A stretch of DNA of 64,000 nt from Candidatus Babelota bacterium. GTDB taxonomy: Bacteria; Babelota; Babeliae; Babelales; Vermiphilaceae. The stretch is taken from assembly GCA_049325595.1 (NCBI GenBank), contig JBMOLF010000015.1, positions 32,001-96,000 of the forward strand, written 5' to 3'. Shown piece after piece: positions 1 through 64,000 of this stretch. The position numbers and the translations under genes are program-made. The notes beneath the pieces were generated by a model, which worked only from the letters and a program-made list of their open reading frames with translations, searched no databases and was not told where the DNA came from. Position 1 is the stretch's first letter. Every line of letters starts with the position of its first letter.

Positions 1-323
1 TCAGGGCAGTCTATCGCAGATAAAACGGTAGCGGGTAAATTATTGTTTTCAAAAAGATCTTTAATAAGCAAAGCATTCATCATGGTAGCAAGCATACCAA
101 CTTGATGTGCGACTGAAGGGGATATACCTAAAGTTGCGCCTTGTTGAGATCCACGAAAAAAATTACCCCCTCCTATTACAATACCAAACTGGTGGGTATG
201 CTGCAGGTATTTAATTTGATGAATAAGATTTAATAAAACCGTATTATCAAGTGAGCGAGAAACGGGTGAAAGAAAAACTTCACCCGTTAGCTTTAATAAT
301 ATTTTTTTTGCGGTGCGTTGCAT
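1..323 (-). CDS. pyrH: UMP kinase (5' part; runs off window start)
   Basis: Manual translation from ATG at 323: MQRTAKKILLKLTGE...GIVIGGGNFFRG...HQVGMLATMMNAL; lies directly downstream of tsf. Confidence 0.92.
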   Translation of the reverse strand, partial: MQRTAKKILLKLTGEVFLSPVSRSLDNTVLLNLIHQIKYLQHTHQFGIVIGGGNFFRGSQQGATLGISPSVAHQVGMLATMMNALLIKDLFENNNLPATVLSAIDCP

Positions 324-347
324 GAACCGATCCCTTACGAGTACCGT

Positions 348-944
348 TTATGCGCCTATCTCATAACGTGTAAAACGCTTAATTTGAATTTTCTCACCAG
401 TTTTTGCAATCAATTCTTGGATGATTTGGTCAACGGTAAATTGATCATTTTTAACAAATGGTTGATTGAGTAAACAAATTTCTGAATAAAGTTTTTGTAG
501 TTTACCTTCAAGAATCTTGTCGATGAACTTTTCAGCTTTACCAGATTGAACAAGTTGTTCTTTTAAAATAGAGCGTTCATGTTCTAAGAATTTTTCATCA
601 ACTTCTGAAGGCGAAAGATACAAAGGTTTTAAAGCAGCAATATGCATGCATAAATCAGTAGCAAATTGTTTTAATGCTTCAGTACGTGCAACAAAGTCGG
701 TTTCGCAATTAATTTCTACTAATACACCTACTTGGTTACCTGGATGAATATATGCTTGAACGATTCCTTCAGTAGTTGTTTTTTCTGCGCGTTTAGCAGC
801 AACTAAAGCACCTTTTTTGCGAAGAAGATCAACCGCTTGTTCAAGATTGCCGTCAGTTTCTTCTAACGCTTTTTTGCAATCCATCATACCAAGGCCTGTT
901 CTTTCACGTAATTGTTGAATAAGGGCTATATCTATTTTTGCCAT
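348..944 (-). CDS. tsf: Elongation factor Ts (short, ~200 aa type)
   Basis: LRERTGLGMMDCKKAL and EINCETDFVAR motifs. Confidence 0.97.
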   Translation of the reverse strand: MAKIDIALIQQLRERTGLGMMDCKKALEETDGNLEQAVDLLRKKGALVAAKRAEKTTTEGIVQAYIHPGNQVGVLVEINCETDFVARTEALKQFATDLCMHIAALKPLYLSPSEVDEKFLEHERSILKEQLVQSGKAEKFIDKILEGKLQKLYSEICLLNQPFVKNDQFTVDQIIQELIAKTGEKIQIKRFTRYEIGA

Positions 945-1053
945 AAGGTGCTCCCTGAGGAATATAACAATAAAGGTTTTTATTTGTTAGTGTGCCAAAA
1001 ATCAATTTTTTATCAATAAAGTATACCATAAAAATCGAGTAACCTTATTTCTA

Positions 1054-1416
1054 TTAATTTTCTTGCACCATATTCTCCTGTGCTGACTGCGGTCTTTTAA
1101 ATTCTATAAGTTCATTAAGGCTTTTTTTAATTTCACTTAATTCATTTTTTATCTCTTGTAACAATTGTGTATTATAATCAGTTGCTGGTGCTGGTATTGA
1201 AGGAATCTTTTCATTTTCATTTAAATCATCCTCTTGTTCCTCTTCGTCATCTTCTTCCTGATCTTCAGGTGGCATAGTTGGCTGCAAGTTTTTTTGTGAT
1301 ACTTCCTTATTTGCAGTAGGGCTACTTATATCGGCTGGCAAAGGCATATCTTCATTCATGGTGTATATAAATGATCCTGAAAATAATAACCCTATACAAA
1401 AATAAATATGTTTCAT
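1054..1416 (-). CDS. Hypothetical secreted acidic protein
   Basis: Probable start MKHIY at 1416; signal peptide, D/E-rich middle, short C-terminal coiled coil. Confidence 0.6.
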   Translation of the reverse strand: MKHIYFCIGLLFSGSFIYTMNEDMPLPADISSPTANKEVSQKNLQPTMPPEDQEEDDEEEQEDDLNENEKIPSIPAPATDYNTQLLQEIKNELSEIKKSLNELIEFKRPQSAQENMVQEN

Positions 1417-1429
1417 GTAATTTCCTTTA

Positions 1430-4162
1430 TTATTCAAGTGAAATAATTCCTTGTGATGTTCCTAACAATAATAATCCGGTAGCGCCAATTTGTTTTACCC
1501 AATTAATGGTGCGAGTTGATGTAACTATGGGTGTTATAATGATTGTTTGGTTTGGCGAGCTAATGCGCCAATCAAGTGTATCATAGGGCAATGAAAATAA
1601 AGAATTTCCTTTGCAACACCCATTAGCGGTCGTTACAAATAATCGACGATTTCCATCAGTCCAGAAATAATGTATTGCTGGCAATATGGCAAAGGCAGGG
1701 TTGGTTAATTGTTCTTTGCTAATAAAATAAAGAGGAATAAATTCATAAGGTAACAAGCTTGTTGTACCATTTAATTGATCGATGCTTCCATTTTCAAAGG
1801 TATGAAGTGTAGATTGTGTTTGAATACTAAATGGCCAAATGGTTGTAGACTGAGTGATTGGTAATGAGCTATCAATTCCCGCAATGCCATTAAAAAATGA
1901 CGTATTGTTGGAGATAAATGTCCAACCGGCAGTTGTTTGATTGATTGCAAGTGCAACGCCTCCCGGGGTTGTAGAGCGATATAGCCCCCTATTGGTTGCA
2001 ACTACTAATTGATTTTCTATAAATTGAATGGCAGTAAAAAGTCTTGTTGAGGTTAATGAGCTTGTCATTGTTTGTGCTATAATAACGGGACTTGCAAACA
2101 TAGTGTTAATGTTGGTGGTATAGCTAATGCTATATAGAGTGCTTTTAAATAAATTAATAGCATCAAATTCTCTGGTTAACACATATAATTGGCTTCCATC
2201 ACTTTTCACGTCAATGATTGAACCAGGAATAGTGGTTATTTTATGCCATCGACCATTAAATGGTGGCGCATTTAAAGAACCTAATTGTGAAACTAAAAAT
2301 CCGTTACCATTATTATCGGCAAATGCATACAATCCTTGTTCGGTTCCAGCAAAAAAATAATTAGAAGAACCTTCTGCTAGCAATCTACGAGAATATTCTA
2401 AAGATGTTACCGTTCCTGCCTGTCCTGGTAAATTAGTTATTACATAATTGCTAGGACTAGAATAATCACTCGTGATTATTTGAGGACTATTTACTGTCGT
2501 TGATATTCCTCTGCTTACTAAAGCAAATGCAACAATTTGATGTCCTCCAAACAATGCATAACGTGCGTGGGTATTACCAGAAAATCCTCTGGTTGCCTGA
2601 TCAAGGTCCAAAACTGAACAGCTGCCCGATTTACAGGTATTACCAAAGGTTGTATTTAAGGTATTAAGTAATGAACCGGCAATATTATTGCTGCTGCTCC
2701 ATGAATTAGTGCGAACAATTTGTTGTGTTTGTCCATCGACTGCCCAAATGGTGCTCGTTACCGCATCAACATCAAAAAACGAAATACCGGTGCTTGTATC
2801 TGTGGTTGGCGGAAATGCTCGTTTGGTCCATGGTGTCCATCCGGCAATTTTGCCATCTTGGTCAAATAGTGCTTGTGAATAAAATATGCCGCTATCGCTT
2901 GTCGTTGTTGTTGCTGTTGCAATTGAAATATAGACCGTATCGCCTGATACAACCATATCAAAAATATCGCCATTTGCCGCTAAAGGTACCGTAGTTGCAC
3001 CTACAATTGCAAACGTATCGGTATCATTGGCAAGTTCTCCGGCAGCAGTAGCTGGCTGAGTAAAAGTAAATTGAGGCGATAAGGGACTATTTTTGTTAGC
3101 CAATGTTCCATGAGAAGCGCTATCAAGTGGATTATCAACTAATGGCAACGCCCAAACGGTATTTCCTAATCCTCCTTGAATAATTAAATAGCTTGGGCCG
3201 GTACTGGTGTGCATTATGCCCATTTTTTTTATGGTAATTGGTTGATTTGATTGTTTAGTAACAATAAATTCATTAATGGCGCCCGCAGATATTGCTGAAT
3301 CAGGCGTAATTGGCACTAAGGTAAGAGCGTCATTAAGAGTATTAGTAAACCCAAGAGTTACTGCTTTACCAACTTCTCCTGCATTGACATCGGTACTAAT
3401 ACGAAATCCAAAATATACGCGTTGCAGTTGCTCGTCCCATAGCGTAACTACTTGATTAGTGTTTGACCCGGTTTGAAAAATAACAGGATCAGTTCCAGCT
3501 CCGCGTAATTCAACACTCGTTGCATTAAGAGGCAAAGCTAAATTACCAATAGATCCGGTAGTTGCATCAAGAACAGATATAGTGGGTGGCGGCATAGGAA
3601 CAGTATTACTAGTAGAAGGTGTTAATGAAGCAAGCGCTATTCCGCTACCAGTGGCACCAAAATTTCCTCCATTAGGACGTACGGGCGCAAATACAAAAGA
3701 ATCGCTTGCTGCAAGTCCTACTATGCCTGCTGTAAGATTGCCATTTGCGTCATTAAGGGTACCAGAGTTGTTTAATGTTCCGGCACTATTGGCAACGTTA
3801 AAATTTGTTTGACTGAAAGGATTAGTATTCAGCGTTGAAAAAACTAAATTAGGTTGTGTATTGCCAATAAAAGTAGAAAGGGTCAAAAATTCAATAGTAG
3901 CACCAGATACGTTGGTTCCTATTGCTGTTGCAACTGGTGTGGTTGATCCATTAAACCGAGCAATTTTATTAAGAGAAAAAGCAGCTCCTCCAGCTAACCC
4001 AAGAAATAAAGTTCCTGTGGCATGATCGTAGACTTTAGTAGTAACGGGGACAGTAAAAGTAAAAGAACTAGAAGTTCCTGCATTGCCAATGACAGTTATG
4101 GTTGCTAATGCTGGGGATGATATGAACAAAAGAGCGATTAATATATAACGTACACACTTCAT
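1430..4162 (-). CDS. Large secreted Thr/Ser/Gly-rich protein, probable beta-propeller/surface protein
   Basis: 910 aa ORF; signal peptide ending ALA; repeated short beta-strand motifs such as LVVATNRGLY, FAGTEQGLY, LLGTSQGII. Confidence 0.65.
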   Translation of the reverse strand: MKCVRYILIALLFISSPALATITVIGNAGTSSSFTFTVPVTTKVYDHATGTLFLGLAGGAAFSLNKIARFNGSTTPVATAIGTNVSGATIEFLTLSTFIGNTQPNLVFSTLNTNPFSQTNFNVANSAGTLNNSGTLNDANGNLTAGIVGLAASDSFVFAPVRPNGGNFGATGSGIALASLTPSTSNTVPMPPPTISVLDATTGSIGNLALPLNATSVELRGAGTDPVIFQTGSNTNQVVTLWDEQLQRVYFGFRISTDVNAGEVGKAVTLGFTNTLNDALTLVPITPDSAISAGAINEFIVTKQSNQPITIKKMGIMHTSTGPSYLIIQGGLGNTVWALPLVDNPLDSASHGTLANKNSPLSPQFTFTQPATAAGELANDTDTFAIVGATTVPLAANGDIFDMVVSGDTVYISIATATTTTSDSGIFYSQALFDQDGKIAGWTPWTKRAFPPTTDTSTGISFFDVDAVTSTIWAVDGQTQQIVRTNSWSSSNNIAGSLLNTLNTTFGNTCKSGSCSVLDLDQATRGFSGNTHARYALFGGHQIVAFALVSRGISTTVNSPQIITSDYSSPSNYVITNLPGQAGTVTSLEYSRRLLAEGSSNYFFAGTEQGLYAFADNNGNGFLVSQLGSLNAPPFNGRWHKITTIPGSIIDVKSDGSQLYVLTREFDAINLFKSTLYSISYTTNINTMFASPVIIAQTMTSSLTSTRLFTAIQFIENQLVVATNRGLYRSTTPGGVALAINQTTAGWTFISNNTSFFNGIAGIDSSLPITQSTTIWPFSIQTQSTLHTFENGSIDQLNGTTSLLPYEFIPLYFISKEQLTNPAFAILPAIHYFWTDGNRRLFVTTANGCCKGNSLFSLPYDTLDWRISSPNQTIIITPIVTSTRTINWVKQIGATGLLLLGTSQGIISLE

Positions 4163-4175
4163 TACAAGTTCCTTA

Positions 4176-5489
4176 TTAGAAAGTCCAGCTGAATTCTATA
4201 CCAAAATTGCCACCATATAAATTTGTTGCAAATACTCGTTTACCTCCTAATTGTTTTTGAATGAAGGCGCCAAGTCGTGGACCTACGCAATGTGAAGGTT
4301 TGGTAAAATCATATTCCACCATAAAATGAAGTGTGTGCATATTCCAACCAAAAAACTGTTGATCGGTAGCGACTGTACAGGTTGAAAAGAACGCGTTATT
4401 TAATGAACAGGGTGAAAAATGATTATTGCTAGGAGTAACTTGATCAGCATTTTTATTAACAAAGGTATAACCAAATAAGAAGGAAAGTCCTTTTATTACA
4501 TGATCAGCTTTTACATATGCCGATGCTTGCCAAATCGGTCCAGGATTTATGCAGGCGCATCCGGTTGCTAATTTGATAAATCCGTTTTGGCAAGCATCTG
4601 TTTTTAATGCAATATCACGTTTTGTTGGGGCAAAAGGTAATACTCCTAAAAAAGTTCCTAAGGTAAGCCAATCATAGACACCAACGGCAAAACTAATACT
4701 CATTGGTATTCCCCATTGACCATTATAACCCAGAGGTATATCAAATACCCGTTCAGGTTTAGTTTTTGCAGAAGTTGGTATTAATAATCCTACACGTAAA
4801 CTTAAATCAATAAAGTCTAATTCTTCAGTTTCTTCATAGTTTAATCCCCAACCAGCAATAATGACCAAATCCCCAACTCCTTTTTTGCTAAAGCCGCTAA
4901 TAGATCGGTGATATTGCTTGAATAGAGGACATAAATTAGCAAGTAAGGTTTGCCAAATCGGACTTGCTTGATTTACGCAACATGAATCAGATGATGAAAT
5001 ATCGCAATAGGTTACATCAGATATTTTTATCCATCGTATTGGTAAATGTACTTGAGAAAAAAAACCACAAATATAATTTTGGGTCCATGTGAGGGCACTG
5101 TCAAAAATACTAAATCGACCATCAAATAATAAACATCCAAAGTTGCATGAACGGGGTAATAAGGCTAATTGAGTAAGAGTAATATCAAAAGGATCGCTTA
5201 AATCTTTTAGTGGTAATCCTGCTCCTAGTAATTGCATGTTTTGAGGACCATGAATGCTAAGCAGTGGCACCAAGCACCCCTCTCCATTACGCGCCTTAGA
5301 CGTAGCGCCTCCCGAAACGACAATGTCAAGTGAACTTAGTCCATTTTTAACAATTCGTGGTTCTTGTAAGGCAGGAAAAAACTGTGTAGCAGCATAAAAT
5401 TGGGGGTTATCCATACCAACTAAGGTATAGGGGACATTAAAGAGATAAAAAAATAAGAAAATTTTTTTTATATATATCTTCATCTGCAT
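4176..5489 (-). CDS. Cys-containing outer-membrane beta-barrel-like protein, distant paralog of the 34119-41953 family
   Basis: Signal peptide; GVGDL..AGWG, LLIPTS and PLGYNGQWG motifs; alternating C-terminal strand ending in F (GIEFSWTF). Confidence 0.65.
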   Translation of the reverse strand: MQMKIYIKKIFLFFYLFNVPYTLVGMDNPQFYAATQFFPALQEPRIVKNGLSSLDIVVSGGATSKARNGEGCLVPLLSIHGPQNMQLLGAGLPLKDLSDPFDITLTQLALLPRSCNFGCLLFDGRFSIFDSALTWTQNYICGFFSQVHLPIRWIKISDVTYCDISSSDSCCVNQASPIWQTLLANLCPLFKQYHRSISGFSKKGVGDLVIIAGWGLNYEETEELDFIDLSLRVGLLIPTSAKTKPERVFDIPLGYNGQWGIPMSISFAVGVYDWLTLGTFLGVLPFAPTKRDIALKTDACQNGFIKLATGCACINPGPIWQASAYVKADHVIKGLSFLFGYTFVNKNADQVTPSNNHFSPCSLNNAFFSTCTVATDQQFFGWNMHTLHFMVEYDFTKPSHCVGPRLGAFIQKQLGGKRVFATNLYGGNFGIEFSWTF

Positions 5490-5636
5490 GCATCCTTTTT
5501 TTGACCGTGCTCAAACTTGAATTATTGTATCTTCCTACTTATAGAAAAAATAGATCAAAAAGAAAAGACCATAGATCGCGCTCCTGACTTTTTTTGATAT
5601 ACTAAATAGGAAAGACTATATCTTAGGGAGACATTT

Positions 5637-6146
5637 ATGCATCAAAATGATACACCTGACATCAATAATGCAGGGGCTGACCACAGCCAAACAGATCAAG
5701 CATTAACTCAATGCCAACAAGAATTAGAAGAGTGGAAAGTACGCGCTTTACGAGTAACTGCTGATTTTGATAATTATCAAAAGAGAATCGAAAAAGAAAA
5801 ATCATCATGGATGCATGTTGCTCAATCAAATGTGTTTCTTGATTTATTATTAATAATTGATGATTTTGATCGCGCTCTTGATCAATTGTCAAAAGAGCAA
5901 AATCCTGATACGCAAAAACAACGTGCTGGTCTTGAACTTATTCACAAGAATTTGTATAAGATGCTTGAAAAATATGGCGTAAAAGAAATTGAGCAAACAA
6001 AAGTATTTGATCCTGAATTACATGAAGGGTTAGTGCAAGTAGAATCAGCCGAGCACCAGCCAGGAGAGATTGTTGTTATTTTGCAAAAGGGTTATACCTT
6101 TAAAAATAATGTGTTACGTCCAGCAAAAGTTAGTGTCGCTAAGTAA
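5637..6146 (+). CDS. grpE: Nucleotide exchange factor GrpE
   Basis: ADFDNYQKR, FDPELHEG and QKGY...LRPAKVSV motifs. Confidence 0.96.
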   Translation: MHQNDTPDINNAGADHSQTDQALTQCQQELEEWKVRALRVTADFDNYQKRIEKEKSSWMHVAQSNVFLDLLLIIDDFDRALDQLSKEQNPDTQKQRAGLELIHKNLYKMLEKYGVKEIEQTKVFDPELHEGLVQVESAEHQPGEIVVILQKGYTFKNNVLRPAKVSVAK

Positions 6147-6170
6147 TTAAAAAAGCTTAATGGGGGTTAT

Positions 6171-6824
6171 ATGAAAAAAATTTTATTAGTGGCATATATT
6201 AGTGCAAGTACCTTTGCTACAGAAATCCCACATTTGAAAGATGTTGAACACACGCATCATTCTCGCCCCTATTTTTCTCCATATTTTCATATGAAATGGG
6301 TAGGTAAATTTCCTGTTGGGGTATCGCTTGGGCTTTATCAAAATGTTGATAGTAATAATTGGCAAAAAATAGCTAATAGTGTTGTTGCTGGTTTTGTTCC
6401 TTCCAAGGAATCGCTCATTAAACCATTTATAGATGAACAATGCGAAAAAATAATTGCCTCTAAACCATTTGAATATAACGTGCTGGGACTTTCAGTATCG
6501 AATAAAAAAATTGCACATGGTGCAAGTGCATTGACGGTTGCTCTCATGTCAATTTGGCTTAAAACATTACAGGGCAAAAATTTTGTTGATGCTAGTTGGC
6601 GTTATGCTACCAAAGAAATTAAAAGAAAGATGGTTGCCTTAACTTATAAAAAACTTGTCAGTTTGGCTGATCGGATAGCTCAAAAAAAAGGGCATACAAA
6701 ATGTGATTGGTACCCAGACTTTGTAACCCAAGACCAAACGCTTCATCATTCTGTTAAAACATTATGGCATTTAACAGCAAAAATAGCGATTTCAATAGCA
6801 ATAAGCCAACTACTAAGCATCTAA
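6171..6824 (+). CDS. Hypothetical secreted protein
   Basis: 217 aa ORF with MKK-type signal peptide and upstream GGGGG SD-like site. Confidence 0.6.
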   Translation: MKKILLVAYISASTFATEIPHLKDVEHTHHSRPYFSPYFHMKWVGKFPVGVSLGLYQNVDSNNWQKIANSVVAGFVPSKESLIKPFIDEQCEKIIASKPFEYNVLGLSVSNKKIAHGASALTVALMSIWLKTLQGKNFVDASWRYATKEIKRKMVALTYKKLVSLADRIAQKKGHTKCDWYPDFVTQDQTLHHSVKTLWHLTAKIAISIAISQLLSI

Positions 6825-6827
6825 TTA

Positions 6828-7901
6828 TTATCTAAAAAGTGCAATAATTAATTCTAAAAAGATTAATAAAATAATTGAGACGGTAAGCATATCTTCTCGG
6901 ATAGCATCTATTTTTTGTTGTAGTACTGAAAGTACATCATTTAAAATACCCAGTTTTTTATCGATAGATTCTTTAAGGTTTTTTAAATCGCGTTTTTCTA
7001 TTAATAAAGCGTATAATTCAGAATAAAATGGTTCGCCAGCAATTTTAATACTGCCTTCTAATCGCTCAGTAATCACCGAAATATCAACTTTAAGTTTGCT
7101 TAATTCATCTATAGGGCCCTTAGCGAGTGTACCAAGCACCGGTAAATAACCGCTTATCGGAACTTTTCGTACTTTGCCTTCATAGAAATTATTGAGTTGT
7201 TGGTCTAGTACCCGATCAAAATAGCGCAATTCTAAATGCTGAATATTAGCAAACTCAAAAAAGTCGAGTGTTTCTTCGTATTCATCATCATAAATGCAGG
7301 CAGCTTCAGTATCGATTACGATCAAATCACCTCTAAAATAACCAAAAGCAGAAGCTAAAATTTCATTTTTTTGATATTCAGATAATGTTTGGGTCTCAAA
7401 ACGCAATGTTGAAGCAATCACACTACCGTAATTATCTTTAAGTGTAACCGTATCTAACTTAGGATCAGGATATAATTGAATTACAACATAAGAAGATCGC
7501 GTATGAAAAAAGTTTGATTTGGTAATATATTTTTTAGATTTTTTAAATATCACTTCAGCATCAATAATTCCCTGTAGTTCATATTCATTATCAAGAGCTT
7601 CCAGGTTTTTACGAATATTATCAAGTGTGTCGTAAAATGGAATTTTATAAGTAAGTGAAATAGCGCCAAAATTATGAATTTTTGCTGAAATATATTTTTG
7701 TTGTTCGGGTAATTCAATAGCAAGTGGCGTATGATAATTTTTAAAATATTTAGATAATAAAACAATTTTAGGAATGATATCACCTGAGAGCTTTAATTTC
7801 TCTAAATTAATATCATCACCAACATCAAATGCTTGGAAAATAAAAATATTGCCACGAAACAGCTTTTCGCTTATTAGACTATCAGAATTAGGTGCAGACA
7901 T
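6828..7901 (-). CDS. Conserved hypothetical protein with C-terminal TM helix (RMD1/DUF155-like, tentative)
   Basis: FDVGDDINL and LELRYFDRVLD motifs; C-terminal IILLIFLELII helix. Confidence 0.5.
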   Translation of the reverse strand: MSAPNSDSLISEKLFRGNIFIFQAFDVGDDINLEKLKLSGDIIPKIVLLSKYFKNYHTPLAIELPEQQKYISAKIHNFGAISLTYKIPFYDTLDNIRKNLEALDNEYELQGIIDAEVIFKKSKKYITKSNFFHTRSSYVVIQLYPDPKLDTVTLKDNYGSVIASTLRFETQTLSEYQKNEILASAFGYFRGDLIVIDTEAACIYDDEYEETLDFFEFANIQHLELRYFDRVLDQQLNNFYEGKVRKVPISGYLPVLGTLAKGPIDELSKLKVDISVITERLEGSIKIAGEPFYSELYALLIEKRDLKNLKESIDKKLGILNDVLSVLQQKIDAIREDMLTVSIILLIFLELIIALFR

Positions 7902-7984
7902 GAATGCTCCTTGAGCAGTTTAAGACTATGCATACCTCTAGTTTACCAAAAAGCAGGATCATTCAGCAAATGATCCTCATAATT

Positions 7985-8704
7985 TTACTCTGGTAGGGTG
8001 GTATAATCAGTGATTGAACTTGTTAGCCCGGTAAATTCACCTGATCCATAGGGAGTATTTTGCGGTTGATGGAATGTAGTATGTTTTTGTATTATTTTGG
8101 TTGATTCATTTAAATAACAGACAAGTGTCGTTACCTTTTTTTCTTGTTTTTGAAACTCAGATTTTAAGTTCTGAATAGTTTCATAATCGGGTTCAGCTAA
8201 CTGTTTGATTCCCTTACGCACCAGATAAAAACCTGAGAGTATACCGCTTGTTTGTATGCCGGCTTTTATAGTACGAAGTTCAATCTGATTAGGTAATACT
8301 TTGCTAGCAAACATAATTCCTATTGGTGTAATTATTCCCACAGTTATTTTTTTCAAAGCTGCGATAGTTTTATATTTCTTAGAAAGAGGAGTGGGAGTTT
8401 GACTTTCTATTTCAGTGATAATATTTTGCTGTGCAGTGAGCTTATCTTTTTCTTGGTGATATAACTCTTTTAAATTATTATAATTTTGCACTTGAGCGCA
8501 ATGTTCTTCAAATGTGCTTACTATTCTAAAATCATATAAACGCTGTAAATCTCCCCATACACCCTGATCTATATCGGGAAAATTACTCGATGCTAGTAAG
8601 CTGCTTTTGCTTAAATCAGGCAATTGGCTTGCCAATGGGTTTTCTGAAGCTTGATTGACGCTATAAATACACAATAATGCAAAACTATATATAACTTTTA
8701 TCAT
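7985..8704 (-). CDS. Hypothetical secreted protein with two hydrophobic helices and coiled coils
   Basis: 239 aa ORF; signal peptide; start overlaps the stop of the upstream gene. Confidence 0.55.
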   Translation of the reverse strand: MIKVIYSFALLCIYSVNQASENPLASQLPDLSKSSLLASSNFPDIDQGVWGDLQRLYDFRIVSTFEEHCAQVQNYNNLKELYHQEKDKLTAQQNIITEIESQTPTPLSKKYKTIAALKKITVGIITPIGIMFASKVLPNQIELRTIKAGIQTSGILSGFYLVRKGIKQLAEPDYETIQNLKSEFQKQEKKVTTLVCYLNESTKIIQKHTTFHQPQNTPYGSGEFTGLTSSITDYTTLPE

Positions 8705-9540
8705 AAATGAGTACCTTCTTCTTCATCTTGTGGTTCTGCATGACGAGGGATTAAGGGCGATTCTTTTTGTGAGCCATTACTTTTTAACAATTTTTTTTCA
8801 TTTAATTGTGCTGAGTAAGTGATCAATTGGTTGTGTATCTTCTTGAGATGATTGACATGCAATTCAGTTTCTTGCAGATGAGCATTTATTTCTTTGTTAT
8901 AACATACACATTCTCCCAATGCGTTGCCAGCTAGGTATATGCAATAAGAACCTCCTACGCAAAGAGCCAAAGAAGTGGTCAAATTTTTTAGCTGTTTTTC
9001 TTGTATTGCGTATTTTGCAGTAAATCCACCAATTAAATAGCTGGCGCAACCTAATGTAAAACGAGCGATTGCCTGAGACCATTTTTTTATTATAAAAATA
9101 AGGACAGCAAATGGTTGTGATTTTTCGCGGAGCCATTTCTTTTTGTATTCTAATTTTGTCTGATAAGTGTTAATTTTTTTTGTTAAATATTGGCAATAAT
9201 CAAAACGCCACGAGTCAAGTGTCGGATTTCCAGACTCAGAATATAATACTAATGTTGGATTAAAAATATTGGTAAATGCATTACTGTTTTGTGGGGGCTC
9301 ATCGGGGAGAGCTGTCGTGCATTCACTTGCTTTTAAATAGTAGCTCTTTATTGCCTCAAAGTTTTCTTTTAAATCTTTTTCGTCTAAAAGCAGCCGCATA
9401 TGCAATTTGTACTCAAGATTGTCAATGTTTTTTTTACATTCATATTTGGTCGCTAATTGTTCACTGCAGCTGATTAAGCTGGTGATAACAACTACCATAG
9501 CTAGGTTTAGTAATAGAGATAATTTCATATGCCAACTCAC
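8701..9540 (-). CDS. Hypothetical secreted protein with two hydrophobic helices and coiled coils
   Basis: 279 aa ORF with similar architecture to 7985-8704. Confidence 0.55.
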   Translation of the reverse strand: MSWHMKLSLLLNLAMVVVITSLISCSEQLATKYECKKNIDNLEYKLHMRLLLDEKDLKENFEAIKSYYLKASECTTALPDEPPQNSNAFTNIFNPTLVLYSESGNPTLDSWRFDYCQYLTKKINTYQTKLEYKKKWLREKSQPFAVLIFIIKKWSQAIARFTLGCASYLIGGFTAKYAIQEKQLKNLTTSLALCVGGSYCIYLAGNALGECVCYNKEINAHLQETELHVNHLKKIHNQLITYSAQLNEKKLLKSNGSQKESPLIPRHAEPQDEEEGTHL

Positions 9541-9573
9541 CAGTTATTTTTTTGGTTAGTGTGGCATGATTGC

Positions 9574-9616
9574 AAAAAAAATTGCAATAGTCTTAGCGAA
9601 TAAGAGCTATTGCAAT
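9574..9616 (-). terminator. Probable intrinsic terminator of lepA
   Basis: ATTGCAATAG..TCTTA/TAAGA..CTATTGCAAT hairpin with an adjacent A tract (U tract on minus strand). Confidence 0.6.
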
Positions 9617-9646
9617 ACAATCTTTTAGGTGTCGAAAAATTATGTG

Positions 9647-11467
9647 TTATCGTTTAAGAATTGTTAAAAATGCTTCTTGAGGCAATTCAACGTTGCCGAC
9701 TTGTTTCATTTTCTTTTTACCTTCTTTTTGCTTTTCAAGAAGTTTTCTTTTACGAGTAATGTCACCACCATAACATTTTGCTGTTACATCTTTTCGTAAA
9801 GCCGATACAGTTTCACGTGCAATAACTTTTGCGCCGATAGCTGCTTGAATGGCGACTTCAAAGAGTTGTCGTGGGATTACTTGTCTTAATTTGCTCACTA
9901 ATTCACGACCAATGTAATAGGCCTTATCATTGTGTACAATACAAGCAAGTGCATCAACAGGTTTACTATTAAGTAAGATGTCCATTTTCACCAGATCTTC
10001 AACTTCATAACCAGCTTCTTCATAGTCAAAGCTTGCATAGCCAGAACTAAATGACTTGAGTTTGTCGTAAAAGTCTGTAGCTACTTCGGTTAATGGGAGT
10101 TTATATTTTAAAATAATGCGATCTTCATCCATGAATTTCATGTCAAGCTGAACGCCACGCTTTTCTTCACACAAAGTGATTATATTTCCTAAATATTTTT
10201 TAGGAACGATAATCGTTGCTCTAATAATTGGTTCGTAAATTTCTTCAATTTTACCCGCATCAGGAAAATCTGATGGTGTTTCTACGTCAACCACTTCGCC
10301 GGTGTGTTTAAGTTTTACTTTATACAATACACTTGGCGCGGTTGCTATCGCAGAAACATTATATTCTTGCTCAAGACGCTGTTTAAATACATCCATATGC
10401 AATAAGCCCAAAAAGCCGCAACGGAATCCTAAGCCAAGAGCAGGAGAACTTGTTTTTTCAATAGTAACACTTGCGTCATTCAACGTGAGTTTATCTATGG
10501 CATCTCGGAGCATTTCAAATTCTGAAGCATCAATAGGATAAATGCCGGCAAAAACAACTGGTTTTGCCGGTTTAAATCCTGGCAAGGGAGTAACTGGTTG
10601 GCGGGTATGATAAATAGTATCACCCACGCGTGCTTCTTTTACCGTTTTCATACCAGTAATTAAATAACCTACTTGCCCTGCATATAAAGCATCCATAGGT
10701 GTTTCTTCAGGATACATTAATCCTACTTCTAAAACTTCATACTCATTTTCCATTTGTGCAAGAGTGATTTTATCACCTTTTTTAATACTGCCATCTTTTA
10801 CGGCAATTAAACACATCACTCCTCGGTAATCATCAAACCATGAATCAAATAAAAGAGCTTTTAATGGAGCATCGTTATTGCTTTTAGGACTTGGAATGCG
10901 TTCGATAACTGCTTGTAACACATCTTTAATGCCAATACCCGTTTTGCCCGAAGCATGGATAATTTCTTGTGCAGGGAAATCAAATAAGCTTTCCATTTGT
11001 TTAGACACACGCTCAACTTGTGCGTTCATCATATCTACTTTATTAAGAACCGGCACAATAGTTAATTCTTGTTCAAATGCTAAGTAAAAATTTGCCATGG
11101 TTTGCGCTTCAACACCTTGTGTACAATCTACGAGCAATAAAGCACCTTGGCAGGCATAGAGTGATCGCGAAACTTCGTAAGAAAAATCCACGTGCCCTGG
11201 TGTATCAATAAGATTAAGCAAATAGGTAGCCCCATTGTATTCGTAAAACATAGAAGCAGTTTGCGCTTTTACCGTAATACCTCGCTCTTTTTCAACTTGT
11301 AGCTTATCCAAAAATTGTTCGTGGCGAACACGCTGTGATAAGGTACCTGTAAATTCAAGCAAGCGATCGGAGAGAGTTGATTTGCCATGGTCAATATGGG
11401 CAATAATTGAAAAATTACGAACACGGTCAGGTGTAAAATTTTTAAGATTGACTGTTTTTATATCCAT
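9647..11467 (-). CDS. lepA: Elongation factor 4 (LepA/GUF1)
   Basis: AHIDHGKST, DTPGHVDF and KCYGGDITRKRKLLEKQKEGKK motifs. Confidence 0.98.
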   Translation of the reverse strand: MDIKTVNLKNFTPDRVRNFSIIAHIDHGKSTLSDRLLEFTGTLSQRVRHEQFLDKLQVEKERGITVKAQTASMFYEYNGATYLLNLIDTPGHVDFSYEVSRSLYACQGALLLVDCTQGVEAQTMANFYLAFEQELTIVPVLNKVDMMNAQVERVSKQMESLFDFPAQEIIHASGKTGIGIKDVLQAVIERIPSPKSNNDAPLKALLFDSWFDDYRGVMCLIAVKDGSIKKGDKITLAQMENEYEVLEVGLMYPEETPMDALYAGQVGYLITGMKTVKEARVGDTIYHTRQPVTPLPGFKPAKPVVFAGIYPIDASEFEMLRDAIDKLTLNDASVTIEKTSSPALGLGFRCGFLGLLHMDVFKQRLEQEYNVSAIATAPSVLYKVKLKHTGEVVDVETPSDFPDAGKIEEIYEPIIRATIIVPKKYLGNIITLCEEKRGVQLDMKFMDEDRIILKYKLPLTEVATDFYDKLKSFSSGYASFDYEEAGYEVEDLVKMDILLNSKPVDALACIVHNDKAYYIGRELVSKLRQVIPRQLFEVAIQAAIGAKVIARETVSALRKDVTAKCYGGDITRKRKLLEKQKEGKKKMKQVGNVELPQEAFLTILKR

Positions 11468-11815
11468 ATGGAAAAATTACCTACTAAAAATAATGATTTT
11501 TTCTTAAGTGTATTGTAAAAGCCCATAACAGGCAATGAACGAGATGTTTTTTAGCGGGTAGCGTTAATTTTGTATTTCAAAATATTAACTGAGCTTTTAA
11601 GGCAGATGGGTAACAAAATGAGCAAAGATTTTTTTTATAAGGCAAGCCTTTCAGTAAAGTTATAAATGACTCGATTTTAGCAATAAACAGATATTTTACA
11701 ATAAAACATTAAACCTAAAATTCTTGTCATATCTTGAGTCTAGGTGTATCATAAATACATGCTTTCTTTTGAATAAAAAAATGAAAAATAACCCGTCTGT
11801 GAAGGGCTCGTAACT

Positions 11816-14497
11816 ATGGCAACGCAAACGCCTCATGATAAGGCTGAAAATAAAGTTAAGCCGGTCTTGATTGAACAAGAATTAAAAACTTCATTTCTTG
11901 ATTATGCAATGTCGGTGGTAGTAAGTCGTGCTATACCTGATATTCGTGACGGGCTTAAGCCAGTTCATCGTCGCGTTTTGTATGCTATGTATCAGCAAGG
12001 ATTTCATCACAACAAGCCGTATCATAAGTCTGTTCGTGTGGTGGGTGACGTGCTTGGAAAATATCACCCACATGGTGACCAAGCGGTATACAATACCATG
12101 GTTGGCATGGTACAAGATTTCTCTAAACGTTATCCCTTATTAGATGGTCAAGGTAACTGGGGATCTGTTGATGGAGATAATGCAGCAGCAATGCGTTATA
12201 CCGAAGTTCGTATGGAAAAAATTGCCCAAGAACTTCTTGCAGATCTTGATAAAGAAACGGTTCGTTTTGTACCAAACTTTGACGAATCAACGGTAGAGCC
12301 AGTAATTTTACCAAGTAAATTACCACATTTGTTAATAAATGGTACCACAGGTATTGCCGTAGGTATGGCAACATCGATACCACCTCACAATTTAGGTGAA
12401 GTAATTGATGCATGTTTGTTGCTGCTTGAAAATCCACATGCTTCTGACGAAGAAATTTTTCAAAAAGTTCCGGCACCCGATTTTCCAACCGGTGGTATTA
12501 TTTGTGGAAGAGGCGGCGTTATAAAAGCTTATAAAACCGGACGTGGCAATTTAATTTTGCGTGGTGTTGTTGAAGTAGAAGAAACAAAAAAAGGCACTAG
12601 TTTGGTGGTCACTGAGTTACCATACATGGTTAATAAAGCAGCGCTTGCCGTGCAAATTGCTGATTTGTTGCGTGATAAAGTAATTGAAGGTATTACCAAT
12701 ATTAAAGATGAAACTGATAAAAAAGGTATGCGCTTAGTGCTAGAAATTAAGCGTGGTGAATCTCCTCAAGTGATTCTTAATCAGTTATATAAACATACTC
12801 CATTGCAAACATCAGTTAATATGTTAATGCTGGGGTTGCTGGATAATCGCCCATTAATTTTCTCTTTGCGCCAATTGCTTGAACAATTCTTGTATCATCG
12901 TCGCGAAATAATTTATAAACGTACGGTTTATGATCTTAAAAAAGCGCAAGATCGTGAGCATATTTTAACTGGTTTTATTATTGCGCTTAAAAATATCGAT
13001 GAAGTTGTTGCTCTTATTAAAAATTCAACTTCAGCCGAAGAAGCAATAACTAAGCTTAACAAACGGTTCTTGTTAACTGCTGAACAAAGCAAAGCTATTT
13101 TAGAAATGCGCTTGCAACGCTTAACGGGTCTTGAGCAAGATAAAATTTATCAAGAAATGGAAGAGCTCAAAAAAACAATTGCATATCTAAAATCTATCAT
13201 TGAAAATGAAGAAATTCTTAAAAAAGAAATTGTTAATGAGTTAGTTGAAATCAAAAAAGAATATGCTGATCCTCGCCGTACTAAGATAGAAGGTGCTATT
13301 GATATTCTTACTGAGGCAGATTTAATTCCCGACGAAGAAGTAGTCGTAACACTTACGCATAAAGGTTATATTAAACGGGTACCATTAAGCACCTATGGCT
13401 TGCAGCATCGTGGCGGTAAAGGCAAGATGGGCATGGCAACGCTTGAAGGGTCTGAAGATGTAATTCAAGATCTGTTTGTGGCTAAAAACCATGATGAGCT
13501 TTTATTCTTTACCAATCTTGGTCGTGTTTACAGTATGCGTGTATTTGAAGTTCCTGAGGCATCTCGTATTGCAAAAGGTCGTGCGGTTATTAACTTGCTG
13601 CCATTAACTCCTGAAGAAAAAGTAGTTAAATTATTGTGCACTAGAGATTTAGCAGGCAAAAACTTAGTTATGCTTACTAAACATGGCATTATTAAGCGTA
13701 CTGATGCGACAGAATTTGAAAAAATTCGCTCAACTGGTATTCGTGCAGCCACTCTTAAAGAAGGTGATGAATTAGTGTTCTGTGCATTAAGTTCAGGAAC
13801 TGATTCTATTATCATTGCAACTGCACATGGTCAAGGTATTCGCTTCAAAGAAGATGAAGTGCGTGTAATGGGCCGTCAAGCTGCGGGTGTAATTGGTATC
13901 CGTATGAAGGAAGATGATTACGTTGTTGGTATGGAAGTTATTTCTGATGGTGGCGACATTCTCTTTGCAACAGAAAATGGCTACGGAAAACGAGTAAGTA
14001 TTGCTGATTTCCGTTTAGCGCATCGAGGTGGTTTAGGTGTTAGAACAATTCCAACAACAGCTCGTAACGGTAAGGTAATAGGTCTTGTTTTTGTAACTGA
14101 TCGTTCTAATATTCTTCTTATTGATAAAGCTGGTAAGATTATTCGACTTTCATCTGCTGAAGTTCGCACTATGGGTCGACAAGCCCAAGGGGTACGCTTA
14201 ATTAAACTTGATGAAGGTCAAAAACTTTCTACCATAGTTGCATTTGAAGAAGAAGATAATGATCCAACCAATTCTTCATCTCATCAAGAATCACAAACAA
14301 GTGGCAGCAGTTCTGGGGCAGTAAAGAAAGATCTTTATGTCCAAAGCAGCCAATTGCCCGCTGAAGATTCCATTGATTCTCAAGAAGAATATGAGGGGGG
14401 CATGCAAGACGATAACGTTTTTGATATTGATAATGCAGTTCCCGTATTTAGTGCAGATGATTCTGAAACTGAAAATGATCCATTTGCTCAATTTTAG
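11816..14497 (+). CDS. gyrA: DNA gyrase subunit A
   Basis: DGLKPVHRR, YHPHGD, AAMRYTE, GyrA-box QHRGGKG, acidic C-terminal tail. Confidence 0.98.
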   Translation: MATQTPHDKAENKVKPVLIEQELKTSFLDYAMSVVVSRAIPDIRDGLKPVHRRVLYAMYQQGFHHNKPYHKSVRVVGDVLGKYHPHGDQAVYNTMVGMVQDFSKRYPLLDGQGNWGSVDGDNAAAMRYTEVRMEKIAQELLADLDKETVRFVPNFDESTVEPVILPSKLPHLLINGTTGIAVGMATSIPPHNLGEVIDACLLLLENPHASDEEIFQKVPAPDFPTGGIICGRGGVIKAYKTGRGNLILRGVVEVEETKKGTSLVVTELPYMVNKAALAVQIADLLRDKVIEGITNIKDETDKKGMRLVLEIKRGESPQVILNQLYKHTPLQTSVNMLMLGLLDNRPLIFSLRQLLEQFLYHRREIIYKRTVYDLKKAQDREHILTGFIIALKNIDEVVALIKNSTSAEEAITKLNKRFLLTAEQSKAILEMRLQRLTGLEQDKIYQEMEELKKTIAYLKSIIENEEILKKEIVNELVEIKKEYADPRRTKIEGAIDILTEADLIPDEEVVVTLTHKGYIKRVPLSTYGLQHRGGKGKMGMATLEGSEDVIQDLFVAKNHDELLFFTNLGRVYSMRVFEVPEASRIAKGRAVINLLPLTPEEKVVKLLCTRDLAGKNLVMLTKHGIIKRTDATEFEKIRSTGIRAATLKEGDELVFCALSSGTDSIIIATAHGQGIRFKEDEVRVMGRQAAGVIGIRMKEDDYVVGMEVISDGGDILFATENGYGKRVSIADFRLAHRGGLGVRTIPTTARNGKVIGLVFVTDRSNILLIDKAGKIIRLSSAEVRTMGRQAQGVRLIKLDEGQKLSTIVAFEEEDNDPTNSSSHQESQTSGSSSGAVKKDLYVQSSQLPAEDSIDSQEEYEGGMQDDNVFDIDNAVPVFSADDSETENDPFAQF

Positions 14498-14511
14498 TTA
14501 GATAAAAAACT

Positions 14512-14552
14512 AAAAAGGTGGGCTTTGTGAATTAAGCAAAGTCCACCTTTTT
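14512..14552. terminator. Bidirectional intrinsic terminator
   Basis: AAAAAGGTGGGCTTTG-loop-CAAAGTCCACCTTTTT between convergent genes. Confidence 0.85.
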
Positions 14553-15011
14553 TCATTGATTGTGATTTTGGCATTTTTGGTTTTGTAATGAACAAGATAA
14601 TAGTTGGTGAGCAGCCTTTGCTAATTTATTAATGTTAAACGGAGCAAGAGTGGTATTGGTGACATGCTTATAGTCAATATACTCAGTCAAATCAGTTAAA
14701 AAATGCATTTCTTGGTTGCTTATTATTGCCTCACTACAATAATATTTTTTTGAATAAAGGGCATATATGTACAACCTGATTAGTTTACCTATTAAACAAT
14801 CAATATTATTTTGTATATTGTGCTTGGATTCTGATGTATATTCATCAATAAATAGTAAATCTTGGTAAATGCTCAGGCAGGTTTGCATTATATCGCGCAC
14901 GGAAGGTTCGTGCTCGGTAAGTTCAAATGGCACTAAAACCTCTTTTTCATTGCTAATTGCGCAAAAAGAGTAACAAGCTAACACTATGCATAATGAGAAT
15001 TTATTTTTCAT
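14553..15011 (-). CDS. Hypothetical secreted protein
   Basis: 152 aa ORF; signal peptide; AAGG SD. Confidence 0.55.
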   Translation of the reverse strand: MKNKFSLCIVLACYSFCAISNEKEVLVPFELTEHEPSVRDIMQTCLSIYQDLLFIDEYTSESKHNIQNNIDCLIGKLIRLYIYALYSKKYYCSEAIISNQEMHFLTDLTEYIDYKHVTNTTLAPFNINKLAKAAHQLLSCSLQNQKCQNHNQ

Positions 15012-15261
15012 AATATACCTTATGTTATTTCACTCTTATAGTTTGCCATAATATATATTCAATTAGTCAATAATATTTCAAAGGTGCATTGGAGATTTGG
15101 CTTTCGATTGCAGCTGTATTTTTATTGATAAATTCAAGTTAATTAACCCAAAAAATAATTTTTTTAAATGTAATTATTCATATATCAATTAACTTTTATT
15201 CTCTTTTAAAATTGACAATCTGAATATAATTGCTATGCTGGAAAAAGATGGAGGTTTATTT

Positions 15262-16794
15262 ATGAAACTTTTTAAATTTATTTTTAATGCACTATTTTTT
15301 TGTTCTCAAATTGCTTTGGCTGGTGAAATTCCCGCATTAAAGCAATTAGCAGCGCAACAACTTGCGTACAAATATCAAAATTCAATCTTTACCAATTCAC
15401 TGGTCGCTGAATATAATAAAAAGCTTCCTGAGGCATGTATTAATCTAATAAATAAAGAACTACAAAGCGTAAATAAATTTTCTACCCTAACTTTAAAAGA
15501 AATTGCTCAGCAGATTTCTTATTTTGGGGTGTCATATTCACCAGATGGAAAAATTATAGCTACCATACACGATAAAACTATTAACTTATTCTCAACAGAA
15601 AATGGTAAACATATAGGTGCTTTGCAGGAGCATGAGCAGACGATTACTGATACTATTTTTATGGATGATTATACCCTCATTTCAGCTTCAATAGATAAAA
15701 CTCTAAAGATGTGGGATTTAAAAAAACATATATTAATAACCTCTTTTCAAACACAAGCCGAAGTGAAATCTATAAAACTATCTGGTGATAAGCATTATTT
15801 ATATGCTTTTTTGGAGAATGGTGTAATTGAAGTATGGAGCTTAAAATCGCATGAGTTATATCACACGATTAATGCGCAGTTTGATGGAAGTGATTTATTT
15901 TACTCAAAGCGTTTTAACAAAGCTAAAACGAAAGTGGTATTTATTCAGCCAGATAATAGCTTAATTATTGTTGATTTATTACAAGCAACTATAACTAAAA
16001 CAACTCAAATACATGAATTAAATATTCTTGATATTGCAATAACTGAAAATACTCCAATTGAATATATTATTACCGCATCTTCAGATCATAGGATAAAAAT
16101 CTGTGACATGCATACTGCGAAAGTAATTAGAACCTTGGAAGATAACAATATAACAAACGATAACGGAGAGATTCTGGGTGAAAGCCATGCAGGAGCAGTA
16201 TATGCTGTTATAGTTAATAAAAATGAAATTATTTCAGCTTCGCAAGATGGTACCATAAAAAGTTGGGATATTTTTACGGGAGAATGCCTGAAAGCATGGC
16301 ATGCACATGCTCAACCGATATTTAATCTTTATCTTTTTAACAACGGCAAAAATTTAATTTCTTGCTCACAATCAGGTGAAATTAAAATGTGGGATGTTTT
16401 GAATAGCAAATGCCAAAGAACTATACAAGCCCATGCAAGTTCAATACATTATCTTAAATTTTTAGACAAAAATAGTATAGCAACCGCATCGTTAACAGAT
16501 GGCACTCTTAAAGTATGGGATCTTTTTCATGGAAGTTGTCTTTTCTGTAAATTTATTACCAATAAAAAGCATGCTATTACTGATGTTTACCAAACTAAAT
16601 TAAAGCTTTCACCCAATAAGGGGGGATTGCTCGTTATAGATAATGGCATAATGCAGATCATGCAGTCGGAAAAAGTTACCATAACATCAAATAAAAAATC
16701 ATTATTAAATATGCTAGCTCTTTTAATTCCGAGCGGCATGATTTTCGCTGGTGCAGTGGGAGCAATGTCTATAGCCTTGTCCCATTATCGGTGA
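15262..16794 (+). CDS. Secreted WD40-repeat protein with N-terminal BC-box/SOCS-box-like motif
   Basis: Start MKLFK follows GGAGG; repeats LISASIDKTLKMWD, ISASQDGTIKSWD, ISCSQSGEIKMWD; PALKQLAAQQL..LPEACI just after the signal peptide. Confidence 0.88.
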   Translation: MKLFKFIFNALFFCSQIALAGEIPALKQLAAQQLAYKYQNSIFTNSLVAEYNKKLPEACINLINKELQSVNKFSTLTLKEIAQQISYFGVSYSPDGKIIATIHDKTINLFSTENGKHIGALQEHEQTITDTIFMDDYTLISASIDKTLKMWDLKKHILITSFQTQAEVKSIKLSGDKHYLYAFLENGVIEVWSLKSHELYHTINAQFDGSDLFYSKRFNKAKTKVVFIQPDNSLIIVDLLQATITKTTQIHELNILDIAITENTPIEYIITASSDHRIKICDMHTAKVIRTLEDNNITNDNGEILGESHAGAVYAVIVNKNEIISASQDGTIKSWDIFTGECLKAWHAHAQPIFNLYLFNNGKNLISCSQSGEIKMWDVLNSKCQRTIQAHASSIHYLKFLDKNSIATASLTDGTLKVWDLFHGSCLFCKFITNKKHAITDVYQTKLKLSPNKGGLLVIDNGIMQIMQSEKVTITSNKKSLLNMLALLIPSGMIFAGAVGAMSIALSHYR

Positions 16795-17653
16795 TAGATA
16801 AATTTCGATTAGGTAGGAGGAGCTCTACCAGCGCAGAATATCCATGAGATAATGCGTATTCTTCAAGTCCTTGGCTATTTGCACCTGCATCTAATAGTAA
16901 TTTTGTTAATTCAAAATTATTATTGCGAATAGTTTTAATAAGCAAGGCAGGGCCTTTTAAACCATCAACTTCTATAAGTGCACCATGCGCGACCAGAATT
17001 CTGTAAAGATCGGTATTATTTGTCTCAATACAAGCTTCTAAAGGGCTTAAATTAAAAAATACCCCATTTAAATTAATATTTTTGTTAAGCAATTCTGCGA
17101 TTATTTCGCTATTGTTATGTTTTATAGCAATAATTATAAGAGGCGATAACTGGTGCCAATTTCCTTGGTAAGCAGTAAGCAATCTTTTAGTGAATGCATT
17201 ATTTTTAACTTCCAGTGAAGCATTAAACAGTTGAATACCCTGAGAAGTTTCAAAATTTATTAACGTATGAGGTAAAAGTAGTTCTGCTAAGTTTAATTTT
17301 TTTTGATTGAGTGCCATTTCCAATGGATGATTGCCGGATAAATCGGAAGTGGTCGGGCTGCTTTTTGCCAGCAATTCTGCTGCTACTGAAATCATGGATA
17401 TTTCATTATTTTCTTTAGCCGCAAGTAGATAGGTCAATGGCGTATAAGTTTTTTTAAATAGAGTTTTTGTGGCAGGTACATAACGATGGGTATAAATATA
17501 TTGATTTACTGGAAATCCATTATCTAATGCATAAGCAACTTGCTTGGCATACGCATTTTCTAGGCCTTGAATAAATGATTGTTCAAGGTGTACTAATTCT
17601 GATGCATGCGTGTAAAAACTGATTAAAATGAGAAATAAATAGGTGTTTTTCAT
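16769..17653 (-). CDS. Secreted ankyrin-repeat protein
   Basis: TPLTYL, GNHPLEMA, SPLEAC and LLLDAGAN motifs; signal peptide. Confidence 0.85.
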   Translation of the reverse strand: MKNTYLFLILISFYTHASELVHLEQSFIQGLENAYAKQVAYALDNGFPVNQYIYTHRYVPATKTLFKKTYTPLTYLLAAKENNEISMISVAAELLAKSSPTTSDLSGNHPLEMALNQKKLNLAELLLPHTLINFETSQGIQLFNASLEVKNNAFTKRLLTAYQGNWHQLSPLIIIAIKHNNSEIIAELLNKNINLNGVFFNLSPLEACIETNNTDLYRILVAHGALIEVDGLKGPALLIKTIRNNNFELTKLLLDAGANSQGLEEYALSHGYSALVELLLPNRNLSITDNGTRL

Positions 17654-17697
17654 GGGAGGTTGTTTTGATTATTCGAGTTCTAGTAATTCAATAATTT

Positions 17698-18411
17698 TTA
17701 GAAGTTATGATCCATTCGATCGTTAGAAAAATCAGACGCTTTTTTAATATCCAAATTAGTTATTACATTACACAGATAGTTAAGATTAGCTGGAGCATGT
17801 CTTTCTTTTAATAGATTGATAACGGTATTAAAACGGCCATTTTTATTATTTTTACTTGCCATATCTAAGTAGTTATAAGTGAGTTTATCATTGTCAGAAA
17901 GATCAGGACTTTTTTCTATGATCTTTTGTGCCAATGAAGCATTCTCATTTTCTATTGCCCAGGCTAATGGTGAACCAAGCCGGCTAGGTTGATCGATAAT
18001 AGCACCTTTATCAATAAGATAATGAGCAACTTCACTCTTATCACCCATGGCAGCACTTAATAACGGGTAATACCCATCTATAGATAGATTGATATCTGCG
18101 CCATGAGAAGCTAAAATCTTCACAGCTTCTAAATTTCCTTTTTCTGCAGCGTAGATTAACGGAGTTGCATTAAAATCAATTTCTTGATTTAAGAAGTTAC
18201 TGTTTGTTTGTATAGTTTCTGATAGTTGGTGCAGGTTATTATTTTTTAAACTTACTAATAAAAGATTATTAATTGTTTTTGGTTTTTTATTTGCTACGAA
18301 AGATTCTTCAGCTGATTCAGCTTTACGTTTTTTAGTTATTGTTGTCTCTGCTGAAAATAGTGATTGAGTACAAAGTAATGCTAAAGCTGTTAAGAAAGTT
18401 GGTTTATTCAT
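17698..18411 (-). CDS. Secreted ankyrin-repeat protein with bipartite NLS-like motif
   Basis: TPLIYAAEKGNLEAVKILASHGADIN; KKRK-x11-KKPK after the signal peptide. Confidence 0.88.
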   Translation of the reverse strand: MNKPTFLTALALLCTQSLFSAETTITKKRKAESAEESFVANKKPKTINNLLLVSLKNNNLHQLSETIQTNSNFLNQEIDFNATPLIYAAEKGNLEAVKILASHGADINLSIDGYYPLLSAAMGDKSEVAHYLIDKGAIIDQPSRLGSPLAWAIENENASLAQKIIEKSPDLSDNDKLTYNYLDMASKNNKNGRFNTVINLLKERHAPANLNYLCNVITNLDIKKASDFSNDRMDHNF

Positions 18412-18582
18412 TATTTTACCATAAATATTAAAAGAATTAATGCACTTTTCTATTTTTTTGAAAAGTAAGACGTCGAGTGGTTAATGTATTAATTGTAGTA
18501 ATTTGCCAATATTAATCAAACAATAATTCTATTTACATTATTCAATCCAGAGACAACAATAATAAAATGATTTTTTTTCTAA

Positions 18583-19578
18583 TTATTCGAGCTCTAAAAG
18601 TTCAACTTGTTTAGCGCGCATTATCTGCTTTACTTTGTATTTTTTATGAATGATTTGTTCGACTTGATCGGGGTTAAATCGACCCCACAATAGGAAATTT
18701 CTTATTTCCTGAGGGTTAAAAGTTGTATCTATGGTTTCTTCTTTTAAGTTGGCTATTTCATTTAATAAAATATAAGCCATTTCATCATTACCATTACCTT
18801 CTGTGTCAGCTAAAAAATTTTCAGACAAGGTAACTTGCTTTTTTGTTATAAACTGCTTTGCTAAATGGTTGTTGCAATGTCTTAATGCGGCTGAAAATGG
18901 TGTGATAGTTCCTTTTTGTTTGGGCTTAAAATCTATTATTGCCCCTTTTTTGATTAACACCTGTATGATGTCGTCATGCGAATGATTTTTATTAGCGCAA
19001 ATAGCTTGTGTAAGTAATGATGATTCGTATACCGGATGATCAATATTTACTTCTGCTCCAAGTTCTAGAAGTTTTTGGGCAAGTGCAATTTGTTTGTTAC
19101 TTATTGCAAAAAGCAATGGTGTACCAAATCTATCGGCTAAATTTACGTCAGCTCCATTTTCAAGCAAGAATAATGCCACGGGCTCACTATTAATGTGTTT
19201 TTTTATACTTTGAATTAATGGTGTTTGGCTCCATCCATTTTTCTCATTTACGCTAGCGCCCTTGTCTATTAATTCTTTAACGATATCAAGACGAAGCTTA
19301 TGGGCAGCAATGGTTAAGGGCGTGGTCTTATTCTCAAGTGCTAGATTAGGGTTAGCACCCAGCTCCAAAGCCTTTTTTATGAGGTTAAAGCCATCGTCTT
19401 GGCTTAACCCTTCACATAGCATCTTTTGTGCATCATCTAAGGGGGTCATTATTTTTTGTTTTTTAGTTTGAGGCGCTTCATCACTTTGTTCTGCAAGTCT
19501 TTTGTAGGGTGGCAAAGAGGCAAAAGAATTTTGATAAAAACAGAGTGCCAATAAAATAAGAACATGATGGGAAATCAC
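18583..19578 (-). CDS. Secreted ankyrin-repeat protein with bipartite NLS-like motif
   Basis: TPLTIAA, TPLIQS, TPLLFA, LLENGADVN; KR-x11-KKQK; GTG start with GGAG SD. Confidence 0.88.
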   Translation of the reverse strand: MISHHVLILLALCFYQNSFASLPPYKRLAEQSDEAPQTKKQKIMTPLDDAQKMLCEGLSQDDGFNLIKKALELGANPNLALENKTTPLTIAAHKLRLDIVKELIDKGASVNEKNGWSQTPLIQSIKKHINSEPVALFLLENGADVNLADRFGTPLLFAISNKQIALAQKLLELGAEVNIDHPVYESSLLTQAICANKNHSHDDIIQVLIKKGAIIDFKPKQKGTITPFSAALRHCNNHLAKQFITKKQVTLSENFLADTEGNGNDEMAYILLNEIANLKEETIDTTFNPQEIRNFLLWGRFNPDQVEQIIHKKYKVKQIMRAKQVELLELE

Positions 19579-19596
19579 TTGATTTACTCCTGCACT

Positions 19597-20367
19597 TTAC
19601 TCAATTTCTAATAATTCAACTTGTTTGGCGCGAGCCATTTGTTTTATTTTGTACGCGTCAAAAATTTTTTTCTCAACAACCCAGGAAGGGATAAAATTTC
19701 CAACTGCTTGTCGTAGCTGGTCAGGATTGTATGTAGCATTAATGGGGGATCTGAGGTGTTTTAGTTCATGTAATATTATCAAAGCCATTTCTTGATTGCC
19801 CGATTGAAAAGCAGCAAAAAGCGTACGCTCGGAAAGAGGTATGCCATAGTGGCCTATCAATCTTTTTGCTAGCGTATTGTTGTGCTGATTTATTGCTGCT
19901 TCAAAGGGATTGAGCGGCAATGCGCCACGTTCTATAAGGCTATCGTAAGCGATAGTTGCACCGTTATCGATAAGCAGATTTATAATCTCATCATGTGAAT
20001 TATCATCATTACATTGAATTGCCAGTGCAAGAATAGAAAATTCGTTATCTTTTTGTTTAAGATAAATTCCCTTTTCGATCAAACGTTTAGCTACATCAAA
20101 TTGATCCGTTTTAATAGCTTCTATCAAATCGGCCACATCATTGTTAATGTAGGTCCTGCTGTGTGTAGGTAGCATGGTATCAAATAGATTTTCTGCAAAC
20201 GAGGTGAATTTTAAGTCTTGATCACCGGCTGTTTTATATTTTTTGGTGGGTGCGTTATTCAGATCATCATGTGAAGCTCTTTTTTTACCATGGGGTAATT
20301 CTGAGCACAAAGATGATGATAGTATTACCAAGCTAAGTAGCAATGCATAGTTTATAATTTTTTTCAT
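19597..20367 (-). CDS. Secreted ankyrin-repeat protein with bipartite NLS-like motif
   Basis: C-terminal half is homologous to 18583-19578 (SHDEII.LLI..GA, RAKQVELLEIE); KKR-x11-KKYK. Confidence 0.82.
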   Translation of the reverse strand: MKKIINYALLLSLVILSSSLCSELPHGKKRASHDDLNNAPTKKYKTAGDQDLKFTSFAENLFDTMLPTHSRTYINNDVADLIEAIKTDQFDVAKRLIEKGIYLKQKDNEFSILALAIQCNDDNSHDEIINLLIDNGATIAYDSLIERGALPLNPFEAAINQHNNTLAKRLIGHYGIPLSERTLFAAFQSGNQEMALIILHELKHLRSPINATYNPDQLRQAVGNFIPSWVVEKKIFDAYKIKQMARAKQVELLEIE

Positions 20368-20455
20368 GGGTGTAAGCGTGATGAGAGTAGTGGGAGGCCG
20401 CTTTAACTATTTGTGTAGCAATGCAAAGGGCAGCTGTTGCTGCCCCTCTTATAAT

Positions 20456-21070
20456 TTAGAACGGAAGATCATCTACAAATGGTGGCTCGTCATTGAAATT
20501 AAGCTCACCCGTGTCAGATGCATCAGGAATATTTTCAAGCAATTTTGCTTTTTTCTTTACTTTAGCAGGTTCAACTTTTACCTCATCAAATGAAAATGAA
20601 GAAGTTGTTGCTGGCTTTGCTTGATTGCGATTTTTAATTTGATTGATTTGATTAAACAATTCTTTTTCAGCTGGATTATTTAAATCAAGACCAGTATTTG
20701 AAGATTCATTTTTTTCTGAATTATCTTCAGATTGTGCGCCATACGACAAGAACATTACGCGGTCAGCAACAATTGAGTGTTTGCTTCGTTTTTGACCTGA
20801 TGCTGAATCTTCCCAGCTATCAAATTTTAAGCGGCCTTCGATAAGCACCGGGCGACCTTTTTGTAAATATTGGCGACAACTTTCTGCTTGAGGTCCCCAA
20901 ACATCGATATCGATATAGCATACTTCTTGTATCATATCGCCATTTTGTTTGTTTTTAAATTGTCGGTTTGATGCAATACCCAAACGGCATACTGCTTGTC
21001 CTGAAGAAAGTTGTTTATATTCAGGATCGCGGGTTAAATTACCCATGATGATTACACGATTAAAACTCAT
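20456..21070 (-). CDS. ssb: Single-stranded DNA-binding protein
   Basis: NRVIIMGNLTRDPE; C-terminal DDLPF. Confidence 0.96.
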   Translation of the reverse strand: MSFNRVIIMGNLTRDPEYKQLSSGQAVCRLGIASNRQFKNKQNGDMIQEVCYIDIDVWGPQAESCRQYLQKGRPVLIEGRLKFDSWEDSASGQKRSKHSIVADRVMFLSYGAQSEDNSEKNESSNTGLDLNNPAEKELFNQINQIKNRNQAKPATTSSFSFDEVKVEPAKVKKKAKLLENIPDASDTGELNFNDEPPFVDDLPF

Positions 21071-21154
21071 GTGTGTCCTTTAGAAAATTTAAGTAAAGTA
21101 TTACTCATGGTAGCAAAAAAATAAGTTTACTCAAACACTCAAAAACAAATAGGA

Positions 21155-21550
21155 TTACTTATTTTTTTTAGATGTTGATTCTAATGAAGAACGATTTTCA
21201 TGAATAAAGCTGCAGACTGCATCAAGTTCATTATGCAATTGTGTAAGGGCATGATTAAGTTGATCAATTTTTGCATGCCATTCACCAAGCGTTTCTTTAG
21301 AAGCGTTGTGTAATATACCTTTTTTATTATTTTGAACGAGGTCATCAACTTCGTTAATACAAAATTCTTGTATATGGGCTATTTTTTTTATCGTTGGCGC
21401 AGAATAGTGCAAAAAATCTGCGCAATCATTACCAGCTTGTTCTTTAAGTTTTTGCTGCGATACTTTCGGTGTCTTTTTTATAATAAAATTTTCAGCTAAT
21501 ACACCAGTTCCTAAAAAAATACTGGTTATTATAAGTAATTTAACTTTCAT
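21155..21550 (-). CDS. Hypothetical secreted helical protein
   Basis: 131 aa ORF; signal peptide; GAGG SD. Confidence 0.55.
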   Translation of the reverse strand: MKVKLLIITSIFLGTGVLAENFIIKKTPKVSQQKLKEQAGNDCADFLHYSAPTIKKIAHIQEFCINEVDDLVQNNKKGILHNASKETLGEWHAKIDQLNHALTQLHNELDAVCSFIHENRSSLESTSKKNK

Positions 21551-21566
21551 AAATCCTCAAAAAAAT

Positions 21567-22133
21567 TTAATGAGTGTGAGGAAGAATATGTCTAATGCCA
21601 ATTTTTACGTATTGTATGCACGATAAACAAATAACTAATGCAACAAGTACGAGTAATAGTGAATAGGTTTTGTAAGGAAGCCATTGATAATAATGGCACA
21701 TGAAAAGCCATACAAGAAAAAAAGTTTGTAGCACGGTGCTTGCTTTGCCAAGCAGAGTCGGTCGTGCCTGAAAACGGGTATTAATACAAAAAAGCAGTCC
21801 TGACCCAACCAAAATAAGCAATTCTTTGGTTATTATCAAACAGGCAAACCATGCCGGAATACCCAATGAAAAACCTTTAATAAAAGCGAGTGTAGTAAAA
21901 CAGCTAAGCAGAAGAATTTTATCAGCAATAGGGTCAAGGCACGCGCCAAGTTCAGTATGTTCATTGCGCAAACGCGCTAATAAGCCATCGAGCATGTCAG
22001 TTATAGAAGCAATGGCAAATAAAAATACGGCTATGCCCCAGGTGCCAGCAAGCATGTTCATAACAATAAAAGGGGTGAGTGCAATACGTGATAACGTTAA
22101 CCAGGTTGAAAGGGTGAGCTTATTTTTCTGCAT
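21567..22133 (-). CDS. pgsA: CDP-alcohol phosphatidyltransferase (PgsA-like)
   Basis: LTLSRI and TDMLDGLLAR...G..LDPIADK signature. Confidence 0.85.
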   Translation of the reverse strand: MQKNKLTLSTWLTLSRIALTPFIVMNMLAGTWGIAVFLFAIASITDMLDGLLARLRNEHTELGACLDPIADKILLLSCFTTLAFIKGFSLGIPAWFACLIITKELLILVGSGLLFCINTRFQARPTLLGKASTVLQTFFLVWLFMCHYYQWLPYKTYSLLLVLVALVICLSCIQYVKIGIRHILPHTH

Positions 22134-22143
22134 ACATATTTTC

Positions 22144-23196
22144 CTATGTAATAATACCTGCGCCTAAGCATACCTGATTATCATAAAAGACTGCAAATTG
22201 TCCGGGAGCTATTCCTTGATCGTTAGTTGTTAAGGTAACTTTTACACTATGTTGCTCATGTGGTTCTATTACTGCTTGGTGTATATTTTTACCATGTCGT
22301 AATTTTACCTGAACGATTGTAGGCTTTTCAATGCTTGATGCCAGCCAATTGCAATCAGTGGCAATAAATTGATTGCGTTGTTTATCAGCTGCATGGTAGG
22401 TACGGGAAACATACACAATATTTTTTGCCGTATCTTTAGTAACTACGTACCATGGTCCACCAGCAAGGCCAGATCCTTGACGTTGGCCAATAGTGTGAAA
22501 CCAAAAGCCTTTATGGGTGCCCAGTTTTTTACCCGTTTCATATTCAACAAGATCGCCTGGTTTTTGACCAATATGATGTTTAATAAAATCGCTAAACTTG
22601 AGCTTGCCTAAAAAGCAAATACCTTGACTGTCTTTACGATCCTTAGTTGGCAAGTTAAATTGATGCGCTAGAGCACGTACCTCTTCTTTTTGCAAATGTC
22701 CAATAGGAAACAATGCTCGTGATAGTTGATTTTTATCAAGATATGACAAGAAATATGTTTGGTCTTTAATAGCATCAGGAGACATACGTAATACCGGACC
22801 ATCTTGAGTGTGTTCTACTTGCGCATAGTGACCAGTGGCTATTTTTTCATAGCTATCATCAATGTGCTTAAGAAAAAAGCCAAATTTTATGCGCTGGTTG
22901 CAGAGCACATCGGGATTAGGCGTGCGGCCACGCTTAATTTCTTCAATAGTATAGCGAGCTACCGTATTGTGATATTCTTGTTGCAAGGAAACTACATGCA
23001 AGGGAACATCAAGTTGTTGGCATACGGCTTGAACATATTCTAAATCTTCTTGCCATGGGCATGACCCAAGGTAAGAAAGTTCATCTTCCAGCCAAATTTT
23101 TAAATAAAAAGCGGTAACATCGTGCCCTTGTTGTTTTAGCAAGGCAAGAGCAACAGAACTGTCTACGCCTCCGGAAACTAATACTGCGATTTTCAT
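22144..23196 (-). CDS. mnmA: tRNA 2-thiouridylase
   Basis: SGGVDS, TPNPDVLCN, ATGHYA, KDQTYFL, DSQGICF, PGQFAVFY motifs. Confidence 0.97.
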   Translation of the reverse strand: MKIAVLVSGGVDSSVALALLKQQGHDVTAFYLKIWLEDELSYLGSCPWQEDLEYVQAVCQQLDVPLHVVSLQQEYHNTVARYTIEEIKRGRTPNPDVLCNQRIKFGFFLKHIDDSYEKIATGHYAQVEHTQDGPVLRMSPDAIKDQTYFLSYLDKNQLSRALFPIGHLQKEEVRALAHQFNLPTKDRKDSQGICFLGKLKFSDFIKHHIGQKPGDLVEYETGKKLGTHKGFWFHTIGQRQGSGLAGGPWYVVTKDTAKNIVYVSRTYHAADKQRNQFIATDCNWLASSIEKPTIVQVKLRHGKNIHQAVIEPHEQHSVKVTLTTNDQGIAPGQFAVFYDNQVCLGAGIIT

Positions 23197-23382
23197 AGTT
23201 CACCATTAAATAGTTAAAATTTGCTATTAGTATACCATTTTTTTGAGAAATCTAAAAAAACAAAGAGGGATCATATATGAATAAAATCTCGTAGCGAGCT
23301 GAATTATTTTATAAATTCATTTTCTGGGGAATTATATGCTAGTATAATTTATATGACTCTTTTTAACGCAAGGACTTAAAAT

Positions 23383-23997
23383 ATGAGATTATTTTTTTTG
23401 TTTTTGTTTACTTTTTTATTGAGCTGCAAAACCAATGGATCAGAACAACGTGGAACATTTAATGTAATAATAAATAATGAAACATCTATTGATCTTGTAG
23501 TGAGAGCTTTGCGTGAAAAATTAGGAATTATAAAACCTACAAAAGGATCTTTATTGTCAATCAAAGCATCTGGGGACGAGAAAATATATAAAGGCAACGC
23601 TAAATTTTCTTTTGATCTTAATCCTGGAAAGCGAATTAGCTTAATGATCAATGATGCTGAGTGCACCCTAATGTATATAAATGCTGGAAGAGGTTTTTTT
23701 GATTTGCGTAAATCAGCCTTTGAGTACTTTATTAAAAGTAATCAACCTGAATATAATATATTTGTTAATAGCACTAAAAAAGATGGCACAACATTATTAT
23801 CATCATGGCGTTTTAAAGAAATAGATCCATACAACCCATCCGTTTTTCCACCTGAAATTACCTTAATGGTTAAAATTTATAATTTAGGTAAGCAGCCTCG
23901 GGTTTTGCAAACAATTGAATTGCGTAATGTTATACATTTGAAAGATACAATAAAGACAGAAGAAATAAAACCCATTAGCGAAGAAGAGTTTAAGTAA
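23383..23997 (+). CDS. Hypothetical secreted protein or lipoprotein, beta-rich (array member 1, divergent)
   Basis: Signal with LLSC lipobox-like motif; VIINNETSIDLVV resembles the N-terminal motif of the neighbours. Confidence 0.6.
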   Translation: MRLFFLFLFTFLLSCKTNGSEQRGTFNVIINNETSIDLVVRALREKLGIIKPTKGSLLSIKASGDEKIYKGNAKFSFDLNPGKRISLMINDAECTLMYINAGRGFFDLRKSAFEYFIKSNQPEYNIFVNSTKKDGTTLLSSWRFKEIDPYNPSVFPPEITLMVKIYNLGKQPRVLQTIELRNVIHLKDTIKTEEIKPISEEEFK

Positions 23998-24077
23998 AAA
24001 CCCCACTTTAAATATTGCTATTTGAAAATGTCTCATGCTACTCTTAATAATAATGATATTTTAAAATTAGGGGTACT

Positions 24078-24575
24078 ATGAAGCTATTCAACACACTTTT
24101 ATACACTATTAGTGCAGTTATTTTTTGTTCAAATCTTGCAGCATTTGAATTTCCTACACTTCCAGTGGTAGACAAACCTAAAATAGAAATTTACTTACAT
24201 GTGGTTAAAAATACTACAAATCAAACCATTTCTTTAGCGCGATTAAAAACGGTTGGTACTGACAAGCCATTTCTCGTATTAAAACCAGGTGAAGAAAAAC
24301 AAAATATTCAATTGCCGCTTGATTCAAGAACAGGCGGCTCTCAAATAGCTATAATTGATCAAGATGGTAACGCACGATATGTTGTACTTTTTAATCCCCA
24401 AGGACCTTATAATGCTGCTTATGTTCAATTACGAGAAGTTGGCAAAAAAGAGCCTCTTAGCAGTTTTGAATTGTCACCAGAGCAATTAAAAAGCAAGTGG
24501 ACTATTGCAATTGCGCTTAATATTGGTATGAATCCTGAGGGTAGATGGTATTTGCAAGCTGCTCCTGCCGCATAA
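24078..24575 (+). CDS. Hypothetical secreted beta-rich protein (array member 2)
   Basis: Signal peptide; YLHVVKNTTNQTI; KWTIAIALNI. Confidence 0.65.
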   Translation: MKLFNTLLYTISAVIFCSNLAAFEFPTLPVVDKPKIEIYLHVVKNTTNQTISLARLKTVGTDKPFLVLKPGEEKQNIQLPLDSRTGGSQIAIIDQDGNARYVVLFNPQGPYNAAYVQLREVGKKEPLSSFELSPEQLKSKWTIAIALNIGMNPEGRWYLQAAPAA

Positions 24576-24639
24576 TCATTAATTACATTAGTTGTCTTCA
24601 AATTTATTATCAAAGATATTTTGCAGTTGGTGGGCTTAT

Positions 24640-25161
24640 ATGAAAAAATTATTCTTGCTTGGTTTTATAATCAATTTGCATGCAATGGAAATGCCCATTG
24701 AACGAATGCATGCTTATTTAGAAAAAGTGGTAAACAAAACAAATCACTCTATAAAAATTGTTAACCCCAATCAACAAGAATTTACTATTGCACCGGGGAA
24801 GGAAATTGGCGGAAGTGAAATATCTAAACGATTTGAGTTACCTTTAAGTAGTCCTAATGCATTCTTGCGAACTTTTATTTATCTTAATGATGAACAATTT
24901 TATCGACTTTCGCTTGAGTTAATGCTAAATCCATCGCAAAACATAAGAAATCAATCATTTAGAGAGTTTGTTGCTAAATTAACTATGAACTATCCAAAAT
25001 TCTTCAAAAACCAGAGTTGGCAATGGAGCAACAAATATATCACTGATTTTTTTGAACAGGGTGATTATGAATGGATTTTTAAAATATCAATAATATTTAA
25101 AGGTGAAAATTTGCAAGAAACGGAATTAACTTTTACCAGAGATGTAAAACAAACCCGTTAA
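24640..25161 (+). CDS. Hypothetical secreted beta-rich protein (array member 3)
   Basis: Probable start MKKLFLL at 24640; YLEKVVNKTNHSI; EWIFKISIIF. Confidence 0.65.
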   Translation: MKKLFLLGFIINLHAMEMPIERMHAYLEKVVNKTNHSIKIVNPNQQEFTIAPGKEIGGSEISKRFELPLSSPNAFLRTFIYLNDEQFYRLSLELMLNPSQNIRNQSFREFVAKLTMNYPKFFKNQSWQWSNKYITDFFEQGDYEWIFKISIIFKGENLQETELTFTRDVKQTR

Positions 25162-25206
25162 TGGTTAGTTTCATATACAGTAGTAGCAAGGCATTGATGA
25201 GTTGAT

Positions 25207-25704
25207 ATGAATAAATTAATACTATTTTTTTGTTTTCTTACTATGATGCACAAAGCTACTGGGCATATTAGTTTAGTGGTAAAGTCTATATATAATGGTA
25301 CTACCGACTCATTGATTGTTTATGATCAAGAATTACAGCCGATTCATATTATCGATCCTTTGCAACTATGTCATACTCATATTGTAAAAAATATTACCTT
25401 GCCAAGCATTATTTTAGCGTTGAGTTTTAGTAGACTTAACAACGGAGTTAAAAAGTCTGTTGCTTTATTTAAAGGGAGCATAGAAGCAGTATCGTATCCG
25501 GCAAGTGAATTTGATTTAATATTGCAATTACGAACCCCACCTACGCTTTCCCCGAGAGATTATTATCAGATAAAGCAAAGATATTCTTATGCGCCAATTC
25601 TTAGTAAGCAAGAGTCTTGGACCTTTAATATTGGCATTTATATATCTGAAAATGTTGAAGATAGCCATATTGCCGTTTCTCGAGCTATAAAAATAAGAAG
25701 ATAA
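25207..25704 (+). CDS. Hypothetical secreted beta-rich protein (array member 4)
   Basis: Signal peptide; LVVKSIYNGTTDSL; ESWTFNIGIYI. Confidence 0.65.
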   Translation: MNKLILFFCFLTMMHKATGHISLVVKSIYNGTTDSLIVYDQELQPIHIIDPLQLCHTHIVKNITLPSIILALSFSRLNNGVKKSVALFKGSIEAVSYPASEFDLILQLRTPPTLSPRDYYQIKQRYSYAPILSKQESWTFNIGIYISENVEDSHIAVSRAIKIRR

Positions 25705-25729
25705 AAATATAAAAAAGGAGAAAAATAGC

Positions 25730-26215
25730 ATGAAAAAAATATTATTACTATTTGCTATGTTAAATGCTTCTTTGCAAGGACAAGTGCGGTTGGTAATTGA
25801 ATCTATAACTAATTTAACCAATTTTTCTGTTCAAGTTATGGATAGTAAATATAAACAAATAGCGACTATTGAATCTAAAAAAACATATTCTCAAGAAATA
25901 GTACATGAATTTTTGGCTCAAAATTGGTATGAACTTAATTTTTATCAAATAAGACAAGCAGGAAGGGCGCCATTAGCGCGTTTTGAGGCGGTATTTAACA
26001 CGAGAATTAATGACCCAATAGCAAATTTTATCTTAACATTATTGCCAATACCAAAACTTGGTGAATATGAACCTTTTTTTACAATCGAGCAAAGTTATAA
26101 TTTTGAACCGATAAGAAATGAAGAAGAAAGTTGGACATTTAGGGTAAAAATAGAGCTTAGGGATAATACAGATTCTCTAATTTTTTTCAAAAGAGAAATA
26201 GCAGAACGCAGATAA
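25730..26215 (+). CDS. Hypothetical secreted beta-rich protein (array member 5)
   Basis: AAGGAG SD; LVIESITNLTNFSV; ESWTFRVKIEL. Confidence 0.65.
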   Translation: MKKILLLFAMLNASLQGQVRLVIESITNLTNFSVQVMDSKYKQIATIESKKTYSQEIVHEFLAQNWYELNFYQIRQAGRAPLARFEAVFNTRINDPIANFILTLLPIPKLGEYEPFFTIEQSYNFEPIRNEEESWTFRVKIELRDNTDSLIFFKREIAERR

Positions 26216-26295
26216 AGTCTTTTAGATGACGAGGATGTTTTTTTGAGCTACACTAGAACCAAAAAATAGCATGATATTTATCCTATAGGTTCTCG

Positions 26296-27942
26296 ATGAA
26301 TTCTCTTACCTCACTTTACCAAGCGTTTGAATATTATTTAAAAAATCAGTATGCATTAGATGAACAAACGCTTGCAGTAGCTCAATTTTCATTAAATGTT
26401 GATACTGCTAAGCAACAATTTGGCGATCTTAACAGTTCTGCTCCTATGGTTATCGCCAAAAAAGTAGGGAAAAATCCGCGCCTTATTGCGCAAGAAATAA
26501 TAAATGGCTTTTCCCACGAAGCTTTAAAAGAAATTCAAATAGCGGGACCAGGTTTTTTAAATGCCTCTTTTACCGAAAAAGCATTGCAAGACATAGCTCA
26601 TGATGCTCTTGTTAATAAAGAATTTTTCTTTAAACCAGAAATGCCTACAAGGCCTTCGGTTAATATTGAATTTGTTAGTGCAAATCCAACTGGCCCTCTT
26701 CATTTAGGCCATGGCCGTGGGGGCATTATTGGCGATGTGCTTGGCAATGTTATGCGCTTTTGCGGATTACATGTTGCTAAAGAGTTTTATATAAATGATG
26801 CGGGTAACCAAATAGCTCGTTTAGGTGAATCGTTTAAAATACGTTGTCAGCAAATTGCCGGACTATCAGTTTCTGTACCTGAAGATGGATACCGCGGTGA
26901 TTATTTAATTGATCTTGCAAAGCAGTGCTTTGCTGAATATGGCATGAGTGTTCTTGAAAAACCTGACCAGTTTTTCGCCGATTATGCAAAACAACATTTA
27001 CTTGAGCAACAAAAAGAAACTTTAGCCCAATATGGCATTATCTTTGATGTATGGTTTTCTGAAAAGCAGTTACACGATTCAGGTGCCGTAGCGCAAGCAA
27101 TTGCTTATTTACAAGAACGTGGATTTATTTATGAGGCTGAAGGGGCGTTATGGTTTGCATCTACCCGATTTGGTGATGACAAAGATCGTGTTGTTCGTAA
27201 AACAACTGGTGAATGGACCTATGTTGCTGCAGATATTGCCTATTTGCGCAATAAAATTGATCGTGGATTTACTAAGCTTGTTATGATCTTAGGACATGAT
27301 CATCATAGTTATGTTGTTCGTTTACAAGGTATTTTAAAAGCCTTAGGCTACACCGATGTAACGCTTGATGTGATTTTATATCAATTGGTCACCATGAAAG
27401 CAAGCGGCCAGTTAGTGCAAATGTCAAAACGCGCAGGAACTATGGTTACCTTGCACGACGTTATAGATACCGTTGGCACTGATGTAGCACGCTTTTTCTA
27501 TCTAAACAGAAAAGCAGACGCGCAACTTGAATTTGATCTCGATTTAGCACTTAAAAAAACAGAAGAAAATCCTGTCTATTATTTACAATATGCCTATGTA
27601 AGAACGAATAGTCTTCTTGCCAAAGCAAAACAAGAAGGATTTAATACTATATCTGCAGAAGATGTAAAAGGGCTAGGTGCTGATGAAGCACTTTTAATTA
27701 AAAAAATGGCTTCTTTAAAACAAGTATTGGCAAATATTACTACGCACTATCAAACGCATACACTTACCTATTATTTATTGGAATTAGCTGATATTTTTCA
27801 CCGCTATTATGCACACCATCGTATTATTGGTGCCGACAATGAAAAACAAACTCGTGCTCGCTTGGCTCTGGTGATGATGGTTAATCAATGCTTTGGAACA
27901 GTACTTGAATTGCTAGAAATTTCACGTCCAGAGAAAATGTAA
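26296..27942 (+). CDS. argS: Arginyl-tRNA synthetase
   Basis: EFVSANPTGPLHLGHGRG, MSKRAG, NPVYYLQYAYVR motifs; C-terminal PEKM. Confidence 0.97.
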   Translation: MNSLTSLYQAFEYYLKNQYALDEQTLAVAQFSLNVDTAKQQFGDLNSSAPMVIAKKVGKNPRLIAQEIINGFSHEALKEIQIAGPGFLNASFTEKALQDIAHDALVNKEFFFKPEMPTRPSVNIEFVSANPTGPLHLGHGRGGIIGDVLGNVMRFCGLHVAKEFYINDAGNQIARLGESFKIRCQQIAGLSVSVPEDGYRGDYLIDLAKQCFAEYGMSVLEKPDQFFADYAKQHLLEQQKETLAQYGIIFDVWFSEKQLHDSGAVAQAIAYLQERGFIYEAEGALWFASTRFGDDKDRVVRKTTGEWTYVAADIAYLRNKIDRGFTKLVMILGHDHHSYVVRLQGILKALGYTDVTLDVILYQLVTMKASGQLVQMSKRAGTMVTLHDVIDTVGTDVARFFYLNRKADAQLEFDLDLALKKTEENPVYYLQYAYVRTNSLLAKAKQEGFNTISAEDVKGLGADEALLIKKMASLKQVLANITTHYQTHTLTYYLLELADIFHRYYAHHRIIGADNEKQTRARLALVMMVNQCFGTVLELLEISRPEKM

Positions 27943-28153
27943 AACTTCTAAAAATGGACAAATAGAAAATATTTGATATACTATAAAGATATCGAAGTTG
28001 ATTGCCTTGTAAGGAATATTTTAATGAATTATATCGCATTAATATTCTTGAAAGGTTTCTGTATGAGTCTAAATGGAGGTCCCATAATGACCAATGACAC
28101 GTAGAAATGTATTGGTTGGCGATTTTCTAAATAGTGCTGATGATGAGTAATAA

Positions 28154-29638
28154 ATGGAGAAGAACATGATTAGAAAATTATACTCATTAATTATATTTTT
28201 CCTGCTAATAGTGGCTTTGGGCAATGCGCAAGAGCATTCGCTTGCTGAGCAAGCGTTTTTAATGGATATTCCCCATGAATCAGGCGATAAATTAACAAGT
28301 GATGGAATTACGCATCCTTCTTTTTCAACCTGGAAAAGATCATGCAATCAATTGCCAATAGGTTATTTGCGACAGGATAAAGCGTCAGAATTATTAACAA
28401 AAGAAGCACTATTGGAAGTATTAAACGTATTTTTGGCACATAATGAAATTGAGTTAAAAAAAATATCATGGGTAGAAAATAAGCAATTGCCAGAAGAATT
28501 TTTTGAAAAAAATAACTCGCTTTATTATCCACATGTGCAAAAATTGATATTGCCAACTAATGCTAAAGTAGCATTGCATGGCGATATTCATGGTGATATT
28601 CACTCTTTGAGTGGTTATATTACTTATTTGCAAAATGCCAATTTTCTTAATGATTCATTTAAAATTATAGATCCGTGCTTTTATATGATATTTCTGGGTG
28701 ATTATGTTGATCGTGGTTCGTATGGTGCAGAAGTTATTTATACCTTATTAAGACTTAAAATTGCAAATCCTGATCACGTTTTTTTAGTGCGCGGCAACCA
28801 TGAAGATATTGATCAAAACACGGGTGATTTTAAAAATGAAATTTTTGCAAAATTTAAAAAAGATAGTTTGCCTATAATGCGTGCTATCAATTGTATGTAT
28901 CAAAGATTGCCGTTAGCATTATATCTTGGCGCAGGCACAAAACCTGAATATGTTTTATGTTGTCATGGGGGCATTGAATGGGGTTATGACCCAGCACAAT
29001 TGCTTGCCAGTTCCCCTGCGCGTTCAGCAGAACCTTTACCAGTTTTAGATAGAGTAAAACATATTGAAAATTTACCTGAAGTTAAAAAAGTTATTGCACA
29101 GGTAATAAAAAATTTTCCAGCGCATCAAGTTGAATATCAAGATGACATTCAACCTAAAAGTCCACAACATCCTATAACTAATGGATTTATGTGGTTTGAT
29201 TTTCATACTGAAAAAGATCAAGAGCTTCCTTATGTTGCATTTAGTGTAAGGCGAAGTTGGACATTAGGACAAAAAGTTTCAGAAGCATTACTTGCTAAAA
29301 ATAATATTAAAGCTGTTTTTCGTGCACATCAGCATGGGGATGAAAAAATGATGAATTTAATATTAAAAAAGCATAAGAATGACTATGATGCCGATGCCGG
29401 TGTTTGTAAATTATGGAATGCTGATGATGTTAAACCGGGCCAACTTAAAGAAGGGATGGTGCTTACTTTTTGCGTGTCGCCTCATAATGGGTTTGGACAA
29501 GCAAAGGGTTATAACTATGATTCATTTGGCATTCTCCATCTTGCACCTTCATTTGAACAATGGCGTTTAGATATGCAAAGAATTGATGCTGAGGGCCAAC
29601 CTATTGTTGAAATAAATCAAGCTGTTGAGCAAAAGTAA
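28154..29638 (+). CDS. Secreted PPP-family Ser/Thr protein phosphatase (metallophosphoesterase)
   Basis: GDIHG, GDYVDRG, RGNHE, HGGI and RAHQ motifs; N-terminal signal peptide (start may be 28166). Confidence 0.88.
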   Translation: MEKNMIRKLYSLIIFFLLIVALGNAQEHSLAEQAFLMDIPHESGDKLTSDGITHPSFSTWKRSCNQLPIGYLRQDKASELLTKEALLEVLNVFLAHNEIELKKISWVENKQLPEEFFEKNNSLYYPHVQKLILPTNAKVALHGDIHGDIHSLSGYITYLQNANFLNDSFKIIDPCFYMIFLGDYVDRGSYGAEVIYTLLRLKIANPDHVFLVRGNHEDIDQNTGDFKNEIFAKFKKDSLPIMRAINCMYQRLPLALYLGAGTKPEYVLCCHGGIEWGYDPAQLLASSPARSAEPLPVLDRVKHIENLPEVKKVIAQVIKNFPAHQVEYQDDIQPKSPQHPITNGFMWFDFHTEKDQELPYVAFSVRRSWTLGQKVSEALLAKNNIKAVFRAHQHGDEKMMNLILKKHKNDYDADAGVCKLWNADDVKPGQLKEGMVLTFCVSPHNGFGQAKGYNYDSFGILHLAPSFEQWRLDMQRIDAEGQPIVEINQAVEQK

Positions 29639-29671
29639 ATTGTGATAAACAGACTTTCTAAAATAATTCAT

Positions 29672-29697
29672 AAGGCCTCGTTTTAGGGGCCTTTTTT
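29672..29697 (+). terminator. Intrinsic terminator
   Basis: AAGGCCTC-loop-GGGGCCTT followed by a T tract. Confidence 0.7.
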
Positions 29698-29737
29698 ATG
29701 AAGTTTTGCAATTGTCTATGAGTAGTATAAACTGTTA

Positions 29738-30865
29738 ATGTATAAAAACTTTTTACTAATAGCACCCATGCATTCTTCTTTACTCTTACATTTATCATTA
29801 ATACCTTCTATTGGTCCTGCTACTATTGATGCATTAATTAAACGGTTACCTAGCGAACTGCTTGCGCAGATTTATCAACTTACTGCAACTGATATTATGC
29901 ACTATAGCGGGTTGTCTTACAAAATTGCTCATACTATAGTAACTGGTCTTGCTGATAAGAAAATTCTTGAAGATGAATTGTTGCTGATTGATAAATATCA
30001 TATTAATTGGGTAACTCGATACGAAGTTGATTATCCCCTATCCTTGCAACATATAACTGCTCCGCCGACAATTTTGTATTATCAAGGAGTTTTACCTGCT
30101 GATTGTAAAGGATTTGCAGTGGTAGGTTCACGCGAAGCTGATTATTATGGCCGATCTGTTATTGATCAGCTGGTTCCTTGTTTAGTGCAAGCTGGTTATT
30201 CTATTATAAGTGGTGGCGCTAAGGGCGCTGATACTATGGCGCATCAAGCAGCTCTTAATGCTCAGGGCAAAACTATAGCTATTCTAGGTTCTGGTCTCTT
30301 AAAGCCATATCCTTTGCAAAATAAAAAGTTATTTGAGGCTATTACTGCTTCTGGTGGTGCTGTAGTAAGTTCTTTTGCTCTTAATACAACAGCCATGCCA
30401 GGTAACTTTCCTGCCCGTAATCGAATTATAGCTGGCATGAGTATGGGATGCTTAGTGGTACAAGCAGCAGCACAAAGTGGTGCACGAATTACGGCTCAAT
30501 ATGCCCTTGAGCAAGGCCGAACAGTATTTGCAGTTCCTGGACTTATTACCAACCCCTTAAGTATGGGGTGCCATGAGCTTATTAAGCAGGGAGCTCATCT
30601 GGTTTCAGGTATAGAAACCATTTTTGAAGGATTGGGGTATGAGAGTATTGGGTCATCATCCCTGCCAATAAAAGAAACATTTTCCAACCAAGATGCCAGT
30701 GAAACTAATTTAATTGTCTCCCTATGTACCACTGCTCGGACTCTTGAAGAATTGCTAGAAGCAACGGGGTTGTCTATGGTCCAACTGATGGCCGACTTAT
30801 TTGAATTGCAATTGCAAGGTAAGGTTATTCAGGATGGGGCAGGCTTATGGCAGAGAAATAGCTGA
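29738..30865 (+). CDS. dprA: DNA processing protein DprA
   Basis: AVVGSR, ISGGAKGADT.AH, NFPARNRIIAG, SGARITA..A.EQGR.VFAVPG motifs. Confidence 0.95.
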   Translation: MYKNFLLIAPMHSSLLLHLSLIPSIGPATIDALIKRLPSELLAQIYQLTATDIMHYSGLSYKIAHTIVTGLADKKILEDELLLIDKYHINWVTRYEVDYPLSLQHITAPPTILYYQGVLPADCKGFAVVGSREADYYGRSVIDQLVPCLVQAGYSIISGGAKGADTMAHQAALNAQGKTIAILGSGLLKPYPLQNKKLFEAITASGGAVVSSFALNTTAMPGNFPARNRIIAGMSMGCLVVQAAAQSGARITAQYALEQGRTVFAVPGLITNPLSMGCHELIKQGAHLVSGIETIFEGLGYESIGSSSLPIKETFSNQDASETNLIVSLCTTARTLEELLEATGLSMVQLMADLFELQLQGKVIQDGAGLWQRNS

Positions 30866-30952
30866 TTTTTTGCAATTTGCGCATTATTTGCTATAATAAG
30901 CCCATAACTTTAAAAAAATTAATACACATTCAGCGATTTCATTGAGGAAAGT

Positions 30953-31216
30953 ATGCCAGTACCAAAGCGTAAACGTTCTCGTGCACGTAGAGATTCCCGT
31001 TTTGCAAATAAAGGGATTAAAGCTAAATCATTCGGTTCTTGCAAAAACTGCCAAGCACCTATCATGTCACACCAAGTATGTAAAGAGTGTGGTCACTATA
31101 AAGGTAAAAAAGTATTGGTGACTAAATCTGAAAGAGCATTAAAGCGCAATGAAGCAAAACAAGCGCAAAAAGCTCGTACTACATCACCAGAACCGGTTTC
31201 ACAAGAAGCGGAATAA
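30953..31216 (+). CDS. rpmF: 50S ribosomal protein L32
   Basis: MPVPKRKRSRARRD; CxxC...HQVCKECGHY zinc ribbon. Confidence 0.96.
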   Translation: MPVPKRKRSRARRDSRFANKGIKAKSFGSCKNCQAPIMSHQVCKECGHYKGKKVLVTKSERALKRNEAKQAQKARTTSPEPVSQEAE

Positions 31217-31222
31217 AAACAT

Positions 31223-31256
31223 AATCGCTCATTCAGCGCTTGTTGAATGAGCGATT
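31223..31256. terminator. Strong hairpin after rpmF (terminator or mRNA stabiliser; weak U tract)
   Basis: AATCGCTCATTCA / TGAATGAGCGATT 13-bp perfect inverted repeat. Confidence 0.55.
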
Positions 31257-31334
31257 AATCTATAGACCGCTTAGATTCTATCGGTAATCTTTAATTTTTA
31301 CTTTATACTGCTGGTAACGGGGAGTTAAAAAAGC

Positions 31335-32033
31335 ATGTCTAATTATTATCAAAATAATTCTGAAAAAAAATTTGATTTCTCATCATTAACATCCGAAAAA
31401 AATGTATCCATAGCGCTTACGGCACTTGTGGCAATAGGGTTATTGATAGGAGGATGGTTTTGGTATCGTTCATATACACTTTCACAAGTTCAAGCGGCAC
31501 AAAAGGTGCTTTCTTCGTGTTTAGCAGAATATGAAAAAGTCCGTGCGGGTGGTTCTTTGGCGCAATGGCAAACATTGGATGCTATGTGCTCAGCTGGCTA
31601 TGAAAAACATAAAAATAGTCCGGTTGCTCCCTATTTCTTGGCAATACAAGCTGATGCGTTTTTAGCACAAGGTAAAATAAATGAGGCGCTTGCTCTTTTA
31701 GATAAAATGGTAACTGGCTTACCAACTATGTCTCCTATGTACTATCTTTACCAAACCAAGAAAGCATTAGTAGGTCTTGATCAAGATGAAGATACATTAA
31801 AGCAAAGCGCTCTTAATGAGTTAGAAAAGCTTGCCTATAATAACGATAATCCAAATGCAGATTATGCCCTATATTATTTAGGTGAATACTATTGGCATGA
31901 GAAAAAAATAGATCAAGCACGTCAAGTTTGGCAGGATTTAGAAACACGTTTTAAATCCGATTCAAAAAATGGCCAATCTCCATGGGCGGTTCTTGCACAA
32001 TATAAATTACAACAGACAGGTTATGAGTCATAA
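31335..32033 (+). CDS. Membrane-anchored TPR protein (YfgM-like)
   Basis: N-terminal TM helix ending GGWFWY, then TPR-like helices (ALYYLGEYY..EKKIDQARQVW). Confidence 0.7.
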   Translation: MSNYYQNNSEKKFDFSSLTSEKNVSIALTALVAIGLLIGGWFWYRSYTLSQVQAAQKVLSSCLAEYEKVRAGGSLAQWQTLDAMCSAGYEKHKNSPVAPYFLAIQADAFLAQGKINEALALLDKMVTGLPTMSPMYYLYQTKKALVGLDQDEDTLKQSALNELEKLAYNNDNPNADYALYYLGEYYWHEKKIDQARQVWQDLETRFKSDSKNGQSPWAVLAQYKLQQTGYES

Positions 32034-33444
32034 TTCAATTCGTGTTAGATTTGCTCCGTCTCCGACGGGGCATTTACATATTGGTGGTTTGCGATCGGCA
32101 TTATTTAATTGGTTATATGCACGTCGTTATAATGGTACTTTTTTATTGCGTATAGAAGATACCGATATTGAACGTTCAAAAGATGAATACACCAAGGCCC
32201 TGCTTGAAGCTCTTGAATGGGCCGGTGTTCATTCTGATGAACCGATTGTTATACAATCAGAGCGCATCGAAATTCATCGTAAATTAATACATAATTTATT
32301 GCAGCAGGGTAAAGCTTATTATTGTACATGCAGTGCAGATGATGTGATTAAGCGCTTGAAAGAAAGTGGTCAAGATATTTTATTTATCAAATATGATGGC
32401 TATTGTAGGTCACGTAATAATACTCATGGGGCGGTTCGATTTAAAATTCCTGAAAATATGAGTGATATTTCTTTTCATGATCTCATACGAGGAGATATCA
32501 CGGTTAATATGGCGCAACTTGACGATTTTATTATTATGCGCACAGATGGTACCCCAATGTATAATTTTGTCGTGGTAGCTGATGATGCTCATATGAATAT
32601 ATCGCACGTAATACGTGGTGAAGAACATATTTCAAATACCCCTAAACAAATTTTGCTTTATCAAGCGCTTGAGTTTCGTATACCGAACTTTGCTCATTTG
32701 CCGTTAATTTTAGGCCCTGATGGTAATAAATTAAGTAAACGAGATGCTGCTACGGCGGTAATTGATTATAAAACTGCAGGTTATTTACCTGATGCATTAG
32801 TAAATTATTTGGTACGTTTAGGTTGGGCTCATGGTGACCAAGAAATATTTTCACGCCAAGAAATGATTGCCTCATTTTCACTTGAAGCCGTCAGTAAAAA
32901 AGGTGCCATATTTGATCAAAAAAAACTTGATTGGATGAATGGCTATTATATTCGCAATGCCGATAATAAAACTATTCGCAATCTTATTGAGCAAGATGTT
33001 GATGTATCATTTGAATCTTGTGTTGCACAATGGACAAGCGAGCAAATAAATTCTTTGATTGAGTTGTATAAGCAACGTTCACATACGCTTAAAGAATTGG
33101 CGTACCATATTATTAATTTTTCTCAAGATCCTGATACGTACATAACGGCTGATGTTATGCAATGGACTTCTGCGCAGACGCCAAGTCAACTACAAGAACT
33201 GGTTTCTTTTTTACAAGGGTATGCAGGCTCTCTTTCTGAACTTGAGCAAGCGATAAAACAATGGAGCAAGGAGCGTGGAATAAAATTAGTAGCTATTGCT
33301 CAACCAGTACGTATTGCATTACTTGGTAATAGTTCTGGACCAGGCGTATTTGATTTAATAGCAATACTTGGTATTAATAAAACGATAATACGTATTAACA
33401 AATTTATTCAATTCTTGCAGAATGAAATAAAAGCGCAATCATGA
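32023..33444 (+). CDS. gltX: Glutamyl-tRNA synthetase
   Basis: RVRFAPSPTGHLHIG, LRIEDTD, KLSKRD motifs; probable start MSHNS at 32023. Confidence 0.97.
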   Translation: MSHNSIRVRFAPSPTGHLHIGGLRSALFNWLYARRYNGTFLLRIEDTDIERSKDEYTKALLEALEWAGVHSDEPIVIQSERIEIHRKLIHNLLQQGKAYYCTCSADDVIKRLKESGQDILFIKYDGYCRSRNNTHGAVRFKIPENMSDISFHDLIRGDITVNMAQLDDFIIMRTDGTPMYNFVVVADDAHMNISHVIRGEEHISNTPKQILLYQALEFRIPNFAHLPLILGPDGNKLSKRDAATAVIDYKTAGYLPDALVNYLVRLGWAHGDQEIFSRQEMIASFSLEAVSKKGAIFDQKKLDWMNGYYIRNADNKTIRNLIEQDVDVSFESCVAQWTSEQINSLIELYKQRSHTLKELAYHIINFSQDPDTYITADVMQWTSAQTPSQLQELVSFLQGYAGSLSELEQAIKQWSKERGIKLVAIAQPVRIALLGNSSGPGVFDLIAILGINKTIIRINKFIQFLQNEIKAQS

Positions 33445-33454
33445 AAGAGATCGT

Positions 33455-33697
33455 ATGTTAAATAGAGAATCAATAAAAGAACAGGTAGTAGCTGTTATTG
33501 CAGAAAAATTAAGCATAGATAGTTCTAAAATAACCGAAGAATCTACCCTTGCTCAATTGGGTGCAGATTCTCTTGATTTAGTAGAAATTATTATGCGTTT
33601 AGAAGAAAAATTTGATATTGAAATTGATGACGAACAAGCTGAAAAATTGCAAAATGTTGGTCAGGTAATTGATTATATTCAATCATTAGTAAAATAA
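33455..33697 (+). CDS. acpP: Acyl carrier protein
   Basis: LGADSLDLVEIIM.LEEKFDIEI phosphopantetheine site. Confidence 0.96.
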   Translation: MLNRESIKEQVVAVIAEKLSIDSSKITEESTLAQLGADSLDLVEIIMRLEEKFDIEIDDEQAEKLQNVGQVIDYIQSLVK

Positions 33698-33699
33698 AG

Positions 33700-33730
33700 A
33701 AAAGCCCTAGCGCAAAACTAGGGCTTTTTT
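33700..33730. terminator. Bidirectional intrinsic terminator
   Basis: AAAAGCCCTAG-loop-CTAGGGCTTTT between convergent genes. Confidence 0.85.
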
Positions 33731-33736
33731 CGTGTT

Positions 33737-34099
33737 TTATTTTTTTATAGCTACCTTTATCTCTTTAGTTTGAGCAGGTTTCAAATGACCTTCCCAGGGT
33801 TTACGGTATGCAAAATGTAAGGTAGCATCACCTTCTTTTAATGCTTTAAATTGCCACGTTTGTTTGCCACCTTTACCAACAAGTCCTTGTGGATTTGCAT
33901 CAGGTGTATAATGTGATTCTTCAAGTCGTAGCAAAGTAGAGTCAGGTTGCTCTGCTAAATGCCAAGAATAACCAGTACTTGGATTGGACTCTAATGTTAC
34001 ATTAAAAGAAAGTCCTTTTTTAGTTGAAATTGTTTGACCATTTGCACCATACATTGCTGTTGTTAAAAGCATTGAGCTTATTAATAATAAATGTTTCAT
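33737..34099 (-). CDS. Secreted chagasin-family (I42) cysteine protease inhibitor
   Basis: LESNPSTGYSW, VGKGG and YRKPWE loop motifs; signal peptide. Confidence 0.9.
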   Translation of the reverse strand: MKHLLLISSMLLTTAMYGANGQTISTKKGLSFNVTLESNPSTGYSWHLAEQPDSTLLRLEESHYTPDANPQGLVGKGGKQTWQFKALKEGDATLHFAYRKPWEGHLKPAQTKEIKVAIKK

Positions 34100-34118
34100 A
34101 AAATACTACTCCTTTAGG

Positions 34119-35750
34119 TTAATAAGATACGCCACCTTTTAGCCACAGTCCCCATTGAGAAACTGAAATTTTATTAGGTTCTAATTGATTTAATGGTCGA
34201 ATTCCTTCAAACTCAACTTCACCACCAGCACCAATAAACGGATCTATTATGCCAAACCAACTACTACAACGTTGACCGCTGTATTGAAGATGACCAAATA
34301 TTTTATGGGTAAATGGTCTATTGGTTGCAGCTGAATTCACATTAATTGCTTGAGAAGTGATAAACACTGGTGAGTTAGGATCCATCACGCATGCTTGATT
34401 AAAGAAATTATTACCAAAAATAGTAGCGCAACTTTCAGTTGCATTACTTGGTGTGAGTAACTCAGTATAACAATTTTGAATACCTTTCATGCCGTAAGTA
34501 TTTGGTGGTAAGCATGGTACATCAGTAATTTTTTCCCGCGATCGAATCCACCCGTTGTAGCCAAGGTCTACGCCCCAATTGCAGTAGGTATATGCGGCCA
34601 TAATTACAAAATCAAATTGAAGATCAATGTGTACATTAACATCAAAGGTGAGTCGATTAATTGCTGGTACCGTAACAGTCGTGTAATTACCAAACTCGTC
34701 AAATTGTTTTATAAGAGTATATCTGCTTCCCCATCCATTTTTGCAAAGATCAAATGAGCGACGCTGGCGCGACTTAAAAAGAGTAGAAGCGTTAAATTCG
34801 CTATGAATACCTACCGTTTGTTGGCCATCTTTTTCCCACACAATCACATGCCCGGTAAAACCAAGACCAATTTCCCCGTGGTGACCGTTGCCAATTACCG
34901 GCTCAAAAAGAAATTCAGCTTTAGAGCGATTACCCGTTGGTATAACACCCAAGATGTTAAAGCCAACATGTCCTCTTCTTCGTGAAACAAAATTCCATCC
35001 TAATGCTAAATGTATATCAGCTAACCCAAATCTACTTTGTGGACAGGCAATTCTTCCAAATTGTAAGCCTTCTCGTACATCACCATACGTTAATCCTCCT
35101 TGCATTGCTTGAATAAATGAAGTAGCCGGAGCAGGAATTGCAGGCACAGACATGTATAAAGGTGGATAAGGAGTTGCGGTGCCAGGATTGATGACATTTT
35201 CGCTTAATCCCATTGAAGTTCGCGTCCATACAATAGGTGCATGAAGTCTGAAATAAAAGGATCGCCACCCCACATAGAGTGCGCCATCAATAATACCATT
35301 AATCATATGAGGATCAACAAATACATCACTTACAAATTCTGGTGATAACCCAAAATAATCGGCAAGTATATCAGGTTCACCTCGGTCAATAACTTGGCTA
35401 CCTGCTATACTTAAACAATTGGTACCAAAAAAGTATTCAGCAAGCCGTTTAGGGCGATAGGTGCGACTAAATTCACCGGTAAAATTCCATGCCCAGTACC
35501 ATCCTGGTTCATCATAGCGATTTATAAAACGATGCCAGCCAACTAGATCACGAGCTATGTTTACTCCTTGTGAACGGGGGAGTAAGAATGTTTTGCCATG
35601 TAACGGAAAGTCGCAGCATTGATCAATACATAATGGCGGGCAGTCAATGCATGAGCCACAATTGCTTGCAACACAACATTCATTTGCAAAAGATAGGGAC
35701 ATTATTCCTATCAAAAAAGTAATTCCAATACCTAAAAGCCGTAATTTCAT
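34119..35750 (-). CDS. Cys-rich outer-membrane beta-barrel-like protein (array gene 4)
   Basis: Signal peptide; PRSQG, LADYFGL, IPTGN, FEPVIGNG motifs; C-terminus QWGLWLKGGVSY. Confidence 0.72.
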   Translation of the reverse strand: MKLRLLGIGITFLIGIMSLSFANECCVASNCGSCIDCPPLCIDQCCDFPLHGKTFLLPRSQGVNIARDLVGWHRFINRYDEPGWYWAWNFTGEFSRTYRPKRLAEYFFGTNCLSIAGSQVIDRGEPDILADYFGLSPEFVSDVFVDPHMINGIIDGALYVGWRSFYFRLHAPIVWTRTSMGLSENVINPGTATPYPPLYMSVPAIPAPATSFIQAMQGGLTYGDVREGLQFGRIACPQSRFGLADIHLALGWNFVSRRRGHVGFNILGVIPTGNRSKAEFLFEPVIGNGHHGEIGLGFTGHVIVWEKDGQQTVGIHSEFNASTLFKSRQRRSFDLCKNGWGSRYTLIKQFDEFGNYTTVTVPAINRLTFDVNVHIDLQFDFVIMAAYTYCNWGVDLGYNGWIRSREKITDVPCLPPNTYGMKGIQNCYTELLTPSNATESCATIFGNNFFNQACVMDPNSPVFITSQAINVNSAATNRPFTHKIFGHLQYSGQRCSSWFGIIDPFIGAGGEVEFEGIRPLNQLEPNKISVSQWGLWLKGGVSY

Positions 35751-35780
35751 AGGAGCCTTTCTTTTTAAAGAATATGTCTA

Positions 35781-37679
35781 TTAATTGAATGACACTCCTC
35801 CTTTAAACCAAATACCCCATTCTGATAATGCTGATTGCTGGCATTTGCAACTGTCACATTCAAGAGTGCATGGATTAGTGTGCTGTGCAAATTCTACTTT
35901 GGCACCTGCACCAATATAAGGGATCCATTCACACCAGTGCGGCCCCCAGGCATACGAAACATGGGTGAAGAATTTATGTGATAATCCTTTGGTGCGTGCT
36001 GAAAATAAATCAATATCAGAGTTAGCGATAAAAATAGGCTCTTGAGATGTTTTGGTTTGTAATCCGGTGACTAAATCATTAATGTCTGCGCCAGCAGTAT
36101 TATCTTCTAAAAAGCGGGCAAATTTAGAATTATCTACACCCGGATTTCGGGTTGGTTGAATGCCATCGATACCACCATCTAAAGGATTTGGTCCGACAAA
36201 ATTATTTCTACCGGTATGAATAGTTGCCGTATCTTGTGTTGCTGATAGCGGAATAGGTTGATTGGCGGTTATAGGGTCGATAGTATTTGCAGCAAATCCA
36301 TACACAAATGAATCACCTTTGAGTGCCCATATTCTGTTGCCATCTAGAGGAGCTGGGCATGTACAGGTATAGCGTAATTTTTCACAACTTCTTGTCCAGA
36401 AGTTGTATCCCATATCCCATCCCCACCCACAATTGGTATAATTAAATAATAAAACAAGATCAAATTGAGCAGCAATACGTGATTCAACATCAAAAGTGGT
36501 TAAATTAGCAACGGAGGTAAACACATTTTGAAATTGTGCTATTGGAGCCACGCTATTTGATACGTCGCCTGGGTCAGTATTGGCAAAAAGGTTATACACC
36601 GGCACACCAAGCATACTTGCTAAAGCATAACGGCTGTTTGGACGATCGATCAAATCAAATGAGCGGCGTTGACGTGCACTAAATAAATGTGTGAGATTAA
36701 AATCAAAATACATGCCGCATGATTGTTGACTGTTTTTACTACGCCAGAACGTGTAATGACTAGTAAAACCAAATCCTAATTCCCAATGGTGACCATTTCC
36801 TACAAGAGGTTCAAATAAGTATTCGCCGGTAGGGCGGTTTCCTGTAGGAGCAGCTCCGCGTAAATTTAAGCCAATATGATAATCATCCGATTGGGCAAAA
36901 TTCCATCCCAGTGCACCTTGTACATCGGACAAGGTAGTTTTATTGCGTGTTCTGCGATATAATCGAGCATTTTTTAATGATTCAAATGTAACTAAACATC
37001 CTAAATTGGGCGTTGCACAACCGGTTAAAAAATCTGTTGCTGATTCCACTAACTGTGCGCGATCAACACCTGCTGTGCTTTCATTAAAATAACCAGGCAA
37101 ATAAGCTGAGCTACCACGATCAATAACTTTTTCACAAAAATTAAGATCCCACCGAGTATGAACTATGGGCGCATGGAAACGTAAATAAAGACCTTCAACC
37201 CATTCATCAAGCCCTAAATAAAAACTCAGATCAATCATTAAATTGGTAATGCGGGGTTCAAATGTTAAAATACTTTGATAATCAGTCGGTAAGCCAAAAT
37301 AATCTGCAAGCCAATCAGTGCAACCACGATTAGGAACTAGGCTACCTGAGACTTTAATAAATCCACAACGAGTATCATCTTTGCAGAGCTGGCAATCAAT
37401 ATCTGAAGTTGATAATAAATCTACACCAAACAAAGTTTGTGCAATATCACATGATTTAAAAGAACGTGTGTACTCGGGTGTAAAACCAATAACACCGTAT
37501 ACACGACACATATCATATAAATTAATAAGTTGTGTCCATCCAACTAAATCACGCGCTGCATCTTCACTTTGAGAGCGTGGATAAAAAAATGGCGTAACAC
37601 CAAAAACAGAAGAGCTAACTATACTGGTAAATGAAATAACATATAATAATTTTTTAGTAAGGCGATGCATAATACCCAC
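35781..37679 (-). CDS. Cys-rich outer-membrane beta-barrel-like protein (array gene 3)
   Basis: Same motifs as its paralogs; C-terminus EWGIWFKGGVSFN. Confidence 0.72.
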   Translation of the reverse strand: MGIMHRLTKKLLYVISFTSIVSSSVFGVTPFFYPRSQSEDAARDLVGWTQLINLYDMCRVYGVIGFTPEYTRSFKSCDIAQTLFGVDLLSTSDIDCQLCKDDTRCGFIKVSGSLVPNRGCTDWLADYFGLPTDYQSILTFEPRITNLMIDLSFYLGLDEWVEGLYLRFHAPIVHTRWDLNFCEKVIDRGSSAYLPGYFNESTAGVDRAQLVESATDFLTGCATPNLGCLVTFESLKNARLYRRTRNKTTLSDVQGALGWNFAQSDDYHIGLNLRGAAPTGNRPTGEYLFEPLVGNGHHWELGFGFTSHYTFWRSKNSQQSCGMYFDFNLTHLFSARQRRSFDLIDRPNSRYALASMLGVPVYNLFANTDPGDVSNSVAPIAQFQNVFTSVANLTTFDVESRIAAQFDLVLLFNYTNCGWGWDMGYNFWTRSCEKLRYTCTCPAPLDGNRIWALKGDSFVYGFAANTIDPITANQPIPLSATQDTATIHTGRNNFVGPNPLDGGIDGIQPTRNPGVDNSKFARFLEDNTAGADINDLVTGLQTKTSQEPIFIANSDIDLFSARTKGLSHKFFTHVSYAWGPHWCEWIPYIGAGAKVEFAQHTNPCTLECDSCKCQQSALSEWGIWFKGGVSFN

Positions 37680-37706
37680 TCCTTGATTGCAATAGTTGTT
37701 TTAAAA

Positions 37707-37736
37707 ACTGTAACACGGCGCGTTTTATTGCTTCAA
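37707..37736 (-). promoter_or_regulatory. Putative sigma70 extended -10 promoter for array gene 3
   Basis: TTGAAG-N18-TACAGT with TG before the -10; same layout recurs at 39811-39840. Confidence 0.5.
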
Positions 37737-37746
37737 GAAAAGAAGT

Positions 37747-37776
37747 AAAAAGGCCCGGTCTTTATGACCAGGCCTT
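37747..37776 (-). terminator. Intrinsic terminator after array gene 2
   Basis: AAGGCC.GGTC / GACC.GGCCTT hairpin with an adjacent A tract. Confidence 0.7.
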
Positions 37777-37799
37777 GTTGGTTTACTAATTGCTGTTGA

Positions 37800-39764
37800 T
37801 TAATAATCAAAAGCAAAGCCACCTTTGAGCCAAATACCCCATTCAGACAAGTTGCATGTTTTGCAGCATGTTTGAGTATTAGGATTTACATTAATGTTAG
37901 CAGTTGATACGCAGTCGCTTACGCAGCATCCAGTATCACATGAGGTATCGTTAGTGCAGCAGCTTGAACCACGTTTGTGTGCAAATTCTGCTTTACCACC
38001 AATTCCTAAGAATGGAGTCCAGCATTCAAAGCAATCATTCCATGTATAGCTCAAATGAGCAAATACTTTGCTTGATAAACCACGGCTGCGAGCAGCAACT
38101 AAGTCTACATCTTCATTGCGTAAGAAGATTGGATCATTAGATGTTCTGGTTTGAATTAAATCAGCAGGAGAAATATCAAGATTATTACCAAGACCAGTTG
38201 CTCCAGCAGTAAAACGTGCAAATTGTGGATTATCAATACCAGGATTTGCGCGATCAGTGATCACAAAATCATTACCTGGAGTTGTATTGGTACCCGAATT
38301 GATTGTTGCTTGACTTTCTGTTGCAGATAACGCTACTGGTAATCCACTGCTACGTCGGAAGCCATATACACTGGCATCACCTTTAAGTGCCCAGTTTCGA
38401 GTAGCAAATTCAGTTTGGTCATCACAGCAAGCAAAGCGGATTTTCTCGCAGCTTCTACCCCAGAAATTATAACCAATATCAAATGAGAAATCGCATTTGG
38501 TAAAGTTGAACAATGCTACAACATCTGCTTGTATACCACTGCTCACTTTAACATCTAAGGTTGTTAAGTTAGCAACTGGGGTAATTAAGTTTTTAAATTG
38601 TGCAATTGGTGCTTGGCTACCAGCAACATCACCCGGTAGTGGGTTTGCAAATAAGGTGTTAACTGGTACATCAAGGCGTTCTGCAAGCATATAACGGCTA
38701 TTTGGTCTACCTACTAAATCAAATGAGCGTAATTGGCGTGTTCTGAATAAGTGAGTAATTTTAGCATCAACATAAATTCCCCAGCTTGCATCATTACATG
38801 CGTTGCGCCAGAAAGTCCAGTGTGATGTTAAAATACCACCAAATTCCCAGTGTTTACCATTACCTACGATTGGTTCAAATAACCATTCACTTTGTGGACG
38901 ACGGCCAGTCGGTGCAGCAACACGAGCAGCAATACCAAAATGATAATCTTCATCTTGCGCAAAGTTGTAACCAAGATCAAAACGAACTTCAGCTACTCCA
39001 TTGTCTGTTAATGAACACTTAGAAAATTTTGAATTTTTAAGCGGCTCTACAAAAACATTTTGATTTGATTGGGCTAAGTTTTGGAAAAAAAGACCTCTGC
39101 CGCCGGATGCATATTCAGTAAATTCATAACGTAATTGGGTGCGTGGCACTGCTACTGCAGCAAAATAACCAGCATCATAACCATTAACGCCTTCTGCAGT
39201 AACCGTTTCGCAATAGTCTAAATCCCATTTTGTATGTACAAAAGGAACATCAATACGTGCCCATAATCCGCACGCTAAACCGTCAAGTCCAAGATACAAA
39301 TTAAAGTCAGCAATTGCATTGCTTACTTTTGGTTTAAAACACACAGTGCTTTCAAAATCGGTTGGTAATCCAAAATAATCAGCTAACCAATCAGTTGCTG
39401 CACGGCCAGCTACGCGGCTACCAGAAATTTTAATGCAATGATCGTTATCGCATTCATTGCAAGAAGTAGTGCATGTTGTTGGACAATTTGTAGGGCATGT
39501 ATTGCAGGTATCAAATGGTCCAAAAAGACAATCGAAAATTCTACCTGGTCTGAATGAACGTGTTCCTTCAAGAGTTAACGCAGCAACCCCATAGAAGCAG
39601 TCTTTGCCAAATAAGTTTATAAGATGTGTTTCTCCGACTAATTCTCGTGCCGCATCTACGCCTTGAGAGCGAATGCTAAAATAGGGTAAGGCACCATCCA
39701 TGTTGCTGCTTATACCCACCATAATGGCTAGGCTAAGCAATGGTTTAAGGTGTGATCGCATCAT
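37800..39764 (-). CDS. Cys-rich outer-membrane beta-barrel-like protein (array gene 2)
   Basis: Same motifs as its paralogs; Cys-rich inserts near both ends; C-terminus EWGIWLKGGFAFDY. Confidence 0.72.
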   Translation of the reverse strand: MMRSHLKPLLSLAIMVGISSNMDGALPYFSIRSQGVDAARELVGETHLINLFGKDCFYGVAALTLEGTRSFRPGRIFDCLFGPFDTCNTCPTNCPTTCTTSCNECDNDHCIKISGSRVAGRAATDWLADYFGLPTDFESTVCFKPKVSNAIADFNLYLGLDGLACGLWARIDVPFVHTKWDLDYCETVTAEGVNGYDAGYFAAVAVPRTQLRYEFTEYASGGRGLFFQNLAQSNQNVFVEPLKNSKFSKCSLTDNGVAEVRFDLGYNFAQDEDYHFGIAARVAAPTGRRPQSEWLFEPIVGNGKHWEFGGILTSHWTFWRNACNDASWGIYVDAKITHLFRTRQLRSFDLVGRPNSRYMLAERLDVPVNTLFANPLPGDVAGSQAPIAQFKNLITPVANLTTLDVKVSSGIQADVVALFNFTKCDFSFDIGYNFWGRSCEKIRFACCDDQTEFATRNWALKGDASVYGFRRSSGLPVALSATESQATINSGTNTTPGNDFVITDRANPGIDNPQFARFTAGATGLGNNLDISPADLIQTRTSNDPIFLRNEDVDLVAARSRGLSSKVFAHLSYTWNDCFECWTPFLGIGGKAEFAHKRGSSCCTNDTSCDTGCCVSDCVSTANINVNPNTQTCCKTCNLSEWGIWLKGGFAFDY

Positions 39765-39810
39765 AGGCTACTCCTTTTTTTTGGATAGGGGTTGTATGCA
39801 ATTTTTCAGT

Positions 39811-39840
39811 ACTCTAACATAGACGGTAGCTCTGTTTCAA
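39811..39840 (-). promoter_or_regulatory. Putative sigma70 extended -10 promoter for array gene 2
   Basis: TTGAAA-N18-TAGAGT with TG before the -10. Confidence 0.5.
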
Positions 39841-39877
39841 GAAAATAGCGATCAATCTTTTATAATGAGGCTATTAC

Positions 39878-39911
39878 AAAAAACAAGAGCTCGGTATTAT
39901 CCGAGCTCTTG
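39878..39911 (-). terminator. Intrinsic terminator after array gene 1
   Basis: CAAGAGCTCGG / CCGAGCTCTTG 11-bp stem with an adjacent A tract. Confidence 0.8.
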
Positions 39912-39952
39912 CTGTACTAGTTTTGTTTGCATTGATTTTTACAAACTAAACC

Positions 39953-41953
39953 TTAGTTAAAGGAGATACCCCCTTTAAGCCATACACCCCATTGAGAGAT
40001 GTTGGTAATGTTGCAACCATTGCAGCAGTCGTTGCATACGGTATTGCAACCAGTGCCGGTGAAGCAATTGTTGGTTGTGCAAGCATTAGTAAAGCAGGTA
40101 TTAGTTGTGCATGAAGTGTTGCAAGCGGTATTGCAAGAAGTATTGCAAGGGTTGCAGAAGTCATTGCAGAAATCATCGCAGCAGTCATTATTTCTTCTGT
40201 TATGTGCAAATTCAACTTTACCACCTACGCCCAAGAATGGTATCCAACACTCAGATTCACACCAGGTGTAGCTGAAATGAGCAAATATTGAGCTTGAAAG
40301 ACCTCTAGTACGTGCAGCGCAATAATCAATATCATTAAGGCTTAAGAATACAGGCTCTAATGAGGTATTGGTTTGAGCTAAGTTAGCACCAGTTACGTTT
40401 GGAATAGCTTGAATTTGTGCATTAAGAGCAGATGTGCTTGCCCAAGCTAACTCAGGATTGTCAATACGAGGATTTTGTAAGTTAGAACCAGTGAATGATC
40501 CAGTGCATGGTGTATTGGTACCTGCGTTAATTGTTGCATTGCTTTCAGTAGCAGATAATGCTACAGCAGTGTTAGGGTTAGTTGATGAGTCACTACGGGT
40601 GAAACCAAATACTTGTGCGTCACCTTTAAGTGCCCATGTTCTTGCAGCAAATGGCAATCCGCAATCACAGTCACGTTCAATTTTCTCACAGCTTCTGCCC
40701 CAGAATTCATAACCTAAGTCAAATGAGAAGCCACAGTGTGTATAGTTGAATAATGCTAATACGTCTGCTTGTACTGCGCTACGAACTTTAACATCTAAGG
40801 TTGTTAAGTTAGCAACAGTGGTAAATTCGTTTTTGAATTGTGCAACAGGAGCTACTGCATCAGCTTGTACTGGGCCAGCGAACAAGTTGTTAACTGGGGT
40901 TCCAAGTCTTTCAGCAAGCATATAACGGCTGTTTGCGCCGCGACCACAAAGGTCAAATGCACGACGTTGACGCGCTTTGAACAAGGTGGTGATATTTGCT
41001 TCAACCCAGAAACTTAAGTTAGCATCATCACAGTCACTTCTCCAGAAGGTCCAGTGAGTTGTTAATTGACCACCAAGCTCCCATTGTTTACCGTTACCTA
41101 CGATAGGCTCAAACAAGATATCACCTTCTGGACGAGTACCTGTTGGAGCTGCAGCGCGGATGCCAAGACCAAAGTGATAGTTTTCACCTTGTAAGAAATC
41201 CCATCCTAAAATTGCACGTAATTCAGCAACACCAGCTTTATGATGGCTACAGAATGAAATTACGGAATTTCTGATTGGATTGAAGGTAACACCAGGAAGA
41301 TTTGGTGTACGGCCATTCATGAAATCAGTGAAGCTGCAAAGCAAGTTAGAACGTGGAACGGTATTTTCACCAGTAAGACCTGCACCAGCAACTACTGTTG
41401 GGGTGAAGTAACCAGCGTCATAACCATTTACACCAGCGTTGATAACGTTTTCACATGCTCTTAAATTCCAACGTGTATAAACAACTGGTAATTTAAGTTC
41501 AAAGTATAAACCGCAGAGCCATTCATTTAATCCTAAGTAGAGATTGAAATCTACTAAGAAGTTAGAAATGCGAGGTCTGAAACTTACGGTGCTTTGGAAA
41601 TCGGTTGGTAAACCAAAGTAGTCAGCAAGCCAATCGCAGCAGTTTCTACCAGCTACGCGGCTACCACTGATTCCAATTGAGGTGCAATCTGAATTGCAGC
41701 TGCTATTGATGGAAGGCCCAAAAAGGGTTTCAGCTATACGGCTTGATCTGAATGAACGAGTAAATTCTGGGATGATTGCAAAGCTGCCGTAAAAGCCATC
41801 TTTGTCATATAAATGTGTATGATTTGTCCAACCAACTAATTCACGAGCGGCATCGATACCTTGTGAACGGATGCTGTAGTAAGGTGCAACTGCTTGTGCG
41901 CCTGTGCTTACCAGAGCGGCAACGCAGAGAAACCCTTTAAGCATTTGTTTCAT
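39953..41953 (-). CDS. Cys-rich outer-membrane beta-barrel-like protein (array gene 1, candidate major envelope protein)
   Basis: Signal peptide ending AQA; AAGGAG SD; about 35 Cys; C-terminus QWGVWLKGGISFN. Confidence 0.75.
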   Translation of the reverse strand: MKQMLKGFLCVAALVSTGAQAVAPYYSIRSQGIDAARELVGWTNHTHLYDKDGFYGSFAIIPEFTRSFRSSRIAETLFGPSINSSCNSDCTSIGISGSRVAGRNCCDWLADYFGLPTDFQSTVSFRPRISNFLVDFNLYLGLNEWLCGLYFELKLPVVYTRWNLRACENVINAGVNGYDAGYFTPTVVAGAGLTGENTVPRSNLLCSFTDFMNGRTPNLPGVTFNPIRNSVISFCSHHKAGVAELRAILGWDFLQGENYHFGLGIRAAAPTGTRPEGDILFEPIVGNGKQWELGGQLTTHWTFWRSDCDDANLSFWVEANITTLFKARQRRAFDLCGRGANSRYMLAERLGTPVNNLFAGPVQADAVAPVAQFKNEFTTVANLTTLDVKVRSAVQADVLALFNYTHCGFSFDLGYEFWGRSCEKIERDCDCGLPFAARTWALKGDAQVFGFTRSDSSTNPNTAVALSATESNATINAGTNTPCTGSFTGSNLQNPRIDNPELAWASTSALNAQIQAIPNVTGANLAQTNTSLEPVFLSLNDIDYCAARTRGLSSSIFAHFSYTWCESECWIPFLGVGGKVEFAHNRRNNDCCDDFCNDFCNPCNTSCNTACNTSCTTNTCFTNACTTNNCFTGTGCNTVCNDCCNGCNITNISQWGVWLKGGISFN

Positions 41954-42255
41954 ATATTATCTCCTTAAATTTTCTTACTGTTTGCTTCATCAAAAAGAGA
42001 TGTGTGTATGGATGTAGTGATGTTTTAATCCAGATGTGCTTCATCCTCCTTTCGTTGCGAATATAAATGTGCATTCATTACTTTAGATTGATACTTATAT
42101 ATTTCAAATGCAAAGTCAACACCTTGTGCAACTGGTCGACTAATTTAAACATCGAAAGTATAATATGGTGTAATTTGAATTGTAAAGAAATTGTTGCGCC
42201 AATGATCGCCAGAGTGGTTGTTTGCGTGTTGTTTATATTAAAAAAACATGGTGGT

Positions 42256-43044
42256 ATGCTTAATTTTTATCTATGGCTTATTGTACAGATTGTTTTAGAA
42301 AGTCTTCCGGTAAGTAGTTCTGGTCATCTTTATTTGTTAGAAAAAATAATAGAAAAAAATGGGCTGTTCTTGCCCGCTTTGCTACAAGATCCAATTACCT
42401 ATAAGAAAATTTCATTTTTTATTCATGCACCGATGGTTGTGATAATTGCTTTGTTCTTTTTTGAACAATGGTGGTTTTTATTCAAAAATATTTTTTCTTG
42501 CTATCGCCAAGTCTTAAAGCTTGGTATTTATGTTGCTGTCGCTAATAGTGCAACTATAAGTATGTATGGATTATGGCATGTGATAAGAGTACCCACGTCG
42601 ATATTTTTGCCATATGGATTTATTATTACTGCACTTGCGCTTGCAAGTTTGTATTGGGTACCAGAGCGTTCTCAAGGAGCTACTCTTTTTACTGCTTTTA
42701 TAGTAGGACTGGTACAAGGATGCGCCTTATTACCCGGTATTTCACGCCTTGCAGTAACATATGTGGTAAGTCGCTGGTTAGGATTATCATACAAACGAGC
42801 TTTTGAATTTTCTTTTGCTATACAATTTCCGTTAATTGCCCTAGCAAGTTTTTATGGATTAGTTACGATGCCACCTCTAGCGCGTGTATTATTATTTTCT
42901 TGGCAGTCGATGTTTGTTATGATCTGTGCAAGTATTGGTTCATATATGCTTTTAAAGTGGGGATATCAAAAAGCTCGTAATAATACATTTCAACAATTTG
43001 CCTGGTATATGATATTGCCTATTTTGCTGAGCTTATTTATTTAA
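42256..43044 (+). CDS. uppP: Undecaprenyl-diphosphate phosphatase (BacA/UppP)
   Basis: ESLPVSSSGHL, QGCALLPGISR and AFEFSF motifs; probable start MLNFY at 42256. Confidence 0.88.
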   Translation: MLNFYLWLIVQIVLESLPVSSSGHLYLLEKIIEKNGLFLPALLQDPITYKKISFFIHAPMVVIIALFFFEQWWFLFKNIFSCYRQVLKLGIYVAVANSATISMYGLWHVIRVPTSIFLPYGFIITALALASLYWVPERSQGATLFTAFIVGLVQGCALLPGISRLAVTYVVSRWLGLSYKRAFEFSFAIQFPLIALASFYGLVTMPPLARVLLFSWQSMFVMICASIGSYMLLKWGYQKARNNTFQQFAWYMILPILLSLFI

Positions 43045-43392
43045 AGAGTTGATCAGACGAAAATTCATAGTGAGAACGATTTCGCGTGGCGGTGTTTTTT
43101 CGTTTTCATTGTTATTTTGAACAGAATTTTTTTCTTGATTAAAATCTATTGGCTCATAACGATAGTTAGTTTGCCTATTTTGATCTTCATCATCGTGAAT
43201 GAAAGTGAAATTTTTATAGGAAGGATCAAAATCTACGGATAAATTTTTCTTACACCATTCTTCATTGTTATATGACGATACTATTATGGTAAGAGGCTTA
43301 TTCCTAGAGCAAAAGGTATTTGGTTTAGGCTCATTGGCATTCAAGTTATAGATGTGAATGAATAAAAAAATAATGATAAAAAATAATTTCAT
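43033..43392 (-). CDS. Small secreted protein containing a glycosyltransferase family 2 N-terminal fragment (possible remnant)
   Basis: Signal peptide then KPLTIIVSSYNNEEWCKKNLSV; far too short for a full GT2 domain. Confidence 0.45.
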   Translation of the reverse strand: MKLFFIIIFLFIHIYNLNANEPKPNTFCSRNKPLTIIVSSYNNEEWCKKNLSVDFDPSYKNFTFIHDDEDQNRQTNYRYEPIDFNQEKNSVQNNNENEKTPPREIVLTMNFRLINSLNK

Positions 43393-43417
43393 TACTATTC
43401 TCCTTACAAAATTATCT

Positions 43418-43672
43418 TTATTTTCTTTGGCTTGCTGCCGCCTGAGTTGCAATCGTATTTCTGATTTTTAAAAGTTCATCGATGTCGTAGGTTTTCTTTT
43501 TTGTATATTTTTCATTTCCTGCACAGGGTATATTGTCGTCATTAATGTTAATGGGAGCAAGACGCATTTTATCTTCTTGAGATAATCTGTCCCAATTAAT
43601 GCGATATTCACTTGCAAAGCTTACGGTAAAAATAATGGCCATGCATAGTCCAAAAATTGTTTTATTAAGCAT
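43418..43672 (-). CDS. Small hypothetical secreted protein
   Basis: 84 aa ORF; AAAGGA SD; signal peptide ending SFA. Confidence 0.5.
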   Translation of the reverse strand: MLNKTIFGLCMAIIFTVSFASEYRINWDRLSQEDKMRLAPININDDNIPCAGNEKYTKKKTYDIDELLKIRNTIATQAAASQRK

Positions 43673-43794
43673 AATATCCTTTCATAGTAAGAAAAATTAC
43701 CATTACTATATCATTTTTTTTGTGTAATGTGACTAAATGTCTTGTTAATGAATAAAGCGATTCACTATTCTTTTATCAAACAAAAAGGAATAGC

Positions 43795-46011
43795 ATGAAA
43801 ATAAGTAAAGAAAAAAAACAACCAAAACCCTCATTTTCTTGGTATTGGAGTGAAGTAAAAGGAATAATTTGCTTTGCCGTAGCCTTGTTTATAATAATCT
43901 GTCTTTCTTCATATAATCCTTATGATAATTGTTTATTTTATTATGCAATGTGCCCTCAAGTTACTATGAATTGGGGTGGAATGATTGGAGCATATCTGGC
44001 ATCCTTTCTTATTTATTTTTTTGATAGTATAGCCTATGCAATAACTGCTTTTTTATTTTTTGTTGGTTACTTATACTGCACACAAAAATCGTTACACGAT
44101 CATTGGGAACGCGTGGTAGCTGCAGGTTGTATGGTAATTGTTTTGTCAGGTATTGCCGCTGCTTATCAAATACCAGGATTTGTGTATAGTGTTGCTGGTG
44201 GTTATATGGGTTCTCAGTTGTATGCATCATTAATTTCTTTTGGTGGTAAATTAGGAGCATTACTTTTATTACATACGTTATTTTTGATGGGGTTTATTTT
44301 AGTAACTCGTTGTTCATTGGCGGCTTTATTATATCGATGTAGAAAAACAATGAGTAATGGTGTGCGTACTGTATATAATCATTTGCAAAAGCGCCAAAAG
44401 CATGAAACTTATCTTGATGAAAAAGTATCTAAAATAGAACAACTATCTGAGCGTCAAAATCCCATTGATATTATCATTACTTCTATTTCAACCGAATCTA
44501 AAGAGACGATAAAGCCCTCTTTAAAAATAGATCAAGAACATACTGCTACAATAACCGCTAATAAAACTGTTAAATATTCTATTGATACTGCATCTTGTCA
44601 AGATCATGAAAAAATTATTCCTGATTACGTACGGCCAAGTATTGAAATTTTCTCGTTGCCACCAAATGATCAACAAGAAAATGCATTATTAAATGAGTTA
44701 GAAAAGTCGGCAAAAATACTACAAGACAAACTTGAGCGCTTTGGTATTCAAGGAAAAGTAGTATCGATAAAACGAGGACCAGTAGTAACGTTATTTGAAT
44801 ATCAACCAGCAATAGACTCTAAATTAAGTAAAATTATTGCACTTGAAGATGATTTAGCTCTTGCGCTGCAAGCTATGAGCATTCGTATTTTAGCGCCAAT
44901 TCCGGGCAAGTCTGTCGTAGGATTTGAAGTTGCAAACAAAAATAGAAAGAATGTGTTAATTGCACAATTAATTAGATCTGCTGAATATCAAGAAAAAAAC
45001 TATGCATTACCTTTAATTTTGGGCGAAGATACCATTGGTAATTGTGTGATTATTGATTTAACTAAAATGCCTCATTTATTAGTTGCAGGTTCGACCGGAT
45101 CAGGAAAATCGGTTGCTTTAAATACTATGCTGGTCAGTTTATTGTGCCATTGTACACCAGAAGAATTGCGATTGATTTTAATTGATCCTAAACGATTAGA
45201 ATTTGCACCATATGCTGATATTGCACACTTATTATTTCCTATAATAACTGATCCTAAAAATGCTATTAAATCATTAAAATGGGCGGTAGAGCATATGGAA
45301 GAACGATACCAAAAAATGGCAGAAGCAGGTGCGCGTACTATTGTCGATTACAATGCATTGTTTGTCGATACACCAAGCGAACAATTTCCTTATCTAGTGA
45401 TAATGATTGATGAGCTTGCCGATTTGATGATGACTGCCGGTAAAGAGATAGAAGATTTAATTACGCGTTTAGCGCAAATGGCGCGTGCAGCCGGCATTCA
45501 TTTGCTTGTAGCAACACAACGACCGTCGGTTGATGTAATAACCGGATTAATTAAAGTTAATTTTCCGAGTCGCATTTCGTTTAGAGTTACCTCAAAAACA
45601 GATTCTCGTACCATTCTTGATGCTGCCGGTGCAGATAAATTACTCGGACGCGGTGATATGTTATTTTTAAGTGCCCATGAAGGACATTTAAAACGCGTGC
45701 ATGGTGCCTATGTTTCTGATCAAGAGATTATGCAGGTAGTAGCACACATTCAAAAACAACGAACAGTAAGTTACTTAGATTTATCAACGGTAACTTTCGA
45801 TTCTACAAATGCTATTGATGATGTTGATGATCAATTAATGAACGATGTTTTGCAATTTCTTTCGGAAATTGATGAAGTGTCAATTTCATTATTGCAACGC
45901 AAATTTAGGATTGGATATAATCGATCAGCACGTATAATTGATGCACTTGAAACACGCGGTTTTATAGCGCCATCTTCAGGGAGTAAAACAAGAAAAGTAA
46001 TACGGCAATAA
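43795..46011 (+). CDS. ftsK: DNA translocase FtsK
   Basis: N-terminal TM segments; PHLLVAGSTGSGKS, IDELADLMM, ATQRPSVDV; gamma domain SLLQRKFRIGYNRSARIID. Confidence 0.97.
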   Translation: MKISKEKKQPKPSFSWYWSEVKGIICFAVALFIIICLSSYNPYDNCLFYYAMCPQVTMNWGGMIGAYLASFLIYFFDSIAYAITAFLFFVGYLYCTQKSLHDHWERVVAAGCMVIVLSGIAAAYQIPGFVYSVAGGYMGSQLYASLISFGGKLGALLLLHTLFLMGFILVTRCSLAALLYRCRKTMSNGVRTVYNHLQKRQKHETYLDEKVSKIEQLSERQNPIDIIITSISTESKETIKPSLKIDQEHTATITANKTVKYSIDTASCQDHEKIIPDYVRPSIEIFSLPPNDQQENALLNELEKSAKILQDKLERFGIQGKVVSIKRGPVVTLFEYQPAIDSKLSKIIALEDDLALALQAMSIRILAPIPGKSVVGFEVANKNRKNVLIAQLIRSAEYQEKNYALPLILGEDTIGNCVIIDLTKMPHLLVAGSTGSGKSVALNTMLVSLLCHCTPEELRLILIDPKRLEFAPYADIAHLLFPIITDPKNAIKSLKWAVEHMEERYQKMAEAGARTIVDYNALFVDTPSEQFPYLVIMIDELADLMMTAGKEIEDLITRLAQMARAAGIHLLVATQRPSVDVITGLIKVNFPSRISFRVTSKTDSRTILDAAGADKLLGRGDMLFLSAHEGHLKRVHGAYVSDQEIMQVVAHIQKQRTVSYLDLSTVTFDSTNAIDDVDDQLMNDVLQFLSEIDEVSISLLQRKFRIGYNRSARIIDALETRGFIAPSSGSKTRKVIRQ

Positions 46012-46202
46012 TAATTGATTCGTTCTTTTTTTAAAAAATAATTACTGTTCATTTAGTATTTTCTACAGGTTCAAACAATTTTATTAATATGAGTTTTTGG
46101 TATTCTTGCTTGACAAATGTTCAAAAAAAAGACATTTTTTCTCCCGTAGCTATTAGATTTATTTTTTAAAATTTTTTACCAAGCCAAAAACGGAGAAGGT
46201 CA

Positions 46203-47618
46203 ATGTATTTTGATCAGAAATTTATAAAGAGTGTTTTGCAAGACGTGCAATTTATCGGTTCATACGTAGATGACCATATTAATTTTTCAATTGATTCACG
46301 TGCTATTCAACCAGATGATGTATTTATTGCGTTAAAAGGAACGCGTGTAGATGGCCATGACTATATTGAGCATGCACTTAATAATGGTGCAGCGGGCTTA
46401 ATGATTGAGATTTCAAAAAAAGATATTCTCAATCGATTTAGTAAATCAGTTCTTGATGATAAATTTATTATTTTAGTTAATGATACGCTTTCAGCACTAA
46501 CAACTCTTGCTGCTGCATGGCGCGCACAATTTTCGTATCCGGTTGTTGGTATAACTGGCTCAGTAGGAAAAACTTCTACAAAAGAAAGACTTGCGCAAAT
46601 TTTTATTCATCAAAACATACCTTGTTTGGCATCAAGCGGTAATCAAAATACCCGTGTTGGTCTTTCTCTTAATATTTTAAAAATGAGAGATTACCACAAG
46701 GTTGCTATTTTTGAGCTTGGTATATCGCGTCGCGGCGAAATGGCTGAATTGGTAAAAATTTTAGACCCTAAGTATGCGGTAATTACTTATATTGGGCATG
46801 CGCATATGGAAGGCCTTGGATCACTTGCTGATATTGCTGCTGAAAAGCGTGATATTTTCAAATATTTCAATGAACGTAGCATTGGTATTATTAATGGTGA
46901 TCAACCAATTTTATCGCAGGTAGGATACGCACATCCAGTAATTCGCTTTGGGTATAAAACAATTAATCAAGTACAAGCACGTAAAGTACAACCACAAAAT
47001 ACCCAAATGAGTTTTGTGTTAAAACTGTATAAACAAAAATTTAATGTGTTGATTAATCAACCTCATGAAGGGGCTGTGCTTAATGCATTAGCAGCTGCAG
47101 CGACTGCTTATTTACTGGGGGTATCACCTGAAAAAATAGTTGAAGGTATTCAACAACCAATCTCAGTGCCTGGGCGTTTTGAAGAGTGCGCAATAAGCAA
47201 AACAAAAAGCACCCTCATTAATGATTGCTATAATGCAAATCCAGAAAGCATGAAAGCCGCATTACTTGCTTTTCATCGTATTAATACCAAGCGTTCAAAA
47301 ATTGCGGTGATTGGTGATATGCTAGAACTCGGACCATTAGCACCATTCTGGCATAGACAAATTGGTAGATTCTTGCGTAAAGTACCGTCTATTCGTCAGG
47401 TGATTTTGGTAGGAAATATGGTACAATGGACTAAGAAAACTATGCCATTAGGTGTATCTGCTGATATTGTTCCTAATTGGCAAGAAGCGCTTAAAATACT
47501 TGATACCAAACTATCAGATGAATCTATGGTTTTGGTAAAAGGGTCACGAGGCATGGCGCTTGATAACATTGTTAATCATTTAAGTTCTGAATTAACCCAA
47601 GAACATTCAGAGAAATAA
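46203..47618 (+). CDS. murF: UDP-N-acetylmuramoyl-tripeptide--D-Ala-D-Ala ligase
   Basis: GITGSVGKTSTKE, NDCYNANPESM, GDMLELG and VKGSRGM motifs. Confidence 0.93.
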   Translation: MYFDQKFIKSVLQDVQFIGSYVDDHINFSIDSRAIQPDDVFIALKGTRVDGHDYIEHALNNGAAGLMIEISKKDILNRFSKSVLDDKFIILVNDTLSALTTLAAAWRAQFSYPVVGITGSVGKTSTKERLAQIFIHQNIPCLASSGNQNTRVGLSLNILKMRDYHKVAIFELGISRRGEMAELVKILDPKYAVITYIGHAHMEGLGSLADIAAEKRDIFKYFNERSIGIINGDQPILSQVGYAHPVIRFGYKTINQVQARKVQPQNTQMSFVLKLYKQKFNVLINQPHEGAVLNALAAAATAYLLGVSPEKIVEGIQQPISVPGRFEECAISKTKSTLINDCYNANPESMKAALLAFHRINTKRSKIAVIGDMLELGPLAPFWHRQIGRFLRKVPSIRQVILVGNMVQWTKKTMPLGVSADIVPNWQEALKILDTKLSDESMVLVKGSRGMALDNIVNHLSSELTQEHSEK

Positions 47619-47628
47619 ACAGAGATTT

Positions 47629-48540
47629 ATGAAAACATTAAAACCTGTAGCAGTGCATAAAGCGGTTCTTACCAAGCAAGTTATTGAATATCTTGACCCT
47701 CAACCAGGTAAAACATATTTAGATGTTACCTTTGGTTCTGGCGGGCATACACGGGCAATCTTAGAAAAAGAACCAATGTGTAAAGTAGTAGCCGTGGATT
47801 GGGATACCCGCGCATTTGATCTTTTTAGCGGACCGCTCATTGAAGAGTTTGGTGGTCGTCTTACATTGCTATGGGGAAATTTTGCTCATCTATACAAAAC
47901 CCTCAAGAAAGCCGGCATTGAAAAAGTAGATGGGATTTTGGCTGATTTTGGTACTTCACAAGTACAAATATCTCAGCGTGCAGGATTTTCAGTATATAAA
48001 GACACACCGCTTGATATGCGTATGTCGCCAGCCCACCAAAAAATGACGGCGGCGGAGGTGCTTAATAAATCATCAGAAGAAAAGCTGCGTGAACTATTTT
48101 TTCAACTTGGCGAAGAAAGAAATGCAAAAGCAATTGCACGAGCTATTGTTAACCAACGCCAAAAAGAAAAATTTAGAACAACCGGGCAATTGGTTGATCT
48201 TATAGAACGCGTGGTGCCGGTAAAAGGAAGAAGTAGAATTCATCCGGCTACCAAAGTGTTTCAAGCGCTACGTATTTATGTAAACGATGAGTTAAATAAT
48301 ATTCAAGCGTTGCTATCAACAGCACTTACTATTCTTAATCCTGAAGGCAGATTGGTTTGTGTAAGTTTTCATTCTCTTGAAGACCGACTTGTAAAGCAGT
48401 TTATTGCGCAGCATAAAGATGTTTTAGAAAATTTAACACCAAAAGTAGTGGTTGCAGAACCAGATGAATTGCGGATAAATCCTTCAGCTCGTTCTGCAAA
48501 ATTAAGAGCTGCGCGATTTATGAGCGGGCAAAATATTTAG
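47629..48540 (+). CDS. rsmH: 16S rRNA m4C1402 methyltransferase
   Basis: DVTFGSGGH, PLDMRM, HPATKVFQALRIYVN, SFHSLEDRLVK, NPSARSAKLR motifs. Confidence 0.97.
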   Translation: MKTLKPVAVHKAVLTKQVIEYLDPQPGKTYLDVTFGSGGHTRAILEKEPMCKVVAVDWDTRAFDLFSGPLIEEFGGRLTLLWGNFAHLYKTLKKAGIEKVDGILADFGTSQVQISQRAGFSVYKDTPLDMRMSPAHQKMTAAEVLNKSSEEKLRELFFQLGEERNAKAIARAIVNQRQKEKFRTTGQLVDLIERVVPVKGRSRIHPATKVFQALRIYVNDELNNIQALLSTALTILNPEGRLVCVSFHSLEDRLVKQFIAQHKDVLENLTPKVVVAEPDELRINPSARSAKLRAARFMSGQNI

Positions 48541-48704
48541 CAAAAGAATAATGAAAAATATGCTTTTGAATAGTAATAATTTTTTTGTGAATAAAATGCA
48601 CTAAATTTATTGACAAATCGAAGGCATAGGATAAAATGATCTCACTGTTATTGTAAAACAAAAAAAAGAGTAGTAAACCAGGAATACCTCTGAGGATTGC
48701 GGTC

Positions 48705-48995
48705 ATGGCGATAACCATAACAGAAGTAAAAGTTTATCCAGCAAAAGAAAATGGTAGACTTAAGGCATATGCAACAATAGTCTTTGAAAATAGCTTCATA
48801 GTGCGTGATCTCAAAGTGATCGAAGGCAACAAAGGATATTTTGTATCAATGCCATCGCGTCGCCGCAAGGATGGAACATTTAGAGATATTGTTCATCCCT
48901 TAAACTCTGAGACTCGTAAGCTTATAGAAGAGCAAGTGATCCAAGAATTTAAAAAAGTAATGGATCTTGAAGAAGATTATAATTTAGCAGTTTAA
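48705..48995 (+). CDS. spoVG: SpoVG nucleic-acid-binding regulator
   Basis: ITEVKV, LKAYATIVF, FVSMPSRR.KDGTFRDIVHPLNSETR motifs. Confidence 0.93.
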   Translation: MAITITEVKVYPAKENGRLKAYATIVFENSFIVRDLKVIEGNKGYFVSMPSRRRKDGTFRDIVHPLNSETRKLIEEQVIQEFKKVMDLEEDYNLAV

Positions 48996-49042
48996 AATTA
49001 TTTTTTTATCTGCTATACTTTGAAAAGTCTAAAAAATAGCGT

Positions 49043-49116
49043 TGGGGCGTAGCCAAGTGGTAAGGCACCGGGTTTTGGCTCCGGCACCGGAGGTTCGAAT
49101 CCTCCCGCCCCAGCCA
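49043..49116 (+). tRNA. tRNA-Gln(TTG)
   Basis: Acceptor stem TGGGGCG/CGCCCCA; D loop AGCCAAGTGGTAAGGC; anticodon loop TTTTGGC; T loop GGTTCGAATCC; encoded CCA. Confidence 0.96.
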
Positions 49117-49200
49117 GTCTTCGTTCTCAAGAACTTCTTCTGGCATCCTTCTACGTTAAAAACTTCGTAGGACAAGAGCCATCAAATTTAAAAGCGATTT
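49112..49200 (+). repeat. Structured direct repeat R1, copy a (overlaps tRNA 3' end)
   Basis: 89 bp; 5 mismatches to 54563-54651. Confidence 0.92.
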
Positions 49201-49272
49201 GTATTTTTACAAGTTGCTTTTTTTGTTTTTAAATGTGATTTAATATAGTTATTTTTATAGTCATAGTAATTA

Positions 49273-49680
49273 ATGCAGAATTTTCATATGAAAAAAGTTA
49301 TTGCGGCCGTTTTTGCAAAAGATGGCAAAGTTCTGATAGCGCAACGAGCAAAAAAAGATGTGCTTTTTGGTAAATGGGAATTTCCTGGTGGCAAGCTTGA
49401 AGACAATGAAACCGAACATGAGTGTTTAAAGCGTGAACTATTTGAAGAGCTTGGTATACATGTTGAAGTCGGTTCTTACATCTGCTCAAGTTATTTTGAA
49501 CACAAAAACGCACCCTATGAAATGAGGGCATATTTTGTTACTTCATATTCCGGTGAATTTGTTTTGCATGAGCATCAAGAAATCAAATGGGTTGCTCATG
49601 AAGAACTATCTGAGTACGATATGCCAGAACCGGATAAGCCTATAGTGGAAAAGCTACTTGAAATTAATATGAAGAAATAA
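49273..49680 (+). CDS. Nudix hydrolase (MutT/NudG-like), copy a
   Basis: WEFPGGKLEDNETEHECLKRELFEELG Nudix box; start may be 49288. Confidence 0.92.
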   Translation: MQNFHMKKVIAAVFAKDGKVLIAQRAKKDVLFGKWEFPGGKLEDNETEHECLKRELFEELGIHVEVGSYICSSYFEHKNAPYEMRAYFVTSYSGEFVLHEHQEIKWVAHEELSEYDMPEPDKPIVEKLLEINMKK

Positions 49681-49862
49681 ATAATTAATTGTTAAATTTT
49701 AATTAAACAGACTAACGTTAGTATTAGGTTATATCACTAACGCTTTTTTTATTAAGTTTTATTTGTTCATTAAGAAGCCTAAATAAAATCTGCTAGACTC
49801 TTTTGATAGATTGAATGTGCAAAATAAGTTCCTTAATAAACAACTTTCAATAGTTGTAACTG

Positions 49863-50279
49863 CTATTTACTCTTTTTGCGAGCATGAATAGCTTTTGATG
49901 TTGGTGAAGAAGTAGGTTGTTTTTTAAGTGGGCTTTTCTTAATAGGAGTGGTAATAGCTACCGTTACACTTGCTTTGGTTGTTGATCGTTTTTTTGGAGC
50001 AACCGTTATGGTTATTGCTTGGCCTAAAATATTTAAAAAGCGAAAAAGCCTTTCAAGAGAAAATCCTGATAATTTCCCTTTACTCAGCGCAGAAATTTTT
50101 GGTTGATCAATAGAAAGCAGTTCAGCTGCTGCTGCTTGCGTAAGGCCTTGTTGCTTGATTAAAGTATTGATTTGTCGGGCAAGCTCTGCCTTAGCAAGAC
50201 GTTCTTCTGGATTTGCAACACCAAGATCAGCAAATACATTTCCTGAACTTACTTCATAATCATTAGTATGTTTTTTCAT
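49863..50279 (-). CDS. XRE-family HTH antitoxin
   Basis: SSGNVFADLG..LTQAAAAELLSIDQPKISAL..GFSLERL; directly downstream of the toxin. Confidence 0.9.
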   Translation of the reverse strand: MKKHTNDYEVSSGNVFADLGVANPEERLAKAELARQINTLIKQQGLTQAAAAELLSIDQPKISALSKGKLSGFSLERLFRFLNILGQAITITVAPKKRSTTKASVTVAITTPIKKSPLKKQPTSSPTSKAIHARKKSK

Positions 50280-50283
50280 GGCC

Positions 50284-50646
50284 TTACTTCTTCTTAAATT
50301 TTTCTTTATAAATTTCTTCAGCTAATTTCAATCTACTTTTTATAAGCTCTATGTCTTGTTGTGGTGTTTTAATGCCCTGCTTTGATTTCTTTTGAAAAGC
50401 ATGAAGCACAAACACTACTTCAGGCATGGTAACCGTGTACACTACCCGATAGGTTCCAGCAGCATCAGAATCTTTAATTTCAATAACACCAGCACTACCA
50501 AATCCTTTAAGAACTTTTGCATGTTCAGGCATTTGACCCTTTTGAGCAAGGTATAACCCATAGCCCATGGAGTCTATCACCTCATCAGGGAGATCTTGTA
50601 AATCTTTTTTGCTTGAGCCAATCCAGATCAGTTCTTTGTGTTTCAT
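50284..50646 (-). CDS. RelE/HigB-type (phage Gp49-like) toxin
   Basis: WIGSSKKDL, GTYRVVY and VLHAFQKKSKQG.KTP motifs. Confidence 0.9.
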   Translation of the reverse strand: MKHKELIWIGSSKKDLQDLPDEVIDSMGYGLYLAQKGQMPEHAKVLKGFGSAGVIEIKDSDAAGTYRVVYTVTMPEVVFVLHAFQKKSKQGIKTPQQDIELIKSRLKLAEEIYKEKFKKK

Positions 50647-50761
50647 TTTTGCTACTCAGTTAAAATTATACCATATTTGGCATAATTTAACAATAATTTA
50701 ACTCAAAGGCAAAAAGTATGCAAAATTGTTTATAGTTAGATTATTTCTTTAAGCAGCAACC

Positions 50762-51898
50762 CTATCTTTTTATAAATTTCTTATACTGCTTATTAATCGG
50801 TTCGAATTTGACCAATTGTTCCCGCAATGCCTTAAAATGATCAAGAGCCCTAGACAGTTGTATCTTGCTTACATCTGCAATGAGTCGTTGCCAGCTTCGC
50901 GGCGAGCAGCGTGAAAACATAGTTCTTAATTCACGCATGTCCATGATTTCAAGCACTTTTTTAAAGCCATACAGCTGTAATAGTTGTTTTGGCCCTAAAT
51001 TGGGATTATTAAACATTAAATCAACGAGCAAGGCTTTACCATTGGTTGATTGGTAATCAAGCAATAGCGGGCGCTTGCTAACGAGTTCATCAAAATAATG
51101 TAACAAAACCTTTTTAGAAATCGCGGGTTTGAACATTTTTTTAAAGGTTACATCAGTTTTAATACCAAGCTTGGTGAACAACTCTTTAATTTTAACGCGC
51201 TTGTTTAACCGCACTTCCATGCGTAGCACTTCAAACTTAGTGCGTCTTTTTTGCAATTGTTCGTGGGTGGTTAATTGAAGTTCGTTATCTTTTTCAACTG
51301 CTCGCTTATTACTGGTCTGAGCTTTTTCAAGATCGCGAATTTTATCATAGAAAGCGACTTCATAATAATTGGTAAGCCATTTAAAACTGTGGCCGGCATT
51401 GCGATAGGCAGTTTCATTTACATCAAGTGAGAGCTTGGTGTTAGCTTCTTTGATTTTGTTAATGTAAAAATGTGGCGTTGAGCCATCGGTTAAACACATG
51501 TTTTTTGAATAATGGATGGCAGATACGGGTGCTGATGCGATTGCAGTTGAGGTTGTGCATATGCCCATTGCTTGTAGCGTTGCTACTAGTTTGTTAATGA
51601 TGGATGGAAAATCTTTGTAACGCAGTTCGCTAAAATTGTTGCCAAATACGAGCTTGGGTAATGACAGTTCAATTTTAAGAATAATTTCTGGTTTGCCTAA
51701 AAGATTATAACGATATGCAAGAGTAAGACGCGGCTTATAGATTCCTTTTGTGAGTTCTTTTTTTAAAGGGTTTTGCTTTGATTGCATGCCACGTTCAATT
51801 TTTTTTGAAAGTGCCCATGCTGCTGATGGGATAAATAACTCTGGATCGGTAATTTCAAACAAATCTCTACTCAGGGTAATAACTATCGTGTCAATCAT
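50762..51898 (-). CDS. Putative rolling-circle replication initiator (Rep_trans / filamentous phage gpII-X / CRI-like)
   Basis: MIDT start, ELSLPKLVFGNN, VSAIHYSKN, AY, AFYDK and LRMEVRL occur in the order expected for this superfamily. Confidence 0.62.
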   Translation of the reverse strand: MIDTIVITLSRDLFEITDPELFIPSAAWALSKKIERGMQSKQNPLKKELTKGIYKPRLTLAYRYNLLGKPEIILKIELSLPKLVFGNNFSELRYKDFPSIINKLVATLQAMGICTTSTAIASAPVSAIHYSKNMCLTDGSTPHFYINKIKEANTKLSLDVNETAYRNAGHSFKWLTNYYEVAFYDKIRDLEKAQTSNKRAVEKDNELQLTTHEQLQKRRTKFEVLRMEVRLNKRVKIKELFTKLGIKTDVTFKKMFKPAISKKVLLHYFDELVSKRPLLLDYQSTNGKALLVDLMFNNPNLGPKQLLQLYGFKKVLEIMDMRELRTMFSRCSPRSWQRLIADVSKIQLSRALDHFKALREQLVKFEPINKQYKKFIKR

Positions 51899-52015
51899 GA
51901 TGCTCGCTACAAGGTGATATTATTTTGCATGCATCAAGGATAAAAGAGATGGTAATAAAGACAAGCGTAAATGATTAGTTAATATTTGAGAATTTCGTGT
52001 ATTGGTTCGTGACTT

Positions 52016-52243
52016 TTATCGAGTAAGCAATAGATAAAGAATTACAGCGATAATAATTGCTAATAAAGAAGCCCGCTCAATGAGCGAGCCTACTGTGCGC
52101 CCTTGATTGGGAGCTTTTGATTGTTTGGTTTTTGAACTGCTTATACGCTTATCAATGGTGGCCAGTATCTGAAAGAACGTAGCCAATCGTTGTTGATCTG
52201 AAAAAGACAATAGTCTTTGTGTTGTTTGCTTTTTTAGAGACAT
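52016..52243 (-). CDS. Small hypothetical protein upstream of rep
   Basis: 75 aa ORF co-oriented with rep; amphipathic RLATFFQILATIDKR helix; hydrophobic C-terminus. Confidence 0.45.
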   Translation of the reverse strand: MSLKKQTTQRLLSFSDQQRLATFFQILATIDKRISSSKTKQSKAPNQGRTVGSLIERASLLAIIIAVILYLLLTR

Positions 52244-52303
52244 AAAAAAATTGTTGATTGTTAGATCAATTTAAAAATAAATAATACTTAAGTGGATTAC
52301 TTA

Positions 52304-53206
52304 GAGCCTATCCGGAAATTAAATTTTTCTAAGAACAATGATCTGGCAAGCAAATTGAAGTAGAGCTAGATGATTGTTTGCTAACTTATCCCATCGTATT
52401 AAAAGTCGCCTGAATCGAGTTATCCAAGAAAAAGTGCGTTCAACGCCCCATCGAAATTTAAGGTTAACTTTTTGAGAAATTTGATTTCTGCGCTTGTTGC
52501 AACTAATTCTGAAAGAGTACCCTCGACTTGCCAAATATTTTCGAATAAAAGATGCATCGAATGCTGCGTCTAGTTCAATGGTTTTGAATGGTAATATTCG
52601 ACTATAAATTTGATTGGCAATTGTTGAAATAAATGTTTTTGAATCATGCGTATTACCAGCAAAAAGATTTATTGCCAACGGAATGCCATTTTTATCAATT
52701 AAAAGAGCTTTTTTTGTTCCTAACTTCCTCCGATCAACTGGACTTAAGCCTGTTTCTTGGCCACCAAGCGGAGCTTTTGCATGACTGCAATCAAAGGATT
52801 GATTTTGCAAATTAAGCCCTATAAATCGATCATATTTTTCAAGAGCATGATGCCATGCTTGTGCAAAAAAATCAGTTTTTACTAGTCTTTGAAAGTGCTC
52901 ATGAATTGTTGATGAAGGACCAAAACATTTTGGTAAAGCGTTCCATTGACAGCCAGTTTTCAATAGATAAAATATGCCTTGTAAAATTGCTAATGGCTCA
53001 CTTTTAGGCCTGCCTTTTTTAATTTTTTGTGGCATAAATTTTAAAAGATGTAATACTTGTTCATCATTCATCAAAAACTTTTTTGATATGCATGTTGCAA
53101 AGCATGTATTCATAAAATCCTCTCTTCTTTTTTTTCATCGGAAATTTAGAGAGGATTTTACTTTTTAATACCTATTTTTTCAAATTATGATTTTCCGGAT
53201 AGGCTC
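52304..53206 (-). mobile_element. IS5-family insertion sequence (903 bp)
   Basis: Perfect 15-bp terminal inverted repeats GAGCCTATCCGGAAA (52304-52318, 53192-53206); 3-bp TTA target duplication (52301-52303, 53207-53209). Confidence 0.93.
52319..53113 (-). CDS. IS5-family DDE transposase
   Basis: GIFYLLKTGCQWNALP, FDCSHAKAP, ELDAAFD and RWGVERTFSWI..FRRL..RWD motifs. Confidence 0.93.
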   Translation of the reverse strand: MNTCFATCISKKFLMNDEQVLHLLKFMPQKIKKGRPKSEPLAILQGIFYLLKTGCQWNALPKCFGPSSTIHEHFQRLVKTDFFAQAWHHALEKYDRFIGLNLQNQSFDCSHAKAPLGGQETGLSPVDRRKLGTKKALLIDKNGIPLAINLFAGNTHDSKTFISTIANQIYSRILPFKTIELDAAFDASFIRKYLASRGYSFRISCNKRRNQISQKVNLKFRWGVERTFSWITRFRRLLIRWDKLANNHLALLQFACQIIVLRKI

Positions 53207-53367
53207 TTAATAAGAAAGCTCAAATGAAGAGCTGAATGATTCAGAAATGCATTTGCAATCTAAGAGCCATGATGACGTATGCAAATGCTCGTGCGGCCTA
53301 TAGATGTATGGATTCATGGGATTACTCTCTTGCATAGATTGCTTTTGATGTTACTACTTGATTGGCA

Positions 53368-53395
53368 AGTATATCTAATTTAATGGTTAACTCAA
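53368..53395 (-). promoter_or_regulatory. Putative sigma70 promoter in R2a, pointing toward rep
   Basis: TTGAGT-N16-TATACT; the R2b equivalent is TTGCAC-N16-TATACT (58042-58069). Confidence 0.5.
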
Positions 53396-53414
53396 GCGAA
53401 ATCGAGTGAAAAGC

Positions 53415-53447
53415 AAAGAAGGCTGTATCTGTTACAGCCTTCTTTTT
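53415..53447. terminator. Bidirectional-looking intrinsic terminator
   Basis: AAAGAAGGCTGTA / TACAGCCTTCTTT stem. Confidence 0.8.
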
Positions 53448-53462
53448 AAACAGCTTAACTAT

Positions 53463-54293
53463 TTAATCTTTTAATTTTTCTAAATATTTTATAGCTTCTT
53501 GATTGCCACTATCTTTGATCCATTCACGGAGTGTTTTACGATCTAGACTCCAGCTAAATTCCAGTGGTTGATTATTAATAAAATTTGAGCCAAATATTTT
53601 TTGTACCGTATCAATAATTAAAGCAAGAATTTGTGTATTGGAGGTATTCTCTACACCTAAATAGATTTTATATTCATCTTCGATTCCTAAGTAGAAAACT
53701 TTGAGGAGCTCATTTCCAATTTTATTAGTGAAGGTAAATCGATTATTGATAAAAAAATTATTAAGGGCACCTAAAATTATGGCACTTACTTCTTCGCTTT
53801 TGCATAAAATTCCTTCATTGGAAGTTGATACATTGAATAATGACAAGTAATTTTTCAAATCTTGTTTTGTTATTGTCTGCTTTTGATTTTTTATGCTATT
53901 TATTAAACTATTAATTTGACCTTTTGCATCCGGAATCTTTGCAAAATGAACTAATGCTTCTTTTAAAATTCTTAAAGTTTTTTGTTGAATGTTGGGATTA
54001 TCATAATTACCAGAAGCCAATGCTGTTAAAGAAAGATCAAATTTTTGATTGAGTATTTTTTTAATAGATTCTTTGTTTTCTTTTATATAGTGAGCGATTG
54101 CTTTATTAACTTGTGCATAGTTACTTAAAAGAGTAAGTGCTTCATCACGAGTGCTTGATGTATTTAATATTTGTTTTATTATTTCTGTAGTTTGTAACTC
54201 ATAAGGCAAATCAGTAAATTTTAGTAGGTTTTTTTCCATAGTGGAAACATCCATGACTATCAATGAGCCTAAGAGTAAATAATATAATTTCAT
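53463..54293 (-). CDS. Secreted F-box-like protein (paralog of 60558-61373)
   Basis: Signal peptide then FTDLPYELQTTEIIKQIL; shares TRDEALTLL.NYAQVNKAIA.YIKENK with the 60558 paralog. Confidence 0.7.
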   Translation of the reverse strand: MKLYYLLLGSLIVMDVSTMEKNLLKFTDLPYELQTTEIIKQILNTSSTRDEALTLLSNYAQVNKAIAHYIKENKESIKKILNQKFDLSLTALASGNYDNPNIQQKTLRILKEALVHFAKIPDAKGQINSLINSIKNQKQTITKQDLKNYLSLFNVSTSNEGILCKSEEVSAIILGALNNFFINNRFTFTNKIGNELLKVFYLGIEDEYKIYLGVENTSNTQILALIIDTVQKIFGSNFINNQPLEFSWSLDRKTLREWIKDSGNQEAIKYLEKLKD

Positions 54294-54562
54294 ACCAGGT
54301 CCTTCAGAGGTATTTATTTTCTTAGTATATATCCACTAATATACCAAAATAACAATTCAAATTGTAATATTTTTTTGTTTAGATTGCATAGATATAAATA
54401 AACTAACTTATTAAAATGCATCAGAAGTAATTTTTTGTAAAAGAGATTCAAATTTTTTAACTAAATTTTTGTTTTAATCCTAAAACTGAATATGCGGTTG
54501 GGATGCGTTATAAAGTAAATCCAAACTCAATTTTTCCGTTCCTGAACGCGTCTATTAAGTCT

Positions 54563-54651
54563 AGCTAGTCTTCGTTCTCAAGAACTTTGTCTAGCATTCT
54601 TCTACGTTAAAAACTTCGTAGGACAAGAGCCATCAAATTTAAAAGCGATTT
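54563..54651 (+). repeat. Structured direct repeat R1, copy b
   Basis: Lies 5451 bp downstream of copy a; 84 of 89 bases identical. Confidence 0.92.
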
Positions 54652-54949
54652 TGTAGAAATACTGACTTTTTTATTGTTTTCTTTTTAATGCGCATGGAAT
54701 TTTTTGCGTTTACATTTCATAATAAAAAAATTGAATCTATTCTGCAGTAACTAGTTCAGAGGCTCATTCATAGCTTTTCCAAAATAATAATTATATGTAG
54801 CTTAATCCTTAAATAATTTAAGCTACACTAATTTTAAGTGGGAGGTTATGATAGCGATTTAAATTAGAAAAATAGAAATATATAAATAATAATGTACAAA
54901 AGAAGAGCTCTAATATAATTAAATCTTTTTTATCATATATCTGTTTTTA

Positions 54950-55513
54950 TTACTGAAGTGCTATGCGATAGAACAAATATGGAAGTTTATATGATAAGAT
55001 CATTGCAAAATATATTTTTAAGAAAAGACCAAGCATAGAAATATTAAATGGCCAATTTAATGCCCGTATTACTGCTATAAGACATTTTTGAAACCATGTG
55101 TTGGCCAGCTCTTTAGGACTCACTAAATCTTTTTTGCTCGGAAACGCACATATGCCTATAATTATACCCAGGGTGTATAATGCCAAGCTCGCCGTGTAAT
55201 ATATGGATGACGTTGCATAATTAAAATTGTTGCCTAAAGTGTAAATGGTACTTACAACATGTGGAAAGGTTAAAAACATGCAAATTAAAGAATTTACAAA
55301 AAATGGTGCAATACCTATCAATAGATCAATGTAAAATTTTTCATTTTTTTCATGTATTACATAGCCGCTGGCCTCTGAGCTAAAGCTTAAGTAGCGAACT
55401 TTGAGAACTCGGACATTAAAAATATCGCAAAAAAAACGATGTGCGATTTCATGAATTATAATGCCGGGACTGGTTATGATTGTTATTGCATGTGGTGGAA
55501 TCCAAATTATCAT
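54950..55513 (-). CDS. Membrane zinc metalloprotease-like protein (HExxH)
   Basis: PGIIIHEIAHRFFC, GYVIHE, IAPF and PS..D motifs; several TM helices. Confidence 0.75.
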   Translation of the reverse strand: MIIWIPPHAITIITSPGIIIHEIAHRFFCDIFNVRVLKVRYLSFSSEASGYVIHEKNEKFYIDLLIGIAPFFVNSLICMFLTFPHVVSTIYTLGNNFNYATSSIYYTASLALYTLGIIIGICAFPSKKDLVSPKELANTWFQKCLIAVIRALNWPFNISMLGLFLKIYFAMILSYKLPYLFYRIALQ

Positions 55514-55515
55514 AA

Positions 55516-55941
55516 TTACCCTCGAATAAATGATGCTTTGAAATCATCGTGATATTGTTTTGGCAGATATGTTACCAGTTCTTTAATTTGAGCGTCTGTA
55601 TATGTTTTATTGGGTTGGCTGTAGAAGTAGCTCAATGCGTAATCATAAAACTCAGGTTGTGTATCGCTTTGCGCAAAGCAACATTGAATAAGTCGTTTTT
55701 GAGCGTGCTCAAATGAATTATAGTTTTCTACTAGTTTAAGAAATTTTTGTGCTGCCCTTTCGTAATTTTTTTGTGAAAAATGAAGTTCTGCGATTAATAT
55801 TTTTTTGTGTAAATGTTTGAGGTTTTTTAATTCAAACACAAAAAAACGGATAAGTACTGCGATAAAGATAATAATAAGTATTAGACCAAATAGTTTTATA
55901 ACTAATGGGTAGGTATGTTTGGGTAAAAATTGATCATGCAT
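55516..55941 (-). CDS. Membrane-anchored TPR-like protein
   Basis: Probable start MHDQ after GGAG; TM helix then AELHFSQKNYERAAQKFLKLVE. Confidence 0.55.
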   Translation of the reverse strand: MHDQFLPKHTYPLVIKLFGLILIIIFIAVLIRFFVFELKNLKHLHKKILIAELHFSQKNYERAAQKFLKLVENYNSFEHAQKRLIQCCFAQSDTQPEFYDYALSYFYSQPNKTYTDAQIKELVTYLPKQYHDDFKASFIRG

Positions 55942-56139
55942 TGCGGTCTCCAAAAAACTGTGGCAATACTAGCAATAAATTACTAGAACGGCAATTTTTT
56001 TCTGAACGTAGTATGCACTGTTAAAATAGAGGGTAGGAATAAATTGCTGAATAATTAACCTATTATTTGTCATTGCTTGATAATGACCATAAACTACAAT
56101 CAGTAAATGTTTAAAATTTAATAGCAAAGTAATTAAACT

Positions 56140-56679
56140 ATGAAAAAACATTTTGTGTGTTTCTTGTACTTAGGATCTATTGTTGCTGGAGAACAAATTG
56201 ATTTGCTCAAGAACTATAATCTGCGAGAGCCATATTATCCATCGTATGTTGATTTAAATCACTATGGGTTTTGTTTACGCGCTGCAAAAGATTTGCCTGC
56301 GGGAACCGTTGTGGCGACGGCAAATTTTGAAGAAAGCAATAATCCTTATATTGCCAATCACTCTGATCCTGAATATAAATATGTTGCATTAGTAGATGTG
56401 AATGCTGAAGGTATTCCAACGTGGGGAAGAATTAGAGGAAAATGGGCATTTTGTAATCATTCCTGTGATCCTAACTGTGATATTAAGCCCGGATGGATTA
56501 TTACCACGAATCGTTTTATACAACAAGGTGATGAACTTACTACTTCTTATGATGCATATATACCAGGTTTTGCATGGCCTGATAATTGGAATTTTTCCTG
56601 TTTATGTCAGACTGCCAACTGCAAGAAATTTATTACTGGGTATCGATTTGATATGATATATCCGCTAGCTCGTCAATAA
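56140..56679 (+). CDS. SET-domain lysine methyltransferase with post-SET Cys motif, probably secreted
   Basis: GFCLRA, NHSCDPN, ELTTSY and CLCQTANC motifs; short N-terminal signal. Confidence 0.88.
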   Translation: MKKHFVCFLYLGSIVAGEQIDLLKNYNLREPYYPSYVDLNHYGFCLRAAKDLPAGTVVATANFEESNNPYIANHSDPEYKYVALVDVNAEGIPTWGRIRGKWAFCNHSCDPNCDIKPGWIITTNRFIQQGDELTTSYDAYIPGFAWPDNWNFSCLCQTANCKKFITGYRFDMIYPLARQ

Positions 56680-56700
56680 GATATACAACGGGATGTATCA

Positions 56701-57099
56701 ATGAATAATTCGGTTACAAAAAAAGTAATTGCGGCAGTATTGGTAAAAGATAATACCGTGCTGATAGCCCAGCGCGCAAAGCCAGATGTGAACTATGATA
56801 AATGGGAATTTCCTGGTGGCAAGCTTGAAGACAATGAAACCGAACATGAGTGTTTAAAGCGTGAACTATTTGAAGAGCTTGGTATACATGTTGAAGTCGG
56901 TTCTTACATCTGCTCAAGTTATTTTGAACACAAAAACGCACCCTATGAAATGAGGGCATATTTTGTTACTTCATATTCCGGTGAATTTGTTTTGCATGAG
57001 CATCAAGAAATCAAATGGGTTGCTCATGAAGAACTATCTGAGTACGATATGCCAGAACCGGATAAGCCTATAGTGGAAAAGCTTCTTGAGATTATTTAA
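56701..57099 (+). CDS. Nudix hydrolase, copy b
   Basis: Nudix box; 56799-57083 appears identical to 49371-49655. Confidence 0.92.
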   Translation: MNNSVTKKVIAAVLVKDNTVLIAQRAKPDVNYDKWEFPGGKLEDNETEHECLKRELFEELGIHVEVGSYICSSYFEHKNAPYEMRAYFVTSYSGEFVLHEHQEIKWVAHEELSEYDMPEPDKPIVEKLLEII

Positions 57100-57101
57100 T
57101 T

Positions 57102-57431
57102 TTATCTACCGCGAGCAAGTGCTGCAGCATAATTAAATTGATAAAAATAATCTTGCCATTCTTGGTCAGTTGATTGGTATTCATTGTCAAATGCAAAATG
57201 ATCAACAAGTAAATACCGGGCGCGGCATAGTTCTTTAAGACGTTTTTTGTTTTTAGGATCAGCGATGGTAAGATCTAATAATTCTAACGCACGTTCAAAA
57301 GCTTGTCGGCTGTATTCAGAGTTTTTATTTTTCCATTCTATAGTACGCTCAATATCCATGCCAACATTGGCAAGTTGTTCAAAAAGGGTAAATTTGAACC
57401 ATCGCTCGTGAGTTAAATCTTTATGTATCAT
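57102..57431 (-). CDS. Conserved hypothetical helical protein, coupled to the DUF5674-like gene
   Basis: FEQLANVG.DIER, AFERALELLDLTI.DPK..RLKELCRAR; ATGA overlap with the upstream gene. Confidence 0.7.
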   Translation of the reverse strand: MIHKDLTHERWFKFTLFEQLANVGMDIERTIEWKNKNSEYSRQAFERALELLDLTIADPKNKKRLKELCRARYLLVDHFAFDNEYQSTDQEWQDYFYQFNYAAALARGR

Positions 57432-57775
57432 GGTTTTACCAATTTCATTACAATTTTAATAATTTTTTGTTGGATTTGAGGATTTTCAACAGTTCGTGAG
57501 CGATTTCCTTGGCTAGGACGCAAATTAATCATCGAATCAAATTTAATAAATTCTGGTTTTCCCCAATGTTGCGGATACAGATTAATTCCCCAAAGATTTT
57601 CTTGTTTTGAGTCATATTTTTCGAGCAACCAGGTTTCTTGGTCGACATGCATTGGTGCATCAACAATCATTACTTCTTTTTCAACGTCTACTACGGCTTT
57701 GACTAATGCCTCAAACATTTTAGTGGACATTTGTTTAAGTTCTTCAAGAAAAATTTCTTTTTCTACCAGTTTCAT
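57428..57775 (-). CDS. DUF5674-like protein
   Basis: VKAVVDVEKE, SKQENLWGINLYP and FDSMINLRPSQGNRSR motifs; probable start 57775. Confidence 0.7.
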   Translation of the reverse strand: MKLVEKEIFLEELKQMSTKMFEALVKAVVDVEKEVMIVDAPMHVDQETWLLEKYDSKQENLWGINLYPQHWGKPEFIKFDSMINLRPSQGNRSRTVENPQIQQKIIKIVMKLVKP

Positions 57776-57902
57776 AAATCTTCCATTTTTACTAAATTTA
57801 ATAGCCAATACTAAAAAGATTACACGCTAATCTTCAAAGTTCAACTTATATGGCTATAAGTTAATCTTTTCTTGTTTTTTATAGGTATCTTAATTATAAA
57901 AA

Positions 57903-58122
57903 GAATGATTCAGAAATGCATTTGCAATCAGAAAGCCATGCATAAATTATGCAGGTGCTCGTGCTGCCTGATAATGTAGTTGTATAGATTCATGAGTGTA
58001 CTCTTTGTTTTGATTGCTTTTATGTTACTACTTGGTGGGCAAGTATATCTAATTTAATGATTAGTGCAACTGGCTAGGATTGAAAAAATAAAGAAGGCTG
58101 TGTACCTTGCAGCCTTCCTTTA
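57903..58122. repeat. Structured repeat R2, copy b
   Basis: Homologous to 53234-53447, including the terminator GAAGGCTG/CAGCCTTC. Confidence 0.88.
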
Positions 58123-58127
58123 TTTGA

Positions 58128-58550
58128 TTATCTATTTAATTTATTGATAGTTTCCAAATATTTAATTGCTTCTTGATTATTGGACTTTCTCACCGTATCG
58201 AGTAGGGTTCCTTCGGAATTATAACCCATTTCTTTATCAATAAATTTCGGACCAAATATTTTTACTGCTGTATTAATAATTAAAGTTATAATCTGTGTCC
58301 AATTTTTATCTTTACCCATTGTGCCAATATGATCTTTCAATAAGTCGACAAACTCGAGCTCAGAAAGTTTGAAATCCACCTTATTATTACTAAAAGCGTT
58401 GTTTATTGTACCTAACACTACGGCAGCAAGCTGAAATTTATTGGGATATCCCGATCCAAGTATTTTTCCTAAATATTCTATATCACCACCTATGCCTAGA
58501 AAAACACTATCACTTCTCTCTTTAGTGTTAATATAAGTTACTAAAATTAA
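58128..58550 (-). pseudogene. 5'-truncated paralog of the 53463/60558 family (C-terminal half only)
   Basis: Frame stays open upstream of GTG 58418 to ~58550 with no ATG or signal peptide; TQIITLIINTAVKIFGPKFID..NQEAIKYLE matches the paralog C-termini. Confidence 0.7.
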
Positions 58551-58551
58551 G

Positions 58552-59316
58552 TTACTGAATTCCCAGCTGAGCTTTTACCCGTGCATCGATGTCGTTAATA
58601 ATTTGCATGGCTTCTTCTGGGGAAAGTTGTTGATAGAGCTTTTGCTCTAGAAAATCGATTACTATAGGCATTTTTTCACTGTACTCCGCGGTTACATCTT
58701 GATCCATTATCGCTTTTTGAGCTAGAAATAATAATTCCTTAATATTTTTTAAGCTAAAGATATCAGGATTGTATTTACTTAGTAGCTCTAATACAGGAAC
58801 TGAAATTCCATATTCTACCGCATAAGAATCAAGAGTCCATCCATTGAACTGGCGGTACTTTGGATTATATCCTTTATCGAGCCATTGTTTTAGAGAATTT
58901 AAATCTCCGCTTCGAATATATTCCAAGGCAGTGTTAAATTGTTGATCATTAGTAGAAATTACATTAAAGCTTGCATTTGGGTTTACTTTTTTAAGCCACT
59001 CTTCAGCTAATTTAGTGTTAAGGGCTCGTGCGATTGCAGTTTCAGAGCCAGGAAATTTTGTGAGCAATGAGTTTAGAACACCAAAAAGTATTGTTGTGTT
59101 GTTGGTGATTTGATCATAAAGATCTTTATTTACAAAGCGTATATTTTGTAAATTTGTTATAGCATCTGAAATTGATGGTGCATCTACAACATGCTTTAAA
59201 ATTTCTGTTTTGAGTTCGGGTAATAATTGCTCTAATGGAAATGATGTCTGTTCTTTTTCCATACTAACTAATTGTGTGCTTGCTATGGCTAAAGTGAGTA
59301 ATAAAATTTTTTTCAT
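58552..59316 (-). CDS. Secreted F-box-like protein with a degenerate ankyrin repeat
   Basis: AGGAG SD; signal peptide; LEQLLPELKTEILKHV; GDLNSLKQWLDKGYNP..NGWTL. Confidence 0.7.
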   Translation of the reverse strand: MKKILLLTLAIASTQLVSMEKEQTSFPLEQLLPELKTEILKHVVDAPSISDAITNLQNIRFVNKDLYDQITNNTTILFGVLNSLLTKFPGSETAIARALNTKLAEEWLKKVNPNASFNVISTNDQQFNTALEYIRSGDLNSLKQWLDKGYNPKYRQFNGWTLDSYAVEYGISVPVLELLSKYNPDIFSLKNIKELLFLAQKAIMDQDVTAEYSEKMPIVIDFLEQKLYQQLSPEEAMQIINDIDARVKAQLGIQ

Positions 59317-59507
59317 GTTATCTCCTATTATACGTCTTGTTTCAAATTAAATATTCTATTATGAATTATAGCAGAGTGAAGTAGCTAATATAAAGAAAAT
59401 ACGTTAAAAGACGTAAAAAAATAAGATTTTTTGTTTTTTATTCATTGTAAATTGCTTAAATACTTATTAAGCCAAGTTTTTGATTATCTTAAAGAAAGAT
59501 TGGGAGT

Positions 59508-60397
59508 CTATCGTTGAGTTGGAATAAAAATGTATTTCAAGAGAAAGTAATGATGATTTCCCACAGCGCAGAAATTTTTATTGATCAATAATAAGCAATT
59601 AAGTTCCGGGGTTGCGTAAGACCTTTTTTTGCTGGATTGAAATATTGATTTATTTTCCACAAGTTCATCTTTGTTAATTTTTAATTCTCCCAGATGATAC
59701 CATGGCCAATCGAAGTAAAAACTGATGTGATCGTTGCTAAAAGTAAAGGAGGTAAAATTTTCTTCTTTAGGCTGAGTTTGCCAATCATTTTCCCAGAATC
59801 CAATGCCCATATCTTGTTCTTCATCAACAAGATGAGCTCTGCAAACTTTACTAATTTTTTCAAGATAGCAGTAATCACTCTCAAATAAATCTTTAAGATC
59901 AATTTTTTTCTTTTTCTTTATATCATAATTAAATGTGTAGTGGGCAAAAAATGGCTGAGCATTCCCATGGCAATAACCTGAATGATGAAATGCGATGCTA
60001 ATATATGAATCATTTATTTGGGCGATGTGGTATGTGCATTCAAAAGATGAAGCACCATTTTCTTTGATGCGGGCCATTTCTTGCGAGTCATCAAAGTCGC
60101 CATTTGCAAGACAATCATTGTAATGTTGTAAAGCTAATTCATTGGCTTTGTTATATTCATTAGTAATCAAATTTTCAATCCAACTATTTACTTCTTCGGG
60201 AGCATTTTCAAAATAAGGTATGTGTAATTTAAGTTAATATGAATATCTTTTTTTGTTATTTGTTTCTCAATAACCCTAATCAGAGTAGATTGGCCCAAAG
60301 AGTTATTTATAATACCAGATGATTTTTTTGCATATAATATAAAACAGGTAATTAAAATTATACAAATGCTCAGTAGGCCTAATGTTTTTTTAATCAC
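59508..60397 (-). pseudogene. Frameshifted RsiV/PdaC (DUF3298/DUF4163-like) gene
   Basis: A 1-bp insertion near 60217 joins the two ORFs into INLNYTYPYFENAPEEVNSWIEN; TFNYDIKKKKKIDLKDLF motif. Confidence 0.72.
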
Positions 60398-60557
60398 TGA
60401 TTTTCCTTATTAAAGTTATTTTTAAAATATTAGTAAATCTCGCATATGCTTCATTTAAGGTTTTACTAAAATATCAAGCAGATAGGATTATTAAAAGTGA
60501 TTATAAAAGTAAAAAGATGCGAATCAAGTTTAGTTTTTGAATCTTCTTAGGAATTTT

Positions 60558-61373
60558 TCATTGATTTTTTATAGTTTCTAAATATTTAATAGCAGCTTTA
60601 TTACCCGTAGTTCTGGTAAAATTAAACAAAGTACCGCTTTTTGACATATGCTGGCCAATTTCATTATCAATAAAATTGGGTCCAAATAATGTTATGGCTT
60701 GATTGATGATTGAAATTAAAATTTGAGTTAATGGTTTATTCTTTCCAAAAAAACTAATAAAACCTTTGAGCAAATCTACAAATTGTGACTCATTATTTTT
60801 ATTTAGTACCGGATGAGTATGATTAATAAAATTATCGAATACGCCTATAAGAGCTGCACTTAATGAATAATCTTTATCTAGCAGTGATCGAGCAAGAAGA
60901 CCTATGTACATGTGTACATTCACAATAGTTATTTTATCATTTTTATTTTTAATAAATGTTATTAAGGTATTTAAGGTCTCGCTATAGGAACTATATTTGT
61001 GTGTTGCTTTTTGCAAAACTTTTATTGTTTCTGCTTTGATATTGGGATCATTATAATTACCTGAAGTTAAAACAGTTAATGAAAGACCAAATTTTTGATC
61101 GAGTATTTTTTGGATAGTATCTTTATTTTCTTTTATGTATTCAGCGATTGCTTTATTAACTTGTGCATAGTTGTTTAAAAGAGTAAGTGCTTCATCGCGA
61201 GTATTTGAGATGTGTAATAATTGCTTTACTATCTCTGTTGTTTGAATATCAGATGGTAGTTCTGGTAACGAACTAGTAAAGGGTTGAGTAACCCATTTTT
61301 TTATTTTATTCCAAACGCCCATGCTAAAAATTGGCGAGTTTAAAAATAAAATCAAAATTATGAGCTTTTTCAT
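60558..61373 (-). CDS. Secreted F-box-like protein (paralog of 53463-54293)
   Basis: Probable start MKKLI at 61373 after GGAG; LPELPSDIQTTEIVKQLL. Confidence 0.7.
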   Translation of the reverse strand: MKKLIILILFLNSPIFSMGVWNKIKKWVTQPFTSSLPELPSDIQTTEIVKQLLHISNTRDEALTLLNNYAQVNKAIAEYIKENKDTIQKILDQKFGLSLTVLTSGNYNDPNIKAETIKVLQKATHKYSSYSETLNTLITFIKNKNDKITIVNVHMYIGLLARSLLDKDYSLSAALIGVFDNFINHTHPVLNKNNESQFVDLLKGFISFFGKNKPLTQILISIINQAITLFGPNFIDNEIGQHMSKSGTLFNFTRTTGNKAAIKYLETIKNQ

Positions 61374-61692
61374 GAAAGTATTTCTCCAATTAATGCTTAA
61401 TGATCCCAAAGAATCGCACAATAAATTAATTTTATATGATTATTCTTAATGTTGGAGTTCTTTAGTTTACCAGTTTCATAATGCAGATTGTAATAGTTTT
61501 AAAAATAGGTTTGTTTAACATAAAGGTTGTAATTAATTTAGTTAATTGGTCTCAAATGCATTTTTATGTTACATTAATAAAAATTACTTATTAAATTTCT
61601 GCTCTTAAGCGTATTAATAAATTTTCCATACCTACTAAGGTTAGTGTACCCAAATAGAAAAATGCACTTAGTGAATATAAGCAGGATAAATT

Positions 61693-62484
61693 ATGAAAAA
61701 AATAATACAGAGCAATCGACCACTAAATGGTCAATTGCTTGATACCATTAAAGCAGCATTTAATTCTTCGATTGACTTTACTCAATATCCATTTTGCTTG
61801 GATGTGGTACAAAATTTAAAAGAAATTAAGTTTACAACACCAGTTACCTTTTTTGTTGGAGAAAATGGTACCGGTAAATCAACTATTCTTGAAGCAATTG
61901 CTTATCATGCCGGTTTTGGTATTGAAGGTGGTAGCAAAAATATTAATTTTAAAACGGCATCAGAAAAGCATTATTCAAGCGCAGAGCAATTAGCAGATTG
62001 CTTAACTTTATCCTGGAATCGAAAATCTGAAGATGGTTATTTTTTTAGGGCAGAAACATTTTATAATGTTGCTAATCATCTTGACCATATAGCGCTTTTT
62101 GGCGGAGGTGGTGATAAAACTTATGCTCCGTATGGTGGTAAATCATTGCATGAACAATCTCATGGTGAAAGTTTTTTATCTTTTTTTAAAAATCGGTTGG
62201 GGAAAGGTGGCTTTTTTGTATTAGACGAGCCAGAGGCCGCACTTTCTCCCCAACGGCAGTTGTCTTTAATGGTTATTATTAATCAATTATGCAAGCAAAG
62301 TTCTGCTCAATTTATTATTGCTACCCATTCACCGTTACTTTTGGCTTATCCAGGTGCAGTTATTTATTCTTGTGATAATGGTAAACTTGATACTAAATCT
62401 TATAAAGATACTGATCATTATCAAATAACCAAAAGTTTTTTGGATAATACTGATTATTTTTTGCATCATTTGTTTAATGATTAA
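61693..62484 (+). CDS. ABC-like ATPase (COG3910/AAA_21 type)
   Basis: GENGTGKST, FFRAE, SHGESF, LDEPEAALSPQRQ and IIATHSP motifs. Confidence 0.9.
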   Translation: MKKIIQSNRPLNGQLLDTIKAAFNSSIDFTQYPFCLDVVQNLKEIKFTTPVTFFVGENGTGKSTILEAIAYHAGFGIEGGSKNINFKTASEKHYSSAEQLADCLTLSWNRKSEDGYFFRAETFYNVANHLDHIALFGGGGDKTYAPYGGKSLHEQSHGESFLSFFKNRLGKGGFFVLDEPEAALSPQRQLSLMVIINQLCKQSSAQFIIATHSPLLLAYPGAVIYSCDNGKLDTKSYKDTDHYQITKSFLDNTDYFLHHLFND

Positions 62485-62547
62485 CTTTACGCTTTATTTC
62501 TTTTTTACTATAGTCTCCACAAGTTAATTCAAACTAAGGAGTACTAC

Positions 62548-63345
62548 ATGAAAAAGAAGATAACGCTTCTTGCATTATTATCAATTCCGTATGCATATGC
62601 GTATGATGTTGATTGTGCCAATATTAAAGAGATGTATGATCGTGCGCAGATGTACATGCAGGCCAATAGACCCGGTTACACATCTCATGCCGTTGAAATG
62701 TTTCAAGCAATTTATGATAAATGTAAAGACAAGTCAAAAGATAAAGAAACATTAGGAAACACGGTTTATCAGATTGGCAGAGCTCATTGGCACGGTTATG
62801 GTGTTGGCAGAAATTATCCTAAAGCATGCAGTTATTTTGATGAATTGATTAGCCAATATGCAGATGTAGCCGACCATAATTTGGTTGGGTATTCTCAAAT
62901 GTTTATTGCAGATGGCGCACGTAATGCTTTGTGTGAAGAACGCAATTGGGCAAAAGCAATAATAATGTATAAAAAAATCATTGCTGATGAAAAATTTACA
63001 AAGGCTGATATTAAAGCATGGGCGCAAGCTCGTTTAGGAGATGCTTATCGCGAAGGTGAAGGAATAGGGCAAGACTATTCAAAAAGTTTTGAGCTCTTTA
63101 ACTCTATTATGAATGATGATAAAAACATTCCTGATAAATCAGTTGTAGCATGGGCAAAGTTTTGGATAGCAGATGCTCATGAACATGCAAAAGGTGTAGA
63201 AAAAGATTTAGATAAAGCACATGCAATGTTCACTGATATTGTTGAAAATTATAAAGAATTGGATCCAATAGCTGTTATTCATGCACAAGATCGATTAAAG
63301 AAAATGGAAGAAGCTGGCTATAAACCGAATGTAAAAAAAGATTAA
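62548..63345 (+). CDS. Secreted Sel1-like repeat protein
   Basis: GYGVGRNYPKA, LGDAYREGEGIGQDYSKS and GVEKDLDKA repeats; signal peptide. Confidence 0.85.
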   Translation: MKKKITLLALLSIPYAYAYDVDCANIKEMYDRAQMYMQANRPGYTSHAVEMFQAIYDKCKDKSKDKETLGNTVYQIGRAHWHGYGVGRNYPKACSYFDELISQYADVADHNLVGYSQMFIADGARNALCEERNWAKAIIMYKKIIADEKFTKADIKAWAQARLGDAYREGEGIGQDYSKSFELFNSIMNDDKNIPDKSVVAWAKFWIADAHEHAKGVEKDLDKAHAMFTDIVENYKELDPIAVIHAQDRLKKMEEAGYKPNVKKD

Positions 63346-63366
63346 TATTATTTTAGAAGGATTGCT

Positions 63367-63708
63367 ATGAAGAAATTGTTATTAACAACTCTTGTAGTTA
63401 CTGCTATGAGTCTATATGCCGATGCTGACCCAAGAAAACCATTAGAACAAATGCGTGAACATAAACGACAAGATGACTCAATGACAGCTAAAGATTTTAT
63501 TGTTGCTGGGGTGATTGGCGGTTGCGCTATTGAACTTGCTAATGTAATTAGAAAAGATGAAAATTATAAAAAAGTTTTAGCTTTTGCAATGGATTATCCG
63601 GGTGTTTTTGTTGCCGGTGTTTCAGCATCAGCTGGTCTTATTTACATTTATGGTAAAGGGATTAAAAATTTTCTTTCGCGTTATAAGCTCGTAGCTAAAT
63701 CAGAATAA
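63367..63708 (+). CDS. Hypothetical secreted/membrane protein
   Basis: 113 aa ORF; signal peptide and two hydrophobic segments. Confidence 0.55.
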   Translation: MKKLLLTTLVVTAMSLYADADPRKPLEQMREHKRQDDSMTAKDFIVAGVIGGCAIELANVIRKDENYKKVLAFAMDYPGVFVAGVSASAGLIYIYGKGIKNFLSRYKLVAKSE

Positions 63709-63731
63709 GTGATTACAGAATTATCACCAAT

Positions 63732-63763
63732 AAAAAAAGGCTAGAATAATCTAGCCTTTTTTT
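63732..63763. terminator. Intrinsic terminator
   Basis: AAAAAAAGGCTAG / CTAGCCTTTTTTT. Confidence 0.85.
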
Positions 63764-63833
63764 ATTGACAATTTAATTTCAAAAGTAATAATAAGGTCGA
63801 CATATTATAAAACAGCTAAGCCAAGGGGAAATA

Positions 63834-64000
63834 ATGTCAAAAAAATTATTGCTTTCTTTTTGTGTTGCGAGCAATCTATTCGCTCAATACGATGACCATT
63901 ATAAATCAGGGGCAGCAAGAATTGCTCATATAATGTCTAATGAAGAAACGGATGTAGGTGTCTCTGCTAAAAAAAATATTAAGTATGCAGAAACTCAGAA
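63834..64000 (+). CDS. Hypothetical secreted protein (5' part; runs off window end)
   Basis: AAGGGG SD; MSKKLLLSFCVASNLFAQYDDHYK; frame open to the end of the window. Confidence 0.6.
   Translation, partial: MSKKLLLSFCVASNLFAQYDDHYKSGAARIAHIMSNEETDVGVSAKKNIKYAETQ

Follow-up and report, generated by a model that had tools for sequence, protein, structure and literature searches.

Candidate Bipartite Nuclear Localization Signals Behind Predicted Signal Peptides of Ankyrin Proteins in a Dependentiae Bacterium

Introduction

Why do three neighbouring ankyrin-repeat proteins of a Dependentiae bacterium carry, directly behind their predicted signal peptides (SPs), two clusters of basic residues that look like a bipartite nuclear localization signal (NLS)? 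Dependentiae are widespread and barely studied parasites of protists, and many of their ankyrin proteins with an SP have been termed effectors without a known destination. Related Dependentiae are described to replicate in protist cells (PMC4378268, PMC6561590, PMC8812299), whereby host mitochondria wrap the cells of related strains (PMC6561590, PMC8812299). The bacterium studied here is related to strain Noda2021, whose host is Vermamoeba (PMC8812299).

The genes are located in a window of 64,000 nucleotides from genome G000 (1.29 Mb, 95% complete). For comparison, we used the complete genomes G001 (same genus as G000) and G010 (other genus) as well as a 273-kb sample of G017 (another family). 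Motif scans were confined to G000, G001, G010, and part of G017. SPs were called by our own rule on hydrophobicity and the residues at -3/-1, applied to a crude set of open reading frames (ORFs).

Three Ankyrin Genes Share a Basic Motif Behind an SP-Like N-Terminus

The row comprises four ankyrin genes with the following features:

16769..17653, reverse strand: the fourth ankyrin gene, which has an SP-like N-terminus without the basic motif and serves as internal contrast
17698..18411, reverse strand: gene A, ankyrin protein of 237 aa, with the bipartite motif behind an SP-like N-terminus
18277..18333, reverse strand: NLS-like motif of gene A, KKRK-x11-KKPK, residues 27-45 (from sequence)
18349..18411, reverse strand: SP-like segment of gene A, residues 1-21 (from sequence and the heuristic SP rule)
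18583..19578, reverse strand: gene B, 331-aa ankyrin protein, GTG start, with SP-like N-terminus, bipartite motif, and conserved C-terminal helix
19453..19503, reverse strand: NLS-like motif of gene B, KR-x11-KKQK, residues 26-42 (from sequence)
19597..20367, reverse strand: gene C, ankyrin protein of 256 aa, likewise with the bipartite motif behind an SP-like N-terminus
20233..20286, reverse strand: NLS-like motif of gene C, KKR-x11-KKYK, residues 28-45 (from sequence)

In the product of gene A, the hydrophobic residues 1-21 are followed by ETTIT and then by KKRK(27-30)-AESAEESFVAN-KKPK(42-45). The SP-like N-terminus of gene B is followed by SLPPY and KR(26-27)-LAEQSDEAPQT-KKQK(39-42), and that of gene C by ELPHG and KKR(28-30)-ASHDDLNNAPT-KKYK(42-45), so that the motif starts 5-6 residues past the signal-like segment in all three proteins. 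Re-reading of the ORFs thus confirmed the original prediction of an SP-like start with two basic clusters and 11-residue linkers in 3/3 genes. It likewise confirmed that the fourth ankyrin gene, which has an SP-like N-terminus, lacks the basic motif. The net charge of the first 18 predicted mature residues is 0, -1, and 0 for A, B, and C, respectively.

All three products exceed the Pfam cut-off of 27.3 bits for Ank_2, with 58.9 bits for A (E-value 7.8e-16, residues 56-140), 67.3 bits for B (1.8e-18), and 30.8 bits for C (4.5e-7); the fourth gene is also above the cut-off for this domain. The C-terminal half of gene C (residues 81-256) is a paralogue of gene B with 40% identity in BLAST. Promoter and terminator sites within 16500-21300 were not above the level of shuffled sequence. 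Gene C was also considered as a lipoprotein because of the residues LCS in front of its cleavage site, but this reading was rejected by eye, as these residues do not fit the lipobox consensus.

The Motif Is More Frequent Than Expected in the Genome and in Its Relatives

The original prediction would have been refuted if the motif were no commoner than expected in a Lys-rich proteome. We defined the strict motif as [KR][KR]-x10-12-KKx[KR] within residues 19-78 and used shuffled sequences that keep the local composition as reference. In G000, 12 of 1304 ORF products carry the strict motif against a mean of 1.88 in the shuffles, and none of 300 shuffles reached 12. Interior control segments had the motif in 0/1001 and 1/766 cases, with 1.35 and 1.27 expected. 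Hence, the Lys-rich proteome does not account for the motif. The genome-wide count of the combined signal and NLS architecture, which had been proposed together with the prediction, gave a similar picture: when we scanned for a bipartite match within the first 45 mature residues after a heuristic SP, 9/640 proteins of G000 were found vs. 1.45 expected (0/200 shuffles reach 9), and 3/687 among ORFs without a signal-like N-terminus. Some pattern matches are plainly due to chance, namely ribosomal protein S10 in every genome and a secretin in G000.

The excess depends on the spacer. In G000 it is found at 11 residues (7 proteins), 12 (8), and weakly 10 (2), whereas spacers of 3-9 and 13-21 gave 0-3 proteins each, with shuffle means of 0.6-1.0. 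Pooling the three complete genomes yielded 7 proteins with a spacer of 10 residues, 11 with a spacer of 11, and 12 with a spacer of 12, compared to 1-6 proteins for each of the remaining spacers from 4 to 20 (shuffle means 1.5-3.0). The excess is therefore restricted to the 10-12 residues typical of bipartite NLSs, as predicted, both in G000 and in the pooled genomes.

Bipartite matches behind an SP-like N-terminus are also enriched in G001 (7/630 vs. 1.58) and G010 (8/552 vs. 2.08), with 0/200 shuffles reaching the observed number in either genome; without such an N-terminus, 4/653 and 2/608 ORFs match. The 273 kb sampled from G017 contain one match vs. 0.38 expected. For the strict motif, the excess in the two relatives is modest (6 vs. 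2.1 and 6 vs. 2.5, reached by 5/200 and 4/200 shuffles), which is a point against a role in nuclear import.

The Motif Occurs on Unrelated Proteins

Among the 29 Ank_2-bearing ORFs of G000, 27 look exported by the heuristic SP rule, but the motif is carried by three only, namely the window genes A, B, and C. This favours a destination tag over an export signal. The carriers comprise ankyrin, ankyrin-like, and orphan proteins, mutually unrelated by BLAST or Pfam, whereby Pfam gave no match for 10 of 15 carrier proteins. Two orthologous pairs link the carriers of G000 to those of G001, and for the G010 carriers there is no BLAST counterpart among those of G000. Since BLAST shows no relationship among the tagged proteins, and since their 5' ends lack DNA homology, the term “family” used in the original prediction had to be dropped. 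A recently duplicated leader module was rejected as well, as over their first 135 nt, four carrier genes showed no better alignment than unrelated AT-rich DNA. Across 16 leaders (174 linker residues), acidic residues make up 18% of the linkers and basic ones 7%. Overall, at least three genera of the family have the tag on a minority of their presumed exported proteins, in each case a few residues from the predicted cleavage site, and it is therefore read as a destination label rather than a general signal for export.

For the orphan carrier on contig C1, a search of the ESM Atlas ended without a usable lead (best score 0.79), and for a 390-aa protein encoded just upstream of the window it yielded an ankyrin-like lead of 0.87, under the bar of 0.9.

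The Basic Residues Are Conserved in a Predicted Unstructured Segment

Gene A has no orthologue above 30% identity among 20 related genomes, and its counterpart is absent at the syntenic place in Noda2021 (L158, between the 331-aa and 279-aa genes). A library of 1.84 billion proteins yielded the orthologue P0105, 149 of the 150 matches listed being long (989-5314 aa) ankyrin-repeat proteins. P0105 shares 64% identity with gene A and keeps KKRK-x11-KKQK, with 7/7 basic residues and 5/11 linker residues identical. Gene B orthologues show 55-72% identity; K26, R27, K39, K40, and K42 are invariant and the spacer is 11 residues in 4/4 aligned orthologues, whereas 3/11 linker columns are invariant. 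The gene C orthologue P0095 (88% identity) has 6/6 basic and 9/11 linker residues identical. Taken together, basic positions are identical in 28/28 cases vs. 34/55 for linker positions (Fisher p=3.9e-5, the pairs not being independent). This agrees with the prediction that the basic residues stay conserved while the linker drifts. An orphan carrier behaves likewise in that KR-x10-KKxK is kept in its 38%-identical homologue. The fourth gene has a 34%-identical counterpart at the corresponding syntenic position of the genome from the same genus.

An AF2 model of gene B, based on an alignment of only four sequences, places a helix at residues 4-17, ankyrin helices at 50-275, and a further helix at 303-330. 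A pLDDT<50 is recorded for residues 10-47 and for 18-49, and residues 18-27 and 32-49 lack secondary structure. According to this model, the motif is part of an unstructured tail that connects the signal helix to the ankyrin repeats, in line with the prediction of an unstructured segment.

Possible Export Route

A Sec-type SP has a short n-region, a hydrophobic core of 10-15 residues, and small residues at -3/-1. By the heuristic rule, the products of genes A, B, and C have putative SPs, and the gene B model shows a separate N-terminal helix at residues 4-17. A signal peptidase I is encoded in G000 (Peptidase_S26 above cut-off, G000:C1:92612-93436), along with two secretins, two T2SSE ATPases, and two T2SSF platform proteins, which could equally be parts of a type IV pilus. 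Searches of this 95% complete genome for markers of type III secretion and for the type IV markers VirB4 (PF03135) and VirD4 (PF02534) gave no match. For the SP ankyrin proteins of Babela massiliensis, a type II system has been proposed as the route (PMC4378268). The original prediction had assumed an unknown second export step; such an extra step is still part of our reading, but with the type II-like secretins, ATPases, and platform proteins it now has an obvious candidate.

A Proposed Path to the Host Nucleus and Its Alternatives

From the sequence data, we lean towards the reading that the three proteins are small effectors of an obligately intracellular parasite of amoebae, exported by Sec and a type II-like system, which would enter the amoeba nucleus via importin-alpha. 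The data themselves show the motif, its excess, spacing, and conservation, its context of predicted disorder, and the presence of export genes. Removal of the SP, escape from the bacterium into the host, binding to importin, accumulation in the nucleus, and any role there are inferred. The SP would route the protein through Sec and be cut off by signal peptidase I, and the folded protein would leave the periplasm by type II-like secretin machinery or outer-membrane vesicles and reach the amoeba cytoplasm. Its new N-terminus would then be an unstructured tail with a classical bipartite NLS, whereby, on host importin-alpha, the KR pair would occupy the minor site and the K-K-x-K cluster would bind to the major one. 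Importin-alpha/beta would carry the protein into the host nucleus, where the ankyrin repeats might bind a host nuclear protein.

Several points speak against nuclear import. Positive charge near the cleavage site can hinder Sec export (the “export initiation” region of E. coli), and in the predicted mature proteins the first basic residues are located at about +6, so that export might be impeded. Babela is described to grow in a vacuole (PMC4378268), and in such a case a further membrane may separate the bacterium from importin. The predicted mature proteins have about 24-35 kDa, so that they could also enter the nucleus by diffusion.

It might also be that the bacterium itself uses the basic-acidic-basic leader for sorting, either as a recognition or loading signal for the type II-like route or vesicles or as a hold on the anionic cell surface, and that its likeness to an NLS is coincidental. 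In the clearest cases the motif lies about 0-9 residues from the predicted cleavage site, as would fit a signal read by an export machine, and with no type III or IV markers found, type II-like export must handle effectors. However, type II secretion is not known to use a linear signal of such kind, the tag is not required for export in general given 3/29 tagged vs. 27/29 SP-like ankyrin ORFs, and two clusters with a 10-12 spacer fit the importin-alpha rule in detail. We therefore regard own sorting as unlikely.

Less likely still, the tag could work inside the host without importin, as a polybasic patch for acidic lipids, nucleic acid, or an organelle such as the mitochondrion, or as a dibasic site for a host protease. 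The wrapping of related strains by host mitochondria would suit an organelle target, and KR pairs are protease sites too. The acidic linkers, however, do not resemble mitochondrial presequences, and neither a lipid patch nor a cleavage site demands a spacer of 10-12 residues.

To a motif without function, which would result from descent among fast-evolving paralogues plus chance matches from basic clustering in disordered N-terminal tails, we give little credence. The paralogy of genes B and C, the two orthologous carrier pairs common to G000 and G001, and the chance matches (S10, secretin) would be explained in this way. On the other hand, most carriers have no detectable relationship, the leaders are without DNA homology, and the G010 carriers lack BLAST counterparts in G000. 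Moreover, basic clustering would lift all spacers instead of 10-12 only, and the basic positions are kept in every orthologue comparison while the linker is not. Very improbable, finally, is an uncleaved N-terminal membrane anchor with the basic cluster as topology determinant (positive-inside rule) and the ankyrin domain on the bacterial cytoplasmic side or on the inner membrane, since, in spite of basic residues about 5 residues past the hydrophobic segment, each proposed cleavage site is preceded by small residues at -1 and -3, the charge is balanced by the acidic linker, a topology signal requires neither a second cluster nor a fixed spacing, and SP-ankyrin proteins are the rule in the phylum and are read as secreted (PMC4378268, PMC6561590).

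Returning to nuclear import via importin-alpha, a broader form of it is conceivable, which we put forward tentatively and consider doubtful. The arrangement of SP, about 5 residues, and bipartite NLS may be a portable address cassette of this Dependentiae family, present on many unrelated type II-exported effectors and arisen or kept repeatedly. Selection would keep it at the shortest distance from the mature N-terminus that Sec export permits, and the acidic linker would neutralize the first basic cluster. It would be a bacterial counterpart of RxLR/PEXEL leaders that specifies the host nucleus.

Novelty and Implications

The combination of SP and NLS is a known nucleomodulin design, while the recurrent position right behind the predicted SP looks new. 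In the best-ranked matches of long literature lists, with subscription journals outside the scope, Dependentiae, Babela, or Vermiphilus were not relevantly joined with NLS or nucleomodulin; in the two papers where both sets of terms co-occur, Dependentiae are named once each, in another context. In the accessible text, “nuclear” occurs 0 times in PMC4378268 and “nuclear localization signal” or “NLS” 0 times in PMC6561590.

If nuclear import holds true, a nuclear sorting tag on a minority of the SP-ankyrin proteins would be the first concrete testable handle on that part of the arsenal. It would also imply that a bacterium without type III, IV, or VI injection systems can target the nucleus by general secretion plus a eukaryotic label at the mature N-terminus. 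Should even the cassette exist, the whole nuclear effector set of a parasite from an uncultured phylum would be defined from sequence alone. A test is practicable, as Noda2021 is cultivable and has orthologues of two of the three genes (B and C).

Comparison With Known Systems

The classical bipartite NLS consists of KR, a polar/acidic linker of 10-12 residues, and K-K/R-x-K/R in an unstructured segment, and A, B, and C have the pair, the cluster, and an 11-residue linker. By the published rule, K-K/R-X-K/R is the major-site consensus and the upstream basic pair lies in the minor site; viral NLS examples given there look alike, with KR, an acidic linker, and KKK (PMC10807245). In contrast to these, the putative NLS described here is bacterial and directly follows a predicted Sec-type SP.

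Within the phylum, the ankyrin effectors of Babela massiliensis and Chromulinavorax destructans share the design of SP and ankyrin repeats. An SP is reported for 79 of the 126 ankyrin proteins of Babela and for 78% of the 98 known from Chromulinavorax, and Dependentiae proteins of this type have been proposed to be secreted into the host by a type II or Sec route (PMC4378268, PMC6561590). Anaplasma AnkA and Orientia Ank1/Ank6/Ank13 are likewise bacterial ankyrin-repeat effectors, for which arrival in the host nucleus is described (PMC9204287, PMC8406279, PMC7819608). As described, they differ in being type IV- or type I-secreted, lacking an SP, and being much larger or having F-box/PRANC tails, and their import relies on importin-beta/RanGTP or the ankyrin-based RaDAR pathway and not on a classical bipartite NLS. 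The parallel to AnkA drawn in the original prediction is thus valid for a nuclear ankyrin effector as such, but AnkA, being type IV-injected and using importin-beta/RanGTP, is a loose analogue (PMC9204287).

Screening with SignalP and cNLS Mapper is described as an established route to nucleomodulins, and the mycobacterial MgdE/Rv1075c also combines a general export signal and an NLS on one protein (PMC13038263). MgdE differs in having a Tat signal, a GDSL hydrolase domain, and, within the protein, two short NLSs of the monopartite type (PMC13038263). The present proteins instead have a Sec-like signal, one bipartite NLS-like motif at the predicted mature N-terminus, and ankyrin repeats, with the tag occurring on unrelated proteins.

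A short address motif at a fixed short distance behind a cleaved SP, on unrelated effectors, is also a feature of oomycete RxLR and Plasmodium PEXEL proteins. Those motifs, however, serve translocation into the host cell and belong to eukaryotic secretory pathways, whereas the motif described here would act after release, for nuclear import.

A Bipartite NLS-Like Motif Follows the Signal-Like N-Termini of Three Ankyrin Proteins

The window holds a row of four ankyrin genes, flanked by ssb (20456-21070) on one side and by a convergent WD40 gene (15235-16794) on the other:

19597-20367, minus strand: gene C, 256 aa, motif KKR-ASHDDLNNAPT-KKYK
18583-19578, minus strand: gene B, 331 aa, GTG start, motif KR-LAEQSDEAPQT-KKQK
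17698-18411, minus strand: gene A, 237 aa, motif KKRK-AESAEESFVAN-KKPK
16769-17653, minus strand: fourth ankyrin gene, 294 aa, without motif

Ankyrin repeats above the Pfam cut-off and a signal-peptide-like hydrophobic N-terminus were found in 4 of 4 gene products. In genes A, B, and C, a basic-acidic-basic motif lies 5–6 residues past the likely cleavage site, and the linker between the two basic clusters comprises 11 residues each time. The ORF translations agree in every detail with the original prediction, which had described these motifs and 11-aa linkers behind the signal-like starts of three ankyrin genes and their absence from the fourth. The WD40 gene, located on the plus strand and at the same position in the named relative, encodes a 519-aa beta-propeller protein that starts with a signal-like stretch and has a hydrophobic segment near its C-terminus.

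The genome holding the window (G000, with the window at C15:32001-96000) comprises 1.29 Mb in 24 contigs with ~35% G+C and is 95% complete. Among named sources, genes B and C have their closest homologues in "Candidatus Dependentiae bacterium Noda2021" (hypothetical proteins; 71% and 88% identity, respectively), whose record AP025250.1 shows the same order as the window, namely ssb, a 256-aa gene, a 331-aa gene, an ankyrin gene without motif, and a WD40 gene. Judged by these homologues and this synteny, the source organism belongs to the Dependentiae, which confirms the phylum. The proteins at 586344 and 587133 of G001, a complete genome of the same genus, are letter-identical to those of the syntenic Noda2021 locus (L158), so that both sources represent a single line of evidence. 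At the syntenic site of the same-genus genome, where the neighbours of gene A lie 3 bp apart (L158 3996-3999), the gene is missing, meaning that a tagged effector was gained or lost inside one genus. Noda2021 comes from an isolation on Vermamoeba vermiformis, and altered mitochondria encircle its cells (PMC8812299); it is on this relative that an amoeba host of the source organism would rest.

The Basic Clusters Are Conserved and Exceed Chance Expectation

In gene B, residues K26, R27, K39, K40, and K42 do not vary across 4 of 4 orthologues (55–72% identity), which all share a spacer of 11, and just 3 of the 11 linker columns are fixed. All six basic residues of gene C are kept in the 88% orthologue. 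For gene A, no homologue above 30% identity was found in 20 relatives; a 64%-identical metagenome protein (P0105) retains KKRK-x11-KKQK and shares 5 of the 11 linker residues. The second motif of an orphan on contig C1 aligned to KR-x10-KKAK in a 38%-identical homologue. Pooled over comparisons that are not independent, 28 of 28 basic positions are identical compared to 34 of 55 linker positions (Fisher p=3.9e-5).

ORFs of G000 were called crudely by our own rules (1370 non-overlapping ORFs, 91% coding, 7.6% Lys), and signal peptides by a heuristic of our own design. The strict pattern [KR][KR]-x10-12-KKx[KR] within residues 19-78 occurs in 12 of 1304 G000 proteins, compared to 1.88 expected from shuffles preserving segment composition, of which 0 of 300 reached 12; in two interior control segments the counts were 0 of 1001 and 1 of 766 (1.35 and 1.27 expected). 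Since real basic residues are more clustered than shuffled ones, a scan of spacers 3-21 with the same two clusters provided a sharper control. In G000 it yielded spacers 11 (7 proteins), 12 (8), and weakly 10 (2), with 0–3 proteins at the others. When a heuristic signal peptide was demanded and the second cluster was widened to K[KR][KR] or K[KR]x[KR] within the first 45 mature residues, 9 of 640 proteins matched (1.45 expected), compared to 3 of 687 proteins without a signal-like start. Clearly false matches are ribosomal protein S10 and a secretin. Thus, the reservation that the motif might be no more frequent than expected in a Lys-rich proteome did not hold, be it for the strict count, the restriction to spacers 10-12, or the signal-conditioned count.

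The whole-genome tests were repeated in two complete relatives, whereby all complete genomes tested belong to one family. The strict pattern gave 6 proteins in G001 (2.1 expected, reached by 5 of 200 shuffles) and 6 in G010 from another genus (2.5 expected, 4 of 200), and the signal-conditioned test gave 7 of 630 (1.58 expected) and 8 of 552 (2.08 expected), respectively, reached by 0 of 200 shuffles each. Pooled over the three genomes, spacers peak at 10, 11, and 12 (7, 11, and 12 proteins), with 1–6 proteins at the other spacers from 4 to 20 and shuffle means of 1.5–3.0. Among the G010 carriers are three with KR-x12-KKIK, KR-x10-KKHR, and KR-x11-KRLK directly behind the signal, of which two are ankyrin proteins passing the Ank_2 cut-off and one is weakly ankyrin-like and falls short of it. 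By BLAST, the G010 carriers are not counterparts of the G000 carriers, and gene C matched the protein with the most similar-looking G010 leader at E=0.057. By chance, another ankyrin protein with such a leader was found in a third genus (G002, L010), and a monopartite-looking KAKKRRL lies behind a signal in another family (G016, L008). A 273 kb sample of a genome from another family (G017) gave 1 match (0.38 expected), which speaks neither for nor against an excess there.

Two further signal-like proteins were observed in the relatives. One (G001, L017 11739-12794) has two HIT-type domains (HIT, CwfJ_C_1, and DcpS_C matches) and a weaker KK-x11-KKK motif behind the signal, and is possibly an exported nucleotide- or cap-hydrolase. 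The other (G010, L076-L137 27492-28208; 238 aa) has ALQAMKRPR as a repeating module together with KAPKRQK, which places several NLS-like clusters in series.

The Motif Behaves as a Tag Rather Than a Protein Family

Outside the window, G000 carriers comprise a 390-aa protein ~4 kb upstream (KR-x12-KKQK; Pfam-negative, with a weak ankyrin-like lead only), a 287-aa protein on C12 (KR-x11-KKIR), two adjacent orphans on C1, of which one bears a tandem pair of bipartite motifs (KR-x10-KKRK among them), and small orphans on C10 and C11. A Pfam match was obtained for 0 of 7 of these outside carriers. In BLAST among carriers, only genes B and C are related to each other (40% identity, C-terminal half), the ankyrin proteins being loosely linked, and no alignment extends into the leaders; DNA homology is likewise absent among four carrier genes compared over their first 135 nt. 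The "nucleomodulin family" of the original prediction is therefore better described as a tag. Among the 29 Ank_2 ORFs of G000, 27 look exported and only the three window genes are tagged. An export-essential signal would be expected on most of the 27, yet three carry it, so that on sequence grounds a destination label fits better than an export signal.

At L155 (G000:C1:120800-122900), two neighbouring orphan genes share a start of signal peptide followed by MDI; one has KR-x11-KKVK and KR-x10-KKRK in tandem, of which its G001 homologue retains one.

An AlphaFold2 model of gene B (4-sequence alignment, mean pLDDT 73.6) shows an N-terminal helix (4-17), an unstructured low-confidence region (18-49) holding the motif, ankyrin helices in pairs (50 to ~275), and a long C-terminal helix (303-330). 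Importin-alpha requires an exposed and extended stretch, and the modelled setting of the motif offers this. Over the first 18 predicted mature residues the net charge is 0 (A), -1 (B), and 0 (C), meaning that the first basic cluster is cancelled by the acidic linker. This matters because Sec export in E. coli can be impeded by positive charge close behind the signal peptide.

A conserved C-terminal tail (AYKIKQM-RAK...LLE-E) is shared by genes B and C and all orthologues; it lies at window 18589-18672 in gene B (residues 303-330) and at 19597-19680 in gene C, is modelled as one long helix, and has no Pfam match. Past the hydrophobic core of signal-like proteins, Met directly precedes the first charged residue in 14.5%, 13.3%, and 12.3% of the cases (G000, G001, and G010; n=592, 566, and 495), mostly as ME or MD, at an overall Met content of ~2%. 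Many predicted mature parts hence begin with Met at the signal junction; a scar left by fusion, an additional start site, or a cleavage preference particular to the lineage could each explain this.

Possible Export Route and Destination

The second export step, which had been called unknown, has a known candidate. G000 encodes signal peptidase I, two secretins, two T2SS-type ATPases, and two platform proteins, which may form a secretion system or a pilus; VirB4, VirD4, and type III FHIPEP were not found in this 95% complete genome. The 857-aa secretin at G000:C9:53060-55633 is represented at G001:1114282-1116854 by a pair of adjoining ORFs of 440 and 417 aa with a 4-base overlap, reflecting a frameshift or an assembly error in either genome. 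For the signal-peptide ankyrin proteins of Babela massiliensis, a type II system had already been put forward as the route (PMC4378268). In Chromulinavorax, whose cells lie within the host cytoplasm, 44% of CDS and 78% of 98 ankyrin proteins bear signal peptides, and late in infection the host nucleus breaks down (PMC6561590). A vacuolar membrane, as described for Babela (PMC4378268), could be an additional barrier.

We consider it on balance probable, though by a small degree, that the carriers act in the host nucleus. They would be exported by Sec with cleavage of the signal peptide and released via the secretin pathway or in vesicles. Host importin-alpha would then bind the exposed N-terminal bipartite signal, with KR at the minor and K-K-x-K at the major site (assignment and consensus as in PMC10807245), and after import into the nucleus the ankyrin repeats would bind a nuclear target. 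It is unlikely that the motif is a bacterial-side sorting or retention signal, against which stand the spacer specificity and the 3 of 29 distribution. The same two observations count against another host-side role, as polybasic patch or dibasic cleavage site, which is somewhat less likely still, and against inheritance plus chance, which is improbable. An uncleaved anchor with a topology signal is very improbable in view of the charge balance and the second cluster.

Comparison With Known Nucleomodulins

Among the top-ranked literature matches, we found neither an NLS on Dependentiae proteins nor a bipartite NLS that unrelated Sec-exported proteins repeatedly carry at their mature N-termini. 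Signal-peptide ankyrin effectors are already known from Dependentiae (PMC4378268 and PMC6561590). Combining a signal peptide with an NLS is an established layout of nucleomodulins and serves as a screening rule in mycobacteria, where MgdE was validated (PMC13038263); MgdE has a Tat signal and two internal NLSs. The ankyrin nucleomodulin AnkA of Anaplasma is type IV-injected and takes an importin-beta/RanGTP route (PMC9204287), and those of Orientia use type I secretion and are imported by RaDAR or in an unknown manner (PMC8406279; PMC7819608).

Follow-up and report, generated by a model that had tools for sequence, protein, structure and literature searches.

A probable decayed and immobilised integrative element of Babeliales at a tRNA-Gln gene

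A 5.4-kb stretch at a tRNA-Gln gene of the protist-parasitic Candidatus Babelota bacterium (GCA_049325595.1) is most probably an immobilised and decayed copy of a Babeliales integrative element that bears a large serine recombinase (LSR) when intact. It was studied within a 64-kb window, C15:32001–96000 (C15 being contig JBMOLF010000015.1). The source family is large, patchy and multi-copy in Babeliales, and no published description of this Rep/LSR element family was found in the literature. As the intact family encodes its own serine recombinase, the window unit does not represent a new type of element that does without an integrase.

The repeats, gene order and sizes given by an earlier, sequence-only reading are borne out by our re-analysis: between the repeats lie genes for a Nudix protein, a Gp49 toxin and an HTH_37 antitoxin, a 378-aa ORF, a 75-aa ORF, an IS5 and a 276-aa ORF. 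The features are listed below with strand and evidence; C10 and C19 hold other copies from the same genome, and G107 is a same-genus genome.

49043–49116, plus strand: tRNA-Gln(UUG), integration target (ARAGORN; Rfam tRNA, 63.6 bits)
49112–49200, no strand: R1, tRNA end, 66-nt trailer block and native trailer start (repeat comparison)
49201–49232, plus strand: diverged continuation of the repeat, tRNA-trailer terminator hairpin with T-run (homologous to the G107 trailer)
49273–49680, plus strand: Nudix hydrolase gene 1, element accessory gene (Pfam NUDIX, 2.8e-20)
49863–50279, minus strand: HTH_37 antitoxin, HigA-like (Pfam, 7e-27)
50284–50646, minus strand: Gp49/HigB-like toxin (Pfam PF05973, 3e-21)
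50762–51898, minus strand: Rep, Rep_trans/G2P-like rolling-circle initiator, 378 aa (motifs, structure, profiles)
52016–52243, minus strand: small ORF, 75 aa, conserved rep partner, upstream of rep (homologues in C10, C19)
52297–53213, minus strand: IS5-family insertion, transposase at 52319–53113 (NF033580, E 8e-53)
53214–53460, minus strand: conserved non-coding region upstream of the small ORF and rep (aligns with C10, C19 and a remnant)
53463–54293, minus strand: 276-aa cargo protein, hydrophobic N-terminus, local paralog family (paralogs)
54460–54567, minus strand: element arm of attR, predicted remnant of the LSR C-terminal tail (tail-profile matches, alignment)
54563–54651, no strand: R2, displaced tRNA-Gln 3′ end and native trailer, chromosomal side of attR (repeat comparison)
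56701–57099, plus strand: chromosomal Nudix 2, beside the SET-domain gene 56140–56679 (order conserved in G107)

The trailer repeats and the right junction

R1 and R2 are direct repeats 5451 nt apart, identical at 84 of 89 positions, with all five mismatches within the first 36 nt. The two are the only full-length copies in the 1.29-Mb genome. As described earlier, the repeat lies mostly downstream of the tRNA: only its opening, AGCCA, is shared with the last 5 nt of tRNA-Gln. It also extends weakly into a diverged terminator tail, missed previously. Repeats beginning at tRNA position –5 are seen in two further copies, L063 (23 nt) and L068 (94 nt). The sole sequencing run that holds the whole stretch has contigs breaking at the repeats.

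The repeats had been described as structured, but they fold no better than shuffled sequences (z –1.0, –0.5 and –0.7); for 49117–49232, which includes the terminator hairpin, z is –3.1. R is absent from all 22 other Rep-bearing stretches, and partial cousins adjoin the 3′ side of tRNA-Arg in two cases and that of tmRNA, in places where no Rep is close by. Since R stands next to no other Rep copy, it is not a Rep origin; the 89-nt repeats are two copies of the tRNA trailer. Their proposed role as an origin or terminus finds no support in this distribution, and the anatomy of R2 is that of a normal attR. In G107 the site is empty, and the CCA of tRNA-Gln runs straight into the trailer and terminator with which R1 and R2 end. 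That trailer lacks the 66-nt block of R, so the label "native trailer" rests on the cousins after other tRNAs. Reading the alignments by eye, we find the terminator tail of R2 nearer to the G107 trailer than that of R1.

To judge from its sequence, R2 is the right junction (attR), consisting of a conserved arm, a mutated displaced tRNA end (AGCTA, within TAGCTA, versus AGCCA in tRNA-Gln) and the tRNA trailer; arm, displaced tRNA end and trailer follow in the same order in the window, L059, L063 and C19. The window arm is 83% identical to G107:390373–390489 and matches the LSR tail profile at 54511–54564 and 54460–54507; it carries two stops, a TAG at the junction codon and an internal TAA. Across the family, 18 stretches have a tail-profile match at their far end, on the strand of Rep, and in 16 of these the junction Trp codon is in frame; pairwise nucleotide identity in the tail is 0.49, 0.61 and 0.41 at the three codon positions. 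An uninterrupted reading through the LSR end and the tail occurs naturally in L068. Among 120 database LSRs, 72 end at most 4 aa from that junction Trp, and the tail profile detects the tail in none (E < 0.01). These reading frames indicate that the LSR gene of the family runs over attP and is cut short by integration.

The Rep protein, its family and the contents of the unit

The rep ORF is intact and keeps the invariant motifs H129-Y130, Y184-D185-K186 and E223/R226/E228/R230; with all family-invariant residues present, residual activity is possible. The conserved Tyr of the F-Y-D-K motif is reminiscent of the active-site region of RepDE and RepSTK1. The Rep_trans fold proposed for the 378-aa protein is confirmed: the best structural matches are RepDE (Z 8.9, 224 residues aligned, rmsd 4.5) and RepSTK1 (Z 8.5, 202 residues, rmsd 4.1), at 9% identity, the next match having Z 5.5. 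An extra helical C-terminal domain spans residues about 285–354. The window Rep has no Pfam family match and no sequence-level match to any PDB chain, while eight divergent Rep relatives reach the Phage_CRI gathering score (2/34 and 6/40).

Homologues of the small ORF lie upstream of Rep in the C10 and C19 copies, and it has a weak match (E 3e-4) to the extra N-terminal part of Rep in copy L058 (480 aa); in some family copies it appears to be fused to Rep. Region 53214–53460 may be a promoter and/or double-strand origin; its counterparts in C10 and C19 can be aligned with it, as can a remnant at 57808–58128. The IS5, with inverted repeats at 52297–52335 and 53175–53213, parts the small ORF and rep from this region. 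It is missing from close relatives: contigs of two other runs join 52299 to 53206, omitting 906 nt, in agreement with the earlier figure of 4545 bp for the unit without the IS and its duplication.

The Rep gene is present in 47 of 201 genomes of the phylum, multi-copy and with numerous fragments, whereas none was detected in G107; the window's own genome has three intact copies and one degraded. Twenty foreign places, hand-picked as the best-scoring full-length Rep copies on longer contigs, were compared. Canonical copies lie at tRNA 3′ ends in the order tRNA, LSR, variable genes, Rep, small ORF, cargo. A tRNA with its 3′ end facing rep is found in 18 of the 20, which supports the assignment of the unit to a tRNA-associated mobile element. 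An LSR with a length of 300 aa or more is encoded in 15/20 and abuts the tRNA in 14/20, its stop codon lying exactly 12 nt inside the tRNA in nine of these 14; its domains are Resolvase, Recombinase and Zn_ribbon_recom. The closest genome copy (L051 in G062; Rep 71% identical) is likewise at tRNA-Gln with an LSR. In the window itself no recombinase is found, as reported before: LSR tblastn gives no match on the whole of contig C15, and the PF00589 matches on C15, at 14.5, 160.7 and 170.0 kb, are all outside the window.

The integrase-free mechanism is supported neither by these foreign copies nor by the unit's close relatives from other samples, where 3533 additional bases part tRNA-Gln from the Nudix gene. 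In the run X2 contig, the end of tRNA-Gln is followed by 3533 other letters, the Nudix gene, a further 275 other letters and then Rep with the small ORF, and the IS5 is missing; in run X4 the stretch that follows the tRNA is similar to the LSR-end arm. An LSR within the 3533 letters is suggested by one 30-letter loose end. The Nudix gene of these relatives lies within the element, between the 3533 letters and Rep, and in place of the antitoxin X2 and X4 have a joint from 49667 to 50861 with the 275 letters between. Analogous Gp49 and HTH pairs are present in the C10 copy and in L058. The Nudix gene is duplicated in the window (49269–49568 versus 56697–56996), which had been missed; the 3′ part of Nudix 1 (49371–49655) is identical to 56799–57083 of Nudix 2 over 285 nt. 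Paralogs of the cargo protein are encoded on C19, at 58.1–59.3 kb and in G107; its description as F-box-like is not supported, with F-box Pfam matches in 0/7 paralogs scanned, and its atlas scores are below 0.9, giving ankyrin-like leads only.

Proposed history and alternative explanations

As its anatomy shows, the intact element inserts at the last few tRNA bases via its own LSR; the excised circle would then presumably be replicated by the Rep_trans/G2P-like initiator, the element also carrying a toxin-antitoxin pair and secreted cargo. With the LSR frame crossing attP, the circle would encode an LSR ending in some 35 aa of tail, which integration would swap for 2–3 codons and a stop from the tRNA. 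The window copy keeps an intact Rep, the small ORF, the toxin-antitoxin pair, cargo and attR (arm 54460–54567 and R2), and has lost the LSR gene and the arm beside the tRNA. In canonical copies the place of R1, a second trailer copy, is taken by the arm at the LSR end (P′) and by the recombinase gene. With both lost, the unit would no longer be able to excise site-specifically, and its release, as a 5451-bp circle, would probably occur only by homologous recombination between R1 and R2. The two stops in the tail remnant and the IS5 splitting rep from its conserved upstream region would be further marks of decay.

For the origin of R1, two routes were considered: an aberrant excision followed by homologous re-integration, and a tandem duplication followed by excision. 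Each needs extra steps to explain R1 together with the Nudix mosaic. A Campbell-type origin, a sub-scenario of the decayed-copy explanation that would account for R1, is possible but doubtful: an aberrant circle, having no LSR arm and carrying attR and trailer DNA, would have re-entered an empty tRNA-Gln site by homologous recombination at the trailer. It predicts exactly the order R1, Nudix 1, toxin-antitoxin pair, Rep, cargo, arm, R2, and agrees with the greater closeness of the R2 tail to the G107 trailer, with a left repeat edge at the family crossover register and with homologous exchange being active locally, as in the 285-nt identical Nudix tract. However, the Nudix gene is inside the element in relatives, so that no more than about 170 nt of flank would have been captured; the donor arrangement is not observed, and deletion plus conversion in one lineage fits equally well.

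That the unit is instead a working integrase-free rolling-circle element, in which Rep nicks R1 and R2 and, in the manner of tandem origins, frees or re-inserts the intervening DNA, we regard as highly improbable. An intact Rep with the Rep_trans fold, two bracketing direct repeats, no recombinase in the window and one R1/R2 mismatch pair that is compensatory in a predicted stem (GCCAG/CTGGC versus GCTAG/CTAGC) agree with such a model, but the repeats are missing from all 22 other stretches with a Rep, have cousins after tRNA-Arg and tmRNA without Rep and are no more structured than shuffles. Moreover, R2 is a canonical attR with a decayed recombinase tail, the family is LSR-borne, and it is a different region, upstream of rep, that is conserved between elements. 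We give almost no credence to a filamentous prophage (inovirus) remnant, suggested by the G2P-like Rep, the weak Phage_CRI matches of its relatives, the small size and a small ORF with a hydrophobic end: the scanned ORFs of the unit give no match to morphogenesis ATPase or coat-protein families in Pfam, PHROGs or NCBIfam, none is seen among the scanned ORFs of other copies, and the accessory genes encode toxin-antitoxin pairs and secreted proteins of host-interaction type. The decayed LSR-bearing element remains our preferred explanation.

Comparison with known systems

Tandem CTXphi prophages release circles by rolling-circle replication, and their repeats are whole origins of the tandem prophage copies. 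The likeness lies in the G2P-like Rep and in the direct repeats that flank the integrated DNA; unlike those of CTXphi, the window repeats are tRNA trailer copies and are not Rep-associated elsewhere. To our knowledge, no conjugative helper is known in Babeliales.

Integrative and mobilizable elements (IMEs) of streptococci combine a site-specific integrase, a Rep_trans initiator/relaxase and a toxin-antitoxin pair, the Rep being thought to maintain the excised circle and/or to serve as relaxase (PMC5704250). They share with the Babeliales family a small integrated element, a Rep_trans-type protein, a TA module and insertion at a conserved gene's 3′ end. The examples listed there have tyrosine integrases at ribosomal-protein genes, whereas the Babeliales family has an LSR at tRNA ends and a separate, very divergent Rep, and the window copy is without any integrase.

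Tycheposons of Prochlorococcus (10.1101/2020.12.28.424599) are similar as tRNA-adjacent islands of streamlined genomes with degraded elements and tandem junctions. They differ in having tyrosine recombinases in 910 of 937 elements, primase/helicase replication with no rolling-circle initiator, and sizes of 10–20 kb, compared to 5.4–11 kb in the Babeliales family. RepD/RepDE and RepSTK1 (PDB 4cwc, 4cij) are the best structural matches of Rep, which is here chromosomal and belongs to a Gram-negative-type protist parasite. As for an attP in the recombinase frame, with integration altering or removing the C-terminal end, this is also seen in Mx8 IntP (PMC6070905) and the SSV-type "suicidal" integrases (PMC7253208), which are tyrosine recombinases, whereas here an LSR would lose only a tail of about 35 aa.

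The unit at tRNA-Gln and its direct repeats

In this genome of 1.29 Mb (24 contigs), assigned to Candidatus Babeliales by the names of database relatives, a unit enclosed by two 89-nt direct repeats, R1 at the tRNA and R2 at the far end, adjoins the only tRNA that ARAGORN identifies in the window (contig C15, 32001–96000). The repeats, their spacing and the gene order described in the sequence-only reading agree with the results of the repeat finder and of ORF and domain scans. In order along the window, the features are:

49043–49116, tRNA-Gln(UUG)
49112–49200, direct repeat R1
49273–49680, Nudix gene (Nudix 1)
next, HTH_37 and Gp49 toxin-antitoxin pair
50762–51898, minus strand, 378-aa ORF (Rep-like)
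52016–52243, minus strand, 75-aa ORF (small ORF)
next, IS5 (NF033580)
53463–54293, minus strand, 276-aa ORF (cargo)
54563–54651, direct repeat R2

R1 and R2 are alike at 84 of 89 positions, with a spacing of 5451 nt; all five mismatches fall within the first 36 nt, leaving 53 identical nt at the end. These are the only full-length copies in the genome, which also has three partial copies of 43–48 nt (82–85% identical). The overlap with tRNA-Gln is 5 nt. The IS5 and the previously proposed unit size of 4545 bp without it are confirmed by related-strain contigs from two other sequencing runs, as these join 52299 to 53206, with 906 nt absent.

The repeats had also been called structured, which folding does not bear out: compared to shuffled sequence, z-scores are –1.0, –0.5 and –0.7, and –3.1 is reached only once the terminator adjoining the repeat is added. 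Two of the five mismatches (49115/49142 versus 54566/54593) are compensatory in a predicted stem (GCCAG...CTGGC versus GCTAG...CTAGC), which may be due to chance or to selection on a trailer hairpin. An Rfam scan of 48900–54900 yields nothing beyond the tRNA, a Trp_leader match having 22.6 bits, below the gathering score of 41. The supposed F-box likeness of the cargo is likewise unsupported, since the F-box profile matches none of seven paralogs at E ≤ 0.5, nor the 276-aa protein itself at E ≤ 0.1; in the protein atlas this protein has a score of 0.88 at most, with ankyrin-like leads only.

Contigs from four sequencing runs (X1–X4) have been aligned to 48900–54900. X1, probably from the source, is the only run with the whole stretch, its contigs being broken at identical tracts of 53 and 285 nt; its depths (a single figure per contig) are 28.1 in the left flank, 31 in the unit and 24.3 in the right flank, with no clear excess over the unit, and no joint is listed for this run. 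In X2, from another study, a contig of 6930 nt, about 88–94% identical to the window, consists of the left flank with tRNA-Gln up to 49116, 3533 non-window letters, the Nudix gene (49291–49667), 275 other letters replacing the toxin-antitoxin pair, Rep with the small ORF (50861–52299), and then directly 53206 onward, without IS5. The X4 contig (a fourth study) has the same Nudix–275–Rep join, and its sequence after the tRNA end resembles the canonical arm at the end of large serine recombinase (LSR) genes. These layouts make the Nudix gene an accessory gene of this element lineage; by the X2 layout, the window copy lacks about 3.5 kb found at the tRNA in relatives, and we infer that an LSR lies within these 3533 letters.

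The Rep-like protein and a family of recombinase-borne elements

The 378-aa protein matches no family in Pfam (E ≤ 0.1, then E ≤ 1), PHROGs or NCBIfam, and the small ORF and cargo match nothing in PHROGs and NCBIfam. It has 1247 database relatives, those listed being mostly 56–84% identical, and a profile search yields 1271 cluster representatives. PF05144 (Phage_CRI) is matched by two of 34 relatives (best E 3.1e-6) and by seven of 40 (six above the gathering score, 21.7 bits), PF02486 by none of the same 34 and 40. An AlphaFold (AF2) model built from 34 homologs (pLDDT 79, pTM 0.78) was compared with 48,161 PDB representatives by VIA-align; the best match is RepDE (4cwc_A; Z 8.9, 224 residues, rmsd 4.5), followed by RepSTK1 (4cij_A; Z 8.5), with TATA-binding proteins next at Z 5.5. 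The same RepDE and RepSTK1 entries take the top Foldseek ranks at E 2.5e-3 to 3e-2, none at E ≤ 0.001, and the Rep profile gives only chance-level matches to PDB sequences (E ≥ 0.5). Y184-D185-K186 and E223/R226/E228/R230 are invariant across 34 sequences, making Y184-D185-K186 and E223/E228 candidates for the catalytic tyrosine and metal-binding residues. Given the Rep_trans structural matches, the Phage_CRI-matching relatives and the invariant residues, we accept the protein as Rep-like, a very divergent relative of Rep_trans/G2P whose predicted model has the Rep_trans fold, as the earlier reading had proposed. Some homologs are longer, 452–488 aa (P0035, P0039, P0063, P0071 and others; loci L056 and L058), and their N-terminal extension has a weak match, at E 3e-4, to the separate small ORF of the window unit; Rep and this ORF may form one functional unit.

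The Rep gene has a patchy distribution: 47 of 201 sampled phylum genomes have it, with as many as seven matches in one genome and numerous fragments broken by stops, and a search of G107, the sole other genome of the same genus, did not find it. The genome studied here has three intact copies, 58–60% identical among themselves, and one wreck. For gene context, we considered 23 stretches: 20 kb around 20 foreign copies (well-scoring, full-length and on longer contigs) and the three own copies. A tRNA with its 3' end facing rep is found at 18 of the 20 foreign places, tRNAs Asp-GTC, Glu-TTC, Arg-TCT, Arg-TCG, Arg-CCT and Gln-TTG being targeted. An ORF family of about 485 aa, present in 18 of the 23 stretches and containing the Resolvase, Recombinase and Zn_ribbon_recom domains, is an LSR. 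At 14 foreign places the tRNA is directly adjoined by an LSR of 300 aa or more, encoded on the Rep strand, and at nine of these, as well as in the own copy on contig C10, the LSR stop lies exactly 12 nt within the tRNA. One more foreign place has a 514-aa LSR with no tRNA detected, while at five (L054, L057, L061, L063, L067) there is no LSR or only fragments. The canonical order is tRNA, LSR, zero to three variable genes (often a Gp49/HTH pair), Rep, small ORF, cargo.

The integrase-free state is a minority, decayed state of an integrase-borne family, as canonical copies carry the LSR, including the closest genome copy (G062, Rep 71% identical), which is also at tRNA-Gln. The window unit shares with the Babeliales LSR–Rep elements Rep and the upstream small ORF facing the tRNA 3' end, but has no LSR gene at the tRNA. 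The absence of a recombinase from the window was correctly noted: tblastn with the own C10 LSR finds no match on the whole contig C15, so the window copy is a remnant, not an autonomous member.

Other traces of the family are seen in the same genome. At tRNA-Arg(TCT), C10:99639–105360 contains an intact 485-aa LSR ending 12 nt inside the tRNA, a Gp49 and HTH pair, Rep (60% identical), the small ORF, a gene for a secreted 183-aa protein and a tail-coding arm (105330–105354), and has the appearance of a complete sister element. An LSR at tRNA-Asp, at the end of C10 (282430–284112), is covered by two tblastn pieces, maybe due to a frameshift, and probably continues into the 7.6-kb contig C19 with Rep and a displaced CCGCCA end. 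An LSR at tRNA-Glu (C7:6916–8437) is seen as two overlapping pieces, and C17:203–484 has an arm and a scar of the LSR end.

A small ORF of about 81 aa, which looks like a GIY-YIG nuclease by sequence, is present in or beside elements at nine foreign loci (L056, L057, L061, L063, L064, L065, L066, L067, L069). It often accompanies recombinase-less copies and is directly at the tRNA in L057, L063 and L067; a similar ORF follows the own tmRNA (C7:69.5–69.8 kb).

Element junctions and the recombinase reading frame

At the canonical left junction, the CCA of the tRNA is immediately followed by the antisense of the last LSR codons. The far end is comprised of a conserved arm (core CCGTTCCTGAACGCGTC), about 9 nt, the displaced last 6 nt of the tRNA and trailer DNA; for tRNA-Asp, the displaced end CCGCCA is observed in L059, L063, L068 and C19. 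The window has the same anatomy at 54511–54567, that is, the arm, 9 nt and TAGCTA (tRNA-Gln ends in CAGCCA), then R2. By this comparison a normal attR (element–chromosome junction) is present, with R2 as its chromosomal side. The tail-coding arm (54460–54567, minus strand), followed by AGCTA and the trailer, is there but decayed, as TAG stands at the junction codon and a second stop, TAA, further in. Such stops are expected, as no recombinase gene is left to use the tail. Among 19 tRNA-adjacent copies, direct repeats at the ends are found only in the window, L063 (23 nt) and L068 (94 nt, exact), and in the latter two they also start 5 nt inside the tRNA; this register is a property of the crossover site of the family.

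In the empty site of G107, tRNA-Gln with its CCA is followed by a trailer and terminator matching the last part of the repeat and its diverged continuation, while a 66-nt block comprising most of the repeat is missing. Cousins of this block, none of them with Rep, directly follow three RNA genes of the own genome, tRNA-Arg(CCT), tRNA-Arg(TCG) and tmRNA, and also the displaced tRNA-Asp end of L059. As such cousins follow tRNAs and tmRNA without Rep, and the repeat is found at none of the 22 other Rep-bearing stretches, the repeat is, judging by these alignments, a kind of tRNA trailer and not a Rep site. The trailer repeats after the two tRNA-Arg genes and tmRNA (C15:225216–225522, C15:228036–228330 and C7:69359–69860) are long and mutually similar, start with GTCTTCG or TGCTTCG right after CCA, end near GAGCCA, and contain inverted copies of one another.

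On the Rep/LSR strand, the conserved arm codes for protein. A tail profile seeded with the G107 copy identifies 18 stretches with a tail at the far element end on the Rep strand, implying element sizes of 5.4–11 kb, and 14 kb in one case. In 16 of the 18, the tail peptide opens with Trp, its codon formed by the displaced CCA in reverse complement; the frame agrees with that of the LSR where it enters the tRNA at the opposite junction. The reading continues for 26–46 codons to the stop. At the three codon positions, the tails have mean pairwise nucleotide identities of 0.49, 0.61 and 0.41, as is typical for coding sequence under selection. L068 has a second, truncated LSR end immediately before the arm, yielding an uninterrupted natural reading from the LSR end into the tail. 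Among 120 database relatives of the LSR, 72 end at most four residues from the junction Trp and at least 35 more continue through the antisense tRNA, so nearly all deposited copies represent the integrated, tail-less form; the tail profile matches none of the 120 at E < 0.01, the ends of P0316 and P0322 being tail-like by eye only. Taken together, the tail coding, the Trp codon in frame at both junctions, the natural reading in L068 and the tail-less deposited LSRs indicate that the excised circle should encode a longer LSR, which integration truncates.

In L068 (G170:C17, about 13376–13469), the exact 94-nt repeat of the tRNA end and LSR 3' end before the tail arm forms an attP-like chromosomal junction, which suggests insertion of a tandem or concatemer whose outer copy was then deleted. 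L050 (G107:C1:386000–395000) is a tail-arm remnant in a genome without Rep, beside three tandem paralogs of 141–146 aa and a 1018-aa protein, an arrangement like that of a polymorphic toxin with immunity genes.

Several other origins of the unit and of R1 have been considered. A classical tRNA island does not fit, as no PF00589 integrase is found at the tRNA (on C15 the profile matches at 14.5, 160.7 and 170.0 kb only) and the repeat comprises 5 nt of the tRNA, not its 3' half. An IS91/ISCR/Helitron-type transposon is rejected, since the 378-aa protein has no Pfam match to an HUH Y2 transposase and its fold is Rep_trans, not HUH; an inovirus prophage, since neither a Zot-like morphogenesis ATPase nor a coat family is found among the scanned ORFs of the unit (Pfam, PHROGs, NCBIfam). 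The integrase-free rolling-circle mechanism proposed from the sequence, with the repeats as Rep sites, is not supported, given the LSR in canonical copies, the normal attR at R2 and the lack of the repeat beside other Rep genes.

With R2 explained as the trailer at attR, one route to R1 would be that the element excised aberrantly and then re-integrated at the trailer by homologous recombination, which predicts the observed gene order and the differing R1 and R2 tails; another would be within-lineage deletion with conversion. Unequal crossover at the Nudix copies would make the wrong gene half identical, tandem duplication followed by LSR excision requires an extra deletion, and a plain segmental duplication leaves the attR anatomy unexplained.

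A tentative and rather unlikely model is that the LSR may exist in two forms, a longer one encoded by the excised circle, whose conserved tail (about 35 aa) is read through attP, and a tail-less one in the integrated copy, ending in the tRNA. The tail could then act as a switch of directionality or stability built into the enzyme, with the full-length form serving integration and the truncated form excision or silence, which would be a serine-recombinase counterpart of Mx8 IntP. LSR-less remnants such as the window unit, with intact Rep and conserved upstream region, would perhaps still be released by homologous recombination between R1 and R2 and copied by rolling-circle replication.

Island building and comparison with known systems

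The flank of tRNA-Gln is an island made by successive insertions. R2 is followed by a SET-domain gene and a chromosomal Nudix gene (Nudix 2, 56701–57099), in the same order as in G107, then by the remnant 57808–58128 and further cargo paralogs. The SET-domain protein (56140–56679; Pfam 1.1e-12) has a eukaryote-type domain, and its gene adjoins Nudix in G107 too. The segment 57808–59316 has a remnant of the rep-upstream region (57903–57978 matching 53234–53308), then additional paralogs of the 276-aa cargo; it probably represents an earlier element of the same island that has been gutted. Upstream of the small ORF, a conserved non-coding region is shared by the window (53214–53460), the own copies on C10 and C19 and the remnant 57808–58128, and is the better candidate for the promoter and origin (nick site, double-strand origin); IS5 lies between this region and the small ORF.

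Nudix 1 is mosaic: 49371–49655 is identical to Nudix 2 (56799–57083) over 285 nt, the 5' 80 nt being about 70% identical. X2 differs from the window Nudix mostly in the 3' part (among at least 40 differences listed). As this tract is identical and the differences of relatives concentrate there, the 3' part of Nudix 1 looks like a product of recent gene conversion from the chromosomal copy, across 7.4 kb.

Dependentiae/Babeliales are obligate parasites of protists with genomes of 1–2 Mb. In these bacteria the LSR–Rep family is a concrete vehicle for gene flow and effector-island building, with one small element family targeting at least six tRNA species and bringing secreted cargo of host-interaction type next to tRNAs, and the window copy illustrates the decay of such elements into fixed islands. 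Large serine integrases are widely used genome-engineering tools, and an LSR frame across attP is a testable regulatory design for them.

The unit is thus a decayed member of an apparently unpublished element family. In the literature searched, we found no description of an LSR–Rep family in Dependentiae/Babeliales, and the passages retrieved from the Chromulinavorax genome paper mention Xer-type recombinases only. By function, the elements resemble streptococcal IMEs, in which an integrase and a Rep_trans protein are described together with a toxin-antitoxin pair (PMC5704250), and tycheposons, reported to target tRNAs, to have an integrase facing inward, to carry a small replication module and cargo, and to build islands (bioRxiv 10.1101/2020.12.28.424599). 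In phage Mx8, attP lies inside int and integration makes a new 3' end (PMC6070905), and SSV-type integrases are an archaeal analogue of the attP-in-integrase design (PMC7253208). The Babeliales elements differ from IMEs and tycheposons in that an LSR acts at the tRNA ends, the Rep family is very divergent and the LSR frame extends across attP.
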